Below, piece by piece: positions 1-64,000 of a DNA stretch of 64,000 nt; within the stretch, counting starts at the first letter, position 1; the number at the start of each line of letters is the position of its first letter. This DNA comes from Cladosporium halotolerans (Eukaryota): the NCBI RefSeq assembly GCF_011745625.1, contig NW_027191481.1, positions 1 through 64,000 on the forward strand, given 5' to 3'. A program made the position numbers and the translations under genes. The notes under the pieces were generated by a model. It worked only from the letters and a program-made list of their open reading frames with translations. It was not told the DNA's origin and ran no database searches.

Positions 1-1012
1 GGGGGGGGGGGGATGGGAGCTGGCGCTGCTACGGCTACGGCTACTGTGCGTACGCGCAGCTGTGGTGGTACCTTGGGTGGACGTGAGCTGTTTGGGATCT
101 GATTGAGTAGACGACGGGGTTATCGTGGAGGTTTTGTTGACGGGGATCTTGATTGCTCATGAAAGAGACTAGGTAGCTGGTGATAAGGCGTCGCCGCTCG
201 AGCAATGCGGTGTTTGTTCGGCCTGCAGTGTAGGTAGGTAGGTGTCTCCTTCGATTGATCATTCATTCACCCCTCGTCGCCTACCGACACCCGTCTCTCC
301 GTAGATACAATCGACCTATTTCCCACATGCAGTCCGCCTATCGCAGCTGATCCCTGTGCGAGCCGCAAGTGCGGTGGGATGCCCGCGTAGTCTCGCGTCT
401 TGACGCGGTTTCACGTGACCGACCGGGAACTCCAAAAAAAAAGTACTCGACGGCAGCAGCTTGATTTTGCCATTTTTGTTGGATTCGATTCGATTCAGGT
501 CTCAGTTCCAATGTGATGACTCGTACACTGTACAAACCCTCATCTTCCACAGTAATATAACGGCATCGCCTCTCCCTTTCCTCTCCCTCTCTTTTCCGAA
601 ATAATGCCTAAAACGCCGCTTCGATCCGATCCTGGGTATCTCTATAGCGTCTTCGCATTCCCAAATTGTTGGCGTTCGTTCGCCGCGGTAATGATATGAC
701 AGTAGAATAACATCGTCCCGCCACTCTTCGTCTCGTGCTCATTTATTGTAGAGCCAGAGCTAGCCAGAATTTTGATGTGCACCGCGCGCTTGTGCGGTGT
801 GTATTCTTTCTGGCTTCGAATGCCTTTGCCGGACGTTCTCTGTCGGTGTTGGTTCTTTTCCCGTCAGTTAAAAGTTTCCTCAAACCCTCCCGTCTCAGCA
901 GGCGGTCGTCTGAAAGTGATGGCGGGCTCCCCGTCCGGCTGCTGTTGGGGATTGTAGACCAGAGCCGTCGTGCTCCAGTTTAAGAAAAATCCGATGATCC
1001 AGCGTCCCCCTC

Positions 1013-2361
1013 CTACGCAGTCGCAAGACAATCGTCCAACACCCCCATCAACGCATCCGTATCCGCCGTCGACCCGCCCTGCCATCCCCACTCGTCCTCA
1101 TCCACAATCATCGGATCGCCACCAACCTCCTCGCCCGCCCCGCCCTTCTTCGCTCCCCCACCATTAACCATGGCCCCCGGCCCCAGCCCGACGTCCGGAT
1201 ACTGACTCAGCATAATCGACTCCGACAAAAACGGCTCGTGCCTGAAATACCTATCCTGCGCCCGCAGCGCCAGCCTCAAATCGTCCGCCCCCAGCGGCTC
1301 CCTCTTAAGCGCCAAATCCAGCTCGACCGGCAGCAGCCCCGCCGCGTTCCGCTGCAGCACGCCCCTCTCCACGTCCTCCTCCTCCCGCCTCAGCTGCCGC
1401 CTGAACCGCGCCGTCTGCACGCACCCTTCGCCGTTCGCCCGCGCGTGCCCGCACAGCTGCCCCAGCAGCTCCTTGATGTAGACCTCGGCGGCCTGCTCGA
1501 TCAGCTCCGCGCACGGAACCAGCGCCCCCTGCGCCCCGCCCGCCACGCCCTCCTCGTAGCAGATCGGCTCGATGCGGTTCTGCACGTCCGCCAGCGACGG
1601 GAACTCCAGGGTCTCGGCGGCCAGCGGCTGCGCGTACTTGCGCTGGATCTCGAGGTCCCAGTTCGTCTTGGCCAGGCTGGCGCCGGCCGCGGGCGCCGCG
1701 GGCGCGGCCGGCTGCTTGGGCGCCAGCTCGCGCTGGTACGCCTGCATGTCTTGCAGGGCGCCGTCTGCGCGCGCCTGCGCGTCGCCCTTGAGGGTTTTGA
1801 TGCGCCGCCGGTCGCGCGCGTGCAGCGCCATGACTTCGCGCTTGAGGCGCTCTTCGGCTTTGTCGTTGGCGCCGATGGCGCCGGCGGCTTTGGAGGCGGA
1901 GGTGGGCTTGTCGGTTGCGACGACCCAGGGGGCCACTTCGGAGGGGGGAGGGTCGCGCTGGATGTTGGCGTAGAGGCATGCTATGAGGGTGTTGTGGAGG
2001 TGGAGCGTTGAGAGGGGGGAGGTGGTGGAGTTGGTGGATGTTATGACTGAGGGAGCGGACGAGAGCAGTGGCTGGAGCACCCAGCTTAGCTCTGCTTGGC
2101 TGAGTTGGCCTTGATGTACGTTAGTATTTGTTCCTCTTGCGAATGTAGATGCAAAGGCTCACCGAGTGCGAATGCATTGACCGCAGCCTTGTAGTCCGGC
2201 CATTGGTGTCCGAGAGCCGCCTTGAGCTGCGTGTAGATCGACTCAAGGTCGACACGCGGGACGGGTATCTTTCCATTTTTATTGAGCGCGGAAGAAGGTG
2301 TGACCGGTGCCTTGGTGGTCAGAGTCGGGGATATCGCGATAGATAGGTCGGCGGGATTCAT
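1013..2361 (-). CDS. HFI1: SAGA complex subunit Hfi1/Ada1 (Tad1 family), 2 exons
   Basis: Exon 1 MNPADLS...RVDLESIYTQLKAALGHQWPDYKAAVNAFALG is joined through intron 2110-2162 (GTGAG...CTAAC...AAG) in frame to QLSQAELSWVLQPLL...LHLHNTLIACLYAN...LPSLADVQNRIEPICYEEG-like...AAEVYIKELL. This matches the fungal SAGA-Tad1 pattern. Confidence 0.88.
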
Positions 2362-3587
2362 GGTGGGCGAGTAGGGCTACCGGCGCAATCTCACGTGTCC
2401 CTCGGTGGTGACATGAGGAGGCCGAGAGCGCGCGGGGTCGGTGTTGTCGTAGAGGATTCGTAGATAATGTTGTCGTGCGCGGAGGGTCCGACAGAACAAC
2501 TAGAGGGCGACTTGCGCGAGATGCGACAGAGCAATGTTGTGCGATGCGCCCAAGGGCGGGCGTACCTGTTGCCAGAGGTGAGCTCGCGGGACATCAGGCG
2601 TCGGCGTGATGCGAAGGCTGGCGGCGGGCGTTTAGCCTTCGCGGGGAGAGCCGCTTCCCGAAGAGCCGCATGTGGATGCCTGAGGTGTGAAAGACAAGCA
2701 TCGGGTTGTTCCTACGCCAGGTACCAGGCAGTGGGTAGCGAGCATGCAGGAATATTTACAGGCATATAAGTTGCGAGCATCAGGACCTCTCGACTACGAA
2801 AATGCCCTCCATTGCATTTGTGCAAACGAACACAGGCCAACTTTCACACCACAACCCACACAGAGCTTGCGCTGCGAACTGGTGCTGTTCTGACTTCCCG
2901 TGGCTGATCAGCCGTTGCGCCTCGTGCAACCTTCTGTGGCATTCAAAGTATGTCAAGTTAAACAAACTCTCTCCTCATGTGCAACACTTTACGATTCCCC
3001 CACAACACAGCGATGCGCGCCCACTGCACCAGCCTGGCGACACATGCGACAGGCTGCGCGGCGCAAAGAAGAAGTCGCGAAGCTTTGATCAAGGCGATTG
3101 CCGGAGCGGCTTGCGCGTACGCGACGCCGTTGGATGGGCCTAGCGGCTGATCGTGCAGGCTACTCCTGCGGACAAACGCAGATCCCTGTCGTCACTGCCC
3201 GAACAGGCGTGCTGTACGAGATCTTTCGAACACTCATTTCGAACAATACGGAGGGCCGCGCAGGAAGGTTTGCTCGCTGTTTCTACCTAGGTAGCCCGCT
3301 CCTTCAATAAACCATTGGCAATCTCACTGCTGTAATTCTGCCTCTCCCAGCCCTTGCCGGTGCCTCCATCGCACAGCAAGGAACACAGTGACAACCTGCG
3401 ACGTCGCTCAGACGCCTCTCAACCCGCAGCTTACGTTGCTGTCGAACCGCGTTTGTGCTCCTGCGCCCTGCAATCCCCCCGCTGGCCAGGGCTGGACATC
3501 CAAGGAGTCGCAGTCCTCTGGTCATGACTGTTTAGCTCTTCTCTCTTCCTACCATCGTCCATCGTTCATGCGCCTCTATCCGCCATC

Positions 3588-5021
3588 ATGAACGCGAGCT
3601 GCAATCGCGCCTTGACGCTACCCCGCCTGACCCTCGCTTTCCTCATCATTCTGGCCGTATACCTTTTCCGGGACTCATGGATACCTGCAGACAGCCCGTA
3701 CAGCATCCATGCGCCAGTACCTCAACCTGACGTGCAGCAGTCTGACACGACTGCCGAGAAAACAAGTGACTCGGTGAAAAAGCCTCAGGATGACGACTGC
3801 CGCAGCATGCCGGGTGCAGACAATGTGCTTATCCTGCTCAAGACTGGCGCAACGGAGATCTACGAGAAGCTGCCGACCCATTTTATGACCTTGTTCAAGT
3901 GTGCTCCGCACTACATGATCTTCTCGGATCTTGCCCAGGACTACGCGGACTTTCCTATTCGAGATGCCATTGCTCCTGTCAGCAAGCAGTTCCGTGAGCA
4001 ACATGAGGACTTCACTCTGTACAGAAAGCTGCAGCAGTATCAGCGTGAAGGCCAAGACACGAGCAAGCTAAAGGGTGGTGAAGGGTGGAACCTGGACAAG
4101 TGGAAGTTCTTGCCGCTGCTCTTCGAAGCCTTCGAATCCGCCCCGCCGAACATAGACTGGTTCTTCATGATGGAGGCCGACACGAGCGTTTCCTGGACCA
4201 ACCTGCTACAGTGGCTGAATACCATGGACGCCAGTGACCCGATATATGCCGGCTCACAGAACGTCATCGGCGGCACCGAATTCGCCCATGGAGGAAGTGG
4301 AGTGTTGCTGTCCCGTCAAGCGGCAAAACAATTGCAAGAGACGCGCGAGCAAGAAGGGAAAGAAAAATACAACAAGCGCTGGGAGGAAACGACCAGCTCC
4401 TCCTGCTGCGGCGACGAAGTGCTCGCCCGCGCTCTGCTCGAAGCCGACGTCCCCATGAAGCCCGCGTGGCCTCTGATCCAAGGAGAAACCGTCGCGACCG
4501 TCGATTTCACCAAGAACCACTGGTGCACCCCCGCCATCACCTGGCACCACGTCACGCCGCTCGAGATCGATGCGCTCTGGCAATTCCAAGCCGACTGGAC
4601 CGAAGACCACGGCTGGGACACGCCCTACCTGTTCCGCGACATCTTCGACCACTTCATCGACAGCCACATCACTTTCAACCGCCACGCGTGGAACAACCTC
4701 TCGCAGGACAGGAAGCTGGTCGCGCGCTCCATCGCCTCGGACGACGACATCGATATCTCGAGGCTCAGCCAGCTCGAGCAGAAGGCCGTCGAGAGCGAAA
4801 GTGGGTGCGAGGCGGCTTGCGCACGTGATCTGCACCGGAAGTGTGTGCAGTGGATGTTTTCGCCTGGCCGGTGCTACTTGGGCCAAGTGGTGCGGTTCGG
4901 TAAGACCGATGAGAGGGAAGGCGAGTCTTGGATTTCGGGGTGGAATTCGCAGCGTGTTGCGAAGCACAAGGCGCAGCTTGGGACGTGTAAGAAGGTTGAC
5001 TGGAAGGATGGTGAGTCGTGA
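3588..5021 (+). CDS. Glycosyltransferase family 31 (Fringe-like) type II membrane protein
   Basis: 477-aa ORF with an N-terminal TM anchor and motifs LKTGATE, GWNLDKWKFLP, WFFMMEADT, FAHGGSG, CCGD, ITWHH, plus a C-terminal Cys-rich domain. Confidence 0.88.
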   Translation: MNASCNRALTLPRLTLAFLIILAVYLFRDSWIPADSPYSIHAPVPQPDVQQSDTTAEKTSDSVKKPQDDDCRSMPGADNVLILLKTGATEIYEKLPTHFMTLFKCAPHYMIFSDLAQDYADFPIRDAIAPVSKQFREQHEDFTLYRKLQQYQREGQDTSKLKGGEGWNLDKWKFLPLLFEAFESAPPNIDWFFMMEADTSVSWTNLLQWLNTMDASDPIYAGSQNVIGGTEFAHGGSGVLLSRQAAKQLQETREQEGKEKYNKRWEETTSSSCCGDEVLARALLEADVPMKPAWPLIQGETVATVDFTKNHWCTPAITWHHVTPLEIDALWQFQADWTEDHGWDTPYLFRDIFDHFIDSHITFNRHAWNNLSQDRKLVARSIASDDDIDISRLSQLEQKAVESESGCEAACARDLHRKCVQWMFSPGRCYLGQVVRFGKTDEREGESWISGWNSQRVAKHKAQLGTCKKVDWKDGES

Positions 5022-5316
5022 AATTGAGCGGAACTTTGTACGAGACTTGGAAGAGGTTTGGGCCGTCGTCAAGAAGTTGTACTTTCGGCGATGTGCCTAC
5101 ATCGTTAGTTTCATCGCAATTCCAAGTGCTGGAAGCGAGTCGGTGGGCATACACACAGGGTGGCTGTCACTTGACACTCACTGATTGGGTCATCATAAGG
5201 GTTGACAGCTGAGCAGGCGCTGGTGGATATCTGATCGTTCAAAAGCTTTTCCTTCCTTCTGTATACTATCTATCCAGAAAGCCTTCCAAAGCAACTCGCA
5301 CCCCTCTTCCATTCAA

Positions 5317-7220
5317 TCACGTAACATGCTCCTTCTCGACCTCCTTCGGAATCCTCACCGCAACCCCCGTAATCACCGCCCCCGCCAGCGCAGCCGCCAG
5401 CGCAAACCACCACGCAGCCCTCAACCCCTCCAGCCCAATCGTCCCGTCCGGCAACGCATCCACCTCCGCGGCAATCGTGTCCCCCACAGACGTCATGATC
5501 GCGCTCGACAGATTCTGAATCGTCACCAGCAGACTCCCCGCGCTCCCCTGGTAGCTGCGCGGCACGTTGCTCGTGATGAAAATCGACGCCGCCGCGAACG
5601 ACATGTCCGGCCCGAAGGTCGCGAGCGCGATCCCCGGCATGCTGAGCGCCCAGTAGGTCGTCGAGGGCCGGTTGCCGAGGAAGAAGGCGGGGCCCAGGCC
5701 GAAGGCCACCATCGAGACCATGTAGATGTAGTGGCCGGGGATTTTGTGCAGGAGCTTGGCGACGAGGAAGGTCGCGAGCACGCCCATGAGGGCGTTGGGG
5801 AGCAGGTAGAGGGCTACGGTTAGGGCAGATTTCGACTGGATGTTGAGGAAGAACTGCATGGCGTAGAATTGCCAGGCGCCGACAAAGCCGCCGAATCCTG
5901 GTGCGTGTTAGTAGGGGTTTTGGGAGAGGAGTTGGGGATGCGGTGCGGTCGTTGCTTACCTAGGAAGTAGGCTGCCATGAGAGGTGCGAAGCCTGGAGTT
6001 TTCCAGAGCGAGTTTGGGATCAGTGGGCGGTGGACTTTGTGCTCGACGACAAAGAAGGTCGCCAGTAGAACAGCGCCGACAATGATCAGGACGTATGTGT
6101 ACGGAGACCACTTGGCTACGGTACCCTGTGTCAAGCCAAAAAGGAGACAGATGCAGCCAGAAGTTGCGAAGATAGCGCCCTTCCAGTCGAAATCGCGAAT
6201 AGTAGGAGCATCAACGCCCACTGTATCAGCGACCGGCTTCAACGGAGGGATCGTAAAGTAAGCCGCAGCAGCACAAAGACCGCAGAGGATCGCGTTCGAG
6301 CCAAAGATCCATTCCAAATGGTCAGTCAGGGCGCCGCCTTGGATCGCACCTAGCCAGAAACCGAAAGGCGCCATCGCGGCCATGGCGCTGAAGACACGAG
6401 TTTTGCGGAGGCCTGGTGCGTACACTCGGCCCAAGATGCTCATGCTGCCGGAGACTACGACACCAACTGCGAGACCTTGCATGGCTCGCATGAAGAAGAA
6501 TAAGGGGCTGCGAGCGGGTGTGAGGCTGAAGGCGCCGATGACGTTCCAGATCGTGAGCCAGACGAAGGCCGCCACCACTACCATTCTGGGTGGCATCAGA
6601 TCAGAGAGCGAGCCGGACAAGATGACACTCAAACCCAACGCTACAAGGTAGCTTCCCACAAGCCAAGGCAGCTCGCCGGCTTGGATCCCCAGTGCTGTTC
6701 TAAAAGCCTGCTGGTTTACGTTGATGTTTCCTTGGAAGAAACTGAAGAATAGCTGGCCACTGCTGCAAACCAGGACGAAAATGATTTCGGTAGTCAGGCT
6801 GGCCAACTCTGGTGGCCGGCCTTTGGATCCACTAGGTGCTCCCGGACCTTGTTCAAGGCCTGCATTGTCGGCCGGCGGGATCTGACTTCGGTTTGTCTGC
6901 GTTTGGTACAAGCCTTCGAGCGCATCTCCCATGTGACTGCGGGTTTGCGTCAGGCTTTCCATAGGATAGGACTCTTCTCCAGTGCGAACGGTGCCATTCT
7001 TTCCTAACGAGCGATTGTGAGATGCCAGGAGAGGGGTAGGAGTTTGTGCACCAGATGGCGGCTCATCGAATGACGTCCTGGTCGAGTATGGCACATTTGA
7101 TGGATCAAGGTTGCCGCTTCTGCCTTGTTCAGCGCCATACACGCCAATGTCGGCTGAAGGACGGGTGTCGGAATGCGAGACGGTAGGACGCAGCTCCGCA
7201 GAGAACCCTGGGGTAGACAT
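5317..7220 (-). CDS. MFS multidrug-type transporter, 2 exons
   Basis: Many hydrophobic helices, with motifs GSLSDL and RAMQGL. Intron 5898-5959 (GTAAGC...CTAAC...CAG) joins AYFLG to FGGFVGAWQFYAMQFF in frame. Start taken at ATG 7220. Confidence 0.88.
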
Positions 7221-8399
7221 GATGACGGGTAGCAATGGGCGGCCGAACGGGCACACCTCGATGCGTGCAATTGAAAGAGTACTAGGCGATGAAGACAAAG
7301 AGACTTTGGTTGGTATTGGATCAAACCTACATAGTTATGATGCCCTACGATCGGCATTTGATCACCGAAGCAGTGACTCTGTGGTCTTTGATAAAGGTTT
7401 TCGGTGTCGGTTCTCACCTGCACGATGCATCTTTTCTGACGCTGAGGTGTGGCGGAAACCCAAAAGCGGGCATGCCGCGAGTGGATTCAGGGTCTCTTTG
7501 GGGGATTCGTCCGCCCCACGACCCACGCACGCATTGCTACGGCCGATGCCGACGGCGGTGAGCGGTATCCGACGTGACGCTGTCGTTGCTGTGATCACGG
7601 ACGTGTGCTTCTGTTTCGGTCATTGAGTGATGGAGTGCACCGACGCTGCCACTTCACCACGAGCTCTGAGGCTCCTGGGCAAACGCCGCTCAAGCCCGAC
7701 CCTTCTACACACCGTGTCGTAAGTGAAGCTGAGGTTCGGTTCAGCAAGAGATCGATACATCACAGGAGACGTGAGGCTCTTGTCACTCACCTTTCAAATC
7801 ATGGCAGAATGTCGTCGTTGGAGTAAAACGGCCAGCCGACGGGCACAAACGCCACGCAGGGCACCGCATCGGCAGCGCTGTAACCGTGGATCAAACCAGA
7901 TTGAACGGATCACGAGAACGATGCTTCTTCAGAAGCTAGGAAACGGAGTCGTCGTGCGTTGCGTCATGTGTTGGTCTGCATTCGGTATAAAGAGAACCTC
8001 ATGCAAGCCGGGCGTTGGCAGCAGATTCTCCGTTCCCCGCTCGACCGCAGTCTCGAGATCCGTCAATCGCACAACGAAAGCTTTCTTGCTAGGCTCTTTC
8101 AATCTTTAACCTGCTGTATGATGCGTCGTATTCAAGTCAGGAGCATGGCAGACTTCGGGATCCCCACCTCTGGGCGTCCACAAGCGACCTGGCGTCCTTC
8201 ATCATTTCTGCTTCAGTTCCCCGGAACTATGGATGAATTGTATTCTTGCCCTATATCAGGGCTGTCTTGCAGCGGAAAGGAATAGGCTCAATGATACCGC
8301 TGATCACACATATAGCCGCTGGTAAGTACAAATGCGTGATGTCGGGACGGAACGCGAAAACCGCAACGCCCTAGCGGCTCTGCATTCAAATCCGCGACA

Positions 8400-11300
8400 A
8401 TGCTCTGGCAATCATTTACCATAACGGCAGCCTTATGCTGCCAGACTGTCTTTGGACTTGCCCTACATGACCATCAGACAACCACTCTGTCAAACAAGCG
8501 ACAAATAGACGACCTCGTAAGGGCATTCGACGCATCCTTCCGACGGTGTTAACATTAGACAGGTGACCTGGGACGAGCATTCGCTATTCGTTCGTGGAGA
8601 ACGCATCTTCCTCTACTCTGCGGAATTCCATCCTTGGCGACTACCAGTGCCAGATCTGTGGGTCGATGTTCTTCAGAAGATCAAAGCTCTTGGCTACAAT
8701 GGCGTCTCATTCTATGTTGACTGGGCTCTATTGGAAGGCAGCCCAGGAAACTTCTCTGCAGAAGGTGCCTTAGGATACGAGGCATTCTTCTCCGCTGCCG
8801 AAGAAGTTGGCTTGTATCTCATAGCTCGTCCAGGACCCTACAGTAAGCTATCTTTAATCTGATTTCTGGCCACGCCCAACGAGTATTGACTATTTTAGTA
8901 AATGCCGAGGTTTCAGGTGGAGGGTTTCCAGGCTGGCTCTCCCGGACATCAGATATTCTGAGGACTAATGAGACTGGATATCTCGACGCAACGCAGAACT
9001 ACGTCTCTCACATCGGCAGAATCATCGCAGAGGCCCAGATCACCAACGGCGGCCCTATTGTTCTTTTCCAACCCGAAAATGAGCTAACATTCGGTGCGCC
9101 TTGGGTGAAGTGGCCGGATGTTGAATATATGGAAGCTGTGAATCAACAGTTCCGGGACACTGGGATTGTGGTACCATTCAGTAGGACTTCCGTACCATTA
9201 TCACCCCAAGAGAAGCCCGCTAACAAACGGAACAGTCAACAACGAGGCTGCTGCAATTGGTCTATTTGTTCCAGGAGAGCCTGGTGGTCCAGATATCTAT
9301 GGTCATGACAATTACCCTGGTGGCTGGAATTGCTCCGATCCTACCAACTGGACACAGTCAAACCTCCCGACAAACTTCCGTCAACTTCACCTTGAGCAAA
9401 GCCCGAATACACCTTACAGCATCCTCGAATTCCAGGGTGGTGCTCTAGACTCTTGGGGTGGTCCAGGATTAGATGGATGTGCCGCGCTGATCAACTCCGA
9501 ATTCCAGAGGGTCTTCTTCAAGAACAACTTCGGCAATGGTATTACCATCTTCAACATTTACATGACTTACGGTGGCACAAACTGGGGAAACCTTGGTCAG
9601 TCTGGCGGTTATACCTCGTACGACTATGGTGCAGCTATCAGGGAAGATCGAACGCTCACGCGCGAAAAGTACTATGAAGCGAACCTCATCGCACAATTTG
9701 TGGTATCTTCACCGGCATATTTAAGCGCAACTCCAGCGAACTTGACGAACTCATCTTACGCAAGCACGTCTGCGATCACTACAACACCCATATTCGGGGA
9801 CCCAACGAACTTCTATATCGTTCGCCATTCGAACTACACGACGCTGGCTTCCACCTCTTATTCTTTTACGGCGTCGACGAAGGCAGTTGGCAATGTGACG
9901 ATTCCGCAGCTTGGTGGCACCTTGACTCTCAATGGTAGAGACTCTAAGACACATGTTAGTATGATCGTCTTTACAGAACATGAGATCTCACTGACTGTCT
10001 TCGCCAGGTTACCGACTATGACGTGCGCGGCATCAATCTGATCTATTCATCTGCAGAGATCTACTCCCATGCGAAGACGGGCAAGAAACGAATCCTTCTG
10101 CTCTACGGCCTAGCGGGCGAGACCCATGAGCTCGCCTTTGCCTCGCGCCTGGGAAGGCCCACGGTGGAAGGTGGCTCAGTCAAGATTGCCAGAAGAGCTT
10201 CCATGTACGTCGTGCAGTGGACGGTAACGGCCGAGAGAAAGGTCTTGCATTACGGCGACGACATTGACGTATACCTACTGTGGCGAAACGATGCGTTCAA
10301 CTACTGGACCTTGGAGTTGGAATCTCCCGCTCCAATTGGTAACTACACATCCCCACAGAAAGACCTGGTCATTGCAAAGGCTGGATACCTCCTGCGTACT
10401 GCCTCAGTATCTGGATCCTCGCTATACCTTACTGGCGATGTGAATGCAACTACGACTTTGGAAATCTTGGCCAGTCCAACTAAAGTCAGGAACGTGTACT
10501 TCAACGAGAAGAAGCTGCGTGATGTTAAGTCCAGCCACGGCCGCTTGACTACCAAGCTGGAATACAAGCGACCTAATCTGAAGCTTCCAGATCTTTCACA
10601 GTTACGCTGGAAGTATGTTGATTCCCTGCCAGAGGTTGGAGATGAGTACGATGACTCCGCATGGGAGAGCGCAAGCAACACCGAAACGAACAACACTGTT
10701 CGCGACGACGCCGGTAATGTTTTCGAGTTAAAAACACCTACCTCTCTAATTGCGAGTGACTACGGATACCACACAGGATCACTCATCTACCGCGGCCACT
10801 TCGTCGCCAATGGTGACGAATCATCGCTCTACCTTTCCACCACCGGCGGCCTGGGCTTTGGTCACTCAGTCTGGATCAATGGCAACTACGTCGGCTCCTG
10901 GATCGGCAACTCCACTGCACGTAGCTACAATCAAACACTGTCAATGTCACCAGATCTCGGGCTGGAGAAGGGCGCTGAGCACGTGATCACCGTCGTCATT
11001 GACCACATGGGCATGGAGACTAATTGGACTCCTGGCTTAGACTTCATGAAGACACCGCGCGGCATCATCGACTATGAGCTGTCTGGCCACCCACAGAGCG
11101 ACATAGGCTGGAAGCTCACGGGTAATCTCGGAGGTGAGGTTCACCTCGACCAGACTCGCGGACCGTTGAACGAAGGGGGCTTCTACGCTGAGAGGCAAGG
11201 CTACCACCTACCTCAGCCTCCAACCAAATCGTGGCAGCGTGCTTCACCACTGGATGGTATTGAAGGGCCTGGCATTGCTTTGTACAGTACGAGCTTCAAG

Positions 11301-11689
11301 CTAGACCTTCCCAAAGGTTACGATGTGCCTTTGAGCTTCGTTTTCGGTAACTCAACAAGCGGTCAGAAGTACCGCGCGCAGCTCTATGTTAACGGCTGGC
11401 AGTTTGGGAAATACAGTAAGTCTTCCTCTCCCCGTGCCTATCAATCCTCCTTGAGTGACTAAACTGTGTAGTCAATCATCTTGGCCCGCAGACCAAATTC
11501 CCTGTCCCAGAAGGTATCCTCGACTACAATGGCGAGAACTATGTTTCTGTCACCTTATGGGCTCAGCAGACTGAGGGCGCGAAACTGGATGGCTTCAAGC
11601 TTGTTGCAGACACTGCGATCCAATCTGCTTACAGGAAGCCTAGATTGAGCTGGAGTGATGTCTGGGAGAAGAGAGAGGGAGCTTATTGA
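8400..11689 (+). CDS. Secreted GH35 beta-galactosidase, 6 exons
   Basis: Signal peptide [19 protein letters not shown]; motifs [77 protein letters not shown]. Introns at 8517-8562, 8843-8898, 9181-9235, 9955-10007 and 11416-11471 all restore frame. Confidence 0.95.
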
Positions 11690-11819
11690 GATTGATTCAC
11701 TTCTTTGAACGGACCTTTCGAGATACTAGCTCATGGGTATCATTCTCGTAGTGCCGATGCGATCCAAGGTACATAGTGCTATTCTACGATTTCGAGCCAA
11801 CGCAGATATCATAGACAAA

Positions 11820-12230
11820 TCAAGCTGCTTCGTTCTCGGTTCCAGCAGGCCATAAAATCCTCTTCACCCCAAGTCCAACAGGCACTCCAACGACCACCGC
11901 ACCACCCACGATCAGCCATTTGACAACGCCTCTCGCCTGTGCACGATGTTCCTCACTCATGGTTTCTCCTTCCTTTCGCATGTGCTCCATGCCTTCTTTC
12001 GTGGAGGAAAGCTCCGAGATGAGATGACCGAATGATGAATTGCCAAGCGAAGGTTTGTGTTGTGCTGAAGCCCATGAGGACTCATCGATAGGTCCACTCT
12101 TCTTTGATGGAGTTTGAAGAGGCGAGATAGATGAAATTGAACGGACGCCATGATATTGCACAGGCTGTGGTATGCAGAGATGACGAGGCCTTGAGAGACC
12201 GCTCATGAGAGGTCGGAGTTTCGTCTGCAT
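11820..12230 (-). CDS. Small hypothetical protein, possibly mitochondrial, with a C-terminal TM helix
   Basis: Arg/Ser-rich, acid-free N-terminus (MQTKLRPLMSGLSRPR...VRSISS) and one hydrophobic segment WLIVGGAVVVGVPVGLGV. No family recognised. Confidence 0.5.
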   Translation of the reverse strand: MQTKLRPLMSGLSRPRHLCIPQPVQYHGVRSISSISPLQTPSKKSGPIDESSWASAQHKPSLGNSSFGHLISELSSTKEGMEHMRKEGETMSEEHRAQARGVVKWLIVGGAVVVGVPVGLGVKRILWPAGTENEAA

Positions 12231-12546
12231 TATCTGTTCAGATAGTTCGCAGGTATTCAATATTTCTGTTTTATTTGTTTAGATCCTTTTCCACTTTTTC
12301 ACGATGATTCGATATCAATGCTGGTCGAGCAGTCTGATGAAAGAGAGCATGGAGAGTTAATGACGCCTGCGACAATGTTCATCCGATTCTCACCCGAGAT
12401 ATCTCCAACAACAGCGCCCTTCAACATCAGCCGCAGTATTTCTCAGCAAAGTGGCAGTCATCGCGACAATAACATCATCTCCTTGGTTTTGTGCGAGAAA
12501 TTATAGATCGATGCAATTCTTCCCACTGGACTTGGAAACCCGCTGA

Positions 12547-13524
12547 ATGAACATCATCGCCACTGGCATCCGGCCGAGATTTGCCTCGATTCCCAACAAG
12601 ACTCTCCTGTGCAATAAACACATTTTCAGGACAATGGCGACCACCGCCAGCGACTCTCCGCGCAAGCTGCGCATTCTAATGCTCCACGGATACACGCAAT
12701 CAGGTCCTCTCTTCCACGCCAAAACAAAAGCCCTCGAAAAGTCTCTCGCCAAAGCCTTCCCCGCCGCTCCAGCACAGGGCCACCTTGCCACTCACCCCGG
12801 CGGAATCGAACTACACTATCCCACAGCGCCAATCAAGCTTTCCTACTCCGACATCCCTGGAGCCGCAACCGATCTCGAGGGCGACGACTCGCCCGAAGCC
12901 TACGGGTGGTGGCGTCGCAAAGGCGAGGGCGAGCCGTACACGTACGAAGGCATGGACCGCGGCCTCGCGACGATTGCCGAAACGATGCAGCGCGACGGAC
13001 CTTTTGATGGCGTGATTGGCTTCTCGCAGGGTGGCGCGGCCGCCGGCATGGTTGCTGCGCTCCTGGAAGATGGTCGCCGGGCGGCGTTCGAGGCTGCGCA
13101 GTCGAAGGGTGGCATGCGGTTTCCGGACTCGTTCACGCGGGATTCTGGCTACATCGAGGAAGCGGTGCAGGCGCCGCTCAAGTTTGCCGTTTCGTATTCC
13201 GGTTTTGGCGCGAGTACGAATGCAATGTACCAGGCGTTCTATGAGCCGTTGATTGAGACGCCAATGATGCATTTTCTGGGCTCGCTGGATACAGTTGTGT
13301 CTGAGGAGCGGTCGTTGAGGTTGGTGGAAGCATGTAAGGATGGCAGAGGAAAGGACGGTAAAGTGCAAAGGGTTGTCTATCATCCTGGCGGCCACTTTTT
13401 GCCGAGCAGTCAAAAGCAGTATGTTGCTGCATTGGTTGCGTTCATCCGGGAGGTCATGAGCGAGCAGGCGGGATCAGCGCAGAAGAAAGAGGAGCGCGTG
13501 GAAGACATGGATCTTCCATTCTAG
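12547..13524 (+). CDS. FSH1/OVCA2-family serine hydrolase
   Basis: Motifs RILMLHGYTQSG, GPFDGVIGFSQG (nucleophile GxSxG), HFLGSLDTVV and HPGGHFLP. A second in-frame ATG lies at 12634. Confidence 0.92.
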   Translation: MNIIATGIRPRFASIPNKTLLCNKHIFRTMATTASDSPRKLRILMLHGYTQSGPLFHAKTKALEKSLAKAFPAAPAQGHLATHPGGIELHYPTAPIKLSYSDIPGAATDLEGDDSPEAYGWWRRKGEGEPYTYEGMDRGLATIAETMQRDGPFDGVIGFSQGGAAAGMVAALLEDGRRAAFEAAQSKGGMRFPDSFTRDSGYIEEAVQAPLKFAVSYSGFGASTNAMYQAFYEPLIETPMMHFLGSLDTVVSEERSLRLVEACKDGRGKDGKVQRVVYHPGGHFLPSSQKQYVAALVAFIREVMSEQAGSAQKKEERVEDMDLPF

Positions 13525-13729
13525 TGAAATTTTTCAAGTGTGATTGAGGTAGCAGAGCGCGGCGTCGAGATCATAAGAGTATACAAGTATAGATGAGTGG
13601 CCTTGCTTGGCCAAGTTCGCTTGCTAAGTGATTACCGCTAAACGCTGGGCATCGAAAAAACATTAGGATTACTGGCCCGTGGGAATATGTATGGGCTTGT
13701 ATGTGTACATAAAACTGCTAGACCTGGTC

Positions 13730-15682
13730 TCATCGAGCAGGCAGCTGTTGCATCTCAACGCTGTATCTGCCACGGCCCGCCTTCCTGTCCTTCAGCGTAC
13801 TTGTGTTGCCGAAACGCATATCGCCTTCAAGGTAGGGAGCCTTGAATTGCATGTAGCTGGACATGCGCGGGCGCACAAGGACAAAGTACCAGTTCTTAAA
13901 CCAACTCTGAAGGGCAAACGGTCGGTAGCGATCCTTCTTTGCAAACTTCTTGCTGTTGATATATTCGCGGGTGGTCTCGCCGCGGGCCATCAAGAAGACA
14001 TGGTAGGCTGTCAAGCAAGCCGGGAAAAGGAACGCCAAGCATCCGTAGATTATCATTGCGAATGCGACGCGCTCTGAGGTACCGCCTTGCGTGATTGCTT
14101 GACGGAAAGCCTGAGCTCCAAAATCCCAGGTGCCAAGCTCGTTGAGTGATGTATAGCGTGCGAGGTGGAGCACGGAGAAGACGATCAGCAGAATGGTCAA
14201 GATGGATGCTGCGACGATGAAGGAAAAGAAGTAGCGATAGTTGCGACGGCCTACACAGTTGTTGAGCCAGGCGCAGTGATGGTCATGTGTTTCCACGCAT
14301 CCATCGCATTCGCGACAGTGGTGCGAACGTAGAGGCCGCCAAATCTTGCACGCATTACAGTACTTTTGAGGTACTTCCAATGCCGGAGCGTGCTGGGCAC
14401 CTTCGAGGTCTCGTGCTGCTGCTGGCTTGGCGTTACGAACAGTAACCCAGTTGGTCGTCGAAGGACCTTGAACAAGTGGGTCGCGCTCCTCTTCCGGGTT
14501 GGGTGGGTGTGGGTGTAAATTTCGAGGTAGGATTCCAGGATCGGAAAGAGCAGAGCGGAGAAAAGAGCTCATCGTAAGGTAGAAAAGGTAGGCAAAGATA
14601 ATCGGGAGAGCCGGGCTAACATTGTGCCACAAAAAGGGTGCGGAGAAAATGAAGAAGAGAACAGAAGGTAAGACGGCGAGAGTACCAGTGAAGACACAGA
14701 GCGGTTTGGCCTTGGCATTCATCAATCGCCCGCCAAGAAAGAAACACATGTTGCCGGCGTAGTATTCATGATTTTTGCCCTCTCCCTTTGGCGACTCTTT
14801 TGCTGAAAGAGGTGGTTTCGAGACCGCATTGGCTGGGGATGATGGCTCAGAGTGAAGCTGCTGATGGTGTTCTGATGGCCTCAGGCGGAGCGAGTCTCTG
14901 ACCGACTTTGCGGGAGAGCGTGGCGTGCTGTTATGTGTGCCAGGAATAGGCAGTCCAGGTTGTACACGGAGGCTGGCCGGTTGACTTGGTTTAGTATTTA
15001 GAGGCGCCGTGCTGGTGCCGCTGGTGACGCTTATTGCGTTGTTGACATCTTGGGTTCCATCCGTCCCTCTGCTCACAGGGAGAGGGGGAGCGTCGTGCTC
15101 AGTTGCAGACGGGGTAGCGCCGTCCCGGAGTGTATTGACAGACGCATTGCTGTAGCGATGCGGCCGCTCTTCAATCGTGTTCCTCTGACCTCTCTGAGCC
15201 TGTAGCGTAACACTGCTCATAGGGTTTGCAAAACCAGAAGCCGTCAATGTCGGGACATGAGTCCTGTTGATCGAAGATGTAGGGCGATCCTGTTCACCAC
15301 GTCTGCTTCCACTTGGACTCGCTATTGACGCTGCCAGGCCTCTCCGTGAAGGGGGCGGTTGTAATGAAGAGCGGACGCTGGCTCTTTGGGGAGGCTTCGT
15401 TCCGATACTGCTCGGCCTACTAGGTGGAAGGCCGGGCTCGCCGACTGGCCCAGTCACCGAAGGTACTTGGCTCTGTGATGCATTGGTACGTGTAGGTGTG
15501 GTAGGCGTTTGCGGTTCATGCGTAGCGCCAACCGAAGGCGCATTCGTAGTAGTGGTGCTTGCGGAGCCTGGGCGGCTGTCCGGGTTCGCTGATGGGTAAG
15601 GATCGGTGTCAAGGAAAGCAGGGAATGCAGATGTCTCAGTCATTTGGGTGTTGGAAGGATCGTCGGTGGTTTTGGGAGCCAT
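13730..15682 (-). CDS. ERF2: DHHC palmitoyltransferase, Erf2-like
   Basis: SDPGILPRN, CNACKIWRPLRSHHCRECDGCVETHDHHCAWLNNCVGRRNYRYFF and GETTRE motifs, four TM segments and a long disordered N-terminus. Confidence 0.92.
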   Translation of the reverse strand: MAPKTTDDPSNTQMTETSAFPAFLDTDPYPSANPDSRPGSASTTTTNAPSVGATHEPQTPTTPTRTNASQSQVPSVTGPVGEPGLPPSRPSSIGTKPPQRASVRSSLQPPPSRRGLAASIASPSGSRRGEQDRPTSSINRTHVPTLTASGFANPMSSVTLQAQRGQRNTIEERPHRYSNASVNTLRDGATPSATEHDAPPLPVSRGTDGTQDVNNAISVTSGTSTAPLNTKPSQPASLRVQPGLPIPGTHNSTPRSPAKSVRDSLRLRPSEHHQQLHSEPSSPANAVSKPPLSAKESPKGEGKNHEYYAGNMCFFLGGRLMNAKAKPLCVFTGTLAVLPSVLFFIFSAPFLWHNVSPALPIIFAYLFYLTMSSFLRSALSDPGILPRNLHPHPPNPEEERDPLVQGPSTTNWVTVRNAKPAAARDLEGAQHAPALEVPQKYCNACKIWRPLRSHHCRECDGCVETHDHHCAWLNNCVGRRNYRYFFSFIVAASILTILLIVFSVLHLARYTSLNELGTWDFGAQAFRQAITQGGTSERVAFAMIIYGCLAFLFPACLTAYHVFLMARGETTREYINSKKFAKKDRYRPFALQSWFKNWYFVLVRPRMSSYMQFKAPYLEGDMRFGNTSTLKDRKAGRGRYSVEMQQLPAR

Positions 15683-16077
15683 GGCTGGGTATGATGCACA
15701 GATTCGTCTTGTTGCGGATTGAAGGTCGTGAAGCTGTTTTACCACGTCCTAGCGGTTTCGCAGTGCATCTAGCGCAGTCGCGCAGGCCGGATCAAGTCGC
15801 CGTATACACCCCCAGCCTCCATTAGCACGGGCGGTGCTTGCGTCGCGAGTCTTGCTCGGTCGGAGGAAGACACACCTCAGCTTAGGGGCTGCGCAAGGGC
15901 AAACAGATCCCGCTTCTTACCCTAACCCTGGTCCACGCCAAGCTCAGGCCGGCTCCGTCCCGGGAGCTTTCAGCGAGGCCTCGCAACGACTCCCGCATTC
16001 ACGTCACGCAGTCGCACCATTCTCTCCCTCACTCTCCGCTCCAAACCCTCGCATCCGCCGAGACCAAATCTTCCGAA

Positions 16078-16725
16078 ATGAACGTCTTCACCCGTAGAGC
16101 AGCTTTCGCCGCTGCCCGCGCCCCCGTGCGCACCACCCGCCGCCAGGCCTCCGGCGTCACCTCTGGCGCAGTCCCCAAGGAGGACAGGAAGGCCGATGCC
16201 AGCGCCGTCAAGAAGGGTGCCAAGCGCGACCCCGAGCTCTACGTACGCCTACCGAATATTTGTCGCGACCATTGAGCGGCTCATGCGCCGCTTCTGCTTT
16301 CAATGCGAAGACTGACCGGGCCGTGTTTCACAGGTCCTTCTTGCGATCATGTCTGGCGCTTTCGGTCTCGCCGGCTGGCACTTCAGCTCCAACCCCACCT
16401 CCTCCAGCAGCGAGAACAAGATTGGCAAGGCTGAGGGTACCGAGCCCTGGAAGACTGGCCGTGACGCCGCTTACCAGTACCACCCGCACGGCGACCCCAG
16501 CAAGGGCCGCAAGGACGCCCCCAGCGCCCTGAACGAGGTCATCATCCCGAACGTGAACCTGCCCAAGGTGAGTTTACCATTCGCTGAAACGGAGAGCACA
16601 CGATCGCAAGAGAACGAGAGGAAGAGCGAGGACATTCTGGATTGGCTGTTAAGTGGAGAGTGGCTGACGTTTGGCTCCAGTCGCTTCACGAGAAGTACAA
16701 CAAGTGGGGCAAGGAGGGCTTCTAA
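16078..16725 (+). CDS. Small mitochondrial membrane protein (NDUFA4/B12D-like fungal family), 3 exons
   Basis: Presequence-like MNVFTRRAAFAAARAPVRTTRRQAS, then KRDPELY|VLLAIMSGAFGLAGWHF (TM), EPW and YQYHPHGDP. Introns at ~16243-16332 and 16568-16680. The family call is from memory of the motif. Confidence 0.75.
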
Positions 16726-17828
16726 GTGCCTCATGTTTGAAAATACAAGATGTGTAAATATCAAGAGTTCCGAAGGCCGAATAGAGCGATTTCCTTTGTG
16801 TCGTAACACGACCGTACCCGATTATTTTCCACCTGTGACGAGGCAAATCTGGAGTTTCAACTCTACCTAGATATCTCGAGGTTCTTGCACCTCTCCCTCC
16901 AAGGAAGGACTCGCATGAACGGCGATGTAATTCGCTTACTTACAGGCGTGTTCTCATTCGCCCCAGCTCGGAAGCCTCGCTCTTAGCACCAGACGACGTC
17001 CAGACATGTCAACTGCTCTCGGTTGCAGCACTCATGGTGCGTTTCCGGATTGCGCCCCATTGCGAACGCTGTTCAAGGACTTACTTGATACTTGAAGTTC
17101 GCATTTCAATGACTTTCTTAATGCTTGAGGTTCGCTTGATACAGCAGTTCGAAGGCTCATAGTCCGCGTGAGTAAACGAATCGCAACTCGCAGCAAAAAT
17201 CACTTGGGGAGGACTGGCATCGCTATCTCTCAGATCCTTGTGGGCGTCGAAGTGTGCTCTGTGACCGTGCAAACGCTATGATTGGTATCGATCGTTACGG
17301 AACAGGACGTGGATGTCATTGACTCACCGGGGCAGGCCAGCAGATAAGAGCCGCTACACAGGCCTTCCAATTCATGCTTACAATCCATTAGCATCGGGAA
17401 TTGCCATGTGTAACGGAAAGTTGCTGGAATCGAAGACATGTAGGTATATATAGTTTACTCCACATGCAGTTTCTAATTCCGAAGATAAGGTAGCGATTAG
17501 CTTCATGGACACCTGCATTCTGTTTCGAAATGCAGGGTCTTCCAGTAGCTCATCTATGCAACGCTATCATTGAAGATTCATGTGATTCGCCGGTTCCGAA
17601 CCGTACGAGTATGATCTTCACCTTTTCACTACACGCCTCATCATCTCATAACGAAGGTGGTGCACCTTGATGCAAAGCTTTCGGCACGTCCCGCCCTCGG
17701 TGGTGTCTGAAGTCGAAGGTACCTGAATCTTTGAGACTTCTCACATTTCCATCTCCGTTTCTGTCTAATCACGTTTTCCACTTCGGCATCTCGACTTCTT
17801 TTTGGCTCGCTTACGTGAGCCCATCTGG

Positions 17829-20800
17829 ATGCGTATCGGTTTGATTGCGAACCTAAGGACCGCGACACAAGCGCTTGGGAACACCAGGCGCAACGCTTTC
17901 GCATCGTCATCACGGAGCCTTACGCTACAGCATTCGCCATTCACCTCGTTTCGCAACGTCTTTCCAGTCCGGCGTCTTTCACGATCGATTACGCCATCTT
18001 TTACTATCGCAACGTGCGCTACACGTGCATTCACTAGCAAACACTCGCTCGGGGATTCAAAAGCCACGGCCATGGACCACCACAATCATGTCGCGAAGCG
18101 CAAAGAACCTCCCACTTCCAATTCCGATCGCCCGATGAAGCAAGTACGACAAGACCAGCTTTCGCCGCCGCCTGCAGCCGCAGAGCAATATGCGAATGGC
18201 GCATCTGCAGATGCTTCCTTGAACGATACCCCGAACGGCTACGCATCGCCTGAGCACGAGGAGGTGGAAGAGCTAGTACATGCTGCGACGGCCGAGTCGG
18301 CCGAGTGGCAGGCGACCATCGAGAAGGTGGTGAAGAACGTTGTCAGCATTCACTTCTGTCAGACTGCCAGCTTCGATACGGACTCGGCCATTTCGAGCGA
18401 GGCGACGGGTTTCGTTGTGGATGCTAAGAGGGGATACATCTTGACGAACAGGCATGTTGTCGGCGCGGGTCCTTTCTGGGGTTACTGTATCTTCGACAAC
18501 CATGAGGAGTGCGATGTGCACCCCGTCTATCGCGATCCCGTGCACGACTTTGGTATTCTGCGATTCGACCCGAAGGCGGTCAAATACATGGCGTTGGACC
18601 AGCTCGAGTTGCGACCGGACATGGCGAAGATTGGTTCGGAGATCAGAGTTGTCGGTAACGATGCCGGAGAGAAGCTCAGTATTCTTTCGGGTGTGATCTC
18701 GAGGCTGGACAGGAATGCGCCGGAATACGGCGAGGGATACAGCGATTTCAACACAAACTACATCCAGGCTGCTGCAGCCGCGTCAGGTGGATCTTCAGGA
18801 TCGCCTGTGGTCAACATCGATGGCTTTGCGATCGCGCTCCAGGCTGGTGGTAGATCAGATGGTGCTGCGACCGATTACTTCCTTCCTCTGGATCGCCCAC
18901 GGAGAGCGTTGGAGTGCATCAGGGCAGGGAAGCCCGTGGACCGCGGCACGATCCAAACACAATGGATGCTCAAGGCCTTCGACGAGTGTAGGAGACTTGG
19001 ACTAAGCCCAGAATGGGAGGCGAAGGTCAGGGCGGAGTTCCCGAAAGAGACTGGCATGCTGGTGGCGGAGGTCATTCTTCCTGATGGGCCTGCGGACACC
19101 CATGTCGAGGAAGGCGATGTGTTGGTCAAGGTCAACGGCGAGCTCCTGACCCAGTTCACGAAGCTGGATGATATCCTGGACTCAAGCGTTGGCCAGAAAG
19201 TCAAGCTTCTCGTGCAGCGCGGAGGACAGGACGTTGAAGTTGAGCTTGATGTGGGCGACCTTCATATGATCACACCCGATCGCTACGTCGCCGTTGCCGG
19301 AGCATCCTTCCACAACCTGTCCTACCAACAAGCTCGCTATTACGCGGTCACCCTGAAGAACCCTGGTGTCTACTGCTGTGAGGCCACCGGCTCTTTCCGT
19401 TTCGACGGTTCGGAATACGGCTGGCTCATTCAATCTATCGACAATAAGCCCACTCCGGATCTGGACACTTTCATTGAAGTCATGAAGGCTATTCCCGATC
19501 GTAGCAGAGTCGTCGTAACGTACAAGCACCTCCGAGACATGCATACACTGAACACTAGCATTCTCCTCGTGGACAGACATTGGAGCAAGAGCATGAAGAT
19601 GGCGATCCGCAACGACGAGACTGGTCTGTGGGATTTCACTGATCTCGCTGCACCTGTCCCGCCTGTTGCGCCAGTACCAAGGAAGGCCAATTTCGTCAAG
19701 ATGGAAGGCGCTCAGCACCCTGCGGCTGTTGACATCATCCGTTCGTTCGTTCGTGTTGGTGCCACTATGCCACTTCGCATTGACGGTTTCCCTCGATCTC
19801 GCAAGGTCGGTTTCGGTCTGGTCATCGATGCGGAGAAAGGTCTGGTCGTTGTCAGCCGTGCTATTGTTCCTTACGACATGTGCGACATCAGCGTGACCAT
19901 CGCTGACAGCATCATTGTGGAGGGTAAGGTTGTGTTCATGCACCCTCTTCAGAACTATGCCATCATCAAATATGACCCAAGCCTTGTACAGGCCCCGGTC
20001 AAGAGCGCCAAGCTATCCGACAAGCCGATCAAGCAGGGCGAGACTACCATCTTCTTTGGTTTCAATCAGAACTACCGTCCGGTTGTGGCCAAGACTGCCG
20101 TCACCGACATCACCACAGTCGCTATCCCAGCTAGCGCTGCGACACCTCGCTACCGTGCTGTCAACCTCGACGCCATCACCGTCGACACCAGCTTGAGCGG
20201 TCAATGTGGAAGTGGTGTCCTTGTGGCCGAGGACGGCACTGTGCAAGCTCTCTGGCTTACGTATCTGGGCGAGCGGACCGGCCACAGCAATAAGGATGTT
20301 GAATATCACCTCGGCTTCGCTACGCCAGCTCTTCTGCCCGTCATCAACGAAATCAAGTCCGGCAACAAGCCCAACCTTCGCATCCTGAACCTCGAGACCC
20401 AGACCGTCCAAATGTCCCAATGTCGCATCATGGGCGTTGACGAAAAGTGGATCGAGCGCGTCGAGCACGAGGACCCAGAGCGCCACCAGCTCTTCATGGT
20501 CCGCAAGGTCGACGCTGGTAACGTTGGCGGTCTCGCGGAAGGCGACATCATCCTCACGCTTAACGACAAGCTCATCACCCGCGTGTCTGACCTTGACATC
20601 ATGTATAGCAACGACGTGCTCGACGCCGTCGTCGTGCGCAAGCAGGAGGAGCTCCGCCTGCAGATCCCGACAGTCCCTACGTCGGAGCTCGAGACAGACC
20701 GCGTTGTCGTCTTCTGCGGCGCCGTCCTGCACCGCCCGCACCACGCCGTGCGCCAGCAGATCAGCAAGGTCCACAGCGACATCTACATCGTGGCGCGCAT

Positions 20801-21146
20801 GCGCGGCTCGCCGGCGTACGCGTACGGCCTGGCGCCGACGAACTTCATTATGGCTGTGAATGCAGTCCCCACGCCGGATCTGGAGTCTTTCATCAGGGAG
20901 ACGAACAAGATCAAGGACAACACTTACTTCCGCTTGACGATGATGACATTCGACAACCAGAAGTGGGTCGCTTGCTTGAAGTCCAACCACCACTACTTCC
21001 CTACTGTGGACTTCATCAAGGATCCTAGTGTGAGAGAAGGCTGGAGGAGGGTGCAGTATGAGGATGGCGAAGCCAAGAAGGGTGTGGGTGAGGCTACTGC
21101 GGCTCAGGAGGAGGTCGAGCCTGGTGAGAACGAAATGGAGGAGTAA
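17829..21146 (+). CDS. NMA111: HtrA-like pro-apoptotic serine protease Nma111/Ynm3
   Basis: Motifs [23 protein letters not shown] and SGGSSGSPV (catalytic Ser), with duplicated protease and PDZ architecture. The conventional start is ATG 18072; an upstream in-frame ATG is at 17829. Confidence 0.96.
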
Positions 21147-21558
21147 ACGGGGCCAAAGGTCGGTCAACGCTGAACTGTACGAAAGAAGTATATCCTACTG
21201 GCATTATGCTTGCATGAGACTTGCATAAACGTAGAATTGTGTACATATCCAAAAGAATTGCATTCGCTGTGTTCATTTACAAGCATTTCCGTTGGCCGAG
21301 CTGACTTGATTGACTACACCTCTCCTCACGCTGACAGGAGGATTTTAATATACTCAATAGTCCTCTCGCAAAGTCATTGCGGAATGGCGAGGATGCCTTG
21401 AAGCCGCGTCCCTCCAGTGCCATGACCGACGATTTTGTTCCTCTGGGAAGAACACCTGAACAGCGCTCCAAATTTTACATGTGTATCCTGTTTTGATCTA
21501 CAATGCCATAATCCCCAAACCGTAAGCCCCTTTCCAAATGTTCATACACATTCTTCCC

Positions 21559-22710
21559 TTAACTAGCGCCATGATCCGCCTTCCACTTCGTCCAAATCGG
21601 AGCCGGCACGCTCAAGATCTTACAGATATCCCTCCGCTTCACGCGGAAATCCTCATACAGTCCCTTCCATATCTTCCGTTCCACGCACTCCCCTTTTTCG
21701 TCCGTACACTTGGGCTGGATCTCCGCCAGCGCGTCCGCGGACCACATCGTCCACGGCTTGGGCAGCGGCCAGTCGCTGAAGTGCACAAGAGCCGCCTCTT
21801 CGAGTGCCTTCTGCGCGTCCCAGTGTGCGTGTGGCCCGAGGTAGGGCGTGTGGTCTTTGTTGCGGAACTCGGCGGTCAGGAGGGCGTAAGGGCGTTGCGG
21901 GAGGACGAGCGCGGAGGAGCCGTAGCGGTAGTTGAGCAGGTCCATGTCGTATTTCTTGCCGTCGCCGTGCGTCGTGACGTTCGGATCCGTGCGCCAGGAT
22001 GTCAGGGTCTCGAGGAGGACCTTGAACTCGGCGCGGTTGGGTTCGAGGAGGAGGAGAAGGGAGGTGAGGGGCCAGGGTTGCGACTGGTTGGGGTCGGGAC
22101 TCGGCACGTCGGCCCAGTAGGCGCGCGGCATAGCAACGGGGGCGGAGGGGAGGAGGAAGAGGTGGTCGAGGTTTTTGAGGAGGGTGAGGTCGGCATCGAG
22201 TTGGAGGACGCGATTGTAAGGGGTGAGCTCGAAGGCGCGTAGCTTCGTGATGCTGGAGTCCCAGCTGGATTCGGTGTCTAGGTCGCCTGGTGTGGTGGCT
22301 CCATCTTGTCCCAGCAGCCCAATGGGCAACAAGTTGACCTTGTAGTGGTCGCGGGCGATGTTGAGCAGTTGACTAGTGCGGTCTGTGTTGCTGGCGACGA
22401 ATGTGTCCCATTGCTTGGGATAGAGGAGGACGCGGTCGGCGCGGCTTCCCAGGCGCTTGAGGGAGTCGAACACCAGCAGTGCATTACACAAGCTGTGTGC
22501 GTCGGTGGCGTACAGGCTGTATGCGAAATGATGCCAGTCGACCGCAGGCTCACGAGGGCGCGTGAGAAAGTATAGAACCAACAGAGTGGCGGCGGCGACG
22601 GCGGTCCAATAGATCATGCGCGAGCGACGCAAGGCAGGCCACCGCTTGTCGGGCGTACCATACTGGCGGTAGTAATGCTCGCGGTCGCCCTCGTCGATAT
22701 CAAAAGACAT
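21559..22710 (-). CDS. Glycosyltransferase family 8, Gnt1-like
   Basis: N-terminal TM anchor; motifs FAYSLYAT, LCNALLVF, ADRVLLYP, TKLRAF, RVLQLDAD (DxD), AMPRAYW, YDMDLLN, VHFSDWPLPKPW. Confidence 0.88.
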   Translation of the reverse strand: MSFDIDEGDREHYYRQYGTPDKRWPALRRSRMIYWTAVAAATLLVLYFLTRPREPAVDWHHFAYSLYATDAHSLCNALLVFDSLKRLGSRADRVLLYPKQWDTFVASNTDRTSQLLNIARDHYKVNLLPIGLLGQDGATTPGDLDTESSWDSSITKLRAFELTPYNRVLQLDADLTLLKNLDHLFLLPSAPVAMPRAYWADVPSPDPNQSQPWPLTSLLLLLEPNRAEFKVLLETLTSWRTDPNVTTHGDGKKYDMDLLNYRYGSSALVLPQRPYALLTAEFRNKDHTPYLGPHAHWDAQKALEEAALVHFSDWPLPKPWTMWSADALAEIQPKCTDEKGECVERKIWKGLYEDFRVKRRDICKILSVPAPIWTKWKADHGAS

Positions 22711-23166
22711 GCTATTGTATATACATAACCACAGACAGATTCGAGAAGGAAATCTAGAGTCGCTTATCACAATTCAGGGATCTCCATCCTGCGCCGGCGC
22801 CTGCCGTTCGAGGGGCCGTCCGCGGGCGTCGTCATCGTCTATGGCGTCGATCAGGTACGCTGCAGTGGATGTTCGAGAAGATAATCCGTTGGGTCAAGTG
22901 GAGTCACCAAAACTCCAGTCTATTCGAAGTGAGCAATACTTGCTGAGGAAGAAAACCACCATTTCACACACCCGAGAGCTCCATCTCTTTTCCATAGCGT
23001 GAACTCATTGAAGTCATGGCGGATGGACGGTGCCGGTTGATCCCTTGACGCCAATCGGCACTTCAGCTTCGCCCACGCCGACCCATCAACCTCCACCGGC
23101 CTTTATATCAAAGAGCAGTGACGCAGTTGTTAAATCTATCTGCTCGTATTTATAAGATGGCCTGAG

Positions 23167-24465
23167 ATGCTCTTGCAACCTCCGACGTTCCCCAGTGCGA
23201 GAAGAGCTTTCCTTGTTTTCAACATGCTTGCCGTCGCAGCCGTCATCTTCTACCTCTTCGCCGTCTTTGGTGAAGGGAGGGCAGCGCCTCCGCATCTTGA
23301 TACACCATCGCATCACGACACAGATACAATGGCGCACGATGCAGGAGGCAAACCTACCAGTAATCTCGCCAACTACGCTCTACAAAAAGTTCTCGACGAT
23401 GCCAGCCCCATCTTCGGTCATTTCGAGGAGTCCAGCAAGTCTGATACATCGATTTGGATGAAGGCATACCCAGACGATACCAAGCTTGTCCATATGAACA
23501 TCCCAGGAACTCATGATGCAGCAACCTGGAACTACTCGAAAGCCACCCAACAGCGACTCGAGCCCATCGCTGCTCTAAACGGCATCTCAGAAGTCGACCC
23601 CAACAACTACCGCTGCCAGGACAATCCCTTCATTACCATGCTCAACGACGGCATCCGCGCATTCGACCTGCGCTACGCCCACGACGTCACAAACACAACC
23701 CTCGTCTTCTGGCACGGTATCGGCCTGCAATCGCAAACCGCAACCCTCGACTCCCTCCTCTTCGGCTTCTACGCCTGGCTCGATGCCCACCCCTCCGAAG
23801 CCCTCTTCCTCTCCTTCCAGTTCGAAGGCAACTCGATCCCCAATTCCGCCAACGACCTCAGCGTTCAATCCCTCCTCTACGCCTCCCTCACCTCCCCGGC
23901 CGCAAAACAATACATCTCTCAAACCAACACCCTCGCCACCCTCGGCTCTGCACGCGGCAAAGTCACCCTCCTCCGCCGCTTCGACCTCAATCTCCTCCCC
24001 TCCTCCCAATCTGCCAACTTCCCGGGCCTGCACTTCAGCCCAGCCGACTGGGGCGACAACCCACGCAACAACTCGCTTGTCTACGACGCCGAAACGCAAG
24101 CCGTCGCGCACATCCAGGACTACTACTCGCCCGAAGTCGCCTCGGGCGCCAGCGCGGAAGAGATCATCGGCTCGAAATTTGACGCCTGCACGGATTTCTT
24201 CGACTACGCTGCGTCGGACGCCGCGCCCGACGAGCTCTTCTGGAGCTTTGCGAGCAGCACGAAGATTGGGAATGAGCCGCCGAGCACGCCGAGGATTCAG
24301 GCGCTGGGGAATGGGACGGAGCTTACGCCGGAAGGAGGTGTCAATGATCGATTGGTGGAGTACTTGAAGGGGAAGCAAGGGAAGAGGCTGGGCATTGTGA
24401 TGTTTGATTTCTACGAGCAGCCGGGTGAGCTGCTTGAGACGTTCTTGGGGTTGTCGCCACCATGA
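23167..24465 (+). CDS. PI-PLC X-domain (PLC-like phosphodiesterase) protein, secreted or membrane-anchored
   Basis: Motifs WMKAYPD, MNIPGTHDA, CQ, MLNDGIRAFDLR, WLDAHPSE, TLGSARGKV, IQDYY and LGIVMFDF; hydrophobic N-terminus. Confidence 0.9.
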   Translation: MLLQPPTFPSARRAFLVFNMLAVAAVIFYLFAVFGEGRAAPPHLDTPSHHDTDTMAHDAGGKPTSNLANYALQKVLDDASPIFGHFEESSKSDTSIWMKAYPDDTKLVHMNIPGTHDAATWNYSKATQQRLEPIAALNGISEVDPNNYRCQDNPFITMLNDGIRAFDLRYAHDVTNTTLVFWHGIGLQSQTATLDSLLFGFYAWLDAHPSEALFLSFQFEGNSIPNSANDLSVQSLLYASLTSPAAKQYISQTNTLATLGSARGKVTLLRRFDLNLLPSSQSANFPGLHFSPADWGDNPRNNSLVYDAETQAVAHIQDYYSPEVASGASAEEIIGSKFDACTDFFDYAASDAAPDELFWSFASSTKIGNEPPSTPRIQALGNGTELTPEGGVNDRLVEYLKGKQGKRLGIVMFDFYEQPGELLETFLGLSPP

Positions 24466-25006
24466 GAGAAATAGAGGCGAGCAGAAACGCATGTAGATAA
24501 TCGATTTGTACCATGATCTGTCTACCATTGAACCAGCCATGCCTCCGTACTCTCACAGCTTCGCGGTGTTCATGTCTCGCCGGACTAGTGATCTACATTA
24601 GTGAGAAAAGGGCTTGAAGCAGCAGAGAACGAGCAACAAAATCACGAAGGGGTTTCTGCGCTCTCGCTGGGAAGCCCAGCAAACCGACGCTTGGTATTGC
24701 TGGTACGAGCTCAAATCAGGTAAAAGAGTCTCGTGTGACATCCGCATGCTACAACCGCATGCTCTCAATGGACAGCCCTCCGTTCTGCTAGTCAGGCTCG
24801 ATGGTATCAACCTCACAGCAACGGAGAGAAAGCTGCTGGTCAGATTCCCGTCTCCTCCTCTTTCTGGTCGATCTCGTCCACCGCTGTAAAGAGAAGGTTA
24901 CACGCCTTTGCGCGCTCTCGATGGGAAGCCTTGTTTCTCGACACCTGAGCACGATGGTACGAGCATCGCGGCAACAGAGAAACCCTTGCCATTTCAATGT
25001 TCTAAA

Positions 25007-25086
25007 GGATCCATCTTGGCCGCCACCTCATGAAAGAGGGGTGTTACACCCTGACACCGCGCTGAGGTGTGGATCCATCGCCAGGG
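25007..25086 (-). ncRNA. Putative HDV-like self-cleaving ribozyme, copy B
   Basis: Minus strand reads P1 CCCUGGC, J1/2 GAU, P2 GGAUCCAC, P3 ACC, L3 UCAGCGC, P3' GGU, P1' GUCAGGG, P1.1 UG, UAA, P4 CACCCCUC-UUUCAU-GAGGUGGCG, J4/2 GCCAA (putative catalytic C at 25019), P2' GAUGGAUCC. This is the nested double-pseudoknot order of HDV-like ribozymes. The C(+1)-G pair is atypical. Confidence 0.75.
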
Positions 25087-25130
25087 TGGGTTTTTATAGA
25101 GGTTTGCCCGCCTCTAGGGATCCTAACTAA

Positions 25131-26495
25131 TTAGTTAGGATAGTCGTTAGCAGAAGACTCACCTGGTGCAGGTGAAGTCGCAGGAGAGGCACCGGGTGCC
25201 GGTGCGGTAGCGTCTGACGCTGGTGCAGTCGTAGTCGAAGCACCAACGGTGGGTGCATTCGGGTCGTGAGGCTGGACGCCTTGGTCGCTGCCAGCATCTT
25301 GTGCTAACAGTAGTTGCGGGTTAGTAAACCGCGTCGAAGTATTCGCGTGCCAAGTCTGCGAGGAAGGTTGCGTTTTCTGCTTCTTCCTCCTCTTTGGAGG
25401 CCCTAAGGGAATAGGCTTGAGTCCCATCGTCGGGAATGTCATAACGTGACGATTGAACGCCATGATATCAGCTAAGGAAGTAGGTGTTTGAGTCGGTGCA
25501 GGTGCTGCACCTTGTCCATCACGAACAATGCCCCGGTCGTGATCTAATAGGGCAATGGTGAGTTTAATGGTATCATCCACTGGCCTTGTCCGCATTGAGT
25601 GTTTGATTAGCTCCATCGTTTCTGGTGTAGGATGCCAGTTTTCAGTATCGCCGGTCTTGGTTCTCCGCTCAGGCTCAGGAGAGAGAGAAAAGTCCGCCCA
25701 AGGGTTGACTCGAGGGCGTTGGCCAGATTGGATGGCGACATGCATGTCCATGTTCGCCTTCCAGCTGCGGACGTGGTGCGTGCCCTGGGCATCCGGTCGC
25801 GGGTGAACAGTCAAACATTGGCAGCACCAATGCACAGGGACAATGAATTTTCCATTTTCTTGTCTTTTGTTGTTAGTAGGCTCGATTGAGTCTGAAAAGT
25901 CAATGCGTCTCCTTGGACGTTCAGTAGGGTTTGCTTGATGTTCAGCAACCCGGTTACCTTGAGGGACAGCGGTATGTCTACTGTCCCGTTTCTTGAAAGA
26001 AGGCTCGATCGATGCGTCTTCGGTTTCGAAGCGTCTCTTCCGGCCTGTAGTGGCGGCTGCTTGATGCTCAGCAGCCTCAGTAGCTTGAGCGACATTGCCG
26101 TACGGCAAGGCCTGATGCTCAGTAGAAGTTCCCTCCGCGTGCGAAAGGGATTGCGCAGCAGACATATTGTCTGCTGCGGTAGAAGCAGCAGCGACATGAT
26201 AGTCACTTCTGTGAGAAGCCGGCGTGGCATCGCCACGCACGGTAGGTTGGAGCGCAGCCTCGGGCCGCGTACAATCGTCCTGCGCCATGGGGTCCGCCAT
26301 GGCGAGCGGCGGTGTGGAAAGGGAACGCGAACGTCGAGTGAAATTTGTGGAAGTAAACACAAAGCTCCAATTGCCGTGACGCATTACGCGCAGACGTGCC
26401 TGTATGTACGCACCGATCCTAGGTAACCTCACCTCACCCCGTCGTACCCACTCACCATACTCGTCTCCTTTACTCTCGCCGTCTTTTTCGTCCAT
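25131..26495 (-). CDS. Orphan ORF (~454 aa from first ATG; 484 aa from upstream TTG) between the two ribozyme folds
   Basis: Long uninterrupted frame with no recognisable family. It has an internal ~40-aa duplication, a CCQCxxxH...HH cluster and a basic NLS-like PPKRRKKQK. Codon usage is less GC3-biased than neighbouring genes. Confidence 0.55.
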   Translation of the reverse strand: MDEKDGESKGDEYGEWVRRGEVRLPRIGAYIQARLRVMRHGNWSFVFTSTNFTRRSRSLSTPPLAMADPMAQDDCTRPEAALQPTVRGDATPASHRSDYHVAAASTAADNMSAAQSLSHAEGTSTEHQALPYGNVAQATEAAEHQAAATTGRKRRFETEDASIEPSFKKRDSRHTAVPQGNRVAEHQANPTERPRRRIDFSDSIEPTNNKRQENGKFIVPVHWCCQCLTVHPRPDAQGTHHVRSWKANMDMHVAIQSGQRPRVNPWADFSLSPEPERRTKTGDTENWHPTPETMELIKHSMRTRPVDDTIKLTIALLDHDRGIVRDGQGAAPAPTQTPTSLADIMAFNRHVMTFPTMGLKPIPLGPPKRRKKQKTQPSSQTWHANTSTRFTNPQLLLAQDAGSDQGVQPHDPNAPTVGASTTTAPASDATAPAPGASPATSPAPGESSANDYPN

Positions 26496-26856
26496 GCGCC
26501 TGATGTGATTTAGTTCTATTGCAAGTTGCCGCTGTCTTCTGGTATAGAACGAAAACAATCGCACATGTGAAAGCTTTTGATACAAAGTCTCTAGGCGAAG
26601 ACTTCAGCTCGGAGACATAGCACGCTATCATGCTTTTCCATACGGGGAAAGGAACCTCGGGGAACTTTGATTCATGAAGCTCACTGGCGGCTCTGGCTGA
26701 TATAAGAACTCGGCATATTCGATGGGCCTTGTTGAATGAGAAGGGCAATTGGCTCATTTCAATGCTCCAACGTTAGCAAGTCACTGGACGGTTGAAACCA
26801 TTCTGTCGTGTTGTGAAGGGTTTATTTGAAAGTATCAACTGTGCGTATATATGCTT

Positions 26857-26934
26857 GGATCCATCTTGGCCGTCACTCGATTCGAGTACCGTTACACCCT
26901 GACACCACGTTGAGGTGCGGATCCATCGCCAGGG
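26857..26934 (-). ncRNA. Putative HDV-like self-cleaving ribozyme, copy A
   Basis: Minus strand reads P1 CCCUGGC, GAU, P2 GGAUCCGC, P3 ACC, L3 UCAACGU, GGU, P1' GUCAGGG, P1.1 UG, UAA, P4 CGGUACUCG-AAU-CGAGUGACG, J4/2 GCCAA (putative catalytic C at 26869), P2' GAUGGAUCC. Same topology as copy B with a different but still paired P4. Confidence 0.75.
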
Positions 26935-26966
26935 AGGGTTTTTAACGAGGTTTGCCCTTGCCTCGC

Positions 26967-27380
26967 CCACCTCTTACTGGTGGGGCCCTTCCTCCACGCC
27001 CTCTACACCCTCTATCCTCCATCTTCCCATCCTCCCCGTCCTCCCCAACAATGGTGGCGCCACCATTCTTGCCCCTCCCTCCTCCTTCCTCCACGCCCTC
27101 TACACCCTCCATCCTCCATCCTCCCCGTCCTCCCCAACTACCATCCTCCTTCCTCCCATCCTCCAACCTCCCATCCTCCAACCTCCCATCCTCCAGCCTC
27201 CATCCTGCGTCCTCCCCCCTCTCCATACCCCCTCCTCCCTCCTCCCCAGCCTCCATCCTCCATCTTTCCCATCTTCCCATCCTCCATATCCTTCCCAGCC
27301 TACCCAGCCTCCGTCCTTCCTACCACAACCCTCCACCCTCTCCACCCTCTCCATCCTCCCCCGTCCTCCCCATCCTCCCC
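26967..27380. repeat. Polypyrimidine/polypurine low-complexity tract (CCATCCTCC-type units; GGA-rich on the minus strand)
   Basis: ~410 bp that is almost G-free on the plus strand. It includes a ~15-bp unit CCTCCCATCCTCCAA about three times (~27152-27196) and a 25-bp duplication (26988-27012 and 27085-27109). Confidence 0.9.
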
Positions 27381-27875
27381 TGTCGAGCGATATCGAGAGT
27401 GTTGCTGAGTTCCGGTTCGTATCGATCGGGGCGCTGTATCGGGTACTGAATAATCTGTCGGGTTATTTCGAGGGCGTTGTCAAGCTGCGGTTAGTATCCA
27501 TCGGGGCACTACATACGTCTTTGAGAGGCTCTCGGGAGGTGTCGAAGGTGTCGCTGAGTTCCGGTTCGTATCGATCGGGGCGCTGTATCGGGTGCTGAAT
27601 AATCTGTCGGGTCATTTCGAGGGGGTTGTCAAGCTGCGGTTAGTATCAATCGGGGCACTACATACGTCGTTGAGAGGCTCTCGGGAGGTGTCGAAGGTGT
27701 CGCTGGGCTGCGGTTCGTATCGGTCGTGTCGCTGTGTCGGGTGCCGGAAGGCTGTCGGGAGACGTCGAGGGTGTCGGTGAGCGGCGGTTCGTATCGATCG
27801 TGATAGCTATATCGGTTGTTGAAAGGCTGTCGAGAGATGTCGAGGGTGTTGCTGAGCTACGGGTTGTACCAATGA
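27380..27875. repeat. Tandem array of 74-75-bp units (~6.5 copies) with a 149-bp higher-order dimer
   Basis: Units start at 27401, 27476, 27550, 27625, 27699, 27773 and 27848, with core GCTGAG..CGGTTCGTATCGATCGG. Segments 27401-27549 and 27550-27698 are near-identical. Confidence 0.92.
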
Positions 27876-28429
27876 TTATATGAAATGAAAATCGCGCCTT
27901 TGCGAGTGACAATGTAGAGGCGGGAACAGAAAGTTGCGAGCGCAGGTGAAAATTTTTATTGCCTCGTGTGCGACGGGACCGGGATGGCTAATCCCGCTCT
28001 CAGGAAGAGTGGAAGGAGCGCGCGTGAGGAAGGAGCGCTCGGGTGCCGCCCGCTTGGTGGCGGTGAAGTGAGGTTAGGTTGGCACGTGATGAGGCCTGAA
28101 CATATCCAACTTACCGCGCGACCCGACGCTATTGGTAAGACAGTCGCCATTCTTGTTGCCATGAACTTCCTGTACGTGAGACGGTTCACTTGCATGGAGT
28201 GGTAGTAATGGAGTGTAATAGTGTATGAATTAAGAAGGAACATTTCATACTGTGTAAAGCAAAGCAGCTAGCGGTGAAAAGCTACTCACAGGCCCTAAAT
28301 TACTCCAGAATCCATCTTATAACGAAAACCCCAGGTTCACCATCGTTCTGATCGTCGTACCTTCACTGTCTGCCAGCCGTGCTGTGAGGGTTATGGATGA
28401 AGTCCACGGGGTTTCAATGGCTGTGCCAA

Positions 28430-29580
28430 TCAAACGACGGAAGGCTTCTGCACCGGGCTCTCCGATCGAGTCGACTCAGTCATGGTAGAGTACGGCGCAG
28501 AGCTGGAAGCCTCCTCCTGCGCCCTTTCCATTGCCTCAACCCGCTGCTCCTCGCTCAGCAGTGCATTGTCAGGGGGCAGCACATTGGCACTGCCAGTCGC
28601 TGCGTTGAGCTCCTCCGCGCCGCCACCAGGCTGACCAAGCATGGCGTTCGCGCCTAGTTTGCCACTCTGCATTGAAATGCGAGCGTGGCTCGGCTGCCAG
28701 GTTCTGAGACCTTCCTCGGCATCATTCAGTGTCTGCCTTGCGGGCTCCGCGCCGTTGTATGCGGGACGTTCCTCTCCGGGAACAATGGGGGTATCGTCGA
28801 GGAGATTGATGAGCTGTCGTGCTTGGGTGGCGAGCAGGATTTGCTTCTCGGCGCGCTCAATGATGGCTGCAGTGTGAAGATCGTAAGCTTCCTTGAACTT
28901 CTGTCGGGTGATGTTGGTGAGCTGGGCTTCGGCGACGAGAGATTGTGCCTCAGCGCGGACAAGCTCCTGCTCAAGGGTGATGAGCTTCGTGGATTCGGGC
29001 TCTTTGTATTTGAGCTTTTGGATCTCATCTTGAATCTGTGGTGAGATTGCGTTAGCTTGCTTTCAAGTTGCATCACTTGACATGCCAAAGGCGTACCTTC
29101 TGCTTGTGTGTCCTGCTGGGCTGCACTGAGCTTTCCGTGTTACGGATTTGCTTCAACACGGTCCGGCTATCCTCGAGTCCCTGAGCAAAGAGGTCCTCTT
29201 GTTCTGCAATCTCTGCCAGAAGCACTCCCAGCTTGTCACTGATATCACTCAACGCCTCATCTTCAGTACTCTCACCCCAGTCGCTCAGCTGTCCAGCAAT
29301 CGACGCGCCCTCCTTGGAAGCGTTCTCGTATGCACTGATGGCATGGTTCTCGGACTTGATTAGGCGATACAGGCGCTTGGAGAGCTCCGGCTGCTGAGAT
29401 CCGCGCAGCGAGGCCAGGGAAAAGTGGGGTTTGCTGGAGGTACCTCCAGAGGTATTGCTACCCTTGGAGCGAACAGAGTGAGAGCGTCCGATATTCCTGC
29501 AGCATGTTAGATTCGTTTCTAGTTAAGAAACGGATGTACAAGCAGCTTGCTGGTGCTTGAAGTGCAGTATTCGCGTACAT
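28430..29580 (-). CDS. Eisosome BAR protein of the Pil1/Lsp1 family, 3 exons
   Basis: QQPELSKRLYRLIKSENH, QLSDWGE, DISDKLGVLLAEI, IRNTESSVQPSR, KLKYKEPESTKLITLEQELVRAEAQSLVAEAQLTNITRQKFKEAY and LLDDTPIVPGE. Introns at 29497-29578 (splits the ATG) and 29036-29096. Confidence 0.93.
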
Positions 29581-30514
29581 GGTGAGGAGCTTCTTCGGCA
29601 GGGTCTGAAGCTGATCTGCGGTCTCTTCTATTCTCGTATGTTTCAGATAAAGTGCGATCTGCCGGCAAGAATTAAAGCAACAGTATGTATTTCTGACGGC
29701 GGCGCGAGGTTCTTCCTCCTCTTCAGATGCCGCAAAGCAGGAAGAAGGAAGTAGGCGGATGCTACGTCATTGTGGTTGCGAGCCCCGCCGAAAAGTGCTT
29801 GGGGAAGCGCGGCGTGTGATCTGCTTGTTTGAGCGATCAGGTGCGGATCGTCGCATGCTGCATTCACATGAAGATTCAGCTTTTTAGTATAGACCCTTTA
29901 ATCAGCATTAATGCTAATATGCAATTTTTGAAGGGACTCGAGAATAGTGGATGCCTTTAAGACCTGCTTTTCCCCGAGCCTGAAGCATTCCGTGCCCTAG
30001 TGCTAGATGCATGCTGCCGTCAGCAGCCGAAGAACGACATCGTCTTGCTGATTCTTACGATATCATACAATCATTGCTAGCGCACATCATTTGATATTGC
30101 CATTGATCACTTAGACTGCCAAAAGCGTCCATTGGCTTTCCACCAGTACCAACGCATCCACAAGCACTCGTACGATAGTGACGGTCTGCTGGATTCTCAA
30201 GCTTCCAGTAACCCTAGTTCAACCCCAACCCTAACCCTACTTTCAAAGCCACCCCTTCTGGAAATGCGAAACGGACCAAAACGCGGCAGCTCGATAAGTC
30301 TGCAACCTCGTCTTTGAAAATTTTGACATCAGACGTTTCACAGTCATCGCGATATGTTTTCGGGACGTTTTTGGTGAGTTGTGCAGATCAGCGGTCTTTG
30401 CGAAAGAAACTAGGAACAGAGTGGACATCGTCGTTAAACTCGCTAGAACCTCTACTCGTCATACTGCCTGGTACTTCATCACGATAACTATCGAACTGAC
30501 TACCTTTGCGCATA

Positions 30515-31777
30515 CTAAGCCGTAACTTTCAACACCGCTCTGCCTGGCAACTTGCCGTGCACCATCATTTCGCAGAACTTGTCGACATCGTCCAAGGTGC
30601 CCCTGGTGAGGATTGGGTGGACCAAATCTCTGGCGGTAAAGTCAAGCCTAAATCGAAGTACAGTGTCAGTAACCCTCGCTGTCAGTCCCAACATGAATGG
30701 CGATCATCCTTACGCTTCTTCCACTTCCTGTGAGATGTGTTAGCCGAGTAGACACGAAGAGGACGACAACAGAACAGACCTTCAAAGTCCCCGTCACACT
30801 ACCGACAACGTTCAGTCTCTTCATGGCCATCATTATCGGTGGCGCTCCCGCAACAACGGTAGGATCTGCCGGAAGACCGACAGACACGACCGTACCGCCA
30901 GGGCGCAGCAAGCCCGGAGCAGAAGCGTAGCTCTCCTTTGAGGCCGCGAAGACAACAACACCATGAGCGCCATACTTGGTGATTCGCATAACCTCAGCAG
31001 CCATGTCGCTGACGGCCGTGAAGTCAAGATACTCCTCCGCGCCAAGGTCCTTGCACAGCTTGCCTTTCTCCTCACCACCGTCGACAGCGATCACACGCAT
31101 GCCCATAGCTTTGGCGTACTGAACGCCCAGATGGCCGAGGCCGCCTCCAGCGCCGGAGATGACGATCCACTGGCCTGGCCGTACGGCGCTGCGCTTGCAA
31201 GCGACGTAGGCCGTGACGCCGCCGCACATGATGGGTCCGGCCTCTTCGTCAGAGACAGCATCTGGGAGTCTATGCGATCGTCAACATCGATAGAGGCTTG
31301 TCGGTAGCTCAGCAGACGGTGGTACCTTGTGGCGTATCTCCCATCGGTGACACAGTACTCCTGAAAAGTACCAGGCATCGTAAAACCAGAATTAAGCTGC
31401 TTAGGACAATGCAACTCGTCCGTGCCGTTGAGGCAAAACTCGCACTGCTTGCACGTACTCACCACCCACTTGATACCCGCTCGGTCGCCCACTTGCCACA
31501 TGTCCTGCACGTCTGGATGGACCGCAACGACTTCGCCAGCGCCTTCGTGGCCGGCGATACCGCGTGTGACGTCCTGCATCTTGACGCCGAATGCAGACCA
31601 CTCATCGTGCAGAAGTGACTTGTCAGAGGCGCAGAGACCGGTCCAATTGATTTTAACGAGGATTTGTCCAGGAGCCAGCTGTTGCGCTTGAGGGACGGGG
31701 ACACGTTGGACGGGTGCTTTGGCTTCGTTTCCGGAGCCTGATTTCACTGCGGCGTTTTGCTCTGACGGGAGGCCCAT
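30515..31777 (-). CDS. Zinc-dependent alcohol dehydrogenase (MDR family), 4 exons
   Basis: Motifs GLCASD, GHEGAG, CKQCEFC...C, MCGGVTAY and GAGGGLGHLG. Introns at 31270-31325, 30728-30779 and 30648-30713, with a 14-nt micro-exon at 30714-30727. Confidence 0.95.
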
Positions 31778-33205
31778 TGTCGATGACAGCTGAGGTGTTG
31801 TGGGAATTACACTAGTAACGTAGACAAATGTGATCGTCCCTGCCTTGTATAAAATCAAACTTGCTTTGTAGGGACGCTGCTTTCAGCTGAATATAAGTAC
31901 GGTCTGGATCTCAAGTGGCACGACCCCGCATCTGACATTGCAGAAGCGAACAGGCATTGAGGGCACTCAGCCGCGGCTTGAGACTGTAAGAGCTAAAGAG
32001 ATACGAAGTAGCAAGGAACCAGATACAGCCTGGAAATAGCTTGGACTGGTTTCCGGGCGGGGTACTACTATGTAGTGTTATAGTGGTACACCTCGGCTTC
32101 AGTCTTATGCCGATCTTGCATCATTAACCAGTTATGTCCTAAGTACATATCAGTGCCGCAATGAGGTATGCCCAGCAGAAGTGCTGATAAGGCGAGTCTC
32201 CCAACCTTTTTAGGCGTAGGTGTAGCAAGAGGTCGCTCGAGGACAATTTGATTTCGCCAGTCACCATGGGCCGCACTTTAGTTTTGCCCATCCCATTCCT
32301 CCCTTGTCCTCACGTGGAAAGAGCATGTCGCTCATTGGCCGTCGCTCATTGGCGCATCAGGATCACACCAGACCAACACATACGGGCAATTGCTGACCTC
32401 ACGCTGACCGGGAGGATGTGTTGCATGGGATACCGCTTTGGCCGTAGCGTTCGGCAACAAGACCAGTACATCCATCGCAGACTTCGCTCTTCACTCCAAA
32501 TGCCAAAAGGTCAATACATTGAGCCAACCGGTCCGTCAACGATCAGTGGGGTTGACGAGGACTGAGGGCTCGGTAGTCGTGGTTGCAGGAAGCTCGATAA
32601 CCTCTGCGACACGTGGTGACAATACCAGTATTTCTCCAGTATCATGGAAAACAGTCAGCGAGTCCTGACCCTCACAGCGGTGTAAAGATGGACCGTGACG
32701 CTTCCACCCTTTGAAGAACCAGCAGCCGTGAAAGATTCCTACAACCCAAGTCTATTGCCAACCATCTTTTCGCAAGGCACCAGCACAATCTGATGTGCAC
32801 CATCCGTTGCCCACGCACTCCGCCCTGACAAATCTGCAGTCTGTGTGGATGGTTTGCATAGTCGTCGGTTGGGTAATGTCTGCGAGAGGATCGAGTACCA
32901 GTGTGCTTGCCGTGGTCATGCTGAAATCTGCGGAAATTGCAATGATCGAAACTGTTGCCGGAGGGTTCCTGCTCAATTAGTATGAAAGCCTAAAAGAGGT
33001 TAAGCAAAAGAAAACATTATTGGCAAGCAAATGACAATTTCTGTCCGTCAACGTTCGTAAGGTGGGTAATTGAGGCTGTGGGACTGTCGACATAGGTATT
33101 TGACGCGCAAGAAAGGCTTTGCATTCAAGCTAGACTTCCGCTAGCACACATGAACTCCGAATCGCATCCCAGCAGTTGTTGCATTCCATCCATTGCGCAC
33201 AACCT

Positions 33206-33791
33206 CTAGAACCCTGCAAGACAGTCAGTATACCGATCCCTCTGTCGTCTTTTACATTCCGGGTGTACTCACTCAGAGGGGTGAAGAACCACCTGTTCTT
33301 GCCGCTCTGGTACCTCTCGTCGAAGGTCTTCTTGACAGTCTTCTTTGCGTCCTCCCTCTGGCTGACCTCCTTGAAAGTGTCCGAGGTCACGGTGTTCTTG
33401 AGGCCCTCGAGCTCGAGAGTGTAACGAGTGGGCATAAGGTGGTTGTAGTTGACGACCTTGATGAAGGGCTTGACCTTAGAGCGCTTGGTCTGGCGGGCCT
33501 TGGACATGCGCTTGGTGACGTGGGACGGGTAGCGCTCGATGCCGGCGACAATGGCGTGGGGGAAGGGGTGAGCCTTGGAGCCGTTGTCGACGGGCATGAG
33601 GAGGACGACCTTCTTGCCGGCGTAGCGTCCACGGGAGATGATGGCCTTTTCGGGGGTCAGTATTCGATATTTGGTGATTTTTCGGGGTTATCGCAAGTTG
33701 ATTCGTACCACACGGCCAGTCTTGAGGACTACAAAATCGTCAGCATGTGCAATGTCGCGCGCGTACAGTAACAATAATACGTACACTTCAT
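33206..33791 (-). CDS. RPL27: 60S ribosomal protein L27 (eL27), 4 exons
   Basis: Spliced product [23 protein letters not shown]...AGIERYP...[19 protein letters not shown]...[12 protein letters not shown]. Confidence 0.97.
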
Positions 33792-34314
33792 CTTGTCTGG
33801 GAGTTCCGGGAGTGTCGCTGTGGGTTAGTTGTTCGCCTGCAGTCGGGTCGTCGTCGTCGTTCAGCGCGCAAGTCCCCAATTTGCGAGAGTGTGGCCTTGG
33901 CAGAGAACTTCGAGAAGCTGGAGAGAGAGAGCAGGTCTGCCGAGAATTTTACGGAACCTCAGCGCGCGGCGGACTCGAAAATGCTGCCTCAGGCCCACAA
34001 GCTTCACGACGTCAGGGCACATCTCGACCCAGTTCTGGCGCGGCTGGCAAACAGGCAGCGAGATGCTGAGGGATTCGTGCCCACTTTGCTTTAACCAACC
34101 CAACCATGCCTTTCCTGTTGCGATGACCATTTAGAGAAACTCGGCGTTCCTGCGAACACAGCCTCATCATTCGCGACCCAGGCACGTTACTCGTGGCTCT
34201 ATCGGCTTGTGTGAGCTGACTGTCTAATCTGGACCACGGACTCTCTCTTCTGGGAACTCAACGGCAACCCACTTTCTGGCGCGAATCTGCTTGCCTTAGA
34301 ATCGAACCACAACC

Positions 34315-35157
34315 ATGCCTTCCCAATCCACCTCGCGTTTCATACGCGCGAACTTCACTCCGGCGTTCTTCTATCCACTAAAGGGCATCTATTACTTTGC
34401 GACCCACCGATCACTGCACCCACTTCTTCGCAGCCGCCTGATTCCACTCACGGTACTCTCGACCGCGATCCTCGCCATCCTCTTCCTGGCACTTTATATC
34501 CCGCTCGTGGCCTTCCTCGCTCTCTTCCACTTCAAGGGCAGCGCATGGGTCAACGCGACCTTCTTCATCCTCAGCATGGGCAATCTGCTCATCGCTCTGA
34601 TCTTCGAGGCGCTGTTCGTCGACTACACTCAGGTGGACATCTTCGACGCGGTAATGGTTGGCGAGGGATACGAAGACCTGGTGAAGAGCAGACGAGCAGT
34701 GGCTGAGGACTACGACGAGAGCGATCCTGTCAAGAGGCTGGGCTCGCGCGAGAAGGGAGCAATCTTTGCGCCGTTCTCGTTCCGGCAGCTGATTGAGCTG
34801 ATGATTTTCCTGCCACTCAACTTCATCCCGTTTGTTGGCGTGCCGCTCTTCTTGATTTTGACCGGCTACCGCGCCGGGCCACTGCTCAACTGGCGTTACT
34901 TTACCCTCAAAGGCTTCAACAAACAGCAGAGGAAAGCTTTCATTAAGACCAAGAAGAGAAAGTTTGAGTACATGTGGTTCGGCACGGTGTACATGGTTTT
35001 GCAGCTTGTGCCAGTCTTGAGCATGCTCTTCCTGCTCACTTCGGCTGCTGGATCAGCGCTGTGGGCTGTCAGGATCGAGGAGGAACAGAGGGCCGAGCAA
35101 GAAGCGCGCAATGAGCGGGAAGCCATGCCTGAGGCTTATGCAGACGAGCCTGTCTGA
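34315..35157 (+). CDS. EI24-domain membrane protein (Rrt8/Lds-like)
   Basis: Motifs FYPLKGIYYF, DIFDAV, LPLNFIPFVG, RYF, YMWFG and LQLVPVLSMLF...GSALWA; multiple TM helices. Confidence 0.85.
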   Translation: MPSQSTSRFIRANFTPAFFYPLKGIYYFATHRSLHPLLRSRLIPLTVLSTAILAILFLALYIPLVAFLALFHFKGSAWVNATFFILSMGNLLIALIFEALFVDYTQVDIFDAVMVGEGYEDLVKSRRAVAEDYDESDPVKRLGSREKGAIFAPFSFRQLIELMIFLPLNFIPFVGVPLFLILTGYRAGPLLNWRYFTLKGFNKQQRKAFIKTKKRKFEYMWFGTVYMVLQLVPVLSMLFLLTSAAGSALWAVRIEEEQRAEQEARNEREAMPEAYADEPV

Positions 35158-36692
35158 GATTGCTGAGTTCACTTTCTTTTGTATACACACCAGATTACTG
35201 TAAAGACTATAATGAGGGTTAATGTATTCCATTTCCACGGCTTACCATCTGATCTTTTTCTGGATAAGGAGAAACGGAGCATTGGTGCCGTCAAGAGTAG
35301 ACCTGAGACTTGACCATATCGGACCCAGAATCGCAAGCGTGAGAGTACGCTTCTGCGCGACACTGCTGTGTGATGCTTCGAGCATCGAGACCAAGAAATG
35401 TCTTGACATTGAACGTATAAGATTTCATTCACCTGGCCATGCTTCTCAATGGCCTGGATTGCGTTTCTTCTGCAAGTATCTGAGTTACGAGGGCAAACAT
35501 CACGGGCGCTTCAGGGATTGTTTCCCATCAACTTGATTCCTGATTCTGTTCCGAAGATTGGGAACTGGATCGTAGAGATACGTGGTGGATTTGATGAGCG
35601 TGAAGTAACGGAACCACAGCAGTCCGCTCTTAGCAGCCGGGATTGGCCGGATCCGCAAACTACCGCAGTGCTGACTCATGGTACATCACCAATGTATACC
35701 TTAGCGAGAGTGTTTAGGAGTGCTTATCTGAGAGCCTCACGCGAAGCAAGAAGACGTTGGGATCATCTCAGCCACACCTCCTGCATAAGAGGTGACACGG
35801 CTCGGTGTGCCGGGCCGGTGGTCGCACTGGGCACGGAGACTTATGTCTCGAACGAATACATGACATATCGTGGTAGCGGAATGATAGAAATTCCCATGCT
35901 TGCGCAAAAAGTATCGCTATTATATTAGGTTGGCACGCGATAAACATGCGTTTCAGAGTCCCCATAGTTCCGCCGGGGTGATTCCTCCGTTTAGCCAGAG
36001 ATTCGGCGGACGCAAACCAACGTCAGAGGAGCGCGCGGCGGCCAGCTTCGCTGGGGCGATCTTAGCGCGCACCTGATCGAACAGCAGGAATGCGGACAGC
36101 CTCACGGAGGAACGGTGTGCCTCGATGTGCCAGCCTGCATGAATATCGTGCTGCCGGGGTATATACTCTTTGTAACAGCCCTTCCCAACTGCTGTACGGT
36201 CAAGGGGAAAACTGTCGCAGGCGCGTTGGCATGCTGCCATCATCCTTATCTATTGCGACACCTCACCTGTACCCCACGATAACTGGCTTTGCCTCCTCCC
36301 GCTAGCTCGTCAGAAGGCCCGGATCCACCACTTTGCTGCCCCTCGTGATCTTGAAATCACTACTGATCCTTCTGCCGTAAAACAAAACCAACCTTACTTG
36401 CCATCTGCCATCCTGACTCCAGACCTCACGCGCCTCTTTCCTATCATCCTCCCTGGAGAAACGATCCTCACATTTAACGTTCGCATCCGCCCGATCCTCT
36501 TCGTCCCTACTACGACATCCCTGTCGCGTCGCTCGCGTGAGATCACCGTGACGGGTACGGCGAGAAGGTACAACGGGGCAAAGCCCTCACGCGTCATAAA
36601 GGCAGCTCACAGGACCGCTCTCGCCCGTGAGGCGACGGTCGAAGAGCAACACTCTCTCCAATAGACCGCCCTTCGAGGCGACCACCACCCAG

Positions 36693-38468
36693 ATGGCTTT
36701 CCAACAACCACAACAGCGACCGCAGGCGGCGCGACAGATATCTGTATCCAGGCCAGCAAACGAGACGCAGGCGCCGGCATCACCCCTGCGCAAGCGGACG
36801 CTGGACGAGTCGCAGGAATGGATACTGTTCGCTCCGACACAGCATGCCGACTCCGCTTCGCAGACGTCACAGACGCCGCGGACAGCAACGCATTTGTCTG
36901 ACCTCGGCTCGTTAGAAACTCACGTACGGTCGCAACCTATCACAAGTACTGCAGAGGAGGGCGACGTTACATGTCAAGGGACCGAGGTCGACGACGATGG
37001 CGCGGAACTGGATAGTCTGGACGATGGACTTCGCGCCTTCCAACACGATCCATTCTCATCATCTCCGTATCAGCTAGATCAATCCGGCGGCACCTTTCTG
37101 CCGACTCATGATGGACTCGGGACATTCACCTCGTCAGCTGGTCTGCAGGAGCAGCTTTGGCAATTCGAGCGACACAACCCACATCGACGAAGGCATGTCA
37201 GGAGGAGAAGCAGCATCCAGAAGAGGATTGACGAGGTCGAAGAACAGCAAGAGTTGGACCATGCAGATGAAAAGATGGCGAGGATTGAGAAGTGGAGGCT
37301 GGAGCAGAGCAAGGCGGTCGTGGATGAGATCGAGAAGGAAACAAGGCGAAGGCGAAGGCGTATGAGCAAGATGAGCGGAATCACTCGAGCAACTGATACG
37401 TCTGCAATGCCCGAGAGCATGATCGCTCATTCACTGCCTGCCGAAGAATCTATCATCTACGAAGAGCCGGAGATGGTGAAGAGCGAGGGCAATGAGCCCA
37501 GTGAATCGTGGTGGCAACGGATCACAAGGAAGGTCATTCAGGATCTCATTGGCCTTGATGAGAAGACGCTTTCTGTGATCTTCGGTGAGGAACTCGCAGG
37601 CGGTCCGACACCGACTCTCTCGCCCGTTCATCCATCGCCGCTCGCGGCAGCAGCAGCCGAATCAAGGGTCACGTTCCGCGACCGCGACCACTCCTGGGAG
37701 ACGAAGCTCATGGAACGGATTGCCAAAGAGCTCGGTGTGCTTGTACACCAGCTTTCCGAGCACGATGGCGCTTTTAGCACCTACCAGCGAATGCAGCAAT
37801 CACCACAAGACTACGCTGGCCTTCCTCTTCACCAACCCACAAGCGCCAAACAACCCAGCCTCCGACAGCAGCGCCGCAAGCTCAGCGCCCGCCCTTCAGA
37901 GAACCCTTCATCCGAGTCTCTCTTCGAGCCCACAATGGCTCAGCAGCCACCCTCGTCCGACCCTGACACCTCGCTGTGGGGCATCGAAGAGGAACCCGCA
38001 CAACTCTCGGCCGCAGAAGCCGCCCGCCAGAAAGAAGAACGCGAATACTGGGAGCGCGACATCGACGTAAGCATGATCTTCTCCTACCTCCGCCGACGCT
38101 TCGCCTCGTCCGCTCCAGCCCAACCCTCCCCGCCTGCCGGCCCTCTGCCAGCCTCCTGGGCCACATCGCCCGAATCTCAGCGCCGAGCCGAGCAGATACG
38201 TCGCCAGCACCCTCTCGTTTCGCGAGCCGCCGAGCGCGCAGCAGCGCAGTCGAAGAGGCGAGACTCGCTTCTGCGCCGACACCAGATGCAGAAGCGCGGC
38301 GCGGGAAGCAGCAGCTGTGCGTCGCAAAGCACGAAGAGGAGTCGGAGGAGCAGGGATGCGAATAGTTCAAGGCATTACTGGGACTTTGGACATAGTGCAA
38401 CAGGGAGCGTAGTTACCAGCGGTGGTGGGTATGGAGATAGTGCAGTGAGCGGATGGGGTGAGGTCTAG
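36693..38468 (+). CDS. Hypothetical fungal protein, largely disordered
   Basis: ~590-aa ORF with conserved-looking islands: SQEWILF, LDSLDDGL, LPTHDGLG, RIEKWRLEQS, WQRITRKVIQDLIG, YWERDIDV, HYWD, WGEV. Function unknown. Confidence 0.8.
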   Translation: MAFQQPQQRPQAARQISVSRPANETQAPASPLRKRTLDESQEWILFAPTQHADSASQTSQTPRTATHLSDLGSLETHVRSQPITSTAEEGDVTCQGTEVDDDGAELDSLDDGLRAFQHDPFSSSPYQLDQSGGTFLPTHDGLGTFTSSAGLQEQLWQFERHNPHRRRHVRRRSSIQKRIDEVEEQQELDHADEKMARIEKWRLEQSKAVVDEIEKETRRRRRRMSKMSGITRATDTSAMPESMIAHSLPAEESIIYEEPEMVKSEGNEPSESWWQRITRKVIQDLIGLDEKTLSVIFGEELAGGPTPTLSPVHPSPLAAAAAESRVTFRDRDHSWETKLMERIAKELGVLVHQLSEHDGAFSTYQRMQQSPQDYAGLPLHQPTSAKQPSLRQQRRKLSARPSENPSSESLFEPTMAQQPPSSDPDTSLWGIEEEPAQLSAAEAARQKEEREYWERDIDVSMIFSYLRRRFASSAPAQPSPPAGPLPASWATSPESQRRAEQIRRQHPLVSRAAERAAAQSKRRDSLLRRHQMQKRGAGSSSCASQSTKRSRRSRDANSSRHYWDFGHSATGSVVTSGGGYGDSAVSGWGEV

Positions 38469-38770
38469 ATCGGGCCATGGATGTAAGATGATTTTTTCCA
38501 AAGGCGATATGGTTGCATGGGGGATACATGTGATGCGACTGCATCGCGGTGGCATCGATAGCGCTTCCGCAAAGCATGAACGACAGTTTTGGGCTCGTGG
38601 CGTTCCCCTACTTCCTCTACTCTATTACTCTTATGATAGCATGCTTCAACGACGCCCGAATATTGCATAACCGTTCAAGGAGCTGCTCCCTGTCTTCTCA
38701 TTGTTCTCCGAGTAGAAATTGAATTTGTATGGTCTGAAGGTAATAGAAGCATACTGCTTCGCACTACCAC

Positions 38771-38930
38771 GATCTCCGCGAAGGAACAACCGCTCGTCGT
38801 CATGGGCTCTGACTCCGACCTCCCCGTCCTCAGGCCCGGTCTTGCCATCCTCGACAAGTTCTCCATCCCTTACACCACCCGTATCACATCTGCACACCGC
38901 ACGCCCACCAGTGTGATCTCCGCGAAGGAA
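38771..38930 (+). repeat. Inverted 129-bp copy of ADE2 coding sequence bounded by 16-bp direct repeats
   Basis: 38781-38909 is the reverse complement of 39491-39625 apart from two substitutions and a 6-bp deletion. GATCTCCGCGAAGGAA occurs at 38771-38786 and 38915-38930. Confidence 0.95.
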
Positions 38931-39097
38931 GACTAGATTTACGTAATCTAGAGGAGTAGCACGTTAGCTTTCTTGTTTTCTCTCAAGATCAAAACCTATG
39001 TACACTCCACACCTCGAGCAGAAAATGGATCTAGAAGATCTGACAATTGAGGAATTGATAGCCGCTATCTGAATCTATCCTTCTCGACAGCATCAAT

Positions 39098-40804
39098 CTA
39101 TTTCTTCAGGTACTTCTCAGCGTACGCCTCCGCACCCATCTCTTCCAACCTCCTATCCTTCTCCCTGACCTCTTTCTCCGAGTCGCGCATGTACTGCTCC
39201 ACGCGCTCCCTCACGGCCGCGTCACTAGAGCCCAGGATCCTGGCAGCGAGAAGAGCAGCGTTGATGCTGTTGTTGACGCTGACCGTAGCGACTGGCACGC
39301 CCTTGGGCATGTTGCAAATGCTCAGCAGGCTGTCGGTGCCGTCGCCAATGGTGGGCTTGACGGGGATGCCGATGACGGGCAGCGGAGTGTGTGCCGCCGC
39401 CATACCGGGCAGGTGTGCTGCGCCACCAGCTGCTGCGATGATGGTCTTAATGCCGTTGTCGGCAGCAGCCGTGGCGTACTCTGCCATCCAGGTGGGCGTG
39501 CGGTGTGCAGATGTGATACGGGTGGTGTAAGGGATGGAGAACTTGTCGAGGATGGCAAGACCGGGCCTGAGGACGGGGAGGTCGGAGTCAGAGCCCATGA
39601 CGACAGCGACGAGCGGCTGCTCCTTGATCTTCCTGGCTGGCGAGTCTGAAGCCTTAGCTTTGCCTTGGTCCATGAAGTCAACGAGAGGCTGAATGGTCTT
39701 CTCCGCCTCTGCCATGGTGGGTGCGGTGATGGTGACGTGACCCATCTTCCTGCCCTTGCGGGCCTGCCCCTTGCCGTAAAGATGCACACCCTCACCACCA
39801 AAGAGCTCCAGAGCCTTCTTGGCAGCTTGGATGTGAGAGTCGGGGGTCTCGCCGCCAAGGATGTTGAGCATGATGGACGGCTCCCGCAGTCTCAGGTTCT
39901 TCTGGGAAATCGGCAGGTCGAGGATGGCTCTGAGGTGGGCATCGTATTGCGAAAGCGGACACGCCTCGATGGTGTAGTGACCGGAGTTGTGAGGCCGAGG
40001 CGCGATTTCATTAATAAGGAGAGTGTCGTCCTTCTGCAGGAACATCTCGACGCCAAAGACACCCTTGCCCCAGAAGCAGTCGACCGCTTTGCGCGCCAGA
40101 GCCTGAGCCTTCTCGTTGATCTCTCGCGAAACCCCGCGAGCGGGTGAGTATGTGAGCTTGCAAATGCTGTTCTCGTGAATGGTCTCCACAGTCGGGAAAG
40201 ACAGCACCTCATCCTTCGTCTTCACGACCATGACAGCCAGCTCCATCTTGAAGTCTGACCACTTCTCGGCATAGAGATCCTTGTTTGCACCAAGCGCCTG
40301 AAGAGCAGCATCGAAGTCCGCCTCAGACTTGACAGGAAAGTTTCCCTTGCCATCGTACGCCTCTCTACGTGACTTCAGCATCAATGGCAGGCCGAGAGTC
40401 TTCGCCGCCTTAGCCAGCTCATCCTTCGTAGGGGCAGCAAGAGGAATGGATTGCGCAGTCTCCACGTCAAATTTCTTCAGGTGCTCCTTCTGGAGATATT
40501 TGTCTTGGATCGTTCGTACGGTCTTCCAGCTAGGCTGTACGTCGGTCATCTCGGAGATCTCTTCCAGAAATTCGGTGTTGACGTGCTCAATCTCGACCGT
40601 GACTACATCCGACTTGGCCGCCAGCTTCTGAATAGCCTCTGAGTCCTTGAAAGATCCCTCAACATGGCCGTCGTGATTTGTGATTTGCTTCGCAGAAGAG
40701 CCGGCTGCGTCTAGAAAGTTGACCTGTACATTGAGGCGGTTTGCAGCTTCTGCGAGCATGCGGCCCAATTGGCCACCACCCAGGACTCCCACAGTCTTTT
40801 CCAT
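39098..40804 (-). CDS. ADE2: Phosphoribosylaminoimidazole carboxylase (PurK-PurE fusion)
   Basis: Motifs GVLGGGQLGRM, AYDGKGN, NEIAPRPHNSGH, VMGSDSD, SAHRTP, AGGAAHLPGM and MPKGVPVATV. Confidence 0.98.
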   Translation of the reverse strand: MEKTVGVLGGGQLGRMLAEAANRLNVQVNFLDAAGSSAKQITNHDGHVEGSFKDSEAIQKLAAKSDVVTVEIEHVNTEFLEEISEMTDVQPSWKTVRTIQDKYLQKEHLKKFDVETAQSIPLAAPTKDELAKAAKTLGLPLMLKSRREAYDGKGNFPVKSEADFDAALQALGANKDLYAEKWSDFKMELAVMVVKTKDEVLSFPTVETIHENSICKLTYSPARGVSREINEKAQALARKAVDCFWGKGVFGVEMFLQKDDTLLINEIAPRPHNSGHYTIEACPLSQYDAHLRAILDLPISQKNLRLREPSIMLNILGGETPDSHIQAAKKALELFGGEGVHLYGKGQARKGRKMGHVTITAPTMAEAEKTIQPLVDFMDQGKAKASDSPARKIKEQPLVAVVMGSDSDLPVLRPGLAILDKFSIPYTTRITSAHRTPTWMAEYATAAADNGIKTIIAAAGGAAHLPGMAAAHTPLPVIGIPVKPTIGDGTDSLLSICNMPKGVPVATVSVNNSINAALLAARILGSSDAAVRERVEQYMRDSEKEVREKDRRLEEMGAEAYAEKYLKK

Positions 40805-41369
40805 GGCGTGAAATGTGCAATGTCAAGTAGGAAGGAGAGACGGCACCGGCAGTATGACTATTCTTGGCCGTGTACCGCAAGTGTGACTGTGCGCGGGTGG
40901 AGGTGTTCGCGGGAATGCCGTTCAGACAAAGTTTAAGCTTTGCACGTCTAAAGTTTAAATTTTCGGCGCATCGAGATTCAAAATGGACTTCACGGCGCAC
41001 GATTTGAGCCCGGAGGCTGAGGACAGCATGAATCTAAAACAGACGTAGTGGCACATGTACTTCATGACAGAGCCAAAGACGGGCCATATTTACCAGGGCA
41101 GTTTGAACAGAAACGTAGCAGGATTTGCACTGGGGAGTGATAGATGGGATTCCTGCGACTGTTTGATGGAACTTTTTGGGCTTTTTGCAAGCGATTCATT
41201 CGACTCCTGCATATCCTCCTTGCGTCGCCATGCACCTTGCTGTGCGCCAATGTCCGTCGCAAGAAAGGCGTTTTCATCTGACCATCCTCCAAAAAAGCTG
41301 ACCAGTAGCGGAGGAGCCGCAGTGCCACGCTTGAGCCACACTTGCTCATCTGAGAGTTTCTCAGATAGC

Positions 41370-42191
41370 TTACACCTTGAAACCCTTGGAGCGTCTGCGG
41401 CCACGGGCACGCTCGAACTTCCTGCCCTTGCTCTCGACGAACGGCTTCTTGTTGGTGTGGGGACCGAAACCGAAGTGCTTGACAGACTCGCGAGAGTTCT
41501 TGGGACCACGGATGAGGATGACGTTGGAGCCAGTCGGGGCGCGGAGGGCGAGCTGGTCGAAGGTGAGGCACTCACCACCGGCCTTGAGGATGCGGGCGCG
41601 GGCGGTGGCGGTGAAGCTCAGGGCGCAGACGCTGAGCTTGGGGCACTCGATGAGGCGGGCGTCGTCGGTGACCTTGGCGACGGTGGCCATGATCTTGCCC
41701 TCGAACTCCTTGTTGGAGGTGGGCCTCTTGTTCAGAAGAGCGATCTTGGACAGGGAAACGGGGGCCCTTCGGGAAGGTTAGTCTTGTTCAGACCCAGGCT
41801 CAAAACGCTCAATCTTGTAGAAGATGAACTTGCCTGTTGACCTTAGACATCCTCAGGCGGCGGAGCACGACCTTGTTGAACGAGGAGTCGGTACGTCTTG
41901 CGAGGAATGAAAAAAGCTACATGGGGAATTAGCATGTGGTCACCTGAACCATGAGTGACGGATGGACCATGAGCACTGAAAGAAGTCATACCTTGTGCAA
42001 GAGCTGGCGGTAGTCGTTGCCCGACTTGGGCGCCTTGCGGTGACCGTTGCTGTTGTCCTGATCAGTGTCTGATCTTATAATATGCCTCCTTCGCGCTCAT
42101 TTGATATTTTCGCGCCGCGCATCCTCCAGAATCGCTCCGGGATTGTAAAAACTCACGTCGTGTGGCGTTTGTCGACGACGTCGATGCCCAT
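41370..42191 (-). CDS. RPL18: 60S ribosomal protein L18 (eL18), 4 exons, third intron GC-AG
   Basis: MGID...GHRKAPKS...[33 protein letters not shown]...[12 protein letters not shown]...[16 protein letters not shown]. Intron 41767-41833 starts GCAAGT. Confidence 0.97.
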
Positions 42192-43646
42192 GTTTTCGGT
42201 ATTTTCGAGTTTGTCGGTCGGGTTCGGTTGTCGCGGGTCGCCGTAGGGAAGTCGTAAAAGCCAGTCGGAGGAGTAGGAAATTCAGCGGACAGCCGTGGGA
42301 CAGCCGCCAAGCCGGGCGCCCAAGGCCCGCGCTTCAAGATGGCGCGGATTGGTCCCGCATTCATCGAATGCCTGAGGCGCACACACTTCGCCCTGATCTG
42401 CGCAACGACCGCCACACGCTCACGTGCCACTCCGACTGGGGCGCAGGTCGAGCGAATGGGACTAAGGATGCTCTCCATCGCTCCCTCGCAAGGTTGAGTT
42501 CTAGGCAGATCTATGAGAAAGTGCTGTTCCAAATCCCTGCTTCTCCGAAATTAAAAGAAACGGTGAAGTACTACCTTTTCTTCCATACCCTAAAACCAGG
42601 ATTTCTACTCGGAGAGTCACATATTTGAAGTGTCCTCAAATACACGTCACGGCATGGCAATGGCCCATGAACTGTGAAGACTCGGTGATCACGTGAGATA
42701 TCAGCTCTCCAATCCCCTCTTTGGTCTCTGCGCTCTTACCCTCCCCTTTCGACAGAAGAACGCAATCTAGGCCACGGAGAGAGTATTGGTCTTCAAGATC
42801 GGAAGTCGGTCTCAACCTCTATCATGCACCGAATGCGATCTGCCTCCTTCCCAGCCTACTCGTATGCAGGCCGCGATAAAGAGGCATTAGACCTGCCATT
42901 GGATCTGAGCACAGGTGAAAATCTCCTTCTCCAACCGGCAAGGCAGTGTACGGTAATCCGCCTTCGCTAGCCTCGTTTGTATTCTTGCTACGAGAACTGG
43001 CTACGATTTGCACGACCTTAGGGCCTGGAAGTCGGTAGGGAGCCGATCGATCTGTCGGCGGGAGCAGCTCTTTTTGCTCGTCCACATTCCTCTTGTTTGT
43101 TCAATCGACATTCCTTCCCAACATCATGCCTATGCCAGATGGTAGAGCAGCTCGATATAGTCGTCCACATCGCCTTCGTCTGCTGGTGAGGCAAACTGTT
43201 TGGGCCATGGACATCAATCCTCGTGTCTAGGCTCTTCGAGTAAAAAATCCACCCACCTAAACCAGGGGTGATGGTAGTACGCTACTTTTTCTTCGCCACA
43301 TTGAGATGTTGTGTCTTCGTTTGGGTAGTCGTTCATCATGTCACGACTTTGAATCATGGTGTTGGTCATTGACGCAACCGATACAAGCCACGGCTACGAG
43401 CAAGCTACCGCGATTGACACCGGCGGCTGCAACAGCGATCACGGTGAATGCTGATCAAAAGGATAATTGCCTAGATAATGACATCGAAGAAAAAAAAAGA
43501 AATATAGCCTGTTACCACCACCTCTGGTGTATCTGAGTAACATGTTCACTCGGAGAAGCCGCGATTTCATTTTACTATCCAGATGAGAGGCATTCACTTG
43601 CATTAGCCAAATTCTGAGGTCTATCTACTGATATTGCTTCAGTATC

Positions 43647-45046
43647 TTAGGTGAATCCGCTAACGCCATTCTTGAATCTAGCAAACACATCCAGAGGAAA
43701 CTCCTCCGCCAGGCGTCGATAGCCAACCGGACCGGGATGCAAGCAATCGCCAGAGTCATACGCTGCGTCCATCTGAGTCTCATTCTTAGGGTCTCTCAAA
43801 ACAGCATCGAAGTCCAGTACCGCATCAAAGGTACCACTGTTCCTAATCCAGTCGTTGATTCGCAGTCTCGTCTGCTCTCTAAATGGAGTCGAGTATGCTT
43901 GAATACTGCTATTGTGGCAGCCAAAAGGCGTAATAGTTGCACCGAAGAAAGGAATTCCGTGTGCATGCACGCGAGTGGTCATTTGCTTATACGCCTGGAT
44001 CAAGCGGTCACCCGTCTGGGTTTGGGCCTCGGCAGTGTCGCTTGCGACACCAATATCGTTAACACCTTCAAAGACCATAGCGTATTTGACTCCACTGTGG
44101 GCCAGTACATCGCGGTCGATACGCCCCAGCGCGTTGGGGCCCAACCCGTCGTAAAGGATCCTGTTGCCGCCGGCGGCCTGGTTGATCACGCCAATGTTCT
44201 TCGTGGCGCCATTGCGCTGCATACGCGCGAGAACCAAGTCCGGCCAGCGCTGATTCGCATTGTTCCAGCTGCTACGACCGTCTGTGATTGAGTCGCCGAC
44301 AATGGCGAAGGTGCTTGCTGCGCGAGGAGACCAGGCTTCGACCGCGGACAAGAAGTACCAGTGGAAGGACTCCACGGTGCTGGGATCTGTGAAGTTGCGA
44401 GAGCCAGTCTGGTCGCCGGCTGAGATCCAGGATCCAGTGCGGCTGCCTGGGTGTGAGGTGATAGCGTTTGTGGTTTGGCCCTTTGCGAGATAAAGTGTGA
44501 TTGAAACGATGGACTCCGGAGCGATGGGGAAGTTCAGAGGATCGGACACGGCGAGTGCGCCATTGGGAATTGTGATAGAGCTATTGCCGCTGAAACTCAA
44601 GGTTTGCAGCGAGTTCGTGTCGATGGTAGGTGATCCTGTCTTGTTGTAGCCATTGGCTGCGACTGGATATGCGATGGTTGCCTTTGTGATTGGGAGGTCC
44701 GTCAAGCCGAAGACGTTGGAGAGGCGAACTCGAACCTGTTCTGCACCAATGGACATGTGAAGCGTCTGGCGGATAGACGAGTCCGCAAAGACTAGACCTG
44801 TTTGGTTCTGCAAGCATGATCAGTCTAATGCCCACATGGCCCGATGCTTATTCTTTCACTTACGAAAGGTGGAGGAGGAAGGTTGGCGGGTTCTGTCAAC
44901 TGCGGCATGGCAGCCCAGGTGTCAACCCAATGGCCATCGCGTGGCTTTGGAGCAATCCCTCCGGCCTCATAAGTTGGTGGTGCTGCCAACGCAGGCAGAA
45001 TGGAAGAGGCCAAGCAAGCAGCTTGGAGGAGCCAGGAACGAATCAT
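43647..45046 (-). CDS. Secreted SGNH/GDSL hydrolase, 2 exons
   Basis: Signal peptide, HWVDTW, then blocks GDSITDG, RWPD, GGN, EGVNDIG and GDCLHP. Intron at 44808-44863. Confidence 0.92.
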
Positions 45047-45529
45047 GTTGATTACAGCGAGAAATATGTCCCAGAATAATGCGCAGTAGCATAGCTGAGG
45101 GCTACCTCTCGACTTATACTACATATTCAATAACACGAATCATGCAAATACTTCCCGGAGGGGTTCAAAGTCAACCGAGTTTGCGGCTAAATGCGTGAGA
45201 TGAGATCGTTACGGATTGGTGGAATATAGACCATTATCCACATCACGCGAAGCTAATTTTGCGAATGACACCTTTGCGAGTAGCCGAAGAGACCTTTGCA
45301 TTCACACTGATTCAGACGTGGTGGTCACACTCGTGGCTGAAATTGTACACGGCAAGGTAGCAAGTGTTGGAGCAGCGCGACAGCTCCTGTAAGGTTGCCG
45401 AAACTGGCGCTATCGCTAGAAATGGCCTAGCGCGTTTTTCGGCTCGAGTAGAAAGCTTGAAGACTTCGACCGGCTTGAAGATGGCACGACGAAATAACCA
45501 AGCACAACAAATATTTTCTGGCCCTTGAG

Positions 45530-47173
45530 ATGCTCTCTGAGCAGCTTGTCGCCGCTATAGGCGCGCCATTCAAGGCCACGGGAACAAGTGTTGCCAAAGA
45601 TGCTGCTATCTTTGTACACGAGTATCAGCCCTCTGGCACTCAGCGGACCATCTTCAAAAAAAGCGTCACTCCCCAAAACTGCTTGGCTGTGAGCTCTACG
45701 CATATTTTCGCGGCTCAGGCCGAAAAGGCTGTGGTCCACGTTTACAGTCGGGAGAGAGGCAACCAAGAAGCTACTATTCCCTTTACTGAGCGCATCAGTT
45801 GTTTAACTCTCGCCTGCGAAGATGCCGTTCTTGTTCTGGGCACCACCGAGGGTAGGATCTTTCTATGGGAAATTGCTACAGGTCGCCAGGTTACCACTGC
45901 TCAATCTCATTTGCAAGCAGTGAATCAGCTTGCAGTGGATGCAATCTCCAACCATCTGATTTCTGCATCCGCGGACTCGACCTGCCATGTGTGGTCTATT
46001 TCTGGACTACTTTCTTTCGCAAACGATGGGGTGCAACCACTCGCACCTTTGCGGACCTTCACAACGCATCGGTCTACCGTCAGAGCTTTGGCCCTTGGGC
46101 ACAGCGAGAGTTTCCAGAATATCGCAATTACCGCGGCACAGGATAAGACCTGCCTAGTGTGGGATTACCACACGAATGCAGTCTTGAGGACATTTTTGCT
46201 ACCATCGGTACCAACTTCATTAGCCTTGGATTCCGCGGATCGTGCTTTGTACGTCGGCTATGAAAACGGTGGTGTCCAACGCATCGATTTGCTTTCCGCT
46301 GGAGGGACAACCGAGGGTATCCAGAACGCAACGGACGCTCTGACGCCGGTACAGGCGAAGACCAAAGTATGGTCCCCGCCAGATGCCACCACTGGTGCGG
46401 TGCTAAGTCTTGATCTATCTTTTGACGGCACCGCTGTTCTCGCTGGACACCAGTCTGGCACCATCATCGGTTGGGATATCGGATCAGGCCACATGAAGTC
46501 TTTCCTTCCGCAAGGCCCTCTCCCTGGACCAGTGACAAATCTGAGGTTCCTTCCAGTCTCTGGCTTCGAAATCGAGCCATCGCAGTCCTTCCGTATTGAC
46601 ACGGTCGTCAAGCCTAAATTCGGTGCTTTCCAAGACAACGGTGCAGGCAGTGGCTCTGTCCCCGGCAACTATGCAATGAACGCTCAATTGAAAGGAAGGC
46701 TCGCTAGCACGCAGCAAAATGCAGAGTCCTCCTTTACGCAAGCACTGTTCGGGACTTCCATCCCTGCACACCTCTTGGATGAAGGTCTGAGCGAACTTGC
46801 AATTTGGGGCCAAGGCCCTCCAATTTTGGCAAAGAGCGACTCCAAGGGTAGCATCAAGGCTGAGCAGGAGAGCCAACTGGATGACTTCATGGCACTTGAT
46901 GAGCCTCTTCCTGTATCAGCAACTCCGAACCTTGAGCAGCAAAATGCCGAGCTGAAGTCACAGTTGGATGCGTTGAGGAGAGTCCAGACTGCAAGCTTTA
47001 GCAAGATTCAGAAGCTACAGGCTGAGAACAAGGCAATGACTGCGCGTGAGCAGCAGAGATTCTCGCAGCAAGGTCAGGGCAAGAGCACTGTAAAGGCCAA
47101 CGGCAGGAAATCCAAAGCGGATTCTTCATCGGAGGAAGACGAAGATATGTCATCGAGCGATGACAGCGAGTAA
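45530..47173 (+). CDS. IPI3: WD40 pre-rRNA processing protein Ipi3 (WDR18 family)
   Basis: HIFAAQAEKAVVHVYSRERGNQEA, GRIFLWEIATGR and HLQAV...SASADS WD repeats, followed by a C-terminal coiled coil and acidic tail. Confidence 0.9.
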   Translation: MLSEQLVAAIGAPFKATGTSVAKDAAIFVHEYQPSGTQRTIFKKSVTPQNCLAVSSTHIFAAQAEKAVVHVYSRERGNQEATIPFTERISCLTLACEDAVLVLGTTEGRIFLWEIATGRQVTTAQSHLQAVNQLAVDAISNHLISASADSTCHVWSISGLLSFANDGVQPLAPLRTFTTHRSTVRALALGHSESFQNIAITAAQDKTCLVWDYHTNAVLRTFLLPSVPTSLALDSADRALYVGYENGGVQRIDLLSAGGTTEGIQNATDALTPVQAKTKVWSPPDATTGAVLSLDLSFDGTAVLAGHQSGTIIGWDIGSGHMKSFLPQGPLPGPVTNLRFLPVSGFEIEPSQSFRIDTVVKPKFGAFQDNGAGSGSVPGNYAMNAQLKGRLASTQQNAESSFTQALFGTSIPAHLLDEGLSELAIWGQGPPILAKSDSKGSIKAEQESQLDDFMALDEPLPVSATPNLEQQNAELKSQLDALRRVQTASFSKIQKLQAENKAMTAREQQRFSQQGQGKSTVKANGRKSKADSSSEEDEDMSSSDDSE

Positions 47174-47447
47174 TCGTGGTCCACGGTCCTTGCGAGACCC
47201 GGTTGCTTGTTCGCAAATTCTGCGTCTGCAAGGTGTCGCGCGAAGTTGCTACATTCCTGACTCCTCGCGAGAAGCACGTCGCATTTTTGTTATGGAGGCT
47301 TGACTGGAATGCAACACTGGCTTGGCAGTCAAGGAAGTAAACTAGCCTCGTGTCTACACGCAGTGTGCAACGACGCACACATCAGGAGAGACCCCGGATC
47401 TTGTTCGGATTGATCTTACAAGAGTCACGACCGGAACAGACGAGACC

Positions 47448-48750
47448 ATGGCTTACTTGCGCACACTGCTTGTTCTATGGACATTGATTCTGGCAGTCCA
47501 GGCGAGGCGTTTAATTGGACACAAACATGAAGCTTTCGACATCAAAAAGATCCGCCAGGCCGAGCCAGTGTCTGCGTTGGCAACGGCGACTAATACGGGA
47601 ATTCTCACGCTTGTAACGCCGTCTCCTGGGGCATCGCCTGTGGAAGTTACAAAGCAGAGTCAGATCGTCACTTCATACATTCCGGAATATACGCTTTGCG
47701 AGTTGCCGCCGATTGGATTCATGCATGTGTCGAGACCGTCCGATGTTGCGTCAACCGCGCCTTACAGAAACTACTCTATTTCAATCCCGTCCGTCAACGG
47801 GACGTGCACAACATACTACAAGACCACAGCGACTATGGTCTGTGCAACAACCTTGACTGACTTGACTACGACTTATCCTGTCACCAAATGCCCTCAGGAT
47901 ATCACTTTCTCCACCCGCTACGGCTATGTGCTTGCCACACCAACTGCAACCGCCAACTTCACAGGGAACTGGACCACTGGCTACCACAATTCGAGTGCTT
48001 CCTACACTTCAGCTCCAATGATCAGGACCTTGACTTCGTTCTTCCTCGCTCCTTGGCAACAATTGACCACAGCAGGGCCGCCAACGGATGTGGACATCAA
48101 GGTTTGCGTCACTTTTGAAAATGGAACCGAGAACTGTGTCCGCGAGTATCAAGTCTGGACGACCAGGTTGGAGACCATCACTGCCACGTCTACCACCGCT
48201 ATCAATTTTACCACGACCATTCCCGGTCCTTCTCAGCTGATTGTGGAGACATTCTCTGCGAACTTGACAGCAGTCATGACTACATTCACCATGTCAGAGA
48301 TGATGCGGCTCAGTTACATCAAAGAGGCCAGAATCACCGATACGTTCAGCGTCTCGGGATCTACTGGACCAACTGTCACTCAGACCCAGACTGTTGAGCT
48401 AGCGACGTGAGTGATACGTAACCGAACTTTGAGATACGTTTGCTGACGAGCCTGCAGCCCAGATATTACAAGCACAATTACTCGCCGCATTACATCAACG
48501 ATCTTTGGTGGCACGACAACAATCACTATCAGTACCTCTATTCCCTACGCAGATATACCGGAGCCTACGATCCCAGCGATCGAAGTGCCACCAGAGAATG
48601 CAGTGCCCGAAACGCCAGAGGTGCCTCTGCCGACGTCGACGTAAGTTTTGATCTCTGCAAGTTTGCCAAACAGCTTCACTGACTCAGCGACAGCTCGTAC
48701 GCCAACTTTGCAAGCATATTGGGTGCTGATGGGTACCGTGAATGAGTCCT
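47448..48750 (+). CDS. Secreted Thr-rich hypothetical protein (3' exons uncertain)
   Basis: Signal peptide MAYLRTLLVLWTLILAVQA and a Thr/Cys-rich body. A probable intron from GTGAGT at ~48407 to CAG at ~48458 leads to a further Thr/Pro-rich exon. The end is not resolved. Confidence 0.65.
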
Positions 48751-49159
48751 TCATCGTCATCATGTCAAGCATGCTGCGCTTTTCTCCGGCCCACGATATT
48801 GCATGGAGGCAGTTTGTGTGAGCCAATCTCATTATCTGCAATTCTACTGTATCATATATGAATAGGTAGCAATGAGAACGGCAAGGTCACCACTACCCAA
48901 TGACGATCGTGTATGACTCTTCTTGATCTTTATCGTAGTAACCGCTAGGTGACAGGATTCCCCGTAAGTATAAAAAACTGCGTTCTGCCTATCGAGACTC
49001 TGCTCCTCCAACGTATCACCAATCGGTTCGACTATTCTCGACAGACCCTCCAACCTTTTCTATCAACAAGTCATACTGCGCACGGGTATCTATCCATCGA
49101 AGATCATTGAGAGCTCTTTCAACATCCTATAAATTACTTTATCATCGAACTCAGGGGCG

Positions 49160-50425
49160 ATGTCGTCGAACAACACAACTCTACCCACGGCGGTTTCGCG
49201 CTGGAGGGACTGCTTCATGAGATCAAACTGCGATGTCATGAGCAGCGCAACGCCTGCTATCAACGGGCTCAACAATGCTGCCAGGCTCGCTACAGCCATT
49301 TTCGCGGTCGTCCTGGTCATGCGTGTGCTTGATCTGGACTCGCCAACCGCCATGCTTGGACTTCTACTCGTTCCCGGTATATTCTCGTATGACTTCACGA
49401 AAGCCGCAGCCACAACAGATGTCCATGATCAGTCATACAGCACCGCTGCTGCCGGCCAGACTGGTATCCTTCCGGAGAACGAGGTCCACAAGGCTTCGAT
49501 CGATTCTGCTCCTCTTGGTGCAGTGTCTGCAGCTGGGTCGATGGCGTCGCCAGTAGTCTCCATCGTAGCCATGCTTGCTGCGGTGCTTTGCATGTCTTGG
49601 ATCTTTAGCGAACTGCGAGTCGCTTGGGAAACCAAAGGCGATTCCACGACAGCCACTATGGTCAAAAAGGCCACCTGTCAACACAGCGCACGCGCGAGAA
49701 ATAGCAATCCGACCCTTGTGCGCCGCATGCTCCTTTTTTCGTCGTTGGCTGTGGTTCTAGCACTGATCCCGACGGCCTTGACAGAGCCGACGGGTACAAC
49801 ACCATTCTCGCAAGGTTTACCTGTCATGTCGCCGACTATCACAGCATCGGCCACCTCTCTGCATGAGCTACGGGCGAAGGATAGGCCGCAATCGTGGCTC
49901 TACCGCAGCGCCGGAGACAAATTGGCCCCTTACTTGTGGCTCTGCCTTCTTCCTTTGATCATGATGGGGAGCTTTCTCCTGCCAGCGCTGCTCGGGTTTG
50001 TCATCCTGGAAGCAATGGCATCCAGCCAGGGAAAAGGGAATCGGCATTCGAAGAATACGACATCATCCAAGTATGCAGAGACCTCTCATAAGACCAGGGC
50101 CCCAAGAGCCCCTCAGACGACCCTTCCGCCCGTGTGGCTGACATACTATTCAACGACAACAACCACGCTACCAGTCGTCACCGTAACCGCGCCACCCTGT
50201 ACTGAGGAGAATCAGGCCGTCTGCGCGGTCGTCCCCCGGCAGCCTCTCCCGCCTGACGTCCCGGCAATGTGCACGGAGGCAAACTCGGCTGTCTGTCCGA
50301 TCGTGTTTGGCAGGAAGGAGTGGAGGCCTGCTGAGTCTGAGGCCGTGAGAGCGAGGGGTTGGGTGAGCCACAAGGCCTTGGGGACTGCGGTCGGCGTGGC
50401 CGTGGCTGGTGTTGCTGCTGGGTGA
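49160..50425 (+). CDS. Orphan multi-pass membrane protein
   Basis: 421-aa ORF with several hydrophobic segments and a duplicated CTE.N.AVC.[VI]V motif. No family recognised. Confidence 0.5.
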   Translation: MSSNNTTLPTAVSRWRDCFMRSNCDVMSSATPAINGLNNAARLATAIFAVVLVMRVLDLDSPTAMLGLLLVPGIFSYDFTKAAATTDVHDQSYSTAAAGQTGILPENEVHKASIDSAPLGAVSAAGSMASPVVSIVAMLAAVLCMSWIFSELRVAWETKGDSTTATMVKKATCQHSARARNSNPTLVRRMLLFSSLAVVLALIPTALTEPTGTTPFSQGLPVMSPTITASATSLHELRAKDRPQSWLYRSAGDKLAPYLWLCLLPLIMMGSFLLPALLGFVILEAMASSQGKGNRHSKNTTSSKYAETSHKTRAPRAPQTTLPPVWLTYYSTTTTTLPVVTVTAPPCTEENQAVCAVVPRQPLPPDVPAMCTEANSAVCPIVFGRKEWRPAESEAVRARGWVSHKALGTAVGVAVAGVAAG

Positions 50426-50797
50426 GAAGTTTTGTTGCGAGAATTAGCATTTGACACGGACCTGGGAGGGAGGAATTTACTAGACATGAGCTTATGGGAG
50501 TTCACATTTGGGAAATCATTGAATCAGAATGATATAATTGCCATTCTCTCCATGATGAAGTCAACCTTGTACTGCGATCATCAGCCAGACTCTCGCTTCA
50601 TCATCCATACCCTTGAGATGCACACTCGGACCTCACAGAAAACAATTGAAATGTTTCTTTTGCATGCTCGTCAGTGCTTCAAACATACGGCCACCAGCGA
50701 ATGACTGCACGAAAATCTATGCTTCTTTGCTTGGCTTTGTGAAAAAAATCCGTGTATATTAGTAGTACATACGACATGCGCGATCAATGGCGCTAGA

Positions 50798-52444
50798 TCA
50801 TTGCCTCCTATCACCGGCATCGTCGTCATTTCTGCCCTCTGTCCCTAATGAGTTGCCATTATAAAACTCGGCACCTTTCTCATTCTCTGCCCTCTGCTCC
50901 GCCATAGTCTTGACCCTGATCCGCGATGGCCCACCGTTCTGCAGTGTCCCCGGATCCGCATTCGCCATTCGCGTGCCCTGCACATTTGAAGGCTCATGCT
51001 CATCCGCGGTGCCACCCATGTACAGTCCTCCACTGCTTTGAGAAGCGCCGTTGGAGCCGTAGCCAGTGATGTATCCAAGTGCCGAGCCAGCAAGCCCAAA
51101 AGCGCCAGAGACGAGGCCCATCGCTGAGCCCATGATGCCACCACCGCTTGAGCTACTGTACGCCTCGGTGTAGCCGGCAACGGGGACGAGCACAAGCGTG
51201 GCGGTGGGCATCAGGCCAACGTCCGCGAGCGTTTGGCCTTCTTCGCTGATCTCGATCGTGCGGCTGGGCTTTGGGGTAAGAACTTGGCGGAAGTTGTAGG
51301 GTATATCCGCGCCGCCAGCAGGACTGGCCTCTTTGATCCATTCTCGCACAGCCGTAGCAAGCGTGCTGTCGTGTGCAAATTTCCCTTTTATGCTCGAGCC
51401 GTCGAACAAGCGGACTTGAATCGCGCAGATGCCGCTCGTAGCTGTTGCTCTCGATCCGCCGGACAGCGAGCTCGTCTGTTCAGAAGGCAAAGGCTCGCCA
51501 GCCATCGCGCTCATGGCTTGCTTCCTCTCGGCCTCCCTGTTCTTGCGTTCTCGCTTGTCGGCCTCGATCCTGGCCATAATGCGCTCCTTCTCCTCTTTGG
51601 CCTCCTGTTTCCTCTTAGCTTGCTGCTGCAGCCAGTCGACGCGGGCCTTTTCTCTCGCAGCGTCTCCTCCGTCGGCACGCTGCTTGCCTTTGTCTGCTTG
51701 TGCCTGTGCCCGTTCCTCTTCCTCCCGCCGAGCCTTCGCGCGTGCGATTCTGTCTGCTTTCTCCCGAGCCTCGCGCTGTCTCCGGTCTGCTTCTAACCGT
51801 TGTCCACGCTCTGTTAGCATTGCCTGAACGTTCTCAGGTGTTTGTGAGGGCGCAGCGTCTGAAGCCCCAGGCGAGCTGGGGGCTGGCTGCGTCCTGGCCA
51901 CACTTTCGTTGGCCACAAGAACGGCATCTGTGGCAGGGATATCTGCACCTCCGGCAGCAGACTGTGTTAAGTCACCAGTTGTCTCCGAAATCATCTCTTC
52001 CTTTGCTACTCCAGAATCAACCCCGCAAGCCTTCAATAGCCGCTGCGACCATTCTGCAAATTCAATCCCTTTTTCCAATTTGTCCAGCACGGTTCCGTTA
52101 TGAATAATGACTAGCGTCGGGGCTTGCTCTATGGGGCAGAATGCGGCAAGGAAGCTTGCTTCTGTTGAGCCGTGGTCGATTCGTAGAAGGACAGTCTTTG
52201 CTTTGAGAGTTGTAGGGATGTCGACTCCGGATTCGTCCTCAGTCACTGCCTCGTGTGCACCAGTAAGCCATTCGTTCTCCCATGTTGCGGAAGTCGCGTC
52301 GTCGTCTATTCATCACCGTCAGTAACATATTCAGAGAGTGCTTTCGCGGAGAGCTTCCATACCTTGTCGAACGAAGCAAGCAACGAGCTTCTGTTGCTGG
52401 ATGGCGGCGCCGATGCCGCTTTGGAGATCGCCTTGGTGGAACAT
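50798..52444 (-). CDS. UBX-domain Cdc48 adaptor (Ubx7/UBXN4-like), 2 exons
   Basis: MFHQGDLQSGIGAAIQQQKLVACFV thioredoxin-like N-terminus (intron 52306-52362), a coiled coil, UBX domain IQVRLFDGSSI...LMPTATLVL, and C-terminal FYNGNS. Confidence 0.9.
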
Positions 52445-52698
52445 GCTCGGATAGAATAAACCAATGTGACGGCGTTGATCCAGCAGAGACAAATTAGTAG
52501 CGGTTGTTTGACATGCGACCGCAGTTATGGGATTGTTGTCCCCTCGCGATCGTCATTCAAAGTGGAGACCCTTGCGCATTCACACCAGCTTCCCCAGACC
52601 ATCGGCGGCGTCGGCAGCGCGCTGGAAAGTTGACGGCATTGAACGCCGCGACTTCTTCTCTTTCGCCAACCCTCGTAGCAGGGCGCAAAACCACAGCC

Positions 52699-53784
52699 AT
52701 GGACAAATCACGGATCCTATGGAGAACCTTCTCCACGGCCAGCACGGCCGTCTCAAAACGAAACATTACCACCGCGACCCAGCGCCCCTCATGGACCTGC
52801 ACCAACTGCCTGCGCCGCCAACAACCCACCACCACCACCCGCAAACCCACCACCCTCCTCCGCCCCCAAACACGCTCCCAATCGACCCAACCCGGCGACG
52901 ACCCCGCCTTCACCTCCATCATCGACAACCCGCCCCAACTCATCCGCTCCGGCCGCCGCCACAACAAACTCGGCCTCGCCATCCTCGCCGCAATCCCCAT
53001 AACCGCCTTCCTCCTCGGCTGCTGGCAAGTACAGCGGCTCGGCTGGAAGACGGAGCTGATCGCGCGCTTCGAGGACCGCCTGCTCAAAGACCCCCTCCCC
53101 TTGCCGCCGCAAATCGACCCCGCGGCCGTCAAGGACTTCGACTACCGCCGCGTGCTCGCGCGCGGCGTCTGGCGACACGACCAGGAGATGCTCATCGGCC
53201 CGCGCGTGCACGACGGCCAGCCCGGCTACCAGGTCGTCACGCCGCTCGAGCGCCGCGGCGAGTTCCCCGGCAACGAGGGCAACAGCACGGTGCTGGTGAG
53301 CAGGGGCTGGATTCCGAAGACGAAGGCGGCGCAGGCTCTGCGGCCGGAGGGGCTGCCGCGGGGGGTCGTGACGGTGGAAGGGCTGCTGCGCGAGCCGTGG
53401 AAGAAGAACATGTTTACGCCGGATAACAAGCCCGCGGAGGGGAAGTTCTACTTCCCGGATGTGTATGAGATGGCGGCGCATGTGGGCTCGCAGCCGATTT
53501 GGGTCGAGGAGACGATGAAGGCGGATTTGCTCGAGTCGTACTCGAGGGAGGATAAGGGCGTGCCGATTGGGAGGCCGCCGGAGGTGAATTTGAGGAATAA
53601 CCATGGGCAGGTGAGTTCGAATCTTCGCTACCTTGAGGGTTTTGAAGGGTGTGTGCTAACGGTGCAATAGTACATTTTCACGTGGTTCAGTTTGAGCGCT
53701 GCGACCAGCGTGATGATGTGGATGGTCCTGCGCAAACCCGCCAGCGGCATTAACAGGAGGGTGAGGCAGAACAAGTCGTGGTGA
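52699..53784 (+). CDS. SHY1: SURF1-family cytochrome c oxidase assembly protein, 2 exons
   Basis: Mitochondrial presequence; LGCWQVQRLGWK, DYRRV, GYQVVTPL, VSRGWIP and NLRNNHGQ|YIFTWFSL. Intron at 53611-53670. Confidence 0.95.
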
Positions 53785-54301
53785 TGACTTGGATTCGCGG
53801 CGACAAGTTTTGACATATGACTTGACCTGTACAAAATAAATACTGTACAATAAAACTGAGAATACCCCTGCAGCGATCGAGTGCTGCCTACATCAGTTCG
53901 TATCTTCGACGAGACTGTGTTGAATCATTGTTTTTGTCTGTGAAAGTATCGGCAATACTAAATAAAGGTATATTCCCATCATCTTGGGGTGCAAAAGCAA
54001 CAGCATTAATATTGCAGAAATCCCAAACTCTTGCCAGTCCAAGATCCGTTTCTCTTTTATTTGCTGTAGTGTATCAAAATCTACACCAGCGCCAACCGCC
54101 AACCGCCTCCACACGCAACATTGGTATCAGGGGGGAAACATGAGACAATCGGACGGAAGAAGGAAATTTTCGGTCCCTGGTGGCACAGATAGGCTGGGTG
54201 CGAAGCCTTCTGCGTGGACCGGAGTGTGAGGTGCGCCTCGGTAGCTTGAGTGTCGGGGCGCCATGGAGCGATGCGGATCGCTTGTGTGAGTGAGGGCGCC
54301 T

Positions 54302-56011
54302 CTAGATGACGTACTAAAATAGTGTTAGCGGTGCGCGCAAACTGACCAAGACAACAATGATACTTACGGGAATGAAGAGGTAGGGAACCCTCCTCTCGTA
54401 CTCCTTCCAGGCCTCGCCGTACTTCTCCCTGCACCTCTGAATGTCTCTGGTGGCGCGGTGGATGATCATGAGGCAGAAGAAGAGGGGGTAGAACCAGGGG
54501 AAGGGGCTGTTGAAACCGGTGATCAGGCCCCAGCAGAAAGCGAAGTAGAAGTCGGCGGTGTACTGGACCTTGCGAGCGTACTTGTACCAGCCGTCGCAGA
54601 GAAGGTTGTCGCCGGTCTCGGTGGTGATGAACTCCGGGTTCTCGACGTATTTCCAGGGCAGCTGAGGGAAGGTGTTGCGGTGGACGTGGTAGCCGCGCTG
54701 CATGCTGCGGAACATGCACTTCTGGCTGTTGCCGGTGTCCCAGACCCAGTAGGCGAAGAGGTAGGTGGTGAAGATGAAGACGAGGAAGGGCTTGGACCAG
54801 GCGTACTCGCTCGGGTCGTGGTTGGCCAGGTAGATGGTGCAGTGGCAGTAGGAGAGCGGCACGCCAGCGAGGTTCCAGAAGATCAGCATGAAGCCCCACT
54901 TCTCGTAGTACATGTCCCAGGTGGTGACGATCATCTCCTCACCCTTGCAGCAGGCGTTGGCGTACAGGAAGTGGGCCATGACCAGGAAGGAGACCTCGGG
55001 AGTCACGTAGCCGTAAGTCTCGTACTGACGGGCAGCAGCGGAGAGGGAGATCAGGTAGAGGATGAACCAGGGAAGGCGGACCTCGAAGAACATCTTGAAG
55101 TCGAGCCAGCCGAACATGCGCGGGTTAAGCTCAGCGCCCATGAAGAAGTCGTAGATGTGGTAGCCGGTCATGCGGTGCTGGGCGCCACGGGCGAGGGCGG
55201 AGATGTACGCAACGATGGCGACGAGGAAGCCGGAGCAGATGGCGGTGCTCATGAGCGGGCCGAACTCATCGATCAGGGTGTAAAGAGGGAACAGGCCAGT
55301 GAAGTGCAGAACAGCAGCGGCAACGTTAGTCGCGTAGAAACTCCAGACGCCACTGCAGTAGTAGCGCAGCTGCTTGCCGCCAGCGAAAGGAAGAGGCTTG
55401 CCAGTAGAGTAGACACCAGGCATGAAGATGTACATGGCACCCTGAACGACCAAGAAAGTCCAGTAGATGATCCATGCCTTGAGGTGAGGGAAAGAGCCGG
55501 TGTATGCGAGGTGGACGAGATGACGGCCGAACTGGGCCCAAGTCATGCTGGGCTCAGACGGGAACTTGCCATCGTAGTAGACGGCGCCAACCCACATATA
55601 CCACATCAACGCCGGGAATCCGATCATCATGGCGGTCACACCGAGCGTGCCGCCAAAGTCGAAGTGAGGAGCGGCATCGATCTTGGGATCCGAACCCTCC
55701 CTCCAGCCATCAATGATTTTGCCCTTGGGCTTGCCATCAGGAACACCGTTGGCCTTCGCCTTGTTGTCGATCTGCTCCACCTTTGCTTCATCTTTGGGGA
55801 GCTTGATGGGCTCGCTCTCCTCTTCCGCGGATGAATCGCTGGCGGCGGCGGATTTGCGCGTGGTACGGCGTCTGCTGGGGGTCTCGACGAAGCCGTCAGG
55901 CACGCCTGACTTTCTGCGCGCGGTACTTTAGCGATGCACACGAGTGAAGAAGAGGCTGGTGATGATGGCGTACCTCGGCGTCTTGCCGGTCTGGGAGCGT
56001 GTGACGGTCAT
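54302..56011 (-). CDS. ERG4: Delta24(24(1))-sterol reductase (ERG4/ERG24 family, Erg4 type), 3 exons
   Basis: [72 protein letters not shown] and VPYLFIPYVI. Introns at 55914-55973 and 54314-54367. Confidence 0.95.
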
Positions 56012-56546
56012 CTCTGCGCCGGAATGCTGGGGACGCGTCCAGGCGGGCCAATGGCTCTCAGAAAAAGGTCGGCGGATGCACTTGGACCGCGACGGGTGGT
56101 GATGGGAGCAGGACGCGGCGGTGAGGGGTCGCGGTGTTGACAAGTGGTCGAGCGCCGATTTTTTGTTTACGCCGGCATGATCGCCTGCCGGGGCGTTGCG
56201 CCGCCCCCCTCGGAGGCCTCTCGAACCTTATCCGGCCCGTGCCTGCCAAGAGCATCGTCTCTTCTTCACTTACCTGTGCCTGGCGGAGGCGACGACCGCT
56301 CGAGACATGGTCTCAGAGGTGAGGACGCTTGTCGCGTCTTTGTTTACCGTCCTGCCCATGCTGCAGATCGATGCAGCGCCTCATGCGAAGGCCTGCTCCG
56401 CCAGAAGCAAGAAATGATCCTCCTCGCTTACTGCAAGGCGGGTCCGCTACTGTGCCATCCCGTCACAAAGCTTCACCCGTCATGAGCAACCACTCGCGTA
56501 TCGTCTTTGTAAGCGATACGAACACTTCACTTCCACCGCAGCGACG

Positions 56547-57820
56547 ATGTTGATCCAAGAGTCTTACAAAGATGTGCCCACCCAGCATGGCGGGGACATG
56601 CGCATCTTCACCTTCCACCCGCAAATCCCGAACTACCCCAAGGCCAAGTTCCCGGGTGTTGTAGTGTTCAGCGAGATCTATCAGGGTGAGATCAATTTAT
56701 TTCTTATGCAATGCTTTCATTGTGTTGGAGAAGTAATGAAAGAATTGTTAATATACCTCAACGTCGCCTTTTGGTTGCAATACGTCTTGTCTGCAAATCC
56801 TGCAGATGCGGCAACTGATTCATGGCATCCATAGCACTGCGTTTCCTCATCGCCTTTTGTTCTACATCCAACGTGCCATTCATTAACACTTCCACCCAGT
56901 GACCGGCCCGGTGGCTCGTTTTGCCCGTCAGATCGCCTCGCACGGCTACATCGTCGCCGCCCCCAGCAGCTACCACGAGTTCACCGGCCCGGAAGCGCTT
57001 GCTTACGACGGTCCCGGCACCGACAAGGGCAATGCCTGGAAGATCGAGAAGAAGGTGTCCGCATACGATGAAGACGCCACGCTGAGCATTGACCTGCTCA
57101 CTAGCATGGAGACTTGCAATGGCAGAATTGGTAAGTCGGTGCCGTAACTGTCGCCGTCGAGCCCAAGCTAATGACCTGCAACAGTATGATTTCAAACCCT
57201 TCCCCTACCAGCCAATGCCCAAGTCTAACCATCCACCCCAAGGGCGCCACCGGCATGTGCCTCGGCGGCCACCTCGCCTTCCGCTGCGCCTTCGACAAGC
57301 GCGTCCGCGCCGCCGTCTGCTACTTCGCCACCGACATCCACTCGCACACGCTGGGCCAGGGCAAAAACGACGACAGCCTCGACCGCGTCAAAGACATCTC
57401 CGGCGAGCTGGTCATGGTACGACCACCCATCTTCTCACCCTTCCCAGGAGGCACACCAAGAAGATTGTTACTGACGACCAATCCCAGATCTTCGGCAAAA
57501 AAGACACGCACGTCCCGCCCGAGGGCCGCGACCTCATCCGCAAGACGCTGCACGACGCCGGCGTGACTTTCTCCTTCTACGAGCCCGCGTGGGCGCAGCA
57601 CGCTTTCATCCGCGACGAGCTGTCCAAGTAAGACTTCGCATTCTCCCTCTTTCTCCAAGAAACCACCGTGTGGCTGACGATGTTGGACTGCAGGGGCCGC
57701 TACGATCCCGCTCTCGCGGGCATCTGCTTCCAGATGCTGCTGGAGCTGTTCGGGCGCACGCTCAATGGAGATCTGGGGCCGATGGCGGGCGAGGTGCCGG
57801 AGCCGGAGGATGTGTGCTAG
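56547..57820 (+). CDS. Dienelactone hydrolase family protein, 5 exons
   Basis: FSEIYQVTGPVARFA, nucleophile motif GMCLGG, DTHVP and AQHAFIRDE, joined by four GT-AG introns. Confidence 0.92.
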
Positions 57821-58390
57821 ATGGAGCGGGATGGAGCCGTCTAGCGAGGGGTTCGAAGGGGCTCCGATCAGTCTAGTCGACCGCGCGTCTGGCAGGAGCT
57901 GGAATCACTCTTGCTCTCTGCTGATAGATACGGATGTCGGCTATGAGTGAAGATATTGAAGACTCCATCTGAAGATCACATCTGTCAATCGTCCGATTTG
58001 TATTCAACGTACTTCAGAATGAAGGAAACGTGTTAGAAATCGCAAAGGACGTCCGCTTGCGTCTGAAGAACAGTGGCCCAAGTCAATAGAAGCAACGTCA
58101 TCTTGGGCAGGGCACACGGCGTCAACGCGATGGTCCAATGTATTCTTATTCGAAGCACAATACGATTGAAGAAGAAATTTTGTACATGCCCTCGAGGACT
58201 TCTCCGGCCGAAGACCGTCCTTGCCCTCCATATAAAAAAAACTATATCGTAACCCGTAGATGTAAAAGTGTAGATCGAAAGATCGAAGATATCTCAGCCA
58301 AGGCCCGAATACTCCATCGCCATGCAAACATCCCCCCTCCGACTATCGTGCTGTCTGAACGCAATCTTTTCCTACAACTCCGCTCCCCCC

Positions 58391-60185
58391 TCAGATGTAC
58401 TCGCGCTTGACGAGCGCCACGGGCGGGATGTACTGCTTGTGGCCGTAGATGAAGTAGTACACGACCGCGAACGTGATGATGCCGCCGAAGATGACGATCG
58501 CGTAGTTCATGTCGACGGCCGTCGGGTTCGAGACGGCTGGGAAGAACGCGAAGACGTAGATGGCGAACAAGTAGCAGAGCGCCAGGATGTTAACCAGCAT
58601 ACCCCATTTTCCGAGCGACCAGCGGGCGTGCGGCAGCGGCTGCTTGCGCAGGCGCTTGAGCAGCACGACGCCGATGACGATGATGTAGGAGGTCAGTAGG
58701 GAGACGGAGGTGAGGGCGAGGATGGCGTTGAGGGCGGCGGTGGAGCCGATATTGATGAGGGAGAGGAGCGTCGTGACGGTCAGCGAGATGAGGACGGCGT
58801 TCAGCGGGATGTTCCAGTTGGGCTGGATGCGGCCGACCCAGGATGAGCAGGGGACACCGCCGTCGCGGGCGAAAGACCAGAGCTGGCGGGACGCGGTGGC
58901 GACTTCGGCGATGGCGGCGGAGACGAGCGCGAGGATGACGATGACGACCATGACGCTGGCGCCGCCGAGGGAGCCGGTCACGTTGTAGAAGAGCTGGATG
59001 AAGGGGTAGCCGGTGGGGGTCTCGAGGAGGGTTTCGACGTCGCCGAGGCAGAAGCTGAGGGTGATGGCCATCACGAAGCCGAGGACTGCGTTGAAGCCGA
59101 AGGCCGAAAGCATGGCTCTGGGGAGGGTCGTGGAGGCATCCTTGACTTCCTCGGACATGTGGACGGCGCAGTCGAAACCGATCAGGGACAGGACGGGGGA
59201 GAGAAGGCCGACCATGAAAGCCGTGCCCTCGCTGTTCCACATGCCGCCATTGGCGAACTCGGTGAAGACTGCAGAAGCAGGAGCGGTGGGCGCAAGTACC
59301 CAGAGGACTGATTAATGTTAGCGACCCAGCGCACAAGTTGCTCTCGAATCACATGAACTCACCAATGATGATGGCAAAGAACCCAACAACGTGGAGAACG
59401 AGAAGCAGGCCCTCAACAAGAGGAAGCTTCTTAGCAAGAGCCGTGTTGAAGAAGATGGCGAATGCAGTAACTGCAATGACCAACAGAGTTCCGTGCCATG
59501 GCTGTTGTCCCTCCAACGCATACTTTTGGCTGTTCAATGCGATCAATCCCTGAATGATGGTTCCGCACAGGAAGGTAATCGACGTGATAGCGGCTTGCCA
59601 GCCAGTGAAGCAAAGCCAGCCGACGATGTACGACAGGAATCGCTGGCAGCTTGGAGGCGAGAATTCGGAAACCCAGTGGTATTGGCCTCCAGAGGTTGGT
59701 GCCCTGCGTTCGTCAGCATTGCCTTTTGAAGACTTGCAAGATATCGCGGTACTCACATCGAGGTCATCTCAGCGATGGAAAGGTACACGAAGGAGAATCC
59801 AACAAAGACAATCAAGAATGCCCAAATCACACCAGCAGTACCGCCGTTGGTCACGATGGTCGAGATGGTTGTGAGAAGCACCTCCCAGGTCGCGATCAGC
59901 GTGCAAGCAAAGCCAACCATCGATGTGAATTGGAAGTTTCTCTGTGATGTTGTTAGCAGCTGGTTCTTGGTTCCGAAATGGTATTGTCTTAAAGAAACAT
60001 ACTCGCAACTCTTGCAGTCTTCCAAGCTGTGACATCTCCCTCCTGTCCGCCTCTGTTCCTTGCCATTTCTTCTTGACAGCGCCAGGCTGCATCTCGTATG
60101 CGTCGCCGTCATCTGCATGTCGGACTGCCTCTGCAGTTTCCACCTTGTGTTGGGTCGCCCCATTGGGCACGAATGATGCCATCAT
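58391..60185 (-). CDS. APC-family amino-acid permease (GABA/choline type), multi-exon
   Basis: QELRRNFQFTSMVGF, NGGTAG, SIAEMTSMAPTSGGQYHWVSEF, GFDCAVHMSEE, ASRQLWSFARDGG and MNYAIVIFGG. Confidence 0.93.
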
Positions 60186-62417
60186 TGTTGTCGGATGGGC
60201 TGTGTGATATGTGGTACACTGCTTGAACAGACAACAGTGCGCAATTGCGCAAGAGACACAAGTTGCTGGACCGGCAGCTGACGTGCGGACGAGGGATCTG
60301 CGGGTGGTTCGCGATAGGATCGTGCAGCGGGCAGAAGGAATGCGACCAGATCTAAGGAAAAGATGTACATTGAACGATGGAGTGGCCCCGGTCGCCTCGT
60401 GGCTCAGCACATGGCACTTCGGGTGGTGCTCATCACGGGTAGAACGGCGGATAGCGTGCACAGGACTGGTGAGGGGCCCGTAGGCGAGAGCTTGATGATC
60501 CCGCACCACGATGGCATGCACCCTGGGACGCCACTGCGCCCGCCGAGCCAATCGCCTGATCAAGCGGCGCACAGTCCGGGGCAGCGTGGTATCCACTATC
60601 GGTTGCGGTTGAAGCCAACCGTTCGCGATGGCGCACTCTGACGAGACGGCGACCAGGGCTCAGACCCACTTGACCCTGTGGACGACAGGGCGGAGCCTTG
60701 AAGAATTCTCGCACGGCGAGCGGATCGGTGAACGGGTTTCGAGCCGTGAAGTTTAGCATACGTGGTGGAGCCACGATTTCGAACGACCACTCGGCGCTGC
60801 TGGCGAGTGGTGGTTGGAGGGATCGACGGTCGCAGGAGTCGCTAGCAATGCTGGGACGGAGACGCGGCAGCAAAAAGAAGCTCAGTACGCGCACCCCTTC
60901 AGAATCAGCCAATGCGCAGGGTTGCGGTGCGTTGGCCTTTTCGAGATCTGTATCCGTGCGCTTCCTATAATGCCTGGTGCTTTGGCGTTCTGCCATGTGC
61001 CATGCCGGCCATGCCGTGCGGGCTTGAGTTCTGAGAAGGTTTCGCTGCAGACATCCGATCTAGTGAAAGTCTGTGGGCCTCCATCTTGCCCGCCCTGGCT
61101 TCGTAATTTCGTACCTTTCCGATTGAACCACTCACAGCTGCGCTGTTTGACCGTTCAATGTTCGAGTACCCTCCTGTGGCTTGCATTCTGAAACTCTTGC
61201 ACCGCCACCGCTGCCTTGGAGAGTTCGCGGCAGTCCTCGCAGGCACTGACTCCGCTACGCAGAGGGCGTCGTATTCCCGGCACATTCTGTGCGCCACCGG
61301 CAGTAAGGGCAGGGCGTCCCGGCGCTGTGGCACGATGGCGGTCGCCTATATGAGATGGGAGTAGTCTTAATATGACCTCACTTCGCGCGCGCGAGTCGAC
61401 GAGGCAAGTGTCCGGGCATGCGCGATTCAAAGTCGCTGAGCGTCGTCTTCGTCCGTTGGGCGGTTGGTTCGAAAGGCCGGCGATCTCTGTCTTGTCGCGG
61501 AGTCCACATCGCGTTCTCCCGACGAGACGAAGCTCCACTCTGCCGAGGCCGCCGTGGCCGCCAGCGCCAATAATGATGGCGAGGATGGGGAAGAAGCAGC
61601 AATGATCGTCGCTCTTCCACCCATCGTTCCGCAGGCTCGTGCGACGCGACTTCTATGCTCGGGCCTCGCGACGGCCCTCTGTCGGTACGTCACGGTTACA
61701 ACGCGCTTCAGGAGTCGCTTCATCGTCTAGACGTGAATGCAACCTCGAAGTTACTATCCGTTAGTCTCTTCAACATCGCAGCTGCAGGATGCCTGACGAA
61801 GCAGAAGTGCAGATGAAGCCAATGGGTCTGTGAGCATGAATGCCGGACGACGCAGGCTGATCAACATAGGGCCAGCACATGGATGCAGTATCGATGTGCA
61901 CGGCAGATGATGGCGGAAGGGCATGCTGCTGTCTGTGCCTCGAAATCGTGGCTCTCTCATCTGCCATCATCCATGCGTGCGCGTGCGCGTTCGGCATCGG
62001 GGCGTGATAAGCTGTCGGCGTGTCGGCATCTTTCTCCCTCTCGCTCGTCGCACCGAAGCTGGCTCGGCTGGCCCCACGTCAAGCCACGGCGACCTTCTAA
62101 GACTCCCTTGGTCCACAGCCTCGAAACTTACGTGCTTCGCTCTGTCCTGGTCTCGTATGTGGATCGTTTTCCACTGACTGTGCCCCTGCGAATGTAGCCT
62201 TTACCCGGTCCCAGGTTCACCAAAATCGAAATTGCACCTTCGGTAGCTTGTTGCGGAGCCCTACCGACTTCGTGGGACACGCACAGTCTGGGTGGGCATC
62301 TCTAAAGACTGGCACGGCGGATACTCGCTGGCAAGCGTCTTTGTATGCGTCCCCTTTGACAATACCTTGCTCATTGTCGCTGCCATCGCTCTTGAAGCGA
62401 TCAATTCACCGAGCAGC

Positions 62418-63729
62418 ATGGCAACACCCTCGAATACGATCCCCGATGGCCACAGAGCACCATTGATCAAGCTGGACGAGAACCACCATGGCAGCTGGCT
62501 GGTTATCTGCAGTGCTTTCGGCCTGGTCATTGTCCTCCTCACACTCATTATCCGCGTATACCTTCGATACAAGGTGTCGCCGCCTTTCGCCGCAGACGAC
62601 ATCGTTTTAACCGCGGCAACCGCTCTTTCTGTGATACAATGCTCGCTGGTTTTTGCCAGTGTTCACAGAGGCGACGGAACATCAATTGATCTGATTGCAG
62701 ACGACAATCTCGTTCCAGTCCAACAGGTCAGCCTTCTAATATCTTTCAAGCATACGGAAATACTAATGTTTATCAGCTCAATTATGCTGCCAACCTGTTC
62801 TACATCCTGGCACTATACGCTTCCAAAGCCTGCGTCGTTCTGCTTTTCAAGCGCATCTCTTCCGGCATCATGCACAAGAAAATCGCTTGGGTCGCTCTCA
62901 TTGTGACCATCACTGCCGGCTTTATCTCAATCCTCCTATGTGCCCTGCGCTGCGACCTCACCCAACCATGGATCCAATTCGGCGCACAATGTAGCTCGTT
63001 ATACGCCCAGTGGCAAGCTATCGCCGCATTCGACATCATCACTGAGGTTGGACTCTTCGCAATGGCCGTTCACCTAGTCTGGGGTCTTCAGACTGCCGTG
63101 TCAGGCAAGTTCAGAGTCGTCTTCGCCTTTGGCCTCCGTCTTCCGTACGTCCCACCAATTCCCCACCAAACCCTTTTGACACCTATCTAACTGACCACTG
63201 CAGCGTCATCGCCATCGCCGGCCTCCACCTGCACTACATCAAGAAAGAAATCAACTCCCCCAACCAACCCCTCGAAGTCGTCGCCACCATCTGCCGCCAA
63301 ACCGAGATCTTCTACGCCATCATGGCCTCCACCATTCCCTGCCTCCGGCCCTTCCTCGCCAGCTTCTTCACGGGCTTCGGCGCCATGGGCGGCGAGACCG
63401 TCATCGCCGGCTCGCAGGTCGGCGGCTCCAACTCGCGCGAGAAGAGCGCCTACGCGCTGGGCTCCATGCAGAGCGCTGACAGCGACGTGCGCCGCAGCAA
63501 GCGCCGCAGCCGCGCCGCCGGGCTGAGGCCGAGCCCCCGTCGAGACAATTTTGGGAACACGGAGCAGGGCACGTCGTACGTGTCGGCTGCTGATGGCGAT
63601 GCGAGCTCGAGTCGTGCGGCGGCGGATGCGAGTTCGGTCACGAGCAATGATAGTACGCGGATGATTATCAAGAAGGAGGTGCAGTGGCATGTTGATAGCG
63701 AGAGGGGGGATGCGGGGCGAGCTATGTAA
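62418..63729 (+). CDS. PTH11-like (fungal rhodopsin-domain) integral membrane protein, 3 exons
   Basis: Seven hydrophobic segments with LIIRVY, ADD, SKACV, C...PW...C, DIITE, FAFGLRL and TIPCLRPFL. Introns at ~62726-62776 and ~63145-63203. Confidence 0.85.
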
Positions 63730-64000
63730 GAACGGGCAGGTTATGTGGGATACGCATGAGGTATGGCTCAGAGCAGTACTCGAGCTGGGATTGGGATATT
63801 TGGGTCAGTCGCTTTCCTCCAGATTATGGAAGATCGGAGGATGGTGGCGAGGTAGTTGCATTTAGCGATGGAGCTTGGGAGTTCTTGGGACTGAGAATTG
63901 GGAATGTGTGAATACCATCTAAGGGACTGGGACGGGATCTATTTTGTTTTGATGATTTTTGGGGTTTGACATTTTCTTCTGTACATAGAATAGAAGAAGA

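Follow-up and report, generated by a model that had tools for sequence, protein, structure and literature searches.

The HDV-like ribozymes predicted on both sides of a Cladosporium halotolerans gene are more likely to trim transcript ends than to give rise to a circular, virus-like coding RNA

The window analysed here is a stretch of 64,000 nucleotides (64 kb) from Cladosporium halotolerans, numbered on the forward strand. The locus under study consists of a gene for a protein named P0001 and two copies, A and B, of a direct repeat that flank it, each ending in a predicted HDV-like ribozyme. The neighbouring genes encode an Nma111-type protease, a PI-PLC-like protein, Pil1 and an alcohol dehydrogenase (ADH). 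The PI-PLC-like gene is convergent and lies 540 nt from module B, with short ORFs only between ribozyme B and this gene. The region upstream of module A is repeat-rich and holds no verified gene, and the ORF that ends in leader A is of low complexity and has no Pfam match. The features of the locus, in the direction of the gene, are as follows.

26966..26985, minus strand: second hairpin, CCCACC/GGUGGG, directly upstream of leader A (MFE and centroid fold)
26935..26966, minus strand: leader A, with the hairpin GCGAGG (26966-26961)/CCUCGU (26950-26945), then UAAAAACCCU (read from the sequence, fold)
26857..26934, minus strand: predicted core of HDV-like ribozyme A, cut 5' of 26934 (RF02682 alignment, covariance model R1, pair tables)
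26846..26851, minus strand: TATATA, 6 nt past the 3' end of ribozyme A (read from the sequence)
25087..26934, minus strand: 1848-nt RNA, predicted to be released from a transcript crossing both ribozymes (two predicted cut sites)
25131..26300, minus strand: gene for the 389-aa protein P0001, stop TAA at 25133-25131 (N-termini of relatives match the start at 26300)
25114..25162, minus strand: candidate terminal intron of 49 nt, GTGAGT..CTAAC..TAG (predicted, strict intron criteria)
25120..25141, minus strand: palindromic hairpin holding the stop codon of the unspliced ORF (fold)
25087..25116, minus strand: leader B, with the hairpin UAGAGG (25116-25111)/CCUCUA (25102-25097), then UAAAAACCCA (read from the sequence, fold)
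25007..25086, minus strand: predicted core of HDV-like ribozyme B, cut 5' of 25086 (RF02682 alignment, covariance model R1, pair tables)

Comparison of the two repeat copies (minus-strand 26966-26857 and 25116-25007) revealed 83% identity across 111 alignment columns (E 3e-24), and the repeat families D5 and D10 give their spacing as 1848/1850. The similarity sets in some 30 nt ahead of the predicted cut and breaks off at the very last base of the ribozyme (GGATCC). The HDV core pattern has two matches in the window, copies A and B, with 0 expected (100 shuffles). When the window was searched with R1, a covariance model built in this analysis, copy A scored 131.5 bits and copy B 115.3 bits; there was no other match, the next-best score being 12.2 bits (E 0.77).

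Analysis of the pair tables indicated that both copies contain the nested helices of an HDV-like fold. P1 is formed by 7 bp (CCCUGGC/GUCAGGG) with a C-G pair at the cut, P2 by 6-7 bp, P3 by ACC/GGU and P1.1 by CA/UG, and P4 is a hairpin. The L3 loop has 7 nt, UCAACGU in one copy and UCAGCGC in the other, and J4/2 reads G-C-C-A-A and holds the candidate catalytic C (26869 in copy A, 25019 in copy B). Between the copies the P4 sequence is rewritten with its pairing kept, and at pair 7 of P2 copy A has G-U where copy B has A-U. The earlier note had described a direct repeat of about 110 bp, all HDV-like elements in each copy, differences that preserve the pairing and predicted cuts 1848 nt apart, and each of these points was borne out. 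Judged from sequence, each repeat very probably contains a genuine HDV-like self-cleaving ribozyme, encoded on the same strand as the ORF, and a read-through transcript would very probably be cut at both sites, A and B.

A third sequence of the family lies in the metagenome contig L069, which is fungus-like. The pairing from P1 to P4, which the earlier note expected homologues to preserve, is retained there through compensatory changes. In the three full sequences (A, B and L069), under an alignment fitted to our own model, 28 pairs in six helices give 84 pair cells, and 97.6% of these are standard-paired; with the partners slid by 1-3 columns, the paired share is 32-42%. Six pairs have changed on both sides (three in P2, two in the leader hairpin and one in P4), and the observed pairing and double-change values were reached in just 3 of 500 shuffles. 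P4 differs in sequence among all three and is paired in each, in A and B as a hairpin interrupted near its base by one bulge or a G-A mismatch, and in L069 as a 4-bp stem. GGCCAAG, which covers J4/2 and the region of the catalytic C, is invariant; pair 38-75 at the cleavage site is C-G in all three, and so is the unpaired C in column 55, between P2 (48-54) and P3 (56-58). The invariant positions are those conserved in at least 100 bacterial HDV-type ribozymes sharing the core pattern.

These observations bear on the possibility that the repeat is a simple local duplication which fits an HDV descriptor and does not cleave. Scores under the Rfam gathering threshold and core folding energies close to those of shuffled sequences (z 0.04, 0.42 and -0.41, from pseudoknot-free folding, a method uninformative for a pseudoknot) would be consistent with such a look-alike. 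However, the pairing of every helix in three of three sequences, the double changes, the loss of pairing in slid registers and the match of the invariant positions to the bacterial ribozymes argue against it, and we consider it very unlikely.

RF02682, the F. prausnitzii type, was the best-matching covariance model. In a cmscan search of 2.6 kb, its positions 1-74 of 74 were aligned to copy A at 26934-26857 (25.6 bits, E 0.057) and to copy B at 25086-25007 (21.4 bits, E 0.51). The comparison with HDV-like models that the earlier note proposed thus gave full-length alignments at the predicted coordinates, with scores under the gathering score of 44 bits. When the whole window was searched with this model, copy A had an E value of 1.4 and copy B was absent from the results, and an Rfam scan at the gathering threshold gave no match. 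Because of these scores, ribozymes A and B are not assigned to the bacterial family RF02682. They have in common with it the P3/L3 core (CACCUC..CG.GGUG), YAAC and GGCYAAG, a core found in at least 122 metagenome loci, and differ in a J1/4 one nucleotide shorter, a C-G instead of a G-C pair at the cut and a eukaryotic host. The exact pattern of the window's family had 0 matches in metagenome_contigs, genome_contigs and viral_contigs. A relaxed pattern matched at least 122 metagenome loci, by sequence mostly of the gut-bacterial F. prausnitzii type, and among the matches listed L069 was the sole locus resembling the family. The single relaxed-pattern match in genome_contigs, in a Verrucomicrobia MAG, is without GGCYAAG and was set aside as a chance match.

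A closer likeness is offered by the variants that Li & Breaker (2017) described in fungi; they counted 230 HDV-type ribozymes there and tested two, both of which cleave in vitro (PMC5640933). Features given for these variants are a C-G pair at the cut, an additional nucleotide, typically C, inserted between P2 and P3, and a loop-E partly replacing P4; cleavage leaves 5'-OH and 2',3'-cyclic phosphate ends (PMC5640933). A, B and L069 fit these variants, with two of the three features matching; the nested double pseudoknot, the C-G pair at the cut, the extra C and the fungal host are shared. The differences lie in the host, a Dothideomycete (Cladosporium) here and Eurotiomycetes among the species listed there, and in the conserved leader hairpin and paired arrangement, which are present here and not reported there. 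The paper describes the gene associations of the variants as widely variable and reports no function (PMC5640933), and a literature search listed no later paper titled on the function of fungal HDV ribozymes.

The gene between the ribozymes was described earlier as an orphan ORF, which is not strictly so. P0001 has 13 relatives at E <= 1e-3, all hypothetical proteins, and judged from these it belongs to an ordinary fungal cellular gene family. Its conserved core consists of Cys and His residues (C159, C162, H166, H176 and H187), and it carries NLS-like basic stretches. No Pfam family was matched and Foldseek gave no match in the PDB at E <= 0.001; the Atlas leads were zf-BED-like and all below 0.9, and in the AlphaFold model only residues 131-205 and 221-260 are predicted with confidence. 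P0003, the matching protein of related strains, drops to about 45% identity in the C-terminal part encoded next to module B, as estimated by eye from the alignment. The stop codon of P0001 lies 44 nt from cut B. The strict intron criteria pick out four donors on both strands of the window, with 0.54 expected (50 resamples). If the candidate intron is spliced, the ORF would end in ...PEAGKPL at the TAA of leader B (25096-25094), 7 nt before cut B; leader A likewise has a TAA, at 26944-26942, 7 nt before cut A. The spliced C-terminus recalls C-termini of the family (..PEEAGFQKLT in P0005), a suggestive likeness too short to count.

Two same-strand predicted ribozymes that lie 1848 nt apart and enclose an intact ORF could release a self-excising coding RNA that a host ligase circularises, which would make the locus a coding retrozyme or an endogenised viroid- or delta-like agent. 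The 5'-OH and 2',3'-cyclic phosphate ends described for the fungal variants (PMC5640933) are in line with this. The 1848-nt unit also folds more stably than its shuffles (circular MFE -625.2 kcal/mol, z -4.1). Its size is close to that of deltaviruses; the HDV antigenome, of about 1.7-1.8 kb, has an ORF for a basic nuclear protein followed by a poly(A)-signal-like motif and, just after the ORF, an HDV-type ribozyme, a layout to which the present locus is similar in each of these elements. Unlike HDV, however, the locus has no opposite-polarity ribozyme and no rod, its ORF has cellular relatives, and it is chromosomal, between housekeeping genes. When 24700-27300 was scanned on both strands with Rfam, by E-value, the two minus-strand HDV matches were the only ones listed. 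In the folded circle, 0.18 of the pairs lie on one axis (20 shuffles: mean 0.21, maximum 0.34), and 0.60 of the nucleotides are paired, against 0.59 in shuffles.

Evidence of mobility was sought at the ends of the repeats. No k-mer of at least 4 nt is shared within 12 nt of the repeat ends as a TSD would be, 26857 is not directly followed by a PBS starting with TGG, and the 50 nt before 25116 contain no run of at least 8 purines that could serve as a PPT; the neighbourhood of the ribozymes contains no RT or endonuclease ORF. Retrozymes and Penelope-like elements likewise have ribozyme-bearing direct repeats around a unit of about 1-3 kb, but the ribozymes here are of HDV and not hammerhead type, the unit carries a coding sequence, and single modules are found as well. 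L069 has the 63-nt ribozyme module alone in common with the window, in one copy within 6 kb, and a six-frame search of L069 found no relative of P0001. Against excision as one element stand further module copies with unrelated flanks in related strains, and also P4, which is wholly different between the copies and would not be expected so in a terminal redundancy made from one template. A circle would moreover restore an intact leader-ribozyme junction and could re-cut itself. HDV-type ribozymes ligate poorly.

We therefore regard a self-excising agent of this kind as the least probable of the readings, and do not see support for the retrozyme-like or endogenous viroid-like element that the earlier note inferred. 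The rod-like fold it had proposed to look for is not there; its remark that no RT, endonuclease or TSD was found holds; and of its alternative, a ribozyme-processed polycistronic locus, the ribozyme processing survives and the polycistron does not. Hardly more probable is the narrower proposal that a transcript bearing both ribozymes yields a capless, tailless 1848-nt RNA that is translated as such or circularised by the fungal tRNA ligase. Such an RNA would begin with a folded ribozyme and end in hairpins and a cyclic phosphate.

The downstream sides of the ribozymes were considered for a role in making 5' ends. HDV-like ribozymes occur at the 5' ends of the non-LTR retrotransposons R2, RTE, Baggins and L1Tc (PMC6765202, PMC3185411), and 5'-end processing is a documented role in eukaryotic retroelements (proposed for R2, RTE and L1Tc; PMC6765202). 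The ribozymes are of the same class and release RNA co-transcriptionally from a longer transcript. Ribozyme A, upstream of the ORF on the same strand, might accordingly free the P0001 message from an upstream co-transcript and aid its cap-independent translation, with ribozyme B acting likewise for a downstream unit. But an mRNA starting at cut A would have a leader of 556 nt with 11 upstream ATGs before the start codon, which argues against a 5'-processing role in translating P0001, and in related strains this interval carries a 16-nt deletion and a 4-nt insertion. Past ribozyme B no more than short ORFs precede the convergent gene. In contrast to the non-LTR elements, the locus has no RT or EN ORF, the intervening ORF is cellular, and conservation lies upstream of the cut and not downstream of the ribozyme. 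We consider 5'-end processing quite unlikely. The TATATA past ribozyme A, with an AATAAA at 26826-26821 on the minus strand, could serve the downstream gene as a TATA box or act as a 3'-end signal of yeast type; L069 likewise has a TATATA, 4 nt past its ribozyme.

Upstream of each cut, the leader hairpin and an A-rich tract are conserved. The similarity among A, B and L069 begins about 30 nt before the cut, includes the compensated hairpin, whose pairs in leader A covary with copy B (helix 1 of the pair table), and stops at the last base of the ribozyme. The A-rich tracts (UAUAAA, GUUAAA) resemble a poly(A) signal. The segment 25087-25145, in which leader B follows the hairpin with the unspliced stop codon, folds at -17.2 kcal/mol (z -3.19).

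Related strains were compared through the contig runs X1, X2, X20 and X3, which are probably DNA. These runs yielded strain differences and additional repeat copies, and showed no start, end or joint that speaks to cleavage or circles. In the related strains, the 489 nt of coding sequence adjoining module B give way to 453 letters that do not align, and leader B and the start of the ribozyme are still aligned at no less than 88%. That the module can be aligned where the adjoining coding sequence cannot suggests selection on the module. Loose-end contigs at 25043 and 25110 represent further module copies with unrelated flanks, and the loose-end copy in run X20 has kept the 5' strand of the leader hairpin. 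Contig breaks inside repeats are the expected behaviour of an assembler at any repeat, and stretches lacking coverage, such as X2 above 26938, carry no weight.

Several copies with unrelated flanks in related strains, and one in another fungus-like contig, are also what would be seen if the 110-nt module were a selfish or relic repeat, scattered and locally duplicated, that may cleave and has no role for the host. The widely variable gene associations noted by Li & Breaker (PMC5640933) agree with this. However, P4 differs between the copies and still pairs, and P2 and the leader hairpin are compensated, as in old, selected copies and not in a recent transposition; the module stays alignable beside coding sequence that does not; and neither terminal repeats of the module nor TSDs were found. 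A dispersed repeat of this kind is unlikely, although less so than the alternatives above.

The reading that we favour, if tentatively, is that the modules are self-cleaving 3'-end or boundary elements of Pol II transcripts, and that the ribozymes flanking this gene most likely trim transcript ends. It is preferred because the conserved stretch begins upstream of the cut and goes no further than the 3' end of the ribozyme, and because cut B falls shortly past the stop codon. The folds, the degree to which they are conserved and where they lie with respect to the gene are observed in silico; cleavage, transcription through the modules and the effect on the mRNA are what we infer from them. A module of about 110 nt would consist of one or two hairpins, then the poly(A)-signal-like A-rich tract, then the ribozyme, and its target would be the RNA arriving from upstream. 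When Pol II transcribes through the module, the ribozyme would fold and cut at its own 5' edge, leaving the upstream RNA with the hairpin and a ...AAAAACCC(A/U) end carrying a 2',3'-cyclic phosphate, and severing the downstream read-through RNA. Module B, because it lies so close behind the stop codon, or behind the alternative stop if the intron is spliced, may form or override the 3' end of the P0001 mRNA, which would give a tail-less message or lower expression, and it may block read-through towards the convergent PI-PLC-like gene. Module A would act in the same way on transcripts from the repeat-rich upstream region, before the promoter of the gene itself is reached. That the gene is bracketed would then reflect two boundary modules, probably the product of a local duplication, and not a single excisable element.

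The ORF upstream of the module in L069 has no homologues that we could find, so the rule of a stop codon shortly before the module draws on one verified gene. The Rat1 torpedo nuclease is not known to act directly on a 5'-OH end, which makes a role of the modules in termination uncertain. A cellular parallel to the 3'-end or boundary reading exists in mammalian Clec2 genes, in which a hammerhead ribozyme is found in the 3' UTR (Martick et al. 2008, cited in PMC6765202). In both cases a ribozyme in the 3' part of a cellular coding transcript would split the ORF from the poly(A) tail. The Clec2 ribozyme belongs to another class and another kingdom, whereas ribozyme B lies very near the stop and has a conserved hairpin upstream.

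The locus presents a concrete, testable case of a verified protein-coding gene whose stop codon lies 44 nt (7 nt if spliced) before a predicted ribozyme cut, in a module whose conserved hairpin and poly(A)-signal-like tract belong to the upstream RNA. Should the modules be inert repeats, the locus would be ordinary; should the 1848-nt reading hold, a nuclear zinc-finger-like protein would have a cellular mRNA that is encoded in the chromosome, bounded by ribozymes and possibly circular. Were the 3' end of the P0001 mRNA to be formed or overridden by cleavage, the locus would represent a natural eukaryotic instance of ribozyme-made mRNA ends, or of insulation between Pol II units, and would hint at a general role for fungal HDV ribozymes.

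Pairwise BLAST on the minus strand of 24800-27200 revealed two related copies, A (26966-26857) and B (25116-25007), with 83% identity over 111 columns (E 3e-24). A repeat search also recovered the pair, at a spacing of 1848/1850 nt, which confirms the direct repeat of about 110 bp that an earlier note had placed on either side of a minus-strand ORF. The likeness starts some 30 nt before the predicted cut and stops exactly at the ribozyme's final base (GGATCC). A 27-nt core pattern has two sites in the window, A and B, and none in 100 shuffles. Local duplication is the probable origin of the two copies, because P1, J1/2 and P2 are identical in both. Rfam at gathering thresholds gave no match anywhere in the window. 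In an E-value-reporting scan of 24700-27300 with all 4227 families, the top two matches were to RF02682, the HDV ribozyme of F. prausnitzii:

26934-26857, minus strand: ribozyme A, RF02682 positions 1-74 of 74, 25.6 bits, E 0.057
25086-25007, minus strand: ribozyme B, RF02682 positions 1-74 of 74, 21.4 bits, E 0.51
26869 (A) and 25019 (B), minus strand: candidate catalytic C within GGCCAAG, assigned from sequence

The alignments begin exactly where cuts had been predicted, 5' of 26934 and 25086. Both scores are under the curated gathering score (44 bits), and a whole-window search placed copy A at E 1.4, with copy B absent from the matches listed. Since such scores are insufficient alone, the ribozyme claim is carried by comparative evidence.

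A relaxed core pattern matched at least 122 loci in metagenome contigs; among the matches listed, most are of gut-bacterial type by sequence, and one, on contig L069 (GC 0.53), clearly belongs to the same ribozyme family as A and B. L069 and the window have 63 nt in common (87% to A, 83% to B) and share no other sequence. Pairing was analyzed in an alignment of A, B and L069 only (n=3), fitted to its own covariance model. The scored structure comprised P1, P2 (treated as a pseudoknot), P3, P1.1, the P4 base and the leader hairpin. Standard pairs make up 97.6% of 84 cells, compared with 32-42% after shifting the 3' partners by 1-3 columns; six pair changes are both-sided, and the observed values were reached by 3 of 500 shuffles. 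P2 is GGAUCC(G/A):UGGAUCC in A/B and UGAUCUG:CAGAUCA in L069, with two full compensatory changes between window and L069 and a seventh pair that is G-U, A-U or G-C. P4 is unlike in sequence in every copy and keeps its pairing in each, while P3, the 7-nt L3, P1.1 (CA/UG) and GGCCAAG are invariant in all three. R1, the covariance model built from these sequences and run with filters off, found only A and B in the window (131.5 and 115.3 bits; next match 12.2 bits, E 0.77). The full-length RF02682 alignments and the P1-P4 pairing in all three sequences bear out the proposal that both minus-strand repeats contain the complete HDV-like element set; differences between the copies do preserve structure, with P4 rewritten yet paired and the seventh P2 pair G-U or A-U. 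These comparisons indicate with high confidence that A and B are true HDV-like ribozymes, predicted to self-cleave, and it is quite improbable that the repeats fit the HDV descriptor fortuitously.

Li & Breaker 2017 (PMC5640933) describes 230 HDV-type variants from 26 fungal species, two of the variants cleaving in vitro to leave 5'-OH and 2',3'-cyclic phosphate ends. As described there, the fungal variants are set apart by C-G at the cut, one extra P2/P3 nucleotide and loop E in P4. The C-G is also present in the window's family, and the extra nucleotide is C in A, B and L069. A and B are new members of this known fungal HDV class. The paper speaks of "widely variable gene associations" and gives no function, and a full-text literature search found no later title on the function of fungal HDV-like ribozymes.

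The two modules, each comprising leader hairpin(s), an A-rich tract and the ribozyme, lie on either side of one gene:

26300-25131, minus strand, stop codon 25133-25131: P0001 gene, 389 aa, from the ORF and relatives' N-termini

The frame is open from 26585, and the N-termini of relatives point to the ATG at 26300 (MADPMAQ...). A word-indexed search returned a single relative (P0003, 75% identity), and HMMER run in full against 1.84 billion representatives returned 13 at E <= 1e-3, including a hypothetical protein of Cladosporium fusiforme. In the alignment, C159, C162, H166, H176 and H187 are invariant within WCxQCLxCHP...H...H, and an NLS-like QPTGPPxKKRK stretch is conserved near the C-terminus. 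P0001 has no Pfam family match and no PDB fold match, and its AlphaFold model is confident at residues 131-205 and 221-260 only. Because of the 13 relatives and the conserved Cys/His core, P0001 is a real, fast-evolving cellular gene and not the strict orphan originally supposed; its product is probably a nuclear zinc-binding protein. In this unnamed fungal family a helical hairpin follows the core. Comparison with related strains (contigs from three runs, aligned at 88% or better, a level reached by both flanks) revealed that the 489 coding nt adjoining module B (25140-25628, the C-terminal third) are replaced by 453 unalignable letters. The loss of 36 nt (12 codons) in the replacement agrees with the length of P0003 (377 aa), and leader B and the start of ribozyme B still align beside it. 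By-eye estimates put P0003 at about 94% identity to P0001 over residues 1-224 and about 45% beyond; the divergence is thus mosaic along the gene.

The earlier note had proposed a self-excising, circularisable coding RNA. No TSD of at least 4 nt, PBS or polypurine tract was found at the A/B repeats, and no RT or endonuclease among the neighbouring genes examined, in agreement with that note's own remark that RT, endonuclease and TSD were absent. The plus strand of the 1848-nt unit between the predicted cuts (25087-26934) contains no ribozyme of any Rfam class (scan of 24700-27300). Folded as a circle, the unit reaches an MFE of -625.2 kcal/mol, with z -4.1 relative to 20 dinucleotide-shuffled sequences, and a paired fraction of 0.60 (0.59 in shuffles); a single rod axis takes in just 0.18 of the pairs (shuffle mean 0.21, maximum 0.34), so the rod-like structure sought was not found. 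L069 has a single module in 6 kb, and no P0001 relative was found in it. In related strains, extra contigs stack over the repeat core, and at the loose ends 25043 and 25110 the core runs on into sequences unlike copy A or B; one of these has a further P4 variant that pairs, together with a GGCUAAG junction. The single module in L069 and the copies with other flanks indicate that the module is a dispersed unit of its own, and no repeated element includes the gene that A and B flank. The repeats and ribozyme folds stand. The circular coding-RNA interpretation is not supported, given the lack of TSD, PBS, PPT, RT and a rod-like fold and the lone module in L069; an excised or circular coding RNA spanning A to B is very improbable. 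That the module is simply an inert dispersed repeat is unlikely. Among the matches listed, gut-metagenome contigs with two same-strand F. prausnitzii-type ribozymes were also observed (L056/L057, 2.7 kb apart; L079/L080, 1.3 kb; L036/L037), so such ribozymes bracket short segments in bacteria or their phages as well.

Judged from sequence, the conserved stretch outside the ribozyme sits upstream of the predicted cut, as a hairpin followed by (G/U)(U/A)UAAA(A/C)AAC. The stem is CGAGG/CCUCG in A and L069 versus AGAGG/CCUCU in B, a compensatory change; a second hairpin immediately precedes it in A and in B, and the leader B fold has z -3.19. Past the ribozyme's last base there is no conservation except TATATA within 4-6 nt in A and L069. 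At 2914-2942, L069 has a second leader hairpin and A-rich tract (CGAGG..CCUCG AUAAAAC) in tandem, upstream of the ribozyme-adjoining one. Cut B lies 44 nt downstream of the P0001 stop codon, which a putative intron overlaps:

25162-25114, minus strand: candidate 49-nt intron (GTGAGT, CTAAC, TAG)

Strict intron criteria gave 4 donors in the window (both strands) versus 0.54 in 50 resamples. Splicing of this candidate would move the end of the ORF to the leader TAA, 7 nt before cut B, and the leader hairpin would survive because exon 1 ends CAG where the intron ends UAG.

Our tentative reading, held at somewhat less than even confidence, is that the modules may serve as self-cleaving elements that set the 3' end or boundary of a transcript arriving from upstream. 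Module B would act at the P0001 mRNA end, and module A at the end of any transcript from the repeat-rich 27000-28400, ahead of the P0001 promoter. Processing of 5' ends by the ribozymes is improbable: 556 nt with 11 ATGs separate ribozyme A from the P0001 start codon, and strains vary in this interval by 16-nt and 4-nt indels, so that it makes a poor leader for translating an RNA begun at cut A. The neighbours of the P0001 gene are all ordinary, including an Nma111-type protease, an alcohol dehydrogenase and these two:

ending at 24465, convergent with the P0001 gene: PI-PLC-like gene
29522-28430, minus strand: Pil1

Upstream of ribozyme A, a 149-nt tandem repeat (27380-27860, minus strand, 3.1 copies) has yeast-consensus intron signals (GTATGT .. 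TACTAAC .. CAG) in each unit, with donors at 27665 and 27516 and candidate intron lengths of 32, 62 or 71 nt. Each of these lengths equals 2 mod 3, as does the 149-nt period, so that the reading frame would be kept through repeated exons; the locus may encode either a repeat protein or a spliced non-coding RNA. Adjoining module A upstream, a low-complexity array (26986-27375, C/T-rich on the plus strand, 7-, 9- and 15-nt periods) is open in all three frames of the plus strand and in one of the minus strand, the latter stopping at the TAA in leader A. The arrangement of this locus offers a good experimental entry to the unexplained function of fungal HDV-like ribozymes.
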